From Candidatus Micrarchaeota archaeon (GTDB lineage Archaea; Micrarchaeota; Micrarchaeia; Norongarragalinales; SBBD01), in contig JBBSVW010000082.1 in assembly GCA_038046605.1 (NCBI GenBank), positions 1 through 17,578 on the forward strand: DNA of 17,578 nucleotides, read 5' to 3'. Position numbers and translations under genes: made by a program. The notes below the pieces were generated by a model. The model was given only the letters and a program-made list of their open reading frames with translations. It made no database searches and was not told the DNA's origin. Positions 1 through 17,578 of the stretch are shown here, in pieces (the first letter of the stretch is position 1; the number at the start of each line of letters is the position of its first letter).

Positions 1-2
1 CC

Positions 3-590
3 GGAAATTTGGTTGTTTTCGACCTCTCAAGCATAGTTAGCATCCAAAAGAAGCAAATAATCGTCTCTTACATTTCTGAAAAGATGTTTGCGCTTAGAAG
101 AAAGGAGGAACTTCCACCATATGTGATGATCGTTGAGGAGGCGCACAATTTCGCGCCGGAAAAAGCGGAAAAGAAATATGCGACCTCCAAGAGCATCATA
201 AACACGGTTGCACGGGAGGGAAGGAAATTCGGGGCGAGCCTTTGCCTAATTTCGCAGCGGCCAGTGCAGCTTTCCACAACGGCCCTTTCCCAATGCAACA
301 CCATGCTCATCATGCGAATAACAAATCCTTACGATTTGAAGCACATCGGCGAGAGCGCGGAAGCGATAGATGCCGATACGCAAAACCAGATCAGCTCGCT
401 TAGGGTTGGCGAAGGAGTAATCATCGGGGAAGCGGTAAATTATCCGGTTTTTGTGCGAATAAGGAACCGGAAGACCAAAAAGGCCGGGAAGGGCGAAACC
501 CTGGAAGATCTTGCGAAGAGGTTTGAGGAAAAACAATCACTCGCGGAGGCAATATCAGATGCGGATGTGAATGATGCGTTTTTGCAATAA
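3..590 (+). CDS. herA: HerA/FtsK-family ATPase (HerA helicase-like), C-terminal part; start lies upstream of the window
   Basis: Walker B MIVEEAHNF, REGRKFG arginine-finger motif, LISQRP and ALSQCNT are typical of HerA. The frame is open from the window edge to TAA at 588-590. Confidence 0.85.
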   Translation, partial: GNLVVFDLSSIVSIQKKQIIVSYISEKMFALRRKEELPPYVMIVEEAHNFAPEKAEKKYATSKSIINTVAREGRKFGASLCLISQRPVQLSTTALSQCNTMLIMRITNPYDLKHIGESAEAIDADTQNQISSLRVGEGVIIGEAVNYPVFVRIRNRKTKKAGKGETLEDLAKRFEEKQSLAEAISDADVNDAFLQ

Positions 591-656
591 CGAAGGCGGA
601 TGTAGCCCAATGGAAAAATCCTGGGTTTCGAACGTTTTGGAACAGCCTATGCGAAA

Positions 657-791
657 TTAGGTTTTTGCAGGTTTCAAGATAAAAACATCTCCTTTCACAA
701 ATATCTTCAGTTTCTTTGTCCCTAGTAATTTCCTCGCCCAAACCGGCAGGTAAATTTTCCCGTCTTTTTGCATAGTACAGGTACTTTTCAT
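657..791 (-). CDS. AbrB/MazE/SpoVT-family DNA-binding protein, 44 aa (not in ORF track)
   Basis: Manual translation MKSTCTMQKDGKIYLPVWARKLLGTKKLKIFVKGDVFILKPAKT* fits the AbrB swapped-hairpin pattern (G-x-I-x-[IL]-P-x-x-x-R-x-x-L-G ... GD-x-x-I-L-K-P). RBS GGGTGG lies 4 nt before the ATG. Confidence 0.8.
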   Translation of the reverse strand: MKSTCTMQKDGKIYLPVWARKLLGTKKLKIFVKGDVFILKPAKT

Positions 792-875
792 TAAACCACC
801 CAAGCCGCCGGTTCAACCCAAATCCCCAAAAAAAATAGCCTAAGTTTGCCCCTCCAAAAGCCTAAAATAAAAAAA

Positions 876-1139
876 CTACTCCCTTTGATTCCAAAGCATC
901 CGCTTCTTTTGCAATTGCTCTTTAGCCAAATTCAAAAGATGCGTGCCCAACCGGAGCGCCTCATCCGGCGATAATTTGAATCCTATTGTTCCAATCCCAT
1001 TCATCATCCGAAGGGTAATGATGCCATCCCTAGGGTAAGTGTTATTTACCGTTGGAGGATCAGTTTCCAGCCGAAGCGTGCTTTTATGTGATTCTGCCTT
1101 CTCATCCTTGAACCAATGGGTTATCTCATCTTCAATCAT
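876..1139 (-). CDS. Hypothetical protein, 87 aa (MIEDEITHWF...)
   Basis: RBS AGGTGA 7 nt before the ATG at 1139 and TTATATA box at 1192-1186. Composition looks like a normal globular protein. Confidence 0.75.
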   Translation of the reverse strand: MIEDEITHWFKDEKAESHKSTLRLETDPPTVNNTYPRDGIITLRMMNGIGTIGFKLSPDEALRLGTHLLNLAKEQLQKKRMLWNQRE

Positions 1140-1305
1140 ATGCGTTTCACCTGCGAAATGGGTACAGCTAGAGTGGGAAACCGAGTATATAAGCGATTTG
1201 AGGGGTGGGTTCGGGTGCCTTGAGAGGGATTTCAAACGCCTAAATAGGGGGTAATTATCTCCATGCTCCTACTTGCGTAAAATATATACACCATCCAGGA
1301 TTACA

Positions 1306-2172
1306 TTATTCAATATCGTTATACACATCGTATCTTGTAGGCGTATGCACCATCAAATGCTTAAGGGAAAGCAAGTCAACTTCGTGGCGGATACTGGAGG
1401 AGTGGTAGTTATACCTCATAAGGAGGGGGCTCTTTTGCTTCAACATTGAAACAATTTTTTCCCAAGCAGGCCTATTGGCAGGGCTATTAACTTGCGACAA
1501 AAAGCTAATCAATTCGTCCCTAGGCATAGCCGAAACTTCAAACCACGGAGTTACATCTATCTTTTTTTTAATTCTTGTATTCCGGTAATAAGCCATTAAT
1601 TCATCAGCTCCTTTAAACCCGATAATTTGCCCTCCCTGATTGAAAGAAATCCATTCATAATTAGGATTGCCGCTAAGCTTTCCGAGATGTTTTTGCAATG
1701 CGCCCGTATTTCCTAGCCATTTCTTCTTTTGCAAAATGGATGCTATACTTATTGCCTGATGGGGCGAAAACATTACAGGAAACTCCAACCCCTTGGCACC
1801 CGAATCAATTCTTTGAAGGAAGGAGGTGGCTATGGCCCTATACAATGCGCCAACGTCCTGTTTTGTAAGGTTTCCAGCTGTTTCCAACCTCTCCGAGAAG
1901 TCCTGCCAATCAGTAGTGGCAGGGATAACTGCTATTACCTCCGCAGCAAATCTGTGTAATTTTAATGCGTCCGATAAAGATTTGACCCTCTTTCCATTGC
2001 TGCCTGCAGCATCTTTCCACATCCTAGATTCCGCAAGATTTGCCTTTGCCGTTCCAGCCTCAGTTTCAAGATTCCTTATTTCAGTGCCTCGACTATAGCG
2101 ACCTCCCAAAAATCCACCCACTGAGGCAGCCCCCAATGCAATAATTTTTCCTATTGCCTCACGCCGTTTCAT
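1306..2172 (-). CDS. Hypothetical exported or membrane-anchored protein with twin-arginine-like N-terminus, 288 aa
   Basis: MKRREAIGKIIALGAASVGGFLGG N-terminus. TTTTATAT box about 25-30 nt upstream of the ATG at 2172. Long ORF with visibly AT-richer codons than its neighbours. Confidence 0.7.
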   Translation of the reverse strand: MKRREAIGKIIALGAASVGGFLGGRYSRGTEIRNLETEAGTAKANLAESRMWKDAAGSNGKRVKSLSDALKLHRFAAEVIAVIPATTDWQDFSERLETAGNLTKQDVGALYRAIATSFLQRIDSGAKGLEFPVMFSPHQAISIASILQKKKWLGNTGALQKHLGKLSGNPNYEWISFNQGGQIIGFKGADELMAYYRNTRIKKKIDVTPWFEVSAMPRDELISFLSQVNSPANRPAWEKIVSMLKQKSPLLMRYNYHSSSIRHEVDLLSLKHLMVHTPTRYDVYNDIE

Positions 2173-2221
2173 GGATAAACAATACACCTTAACGGATATA
2201 AAATACGCCAATACCGATGGA

Positions 2222-2833
2222 TCAAATATCCCGTAGTAGAATCAAATAAATCCTCCTCTTCCTCGCATTATTCTCATTTTCAATTTCAATTTTCACTTTG
2301 AAGCCAGCGTCCTTGAACGCTTTTCCCGCAAGCATCATCTCCTCCTCGCTTTTGGGATAGAATTGGATGAGCGCTTTGCCCCTTTTTTTCAAAACTCGGA
2401 AAAACTCATTTGCGGTTTGCTTCAAGTCAGATTTTCCTTGAGCCCCCATTCTGGAGCTTACCCATTGGAGGGCTGAAATGCTTACAACACCGTCGAATTT
2501 TGCTGCCTCAAAGGGCATCTCCCTCATGTCCCCCAAAACCACCTTGAGTTTTTTCTTTTTGGCAACTGCAAGGAGTTCTTTTGAAACATCAATTCCTTCC
2601 ACCGCAAACCCCAGCTTCTTCAAAATCACCATCCCAATGCCCGTTCCGCAGCCCACGTCGAGGAGTTTGGAATTTGGCGGGAATTGGATAAGCTGCAAGC
2701 CGCGCAGGAGTATTTTTTCCTGTATGTGCCTAATTACGTTTTTTTCGTAGCCGGCGCCTTCCGTCGCGTAGAACTCATCCGCCCTTCCGGCATATTTCTC
2801 CTCCGGCCTATCCCGCTTTATTTTCCAGCCCAT
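2222..2833 (-). CDS. Class I SAM-dependent methyltransferase, Bud23/WBSCR22-like
   Basis: SAM motif I LLDVGCGTG, plus GIDVS and GDM-x-x-MPF. Bud23-type motifs RPEE, HIQxK, SISALQW and QFYPK are present. Confidence 0.85.
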   Translation of the reverse strand: MGWKIKRDRPEEKYAGRADEFYATEGAGYEKNVIRHIQEKILLRGLQLIQFPPNSKLLDVGCGTGIGMVILKKLGFAVEGIDVSKELLAVAKKKKLKVVLGDMREMPFEAAKFDGVVSISALQWVSSRMGAQGKSDLKQTANEFFRVLKKRGKALIQFYPKSEEEMMLAGKAFKDAGFKVKIEIENENNARKRRIYLILLRDI

Positions 2834-2894
2834 ATCGGATTACTGGATTTATTTGAATAGGATTCATATTAAAGCGGGATGGGATAATTCATTT

Positions 2895-3251
2895 ATGCAG
2901 CAAATTGGGAGTGCTTCACGAAAACATGCGCTTTGGAAGGATTTCGAGGTGGCGGACACCCCCTGGAAGAAAACAAAGGGGATAATGCTAAGGAAGGAAT
3001 TGACTACGCCGCTCCTATTCGTTTTGGAGAAAGAGAGCATCGCAAGGGCGGCAATCCATTCCTATTTCTGCCTCATACCATTCGATGCCATTTTCCTTAA
3101 TGCCAAGCGCGAGGTGGTGGAAATAAAGGAAAACATCCCCCCTTGGAGAATCTACATTGCGCCCAAAAAACCCGCAAAATATTTCATAGAATGCGCAGGC
3201 GGGGAGGCAAAAAAGCGGGGGATAAGGATAGGGGAAAAATTGGAGTGGTAA
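2895..3251 (+). CDS. DUF192 (UPF0127) family protein
   Basis: EVADT...KGIM, LLFV, IHSYFCLIPFDAIFLN and KYFIE...GIRIGEKL match the DUF192 pattern. TATTAAA at 2867-2873. Confidence 0.85.
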   Translation: MQQIGSASRKHALWKDFEVADTPWKKTKGIMLRKELTTPLLFVLEKESIARAAIHSYFCLIPFDAIFLNAKREVVEIKENIPPWRIYIAPKKPAKYFIECAGGEAKKRGIRIGEKLEW

Positions 3252-3255
3252 AAAA

Positions 3256-3759
3256 ATGGTTGGACGAGAAATAGAACTTGACCCTTGCGAGGTTCTAATA
3301 TCCGAAGATCCGGATCAAACAATTAAAGCCAACCTGAGGATTTGCACGGCAGTATCATTTAATGTTAAGGGGACGGGCGGAGCCCTGATTCATGTCGCCA
3401 CGATTAGTCCGATGGGGAATTCTCTTATGAAAATAAAGACATTTTCCCGTAGTTTAAATTCCGGTTCGGTGCATCAATTTCCGGGACTTTCTGCAAATGA
3501 AATGATCAAGGCGGTAGTTTTAAGGCTAAGAAAAGTTCATAAAGTGAAGTCGAATCAAATTTCAGCCCATCTTATAATGGCGCCCAAGGCTATGCCCCTA
3601 ACCCCGGATTTCCTAGAAAATGCCATCAAAAGAGCAGGAATATCGGATATAACCAACCATTACTCGGTTACCGAGGTCAAATTCAATCCGGTTTCGGGAG
3701 TTTTACAGAAAAAGGTGAAATCTACCCAGCAGGGTCCGTTCATGCTGCCTGATTTTTGA
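3256..3759 (+). CDS. Divergent CheD-like (CNF1/YfiH-fold) putative glutamine deamidase
   Basis: LRICTAV...GGALIHV resembles CheD LGSCVAV...GAMAHV (Cys30/His46). PGLSANEMIKAVV resembles PGKYADTAVKTLV, and EVKFNPVSGVL resembles SVEYNIETGKL. Confidence 0.6.
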   Translation: MVGREIELDPCEVLISEDPDQTIKANLRICTAVSFNVKGTGGALIHVATISPMGNSLMKIKTFSRSLNSGSVHQFPGLSANEMIKAVVLRLRKVHKVKSNQISAHLIMAPKAMPLTPDFLENAIKRAGISDITNHYSVTEVKFNPVSGVLQKKVKSTQQGPFMLPDF

Positions 3760-4557
3760 TTATTTCTGCCTAAACTCAATTAATGTGGGATCTTTTAGGA
3801 AATCAAATAGCTCTGGCTTTTTCAGGAACAAGTCATATGTTTTGCCCTCCTCGATTTTAAGGGCAATTTGCGGGTTCGCGAGCCGGTTGAAGTCGTGCGC
3901 GGGCATCTCCCTTAGGACTTTTGCGCCGGTGTAGGCCATGTTGCGCTTCTTTTCGTTTTGCAAATAGTAGAACGCAGCGCCGCGCTTTTGCTTGTATGGC
4001 ATGTAATCGCTCTTGAATTTCCATTCGTTTAGGTTATCCATTACAAGCGTTTCACTTCCGGCGTTGATTGTGGTGTGCCCGAAGTTTGGGGGGATCAGCA
4101 CCTTATCGCCGGCCTTTGCATGCACCAGATAAACGCCAAGGACCTCATTACTAACCATCGATTGCTTTTGCTGGAGCAAATAGTGCGCCTCGCCGTGCAT
4201 GACCTCGTAAAGCTCAGGATAGGAAAGCTTGGAGGTTGCCATCTCGTGGTAATGCCCATAGGTTTTGTTGAATTCCGATCCGATCTTCATTGGCGGCAAA
4301 ACAGTAATGTCATATCGCAAATGGGAAGATTCAAAAAGTGCCGCATCCTCCTTTCGCTTGACATCCCGGAACATGTAATATAGCGGCATGTCCCCGGGAA
4401 TTGCGCGCGCCGCGGATACATCCGTTAGCACATCAAGCATCTGCCTAACGGTGCGCATTGCAACCGGATGCTTTTGCCCCTCAACCATAAGCTCGAACCT
4501 ATCCGTAAGCTCAAGCTGCATTGGGGGATTGACAAGTTCCATTTGAATCAGTTGCAT
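3760..4557 (-). CDS. pgi: Glucose-6-phosphate isomerase, cupin type
   Basis: LRYDITV, KTYGHYH, YPELYEVMHG and LIPPNFGHTTIN carry the cupin PGI metal ligands. GGTG RBS upstream. Confidence 0.9.
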   Translation of the reverse strand: MQLIQMELVNPPMQLELTDRFELMVEGQKHPVAMRTVRQMLDVLTDVSAARAIPGDMPLYYMFRDVKRKEDAALFESSHLRYDITVLPPMKIGSEFNKTYGHYHEMATSKLSYPELYEVMHGEAHYLLQQKQSMVSNEVLGVYLVHAKAGDKVLIPPNFGHTTINAGSETLVMDNLNEWKFKSDYMPYKQKRGAAFYYLQNEKKRNMAYTGAKVLREMPAHDFNRLANPQIALKIEEGKTYDLFLKKPELFDFLKDPTLIEFRQK

Positions 4558-4708
4558 TATTCAGGACACCAAACAATAAAAACCGGTTTGATTCTCAAAT
4601 CAAATTAAGGGGGTAGAGGCAATTCACGAATTGATTGGCAATTCGGGCATAAGTAAAAACAAATTCTGCGCTAATGCGAGTAGGGGATTACCCCCCTGAA
4701 GGTGTAAA

Positions 4709-4783
4709 CGGGCCCAGTGGGATTCGAACCCACGACCTACAGCTTAGAAGGCTGTCGCTCTATCCAGGCTGAGCTACGGGCCC
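4709..4783 (-). tRNA. tRNA-Arg (TCT), intronless, no encoded CCA
   Basis: Reverse complement GGGCCCGTAGCTCAGCCTGGATAGAGCGACAGCCTTCTAAGCTGTAGGTCGTGGGTTCGAATCCCACTGGGCCCG folds into a full cloverleaf. Anticodon loop CTTCTAA, T-loop TTCGAAT. Confidence 0.97.
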
Positions 4784-4902
4784 ATAATAACAAGGTCTAA
4801 GCACTCCGCAGCAGATTTTCCAATCCAAACAATAAAAACAGTACTATTATGTAGGGTTGGGCTAATCGGCAAACAAACAGGCAAATGGCAGCTAATTTGA
4901 CG

Positions 4903-5223
4903 CTAAATCCTAAGGACAACGCCAAACTGCTTGAAGAAGGCTATAAGAAGGGGTACATTCGCAGCGAACTGGATGAGCGCAACTGCGAATGCAAAGATGG
5001 CAAGGAGCCTAAGCTTTGGGTATTTGATCCAAAGCAGGTACGAAACTCCTGCCATTGGCGAAACAAGCGCCCATAGCAATAGCAATTTGAGCTCTTTATC
5101 CGAAAAGAGCATATCGATTTGCTCGGCTGCGCTTCCCACGGCGGAAAAGTCGTGGCTCCTAAACTGCATTAGGTTTTTTTCGCGGCCAAAAACGGAGCGT
5201 ATTGCGGAGAAGATATGGATCAC
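4903..5223 (-). CDS. Hypothetical small membrane protein (two hydrophobic segments); start uncertain
   Basis: Hydrophobic segments LLLLWALVSPMAGVSYLLW and LLAIFAFAVALIQFAANVPLLIAFF. Codons (CTT, GCA, AGG) are typical of this window. TTATATA box at about 5282-5276. Confidence 0.5.
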   Translation of the reverse strand: MIHIFSAIRSVFGREKNLMQFRSHDFSAVGSAAEQIDMLFSDKELKLLLLWALVSPMAGVSYLLWIKYPKLRLLAIFAFAVALIQFAANVPLLIAFFKQFGVVLRI

Positions 5224-5395
5224 TTTTTATTAAAAAAAACAAAATATTGCGGGGGAAAAAATCAATCAATTGCCGTATATAAGCTTTGGGGCAAAAAAAT
5301 CGCAAAATAAAATAAAAAATCAACTAATTGTGCTTTGGAAAAAGGGGAAATACAACCGGAAAACTTCGTGCCCGGGCAAAATACAACGGGAATAA

Positions 5396-6013
5396 TCAGT
5401 ACTCCGAGATGGTATGCCCCGTGTCGTTCAAAAGGGCGATCCGGACCTTTTTTCCGGTAACGTCCAGTATGTTCACGCAGGCATTGTTTTGGCGGAAATA
5501 GGCAAGTTTTGAAAGGGGAAGGCCAATCATGGAAGCAAGGATCACGCAATTTGTCCCGCCGTGCGCAACAACCGCAACGGTCTGGTTGGGGTGCGCCTTG
5601 AGAATTTGCCAAATGGCCCCCATGGCACGCGTTTGCACATGCTTCCAGCTTTCGCCGCCCTTTGGCATGAACTCATAGTCCACGTAATTTTCCTGCGCTA
5701 GGAGCCGCGGTTCGCTTTTCCTTGCCTTTGAAATTGTGACCCCCTCAAAAACGCCAAAGCTGCGCTCATTGAGTTCGGGAATTTTCCTAAGGGGCAAATG
5801 CTTGTGGTATTTTTGTATCTCTCTTGCGGTCATGATGGCGCGCTCCATGCCGCTCGAATAGAGGGCATCAATCCTGTCATCAGAAAGCCTCTTTCCTAGG
5901 TCTCGCGCCTGCTTCCTCCCAAATGCGGCAAGCTTTGCCTCAATGCTTCCCTGAATCCGCATTCCCCGGTTGTAGTTGGTTAGGCCGTGGCGCATGAGGA
6001 GGAGCCTTGTCAT
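5396..6013 (-). CDS. Histidine phosphatase / phosphoglycerate mutase-like family protein
   Basis: Catalytic RHG motif (LLLMRHG), LNERSFGVFEG, PKGGES and VVAHGG. RBS AGGTG before the ATG at 6013. Confidence 0.92.
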   Translation of the reverse strand: MTRLLLMRHGLTNYNRGMRIQGSIEAKLAAFGRKQARDLGKRLSDDRIDALYSSGMERAIMTAREIQKYHKHLPLRKIPELNERSFGVFEGVTISKARKSEPRLLAQENYVDYEFMPKGGESWKHVQTRAMGAIWQILKAHPNQTVAVVAHGGTNCVILASMIGLPLSKLAYFRQNNACVNILDVTGKKVRIALLNDTGHTISEY

Positions 6014-6117
6014 AAAAAACACCTAATGAAGATTAACAAAATGGAATGAGTATTGCAGATAATAATTACGAAATTATTGCATTTGCGCATTTAAGAGTAT
6101 GTTTTAGGGCGCAAAAT

Positions 6118-7290
6118 TCATCTCGTGGAAACTATTTTCACGATCTGGCCGTCATGAAGCTGCGCATCCTTGGAAATGCGCATCTTCTTTTCGGCATCAA
6201 TTGCATAAAGCATGTGCGTTGCAAGATCGGAGTGGATTTTCCCTGCAAAATCCTGCGCCCTGCCGCCATTTTCCATCAAAATCGCATCCGGCAATACCTT
6301 CCCGAAATGATTGGAAAAATGCACCTCGTCTTCAACGGGATAGACAACGATTTGATTGAGGAGACCAAAAGTGCAATAATCAATCAGCTCCTGAACGCCT
6401 GTAGATCCGAACTTATCGATCACATTGTGCTGGATTTTGGAAAGGGCATCCTTGATTGGCTGCGGCGAATTATTGTCAATGAGCTCGAATTTGCGCCCAT
6501 CGTACTTGACAATTCCCTTCTGGGCAGCTTTCCTTAGGGCAAGTTCCATATCAGCGGCAACTGGGAACACCGGATAGGAGGCAAAGCGCTCCTTTAGGGC
6601 GGCAACATTTTTTTGCCCGAACTCCGAATCGATCTTATTTGCGGCGATGGCTATTGGCTTGGTTTTTTTGCGGATGATCCTTGCAACTTCAAGGCATTCG
6701 TCTTTGCTCCACTCCCAGAATTTTTCCTCATCCAGCTCCAGATCGATTGCGGCATGCCTCATGACCTCGATTGGGATGCGTAGGCCGCTAAGAAGGGCTG
6801 CAAAATCCTCAAACTTCCTTCCCTTGGCCTTCTGGGCGTTGCGCTTGAAAACCTCAGCATACCAAAAATCAAGCTCTGATTCGATCAGGGCAACATCGCT
6901 GATAGGATCGTGCGTCCCTGGAGTGCAAGGGTTCCCGGCATCATCGCTCCCACCCGATACATCCGCAACCAGTATTGCGCAATCAGCAGCGGCTACATCA
7001 TTAAGGAACTGGTTCCCCATGCCCTTGCCCTCATGCGCCCCTTCCACCAGCCCCGCAACATCGAGGATGTTTATTGGGATTTTCCGAGTACCGTTTTCGC
7101 ATTTGCTGTTGTTTGGGTTGCACTCCTTTCCAAGGCGCACATGCGGGCATTCCCGCGAGCAGTAGGCAACCCCCTTGTTTGGATCAATTGTGGTGAAGGG
7201 GTAATTTGCAACGGCTGCATTTCCCAAAGTCAGGGCGTTGAAAAGCGTGCTTTTGCCCTTGTTTGGCGCGCCGATGATTGCAATCAACAT
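6118..7290 (-). CDS. ychF: Archaeal YchF/Ola1 Obg-family ATPase/GTPase with C-terminal TGS domain
   Basis: G1 GAPNKGKST, ANYPFTTI, DVAGLVEGAHEGKGMGNQFL, NKID, and TGS-domain KIHSDL. Confidence 0.93.
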   Translation of the reverse strand: MLIAIIGAPNKGKSTLFNALTLGNAAVANYPFTTIDPNKGVAYCSRECPHVRLGKECNPNNSKCENGTRKIPINILDVAGLVEGAHEGKGMGNQFLNDVAAADCAILVADVSGGSDDAGNPCTPGTHDPISDVALIESELDFWYAEVFKRNAQKAKGRKFEDFAALLSGLRIPIEVMRHAAIDLELDEEKFWEWSKDECLEVARIIRKKTKPIAIAANKIDSEFGQKNVAALKERFASYPVFPVAADMELALRKAAQKGIVKYDGRKFELIDNNSPQPIKDALSKIQHNVIDKFGSTGVQELIDYCTFGLLNQIVVYPVEDEVHFSNHFGKVLPDAILMENGGRAQDFAGKIHSDLATHMLYAIDAEKKMRISKDAQLHDGQIVKIVSTR

Positions 7291-7438
7291 GGAAAATCAC
7301 TCGAAACGATGCGGTTTGAATTGGAATGATTATTGAGGTTGGAACTTAGCCATCAAATGATGGAAATTCAATTACCCCCATCATCCCCAACCAAATTTTA
7401 AACCTAGTTCTGCTAGTATTGTGGGGGGAAAGGGTTTT

Positions 7439-7540
7439 ATGGAGGATCGGTTGGCTTTGCCCTACAAACGAAACGCGCTATTATTGGGCGCGCTCCTTGC
7501 AGCGGCAATATCCCCATACTATTTCATTTTAGGAAGGTGA
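7439..7540 (+). CDS. Putative 33-aa single-TM small protein (not in ORF track)
   Basis: Translation MEDRLALPYKRNALLLGALLAAAISPYYFILGR*. TTTTAAA box at about 7396-7402, G-rich RBS, and an alternative in-frame GTG at 7421. Confidence 0.4.
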   Translation: MEDRLALPYKRNALLLGALLAAAISPYYFILGR

Positions 7541-7589
7541 AAATAATCATTGGGCATCGGCTATTATCCGGCTTACTTTGTTGATTAAT

Positions 7590-8912
7590 ATGGCAATTCA
7601 AACCTCGCTATGGACCCAGAAATATGCGCCCGCCAATCTGGCGCAGGTCGCAGGAAACGAGGAGGCAAGGGGCGAAATAAAGAAGTGGGCCTTGGAGGCG
7701 GATAGGGGCAAGAAGGGAAGGCCGCTTCTGATCCATGGCGCCTGCGGCATTGGTAAAAGCGCAGTTGCATACGCGCTTGCATCCGAAATGGGATGGGAGG
7801 TGCTTGAAACCAACGCATCGGATCTTCGGGACGGCGAAATGCTAAAGAAAATCTATGGGGCAGCCGCAAGCAGCGCAGGCCTTTACGGGGTTCGCCGCTT
7901 AATTCTAATTGATGAGATTGATTCTGTTTCGGATAGGCAGGAATTTGCTGCGATTGCGCAAATTGTCAAGGAGAGCTCGCAGCCAATCATTTTCATTGCA
8001 AACGATGTATGGAACCAAAAGCTCGGGGCGCTTAGGTTTTCTTGCGTGCAGGTGGAAATGAAGAAGGTCAATTCGGCAAGCATCCGCAAAAGGCTTGCGG
8101 AAATTGCAGGCGCGGAAATTTCCAACGGAGGGGAAAAACCTAAAACTGATGCGGAAAACGCCAATGCCAAAGGAAAATCCGATAAGGAGGGCAACGGGTC
8201 TTTGGAGAATCATGAAACACTAATCAACATCGATTCCAAGATCGAAATCATCTCAAAAAATGCCTCGGGCGATATCCGCGGCGCGCTTAACGATCTCCAG
8301 GGCACTCAGCAGATGGAACTTTTCGACCTTGAGCGCTTTGGAAGGGATAGGGACGAGAATATTTTCGAGGCAGTTCGGGCCGTTTTCAAGACCATGAGCT
8401 ACAAAAACGCAACTGCCGCAGGCAATAACTACAACACCCAGGAATTCGACATGCTCATGAAATGGCTGGAGGAAAACATCCCAATAGAGTACGAAAAAAA
8501 GGAGGAAATCGCGCAGGCTTTTTCCTGGCTTTCCCGCGCGGATGTTTTCAAGGGAAGGATTATGCGAAGGCAGCATTGGGGCTACCTCAAGTACGCAGGA
8601 GTGCTGGCAACTGCCGGCATTGCCCTAAGCAAGGCGGATACATACAGGAAATTTTCCAAATACCAGTTCCCATCCGGGATCAAGATGATGGGGCAAACAA
8701 AAAAAAGCAGGGAGCTGATGAAGGGAATTAGGCGAAAGGTCGCAGGGAAATTGCACATATCAATGGACGATGCGCAGGCCGCCTTTGCGGCATTGTCCGC
8801 GGATCATAGGTTCCTCGAATACCTCGAACTTGGCGAGGATGAAATGTCAATTTCTGCGGAACTTTACAAGAACGAAAAGCAAAAGAAGGGAAAAGCCGCC
8901 AAGAAGGATTAA
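7590..8912 (+). CDS. rfcL: Replication factor C large subunit
   Basis: LWTQKYAP, Walker A GACGIGKS, ETNASD, Walker B ILIDEID, GDIRGALNDLQ, WLEENIP, LSRADVFKGRI and KYQFP. Confidence 0.93.
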   Translation: MAIQTSLWTQKYAPANLAQVAGNEEARGEIKKWALEADRGKKGRPLLIHGACGIGKSAVAYALASEMGWEVLETNASDLRDGEMLKKIYGAAASSAGLYGVRRLILIDEIDSVSDRQEFAAIAQIVKESSQPIIFIANDVWNQKLGALRFSCVQVEMKKVNSASIRKRLAEIAGAEISNGGEKPKTDAENANAKGKSDKEGNGSLENHETLINIDSKIEIISKNASGDIRGALNDLQGTQQMELFDLERFGRDRDENIFEAVRAVFKTMSYKNATAAGNNYNTQEFDMLMKWLEENIPIEYEKKEEIAQAFSWLSRADVFKGRIMRRQHWGYLKYAGVLATAGIALSKADTYRKFSKYQFPSGIKMMGQTKKSRELMKGIRRKVAGKLHISMDDAQAAFAALSADHRFLEYLELGEDEMSISAELYKNEKQKKGKAAKKD

Positions 8913-9557
8913 TGGAAGCGAATCGGTCGCGTTTTTGTATGTTGAATAGAAGAATTCCGAAACCTCCTGGCTTAGGGGTATTTCAACCGCGTATGCAAAT
9001 TCCCAGTTGCCCGCAATTGGGCCCTTCCATAAGATGACATTTCCATCCCCGTCATAAACGGGCGCAGCGCGGATTAGTTCGGTGCCTTTGGGGTAAACGA
9101 ATTCAAGCTCCACATTGTTTCCAAGTGAGGTTTGGCCCGTTTTCGTCTTGTCAAAGACCAGCGAATCGGGGGTTAGGGAATAAACAGTGCGCCTGCTTCC
9201 GATCTTTTCCGATGTGAATATCGGGCCCACATCATATTCCACTATGACGGTGCCCGCATCAAAGCTCACGGAAAATTCCCTTTTTGCGGTTATTTTCGTA
9301 TTGGAAATAAGCCCCCTGAAATGGTGCTTGATGTTTGGGCTCATTTCCTGCCATTTGATGATGGTGCTTTCCCCAAGGTTCATGTTCTGCTCAAAAGCCT
9401 TGCGCTCCTGCTGGTTTTCAAACAGGAATACGGTCTTTTCGGTGACATGGGCGGTACCGTCCGGATTGATTTTGGCATGCGCTGAAAAGGAATAATCCGA
9501 ATAGGCGCCGCTAAGGGATAATAGCAATATGAAATAAACCAGAAGTTGATTTCTCAT
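8847..9557 (-). CDS. Secreted beta-rich surface protein with C-terminal TM anchor
   Basis: Signal peptide MRNQLLVYFILLLSLSGAYS, ectodomain INPDGTAHVTE...YPKG...ILWKGP, and C-terminal LPLILLGGFSLLLLFVLV followed by KFRRN. Confidence 0.8.
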   Translation of the reverse strand: MRNQLLVYFILLLSLSGAYSDYSFSAHAKINPDGTAHVTEKTVFLFENQQERKAFEQNMNLGESTIIKWQEMSPNIKHHFRGLISNTKITAKREFSVSFDAGTVIVEYDVGPIFTSEKIGSRRTVYSLTPDSLVFDKTKTGQTSLGNNVELEFVYPKGTELIRAAPVYDGDGNVILWKGPIAGNWEFAYAVEIPLSQEVSEFFYSTYKNATDSLPLILLGGFSLLLLFVLVKFRRN

Positions 9558-9579
9558 AAACCAAATATTCATTAGGGAG

Positions 9580-9586
9580 TTAATAA
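9580..9586. promoter_or_regulatory. Candidate bidirectional TATA element for divergent leaderless genes
   Basis: TTAATAA (TTATTAA on the minus strand) lies 20-26 nt from the ATG at 9606 (+) and 23-29 nt from the ATG at 9557 (-). Confidence 0.45.
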
Positions 9587-9605
9587 GCCTAACATATCGG
9601 TTTTC

Positions 9606-10247
9606 ATGAGGGGGATTGCAGCATTCGTTTTGCTCCTGGCAGGGGTGTTTTTGCTTGCCCTGCCCATTGCAATGCATGCCAAAGCGCAAGGGCAGATCAA
9701 TTCCGATCAAAAAGCGCGCATGGGTCTTGAGGTTATGCGGCAGGATGGGAATGGGATTCAAAATGCCTTTTTGCAGGTTTTGGGGGCCCGTGCGACGAAT
9801 GGTGGGAAAAGCTTTTGGGAGGGGCCAAGCAAAGGCGAAAATAGCATTTTGGCCACATCATTCAAGCTAATCCTTCTCGAAAAATCACTCGAGCAAAAAG
9901 CAAAAAATGGGGGGAATGATTTGGATCTTTGGTTTGGGGAATGCGCAAAGGGCGGAATGGAAAAGCTTAGAAGCAAAATCCTATCTGAAAAAAGGGCGGC
10001 AAAATGCAACGGATGCCTTGATTTCAAAAAGTTGAGCGTTGATTTTAGGGGTAACCCTAGGCCGCTTTCAAGCGCCCTCCTCTTTCACGATGGATCGGCA
10101 ATCCACATTTCAAAAAGGGGGTTGACCCAAATGCCAGAATCATATATTCTGGGTTTTCCGGGTTTTGAGGTGTGCTTTGGCGCATCCCTATTCTATCCAA
10201 GGGAAAACGAATCGGCAATTCACCTGATGCGGGAGGGATTTGGATGA
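9606..10247 (+). CDS. Hypothetical N-terminally anchored protein, possible class III (pilin-like) signal
   Basis: MRG/IAAFVLLLAGVFLLAL N-terminus. Its stop overlaps the next start (ATGA at 10244-10247). Confidence 0.7.
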   Translation: MRGIAAFVLLLAGVFLLALPIAMHAKAQGQINSDQKARMGLEVMRQDGNGIQNAFLQVLGARATNGGKSFWEGPSKGENSILATSFKLILLEKSLEQKAKNGGNDLDLWFGECAKGGMEKLRSKILSEKRAAKCNGCLDFKKLSVDFRGNPRPLSSALLFHDGSAIHISKRGLTQMPESYILGFPGFEVCFGASLFYPRENESAIHLMREGFG

Positions 10248-10525
10248 GAGGAACACTTGCCCTTGAGGTGTTAATCATTCTTGGAGCGCTTATCACGCTG
10301 CTAACGCTATGCCTATATCTCGAATCCCGCCTTTTCCAGGAAGGCAAGATAAAAATGACCCAGGCTATTGGAAGGATGGATAGGCAGGCGCAAATTCAAG
10401 TGGGTAAAATCAGTTGGATTGGGGAATTTAGCCAAAGTACCTTAACGGTTATACCACCAGAATATGACAACAATGGATTCGAGAAGGACGAAAGTCGTCA
10501 GGTTCAGGGTTTGGACCATGGATAG
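10244..10525 (+). CDS. Archaeal type IV pilin-like protein (class III signal peptide)
   Basis: MRG/TLALEVLIILGALITLL has an RG cleavage site, Glu at +5 and a hydrophobic helix. GGGAGGG RBS and ATGA coupling. Confidence 0.65.
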   Translation: MRGTLALEVLIILGALITLLTLCLYLESRLFQEGKIKMTQAIGRMDRQAQIQVGKISWIGEFSQSTLTVIPPEYDNNGFEKDESRQVQGLDHG

Positions 10526-10771
10526 GAATAGCAAAAGGGCCGTAGCCCCCAAAAAGAAGGTGGTTGGGTCGGTTCCAAAAATTGTGCGCTGACCGTAGGC
10601 CTGCGCAGCTTCCGCAGGAGCGCCTCCCGCGGCACCCTCGCTAAGTGGGGTGACATTTCCGGATTGGGGGTCAACCCTAACGGCAAAGCCGCAATTCTTG
10701 CAGTAGACAACGGAATTTGCCTCATCCACATCGAGGTTGGGGTTCCCGCATTGCGGGCATGCAACTTCCAT
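10442..10771 (-). CDS. TFIIB-type zinc-ribbon protein with C-terminal membrane segments
   Basis: CPQCG-N15-CKNCG zinc ribbon, Ala/Gly linker and hydrophobic C-terminus. TTTAAAA box about 28 nt upstream. Confidence 0.8.
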   Translation of the reverse strand: MEVACPQCGNPNLDVDEANSVVYCKNCGFAVRVDPQSGNVTPLSEGAAGGAPAEAAQAYGQRTIFGTDPTTFFLGATALLLFLSMVQTLNLTTFVLLESIVVIFWWYNR

Positions 10772-10941
10772 GAAAACCAGGTGCTATTACGGTTAGGTCT
10801 TTTAAATGCTTATGGAAAAATGGGGTACGAGGAAAAACAGGCGTTGGGAAAAAATAAACCAGGATTTGTTTTCAAAGCAACCAGGCAAAATACGGCGATA
10901 CTTCGGATCACATTTAATAACCTTTTTGCAATAATGCAATC

Positions 10942-11166
10942 ATGCCCGCCGATAGCTATGAGGATATGGCAATCGTGAATTCAGAGCTTAGGTTCCTCAC
11001 GGTCGAGCTCATGAAAATGGCCCTCGAGCAGCACAGGAGCTTTGATGATGTTCTCGCGGAATATTTCTCGAATGCCTACAAGCTAAAGCGCAAGATCTTA
11101 TCGATGCACTACCCCAAGGCCTACAAATTCAAATATCACGCAAGCACCCCCCAAAGAAAGCCCTGA
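10942..11166 (+). CDS. Hypothetical helical protein, 74 aa
   Basis: TTTAATAA at 10913-10920, about 25 nt upstream. Codon usage matches the window. Confidence 0.7.
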   Translation: MPADSYEDMAIVNSELRFLTVELMKMALEQHRSFDDVLAEYFSNAYKLKRKILSMHYPKAYKFKYHASTPQRKP

Positions 11167-11335
11167 TCATAGCTTATAATTCAACCCACCTTGCAAATCC
11201 ATTTCAGCGATGAATTTGCATTCAAAGCTTCGCGCCTGCAAATCAACGTTTTGCCATCAATTTTGCCCGCCTTTTCATTCATCATGCCTTAGCCACTTTT
11301 TATAAAGGCAAACACGCTTCTCATTGCTGAAAACC

Positions 11336-13183
11336 ATGAAAAAGCCAACAAAATCGCAGCGCGACCTTAGGGCTGTTGCAATAACCACGCTTATGGGCCC
11401 GCTTCCAAACTACGGCAGGAGCCTGCTATACACTGTAGTGATAAGTTTCCTTGCCGGCTTTGCGCTTGATTTGCTTAAAACCAGGGTGCTTAGCCTTAGC
11501 GCAATTGGTGATTATTTCCTCTTTGGCGGAACGGAAGGATTCCTGATAATGTGCGTTCCGGCAATCCTTGCAGCCGCATTTGCCGCAAGCATTACAAGGA
11601 AGGAGCGCTTCAGGGATCGCCTGCGCCATTTTTCATTCATCTCATTGCTCTCGGTTGTGGTCAGCGCAATCCTTTACATTCTAGCTCTCCTGGTTAGCCA
11701 AAACACCAACCAGCTTCAAACGTTTGTCCTGCTTGCAAATTCCATAATTTTTGCAATCTGGTTTGTTGCGCTATTTGTCACGCTCAACTATGGCTGGAAG
11801 GCAATTCCAATTTCCCTCATACAGCCCCTCCTTAGCATTTCTTTCCTGTCAATATACAATTCCTTCCTTATTGCAAACCTGCAAGACCCATTCACCCTGG
11901 GCATCAAGTTCGTGATCTCCTCAATCGTATTGCTTTTTGCCCTTGCATCAATTTTCTACATCATCAACGCGCCTGCAAGGAGGAATTTTGGGATATCGAC
12001 ACTTCAGGTGATGGCGCTATTCTTTGCGCAGTGGACATACGGCTCAAAAAGGCTCGAGGGGGTACTGGCGGAAATGGGTGAAAAGGTCGAAACTTTTTAC
12101 GGAACCGCCCTATTCAGGAGCGCCAAAACAAAAAAAATCAAGGCCGCCTGGCTTATCCCATATGTGCATTTCGGGCCCGTTGGCAACCTTGGAGGCTCCG
12201 AATTCCCAGCCTTATTATCAAAGCCCATTTCGCGGAGAATGAATGCGCCTGTTTCGGTTTTCCATGCAACAGTAAACCATGATTTCAACCCGGTATATTC
12301 CTCGGTACACACAAAACTCCTTGGCACCTATGCAAAGGAAATATCCGCGATGCAAAAAGCCCCATTTAGCAAAACCGCCGTAGCGCAGCTGATGGAATCT
12401 AGCATTGGAAATGCCAGGATATTTAGCATTACGGCTGGCAAAGATGGCTTTTTTGCTTTTTCCAATGCCCCGCAAAGCACGGAGGACATCGAATTCCCAA
12501 TCGGGCTTATCCTGATGAATAAATTGCTTGGCCGCAGCCTTCAAAATGCCATACTTACGGATATGCACAACAGCAAGACAAATGGCGATTACATGCTAAC
12601 GGGCACGCCGCAGTTCTACGAGCTATACGATCTTGCGGACAAATATTCAATGGGAAGGCAATTGCCTTTCAAATTCGGATGCCACGCGGATCCGCTTGGG
12701 GATTTTGGCATTTCACAGGGAATTGGGAAAATGGGGATGATTGTTTCGGTTTTCGAAATTGGCGGCAGGAAAAGCTGCATCATACTGATAGATGCAAACA
12801 ACGTGCTTCCGGATTTCCGCAGGGAGATATTGCTCAAGGTATTGGCAAATGGCAAAAGGTTTGATTTCTGCGATGTGTTCACGACGGATACCCATGCGGT
12901 CAATACGATTTCCGGAATCCATAATCCGCTTGGCAGGTATTGCGATAGGGGCAAATTGGCGGCAAGGATTGAGGAGGCAATTGCAGGCGCAATCCTGGAT
13001 CTTGAGCCCGCAGAGGCTGCAATGAGCATAAAGCGCATCGAGCTGGATGTTTTGGGCGTTAGAAGATCCCCGGAAGTGATTTCAACAATAAATTCGATTG
13101 TTTCCATCGCGAAGATTTTCGCCCCGTCAATCCTGATAATTAGCCTGCTAATAGCATTTCTTTTGAGCCTGGCAATTAAGTAG
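11336..13183 (+). CDS. DUF2070 family membrane protein
   Basis: Multi-TM N-terminal half followed by HFGPVGNLGGS, FHATVNHDFNP, DMHNS, DANN and TTDTHAVN motifs. TTTTTATAAA upstream. Confidence 0.88.
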   Translation: MKKPTKSQRDLRAVAITTLMGPLPNYGRSLLYTVVISFLAGFALDLLKTRVLSLSAIGDYFLFGGTEGFLIMCVPAILAAAFAASITRKERFRDRLRHFSFISLLSVVVSAILYILALLVSQNTNQLQTFVLLANSIIFAIWFVALFVTLNYGWKAIPISLIQPLLSISFLSIYNSFLIANLQDPFTLGIKFVISSIVLLFALASIFYIINAPARRNFGISTLQVMALFFAQWTYGSKRLEGVLAEMGEKVETFYGTALFRSAKTKKIKAAWLIPYVHFGPVGNLGGSEFPALLSKPISRRMNAPVSVFHATVNHDFNPVYSSVHTKLLGTYAKEISAMQKAPFSKTAVAQLMESSIGNARIFSITAGKDGFFAFSNAPQSTEDIEFPIGLILMNKLLGRSLQNAILTDMHNSKTNGDYMLTGTPQFYELYDLADKYSMGRQLPFKFGCHADPLGDFGISQGIGKMGMIVSVFEIGGRKSCIILIDANNVLPDFRREILLKVLANGKRFDFCDVFTTDTHAVNTISGIHNPLGRYCDRGKLAARIEEAIAGAILDLEPAEAAMSIKRIELDVLGVRRSPEVISTINSIVSIAKIFAPSILIISLLIAFLLSLAIK

Positions 13184-13184
13184 C

Positions 13185-13268
13185 TGACACCCCCTGGGGG
13201 AACACATTTCCCCCACCACGTGTCACGTAGAGCTGCACTCTACTTACATCCAAAACAGGTTTGGATGT
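13185..13268. other. Three adjacent stem-loops, each with a 5-nt loop (candidate structured RNA/DNA element or terminator array)
   Basis: TGGGGGAA-cacat-TTCCCCCA enclosed by TGACAC/GTGTCA (13185-13225). GTAGAG-ctgca-CTCTAC (13227-13243). ACATCCAAA-acagg-TTTGGATGT (13246-13268). Confidence 0.7.
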
Positions 13269-13342
13269 CGCCGCCTCCCCCTTTGTTTGCCGCCTCTGCC
13301 CCTTTAGTTACTTTTGGAATCATTCACCATAAAATTATCCAT

Positions 13343-13453
13343 ATTATAGCGGTTAAGTAAAATAACGGAACTATCAAATAAAACCGCTATATGAGAATAA
13401 GGCAACAAAAAGTTCCAATAATTGCCTTATTCGCTATAATGAGTACTTCATTA
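13343..13453. repeat. Nested and interleaved inverted repeats
   Basis: 30-bp imperfect IR 13343-13372 / 13411-13440 (23/30 by manual count). Perfect 10-bp IR 13345-13354 / 13382-13391. Perfect 11-bp IR 13395-13405 / 13422-13432. TAATGA-gtact-TCATTA at 13437-13453. Confidence 0.75.
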
Positions 13454-13472
13454 GTACGTAAAATCCTACGGG

Positions 13473-13904
13473 TTATTTGAAGGCCAAAACCAAAACGCCA
13501 AAAAAAGCAAGCACGATGCCGGCCATTTCCCTTGGGGAAAGCGAATCCTTGAGAATTGCCACAGACAGGATCGCCACCATCACGCTGCTTGTGCTAACTA
13601 TTGCCGTAACAAGTGCAATCTTCCCGGAACTTACCGCAATCATGAGGAAAACAAAGCCGGTCATGGCAAGCACAATAAATGCGCCGGCAATTGGGAGGGT
13701 GTTTTGCGGAAGGGGGATTTTGGATAGGAAGAGGAAATAGGCTGCAATGATGCTTACCGCAACCATTATGATTGCGGGAATGACCGAATTGAGGTTTTTG
13801 CCAATTATTCCCATCAAATCCTCGGATAATAGGGATTTTAGGGCAATATTGGAAATGGAAAAGAAGACCATCGTAAGGAGTGCGTAGTAATACCATTCTG
13901 CCAT
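13473..13904 (-). CDS. EamA/DMT-family transporter, single-repeat
   Basis: About 5 TM helices with GKIALVTAIVSTSSVMVAILSVAILKDSLS..EMAGIVLAFFGV. TTATTTAAA box about 28 nt upstream. Confidence 0.88.
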   Translation of the reverse strand: MAEWYYYALLTMVFFSISNIALKSLLSEDLMGIIGKNLNSVIPAIIMVAVSIIAAYFLFLSKIPLPQNTLPIAGAFIVLAMTGFVFLMIAVSSGKIALVTAIVSTSSVMVAILSVAILKDSLSPREMAGIVLAFFGVLVLAFK

Positions 13905-13992
13905 AAGAATCGCAAGCCTAAGGCTGCGGCACTTTAAATAAGTAACTAAATCCCCTTAAATAAATTTGGGGGCATTAGGTAAAAGTGAAAAA

Positions 13993-15186
13993 ATGAAAAT
14001 AGCGATAATCTCGGATTGCCATTTTGGCTTCAATGAAGACGCCCTGCCGCAGGCACGGGAGGCGATGCTGCAAGCGCTTGAATTGGGCGCGGATGCACTG
14101 CTGCTTCCGGGGGACATTTACGATATACGCATCCCAAGGCAAGAAACGCTCCATGAAACAATCGGGCTCTATTCGGAAATTAGGGAAAGAAGCGAATCTG
14201 GCAAAAAGCAATATCCCAAAATGATTGAACTTGGGGATGATACGCAAAACACATTGGAAAATCAGGGAATTCCCGTGCTTGCCATCTGGGGCACGCACGA
14301 GAGGCGATCCAAGGGATTGACAAATGTAATACAGATAATGGATGCGGCGGGGCTTCTTGTAAGTTTCCATACGCGTAAAATTGTTTTGGAAAAAGATGGG
14401 GAGCGGATTTGCTTCCAGGGGCTTGGAGGAGTTCCGGAGGAATATTTTGGAAGGACCCTTAAGGTTGCCCGGTTTGCGCCCGAAAAAAACACCTACAATA
14501 TTTTCGTTTTCCACCAAAATCTTGCCGAATTAATGCCAGTTGAGATTGACGGCACGGTTGCCATGGCCGACCTTCCAGATGGCTTTGAGCTCTATGTGAA
14601 TGGGCATATCCATTGGAACCATGATTTGGATATCGGCGGAAGGCGCCTTTTGGTTTCCGGAAGCACGGTTGTCACCCAGATGAAAAAGAATGAGGAAAAA
14701 CCCAAAGGATTCTATTTTTTCGACACTAAAACGCAGGAGGCTAGATTCGTTACCATCCCCAGCCGGCCGTTTTATTTCAGGGAAATCAAATTCGAAAATG
14801 CAATGGCAAGCACGGTGGAAGGAAATCTCGATGACGCCTTATCCTCCCTGCTAAAACAGCCCCACCTTATGCAGCCAATGCTCAAGATCAAGATGAGCGG
14901 CACAATTGCAAAGGGGCAAACCCCCCTGCTTTCACTTGAAAAAATCATAGCCAAATATTCCGGCAATGCCCGCATTTATGTCGATAGGGATTTTGAAAGC
15001 TTTGAACTTAAGGATAAGATCGAAACATTGCGGCGCCTTCGGAGGGAAGGAAAAGGCGCAAAGGAGCTCGGAATTGAAATATTGAAGGACCGGCTAAAGG
15101 AGCGCGGCCTTGTTTTGAAGGATGCACATGATCTATTCGAAGCGCTTGCGGATGGGGAAATAGAGCTTGCCATGCAGCATCTGTAG
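13993..15186 (+). CDS. mre11: Mre11/SbcD-family DNA repair nuclease
   Basis: Phosphoesterase motifs SDCHFG, GDIYD, GTHE, FHQ and GHIH, plus SGST...EEKPKGF and a capping domain. Confidence 0.85.
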   Translation: MKIAIISDCHFGFNEDALPQAREAMLQALELGADALLLPGDIYDIRIPRQETLHETIGLYSEIRERSESGKKQYPKMIELGDDTQNTLENQGIPVLAIWGTHERRSKGLTNVIQIMDAAGLLVSFHTRKIVLEKDGERICFQGLGGVPEEYFGRTLKVARFAPEKNTYNIFVFHQNLAELMPVEIDGTVAMADLPDGFELYVNGHIHWNHDLDIGGRRLLVSGSTVVTQMKKNEEKPKGFYFFDTKTQEARFVTIPSRPFYFREIKFENAMASTVEGNLDDALSSLLKQPHLMQPMLKIKMSGTIAKGQTPLLSLEKIIAKYSGNARIYVDRDFESFELKDKIETLRRLRREGKGAKELGIEILKDRLKERGLVLKDAHDLFEALADGEIELAMQHL

Positions 15187-15219
15187 ATCTAATTTAGGGG
15201 ATTATATCCTGCCTTCGCA

Positions 15220-15290
15220 TTAATCACTTCTAATAGCAAATTACTATTCAAAATTAACAAATAAGTGATTAAAACGACCAATATTTAAAT
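15220..15290 (+). promoter_or_regulatory. Promoter of the chaperone operon with upstream palindromic candidate operator
   Basis: Perfect IR TTAATCACTT (15220-15229) / AAGTGATTAA (15263-15272) encloses AATAGCAA-A-TTACTATT. A purine-rich BRE-like stretch is followed by TATTTAAA at 15282-15289, about 30 nt before the ATG at 15320. Confidence 0.55.
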
Positions 15291-15319
15291 CTTGTTGCGC
15301 ATATTCCTGTTGACCCATT

Positions 15320-15730
15320 ATGGAACCCCAGCAAATAACAATTCGGCGCGTGGTGCGCCCGCAAAAGCGCAACCTTGAAGGCGAACTCGAATGGTTTTGC
15401 CAATCCCTTGGCATTTCACAGGATAGCGACGAGCTGGGCGCGGAAATACTCAAGGAGATATTGAGGGCGGAAAGCAAAGGAGGCATCATTCGGAGCATTT
15501 CAATCAGTAAAAAGATGCGCGTGACAAGGGGCGGGGCGGTTTACCACCTAAACAAGCTTATGGCAAGCGGCCTGATTGTCAGGAGGGGGCGCGATTATGA
15601 ATTGCGCGGCCAGAATTTATCCGATACAGTCGAAGAGATGGAGCAGGACATGAGGAGGTTTTTTAGGCAGATCCGCAGGATGGCGGATGAAATAGATTCC
15701 GAGCTTGGGATGAAAAACGAATTCGAGTGA
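15320..15730 (+). CDS. ArsR-like winged-HTH transcriptional regulator
   Basis: wHTH SISISKKMRVTRGGAVYHLNKLMASGLIVRRGRDYEL with a C-terminal coiled helix. Confidence 0.8.
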   Translation: MEPQQITIRRVVRPQKRNLEGELEWFCQSLGISQDSDELGAEILKEILRAESKGGIIRSISISKKMRVTRGGAVYHLNKLMASGLIVRRGRDYELRGQNLSDTVEEMEQDMRRFFRQIRRMADEIDSELGMKNEFE

Positions 15731-15735
15731 ATTTT

Positions 15736-16308
15736 ATGGAAAAGGAAAAATCGGCAAATGCCAATACGGATGGTGAAAATGCAAAGGAATTGGATAATGC
15801 AGCTAGCCAAAGCGGGCAAACCCCGCCCAATCGCCAAAATGAGGGGGATTATCATCGGCTTTATTTGGAGGCAAGGAAGAATTCCGACGAGCTTTTAACG
15901 CGCCTCAAATACATGCAGGCGGACTACGAGAATTTCAAGAAAAGGGCGCTTAAGGAAAAGCTCGAAATCATTGAGATCGCAAACGAATCGCTTTTGTCGG
16001 ATCTCCTTACAGTGCTTGATGAGATGGATGCCGCAATTTCACATCTGCCAAAGGACGCAGGGATGGATGGAATAGGCCTCGTCAGGCAAAACATGCTCAA
16101 AACGCTTGGCGAATACGGCTTGCAGCAGATGAAGGTCAAGGCCGGGGATGACTTCAACCCGGATGTATGCGAAGCAATAGGAACGGAAAATACGGCAGAT
16201 CAAAAAAACGAGGGGAAAATTTCGCTTGTTGCTCAAAGGGGGTATATGCTCAGGGGACTGGTTTTGAGGTTTGCAAAAGTGAAAGTCTACATGTTTGAAA
16301 AAGGATAG
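15736..16308 (+). CDS. grpE: Nucleotide exchange factor GrpE
   Basis: LKYMQADYENFKKR, LLTVLDEM, FNPDVCEAI and QRGYMLRGLVLRFAKVKV. GAGTGA RBS before the ATG at 15736 (alternative GTG at 15727). Confidence 0.95.
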   Translation: MEKEKSANANTDGENAKELDNAASQSGQTPPNRQNEGDYHRLYLEARKNSDELLTRLKYMQADYENFKKRALKEKLEIIEIANESLLSDLLTVLDEMDAAISHLPKDAGMDGIGLVRQNMLKTLGEYGLQQMKVKAGDDFNPDVCEAIGTENTADQKNEGKISLVAQRGYMLRGLVLRFAKVKVYMFEKG

Positions 16309-16315
16309 ATGATTC

Positions 16316-17245
16316 ATGGTAATTGAACTGACTGATCAAATGGAGAGGCTAAGGGGAGGCATTAAACACCTTCGGGGAGGGCATGATTATAGGCTAATTC
16401 TCAAAACCTTCGGAAAACCCGCTCTCAGGGATTTTTTCATGACACTTTACCCAAAATACGACATAACAACGGTGGAAAAAATCGTTGAAATTCCGGATTC
16501 AACTTTGGAACGATGGTTTCAAAAATTGGAGATTCCGTTTGAGCGTAGTCACATAACCTCTGAATCGATTCCCGCCAGTGCTGATTCTTCCACTATTGAG
16601 TACATTAACAACACTCCAAAAAAAGTAGTGGCCGTAAAAATCACGCCTGAATTAGCATATTTAATTGGATTCACATTGGGAGATGGCTCTGTACAAAAAT
16701 ACATGGTGGAGGTTTTTAATAAAGACAGGAAATTAAAGGATATTTTATTTAAAATCATGCAAAGCTACGGAAAAATAACGCAGGACGAAAGAGAGAATGG
16801 CCTATGGAGGCTTCGTCTGTCCTCAGGAAAAATAGCTAGTTTGATAAAAAAGAATAAACGAATTAGGGAGGATACGATAAAATACATATTTGCAGATGAA
16901 AAGCTGGCTGTAATGTTTATAGCGGCTTTTTGGGATGCAGAGGGAAGCGTTCTAAGGCAACGCAGCTATTTTCACGTGTACCTTTATAATTCGAATCTCA
17001 ACTTATTGAAATTGATCGGGAGCTTTTTGCATTCTAAAAAATTAGACTATTCCATCTTGAAATTGAATAATTCACGGAACAGGGTATATTTTCTGAATGG
17101 CAGGCAAGTGAAATCTAAAAAAACTCTTTATCGCCTGGGCATTCCGAAACGCAGTGTTTTAAGTTGGGCAAGGCAGTTTGGCGTTAATTTGAAGCATTCC
17201 AAAAAACAAGGGATGGTTAAGGAAATTTTATTGTCAGGTGATTGA
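16316..17245 (+). CDS. Free-standing LAGLIDADG homing endonuclease-like protein with N-terminal HTH
   Basis: Two LAGLIDADG helices, [12 protein letters not shown] and [13 protein letters not shown]-like [22 protein letters not shown]. No intein splice motifs seen. Visibly AT-richer than grpE and dnaK. Confidence 0.88.
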
Positions 17246-17247
17246 AT

Positions 17248-17578
17248 ATGAATAAAATACTAGGCGTGGACTTAGGCACTTCGAACAGTGCAGCTGCCGC
17301 AATGATGGGTGGAAAGCCCCAGATAATCCCCTCGGCCGAAGGGACAACCGCTGCGGGAAAGGCTTTCCCATCATTTGTTGCATTCACCAAGGAAGGGGAA
17401 GTGCTGGTTGGCGAACCGGCAAGAAGGCAGGCGGTAACCAACCCGGAAGGGACGGTTTACGCATCAAAACGCAAGAGGGGAACCGACCATGCGTACAAGA
17501 TTTTTGGGAAGGCATATACGCCCCAGAAAATTTCTGCATTCCTTTTGCAGAAATTATAGCGGGATGCTGAAATCTTCC
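17248..17578 (+). CDS. dnaK: Chaperone DnaK, N-terminal part, with in-frame TAG at 17557-17559 (sequence error or pseudogene)
   Basis: [41 protein letters not shown] and [13 protein letters not shown]. Homology continues past the TAG (RDAE). RBS AGGTGA. Confidence 0.9.

Follow-up and report, generated by a model that had tools for sequence, protein, structure and literature searches.

A free-standing LAGLIDADG endonuclease gene between grpE and dnaK in small-genome archaea: a probable case of intronless homing

The DNA analysed here, referred to below as the window, is a stretch of 17,578 nt that makes up one entire contig (C82) of a Micrarchaeota genome of 1.64 Mb, assembled in 106 contigs and estimated to be 91% complete. 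A local heat-shock cluster is found on its forward strand and opens with a small gene (15320..15730) encoding a winged-helix protein of 136 aa. This product, which has only sub-threshold matches to MarR_2, Lrs14 and HTH_45, is a candidate regulator, and a homologue of its gene adjoins grpE in 5 of 5 loci of the same genus, in 33 of 36 loci of the family f14 and in 21 of the 26 gene-bearing loci described below. The second gene is grpE (15727..16308, 193 aa; Pfam GrpE, E 8.8e-33), which forms the upstream flank of an inserted ORF of 309 aa (16316..17245). This ORF has an ATG start, a TGA stop and all of its 309 codons open, and it is followed by the 5' part of dnaK (17248..17578; HSP70, E 4.1e-21). 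The gap is 7 nt between the end of grpE and the ORF, and 2 nt between the TGA of the ORF and the dnaK ATG at 17248, in agreement with the placement given in a first, sequence-only reading of this DNA. The dnaK ribosome-binding site, which had been placed inside the last codons of the ORF, is indeed located there, as a Shine-Dalgarno motif AGGTGA at 17236..17241 (forward strand), 6 nt before the dnaK ATG, and the other gene-bearing loci have a GGAGG- or GGTGA-type site at the equivalent place before dnaK.

The remainder of dnaK is intact on another contig of the same genome, C97, which overlaps the end of the window and whose positions 1-1698 encode 565 aa of the protein with no stop codon. An in-frame TAG in the window's dnaK at 17557-17559 raised the suspicion of TAG recoding, which was rejected as C97 has a sense codon at this place. 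The overlap comprises the last ca. 105 nt of the window and contains ca. 5 differing positions, all close to the contig end; the same 5 differences from the window's dnaK end were found in a contig from a public run. The ORF was described as AT-richer than its surroundings, and its GC content is 38.2% versus 46.8% for the genome, a value at the 1.3 percentile when the 785 ORFs with 250 aa or more are ranked; its third-position GC (40.3% versus a long-ORF mean of 53.1%) lies at the 3.1 percentile of the same set. The gene occurs as a single copy in the window's genome. A candidate origin of the ORF end by fusion to the ancestral grpE stop, proposed because GGTGAtTGAATATG resembles the empty site of the sister genome, was rejected since the endonuclease family conserves the same 3' end.

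The ORF product matches the Pfam model LAGLIDADG_3 (PF14528) with 40.3 bits, above the cut-off of 22.5, in two stretches of the protein. The first LAGLIDADG motif (L113-G124; 16652..16687, forward strand) ends with D123 (codon 16682-16684) and the second (L197-G210; 16904..16945, forward strand) with E209 (codon 16940-16942). In an alignment of 32 family members, D123, within LGDG, is invariant in 32/32, as are W206, D207, A208, E209 and G210; 29 columns in all are invariant, the mean column identity is 47%, and the window's protein has every family-invariant residue. These results bear out the earlier description of an intact two-motif LAGLIDADG ORF that retains its acidic catalytic positions. 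The N-terminal HTH that it reported also gains support. The region at about residues 48-78 (16457..16549, forward strand) carries the conserved stretch IPDSTLxxWF, in which D61, S62, L64, W67 and F68 are almost invariant in the 32-member alignment, and it is presumed to form an extra DNA-binding module. By sequence the HTH matches are weak (MerR_1, E 0.019 and below the cut-off; an Lrp/AsnC-type regulator in the PDB, E 0.005), and an AlphaFold2 model built from the 32-member alignment (mean pLDDT 90) predicts helices over residues 7-70, including 50-57 and 61-70, and then a three-stranded sheet over 81-108.

After residue 108, the modelled core is a double alpha-beta-beta-alpha-beta-beta-alpha fold. 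Searched with Foldseek against the PDB, the model retrieved I-DmoI first (E 9e-10, TM 0.68 on the target), then I-Tsp061I, PI-SceI and PI-PfuI, with LAGLIDADG enzymes at the head of 138 matches at E <=0.001. The family sequence profile gave PI-PfuI as its best PDB match (E 5.7e-5) and I-DmoI at E 0.02; a PDB search with the core domain alone returned nothing useful. By domain model, motifs and predicted fold, the protein is thus a member of the LAGLIDADG superfamily. Among clustered public proteins, 123 hits were obtained from 1128 candidates, and 115 of the cluster representatives (P0002-P0116) are 300-351 aa long and show 45-55% identity to the query in alignments that span at least 89% of it. 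Those that carry a label are assigned to Woesearchaeota, Iainarchaeum/Diapherotrites, Micrarchaeota and Nanoarchaeia, and the annotations given read "hypothetical" or "LAGLIDADG family homing endonuclease". This endonuclease family, with ca. 115 cluster representatives, is undescribed so far.

The closest structural parallels, I-DmoI and I-Tsp061I, are archaeal monomeric enzymes with the same fold and two LAGLIDADG motifs per chain. In I-DmoI, as in the window's protein, an Asp closes motif 1 and a Glu closes motif 2 (a PDB title names I-DmoI E117A), and D123 and E209 are presumably equivalent to D21 and E117 of that enzyme. The two proteins nevertheless share only 17-19% sequence identity. 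The I-DmoI gene resides in an rRNA intron, and the enzyme is devoid of an N-terminal extension, whereas the window's protein is free-standing, has ca. 108 extra N-terminal residues (the HTH and the three-stranded sheet) and is linked to a protein-coding gene. WhiA, a domesticated LAGLIDADG regulator of bacteria with a C-terminal HTH and without the catalytic acids, likewise combines a LAGLIDADG scaffold with an HTH, and weak matches to it were found (PF14527, 22.9 bits versus a cut-off of 23.2; PDB 3hyi, Foldseek rank 43). It differs from the window's protein in that the HTH of the latter is N-terminal, D123 and E209 are retained, the match to TIGR00647 reaches 13 bits versus a cut-off of 44.1, and the distribution is patchy and not universal.

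An endonuclease encoded within an intein or an intron, or one that forms part of a transposon or a virus, is a very improbable explanation of the ORF. The fold matches do include the intein enzymes PI-SceI and PI-PfuI, with the match of the family profile to PI-PfuI (1dq3) extending over motif 2 and the second domain, and most characterised archaeal LAGLIDADG enzymes are of intein or intron kinds. However, the window's gene has its own ATG and TGA, its frame is unlike that of either neighbour and, unlike PI-PfuI and PI-SceI, it lacks a Hint splicing domain and does not continue the reading frame of a host protein. Pfam gave no Hint or intein match, and a search for longer fused relatives, in itself weak evidence, found none. 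In 15600-17578 no Rfam intron family was detected at E up to 1, the only match being a chance-level antisense one (E 0.69). As for a transposon or a virus, flanking direct or inverted repeats are absent, and viral contigs hold just distant LAGLIDADG relatives that are 26-33% identical over the longer matches. The claim that no intein or intron boundaries are visible thus stood up to each of these searches.

The position of the gene relative to its flanking genes was examined in a pattern scan of 185,579 species genomes, which yielded 65 loci, 26 of them with close homologues (L009-L034); one locus, L099 of genome G217, was left out of all counts. In these 26 loci dnaK is always immediately downstream of the endonuclease gene (26/26), and grpE is located upstream in 22, i.e. 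in all those whose contig reaches that far, so that a look at the neighbourhoods of homologues, which had been suggested as a check, returned the same address upstream of dnaK throughout. In 25 loci the dnaK start lies between -47 and +14 nt from the stop of the gene; in the remaining one, L034, where the gene is decayed (see below), it lies at +69 nt. The spacing between grpE and the gene can be anything between -53 and +521 nt. More distant LAGLIDADG matches (L035 onward), which exceed 33% identity only in short motif-sized matches, are all found at other places, and one of them, in L035, is a frameshifted relative at a non-dnaK site. One copy per genome was found in the 5 of 5 genomes checked.

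The gene is rare and scattered, which is the result obtained on patchy presence when the grpE-dnaK junctions of relatives were compared as the sequence-only reading had advised. In the window's genus it occurs in 1 of 7 genomes and in none of the 6 other species, five of which have grpE, with dnaK directly next to it in 5/5. Among 41 genomes of the order, only that of the window has the gene; the sole other match, in G009, is a 32%-identical stretch within an 818-aa frame. A survey of the phylum with the family profile (E up to 1e-20) found it in 4 of 401 sampled genomes (the window's own, G076, G080 and G201), dnaK being present in 290 of the 401, and the last three show the same adjacency to dnaK. 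In a second phylum, that of L026 (labelled Iainarchaeum), the gene is present in 9 of 215 genomes and dnaK in 168; by coordinates the two genes are adjacent in 8 of the 9 positive genomes, and in G507 they lie on separate contigs. Genomes G217 and G067, which are flagged as unpublished, enter only the dnaK tally of the window's phylum and the one behind the genus g62 discussed below, and presumably also the endonuclease tally of the window's phylum. On a DnaK tree of 87 rows, at least 14 changes of presence/absence state are required. Empty grpE-dnaK sites were read in 5 genomes of the same genus and in 35, 28 and 26 control loci, and no remnant of the endonuclease gene was detected by tblastn (E up to 1) in the 35 + 28 + 26 control loci. 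Contigs of public runs contained no gene-free allele of the window's species and no grpE-dnaK joint that skips the gene, which carries no weight either way, and those from other studies held short grpE and dnaK pieces only.

The genes on both sides of the ORF are native. In the DnaK tree, the window's protein (the part on C97) nests within its own genus (support 100), as sister to that of G001 (support 95, 88% identity), in which the site is empty. The window's GrpE is 47-51% identical to GrpE proteins of the same genus, which is the range among those proteins themselves, and GrpE, the winged-helix protein and an Mre11-like neighbour diverge from the genus no more than members of the genus diverge from one another. 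The flanks therefore form an operon that is resident in this lineage, to which only the 0.93-kb, compositionally odd ORF is extra. As for the gene itself, the nearest sampled relative of the window's endonuclease is just 53-55% identical, which leaves no known donor and means that the gain may be old, and in the endonuclease tree the window's protein forms a long terminal branch (1.1) apart from the other copies of the phylum (L027, L028 and L030).

Grouping the window's copy with these three was not rejected by an AU test on the endonuclease alignment (p 0.09). Among the three AU tests performed, on groups that were picked after the trees had been seen, the endonuclease data rejected the DnaK clade of L009 and L021 (p 0.004), the L021 DnaK being a long branch, and the other two gave p 0.09 each. 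Since two of the three AU tests gave such values, and since the endonuclease and DnaK trees both broadly track taxonomy, long vertical descent with many losses is a possible history. With trees that largely follow taxonomy, long vertical persistence with occasional transfer is a fair summary.

Different states of the site coexist within two genera. In L034 (genome G634/L116), the gene is reduced to a 160-aa remnant that keeps the HTH and motif 1 but has lost about residues 146-259, including motif 2; its final ca. 150 nt, with the dnaK Shine-Dalgarno, survive in another frame. Two other genomes of the L034 genus (g62), G346 and G398, have empty sites, and in a third, G080, the copy is intact. 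In a second genus (g35), the gene occurs in G076, while G222 and G370 are without the gene yet carry its unusual dnaK 5' allele (GGC GTG GAT); the remaining g35 loci that were read have the common dnaK allele. The patterns in g62 and g35 are the stages expected from a homing cycle. The proposal that the element makes itself hard to delete by supplying the dnaK ribosome-binding site is in keeping with L034, which kept this 3' end, a single decayed copy and hence anecdotal support.

The same remnant bears on an alternative in which the ORF is a dead-end relic, i.e. a former homing gene that is inactive or immobile in the window's lineage and survives only through the dnaK ribosome-binding site in its 3' end and the rarity of precise deletions. 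This would fit the loss of the middle of the gene in L034, the lack of a close donor (best match 53-55% identical) and the long terminal branch of 1.1. A relic of such age should, however, have accumulated stops or frameshifts, as seen in L034 and L035, whereas in the window all 309 codons are open and all family-invariant residues are present, including D123 and E209. The relic explanation is accordingly rated as quite unlikely.

A sequence signature associated with the gene was found at the 5' end of dnaK. It concerns the codons for G-I-D-L-G-T, which read G-V-D-L-G-T (GGC GTG GAC TTA GGC ACT) in the window (17263..17280, forward strand). The signature was originally spotted post hoc, in a comparison of 27 gene-bearing loci with 68 empty ones, of which 5 belong to the window's genus, 35 to the family f14 and 28 to an Iainarchaeum-type order. 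Each search took as controls the 30 loci that best matched the N-terminus of the window's DnaK, so that bias, if any, would be towards the gene-bearing type. The first Gly codon is GGA in 3 of the 27 gene-bearing loci and in 51 of the 68 empty ones, and the second Gly codon in 6 and 44, respectively. Val (GTG) replaces Ile in 8 gene-bearing and 3 empty loci, and the Asp codon is GAC in 17 loci of each class. Third-position G/C over dnaK codons 0-5 is 0.61 in gene-bearing versus 0.28 in empty loci, and over codons 6-44 it is 0.40 versus 0.45.

A third control set of 26 empty loci, from the order of L009 (labelled Woesearchaeota), was gathered after the hypothesis had been stated. These loci have a third-position G/C of 0.24 in codons 0-5 and 0.19 beyond, and for the ten AT-rich loci with the gene the values are 0.58 and 0.21, respectively (p 3.5e-4). 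Over 94 empty alleles, the consensus at the six codons is GGA ATA GAT TTA GGA ACA. Gene-bearing alleles differ from it at 5.41 positions on average and never at fewer than 3, versus a mean of 3.00 for empty alleles, of which 41/94 have 2 mismatches or fewer (p 1.7e-9); the allele of the window has 6. Four neighbouring 18-nt stretches are alike in the two classes (p 0.57, 0.69, 0.13 and 0.76). The difference persists in phylogenetically independent pairs, for which a DnaK tree built without those codons was used (87 rows, 8 short rows having been dropped). The 10 pairs on well-supported branches gave ca. 7 as predicted, 0.2 opposite and 2.7 ties, with a median sign-test p of 0.016. Exceptions are 8/94 empty loci with at least 6 mismatches and the 3 gene-bearing loci that retain GGA at the first Gly codon.

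The signature lies 15-35 nt from the insertion point. In the window's DnaK, residues 8-100 follow the genus and the first 7 alone resemble gene-bearing alleles. Species of this genus are deeply diverged from one another (GrpE ca. 50% identical), and synonymous sites between them are saturated, so that no conversion tract is measurable in the window's dnaK. With its uniform sequence in empty alleles and its diverse changes in occupied ones, which differ among themselves, this discrete stretch of ca. 18 nt looks as a LAGLIDADG target would if substitutions in it conferred immunity or had been co-converted. These comparisons suggest that the 18-nt signature is both the target and the immunity site of the endonuclease; the target is likely to be the dnaK codons for G-I-D-L-G-T, ca. 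15 nt downstream of the junction, and the version found in the window is presumed to resist cleavage.

Taken with the constant site, the patchy distribution, the native dnaK next to a compositionally foreign ORF and the decayed copy, this 18-nt signature makes it probable that the ORF is a free-standing homing endonuclease gene that spreads by intronless homing and belongs to a family fixed at the grpE|dnaK address. The first reading had offered an intronless homing element aimed at the grpE/dnaK junction as one of two options; the homing element itself is retained here, and its likely target is moved from the junction into dnaK. In the proposed cycle, the gene would be transcribed as part of the heat-shock cluster, downstream of the small winged-helix gene and grpE and upstream of dnaK. 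Its product, a monomeric two-domain enzyme with an N-terminal HTH module, would recognise ca. 18-22 bp at the dnaK 5' end of alleles that lack the gene, where the G-I-D-L-G-T codons with the consensus above would be the recognised stretch and the place of the cut. Repair off a gene-bearing allele, by whatever route DNA may pass between cells, would then place a copy of the endonuclease gene between grpE and dnaK, and nearby substitutions that confer resistance would be transferred along with it. As the last codons of the gene bring along a ribosome-binding site for dnaK, expression of the latter would be maintained, and the decay and loss of copies after fixation would produce the patchy pattern. 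If the copy in the window is active, it would act in the same manner.

The other option of the first reading, a domesticated DNA-binding protein, is disfavoured and is kept as a rival. In its present form it holds that a LAGLIDADG protein acts on the grpE-dnaK heat-shock operon as an accessory regulator or a cofactor, and that the signature at the dnaK 5' end is an operator. Such a role would account for a gene that is always within the operon and packed tight against dnaK, for strong conservation along the whole length of the protein including the HTH, for the 25 of 26 family copies that are intact, and for broadly congruent trees with two of three AU tests non-significant; a signature beside the gene could also be that of an operator in co-evolution with the protein that binds it. 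It is less easily reconciled with the rarity of the gene (4/290 and 9/168 dnaK-bearing genomes in the two phyla, 1/7 in the genus), with the invariance of both catalytic acids and with the existence of a decayed copy. Moreover, diverse occupied alleles and uniform empty ones are a better fit to escape of a target than to a conserved operator, and the cluster already conserves a separate candidate regulator, the winged-helix protein. Domestication is therefore considered unlikely.

The mechanism class to which the gene is assigned, a free-standing endonuclease with intronless homing, is already known, and the novelty lies in the site, the lineage and the domain architecture. In the passages of PMC6083498 that deal with phage free-standing endonucleases, intronless homing is described for T4 SegF and SegG and for F-CphI of cyanophage S-PM2, as an optional gene between two conserved genes that is thought to cut one of them in genomes without the endonuclease gene; the same passages assign these enzymes to the GIY-YIG or Endo VII families and place them in phage genomes. 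The gene described here is likewise optional, is located between grpE and dnaK and is accompanied by an allele signature in dnaK. It differs from the phage systems in being a LAGLIDADG gene in cellular chromosomes of small archaea, where cleavage is inferred. A search of the literature outside subscription journals and supplements found no LAGLIDADG gene between grpE and dnaK, and in the passages of an archaeal genome paper where the terms homing endonuclease, grpE and dnaK occur (PMC3082918) they are unrelated.

Free-standing homing endonucleases and their intronless homing have been established chiefly in phages. In the present case the same logic would operate in the chromosomes of cells, namely small-genome archaea of at least three phylum-level groups, through a LAGLIDADG enzyme whose gene keeps to a single address next to an essential chaperone gene. 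A bolder reading, possible but at present doubtful, would make the family a natural gene drive that acts, in small-genome (DPANN-type) archaea, on the G-I-D-L-G-T codons of the Hsp70 ATP-binding loop. These codons are among the most conserved in any genome, which would enable the gene to cross phyla, and its location inside a heat-shock operon would mean that the nuclease is made mainly under stress and that homing is coupled to it. If this were true, the spread of the gene would mean that these cells repeatedly exchange DNA and undergo homologous recombination, and the enzymes would be new meganuclease scaffolds with an added HTH reading head. Short of this, the analysis supplies a concrete, testable 18-nt target, and the gene may help to trace DNA exchange and recombination among organisms that still resist growth in pure culture. 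Nuclease engineers could also take an interest in the family as a set of ca. 115 diverged natural enzymes that have an additional DNA-binding module at the N-terminus. Finally, for genome annotation, the "hypothetical protein" of these dnaK operons is probably no component of the chaperone system.

Occupied, decayed and empty sites upstream of dnaK were found within a single genus, which comprises an intact copy of the endonuclease gene (locus L030, genome G080), a remnant (L034/L116, G634) and two empty sites (L097 in G398 and L115 in G346). The remnant encodes 160 aa and has undergone an internal deletion, its 3' end being kept together with the dnaK ribosome-binding site. The endonuclease gene is also absent from loci L111 (G222), L113 (G370), L145, L153, L164 and L168, where dnaK reads GGC/GGG GTG GAY (Gly-Val-Asp), the form typical of gene-bearing alleles. 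The six alleles may be footprints left by an earlier occupation or, alternatively, resistant alleles.

Two loci carrying the endonuclease are labelled as bacterial, namely L013 and L027 (Binatia and Acidoferrum, respectively). Since both their DnaK and their endonuclease nest within archaeal clades, with L012/L019 for L013 and with L028/L030 for L027, these contigs have probably been mis-binned. A more distant relative (29% identity), with the same HTH and two-motif layout, was detected at positions 54-1170 of L035, a contig labelled Hadarchaeota; it is split by a frameshift into two frames of 230 aa and 145 aa and lies away from dnaK, its downstream neighbour being an SMC/Rad50-like ATPase gene. 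The sole other match in the order to which the window belongs is a LAGLIDADG stretch (L002, positions 685-1152 of contig C148 in G009; 32% identity) that occurs within an 818-aa open frame and may correspond to an intein in a host protein.

In the window, dnaK contains an in-frame TAG (17557-17559), 20 nt from the contig end. The dnaK assembly is divided between two contigs, with the last ca. 105 nt of the window overlapped by positions 1-110 of contig C97 (L074, genome G000), in which a sense codon occupies the TAG position and dnaK runs on intact for 565 aa. Recoding was ruled out on the basis of this sense codon and because the ca. 5 differences in the overlap cluster at the end of the window's own contig (C82); the TAG is thus contig-end noise or a strain variant.

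The grpE start is overlapped by 4 nt by a gene encoding a 136-aa winged-helix protein (15320-15730, + strand), which had no match above cut-off among curated families. Most of the loci inspected, which span three phylum-level groups, have a homologue beside grpE; it is co-oriented with grpE in the phylum of the window and divergently oriented in most others. In these archaea, the winged-helix protein is a candidate heat-shock regulator. A gene for an Mre11-like phosphoesterase (13966-15186, + strand) precedes the heat-shock cluster and is conserved there in the genus. Rfam matches in the window are limited to a single tRNA gene (4709-4783, - strand). Finally, 231-261 nt of the window grpE (within 15700-16064) recur with zero differences in public-run contigs belonging to two other studies, which suggests that this organism, or some very close strain, may also be present elsewhere.
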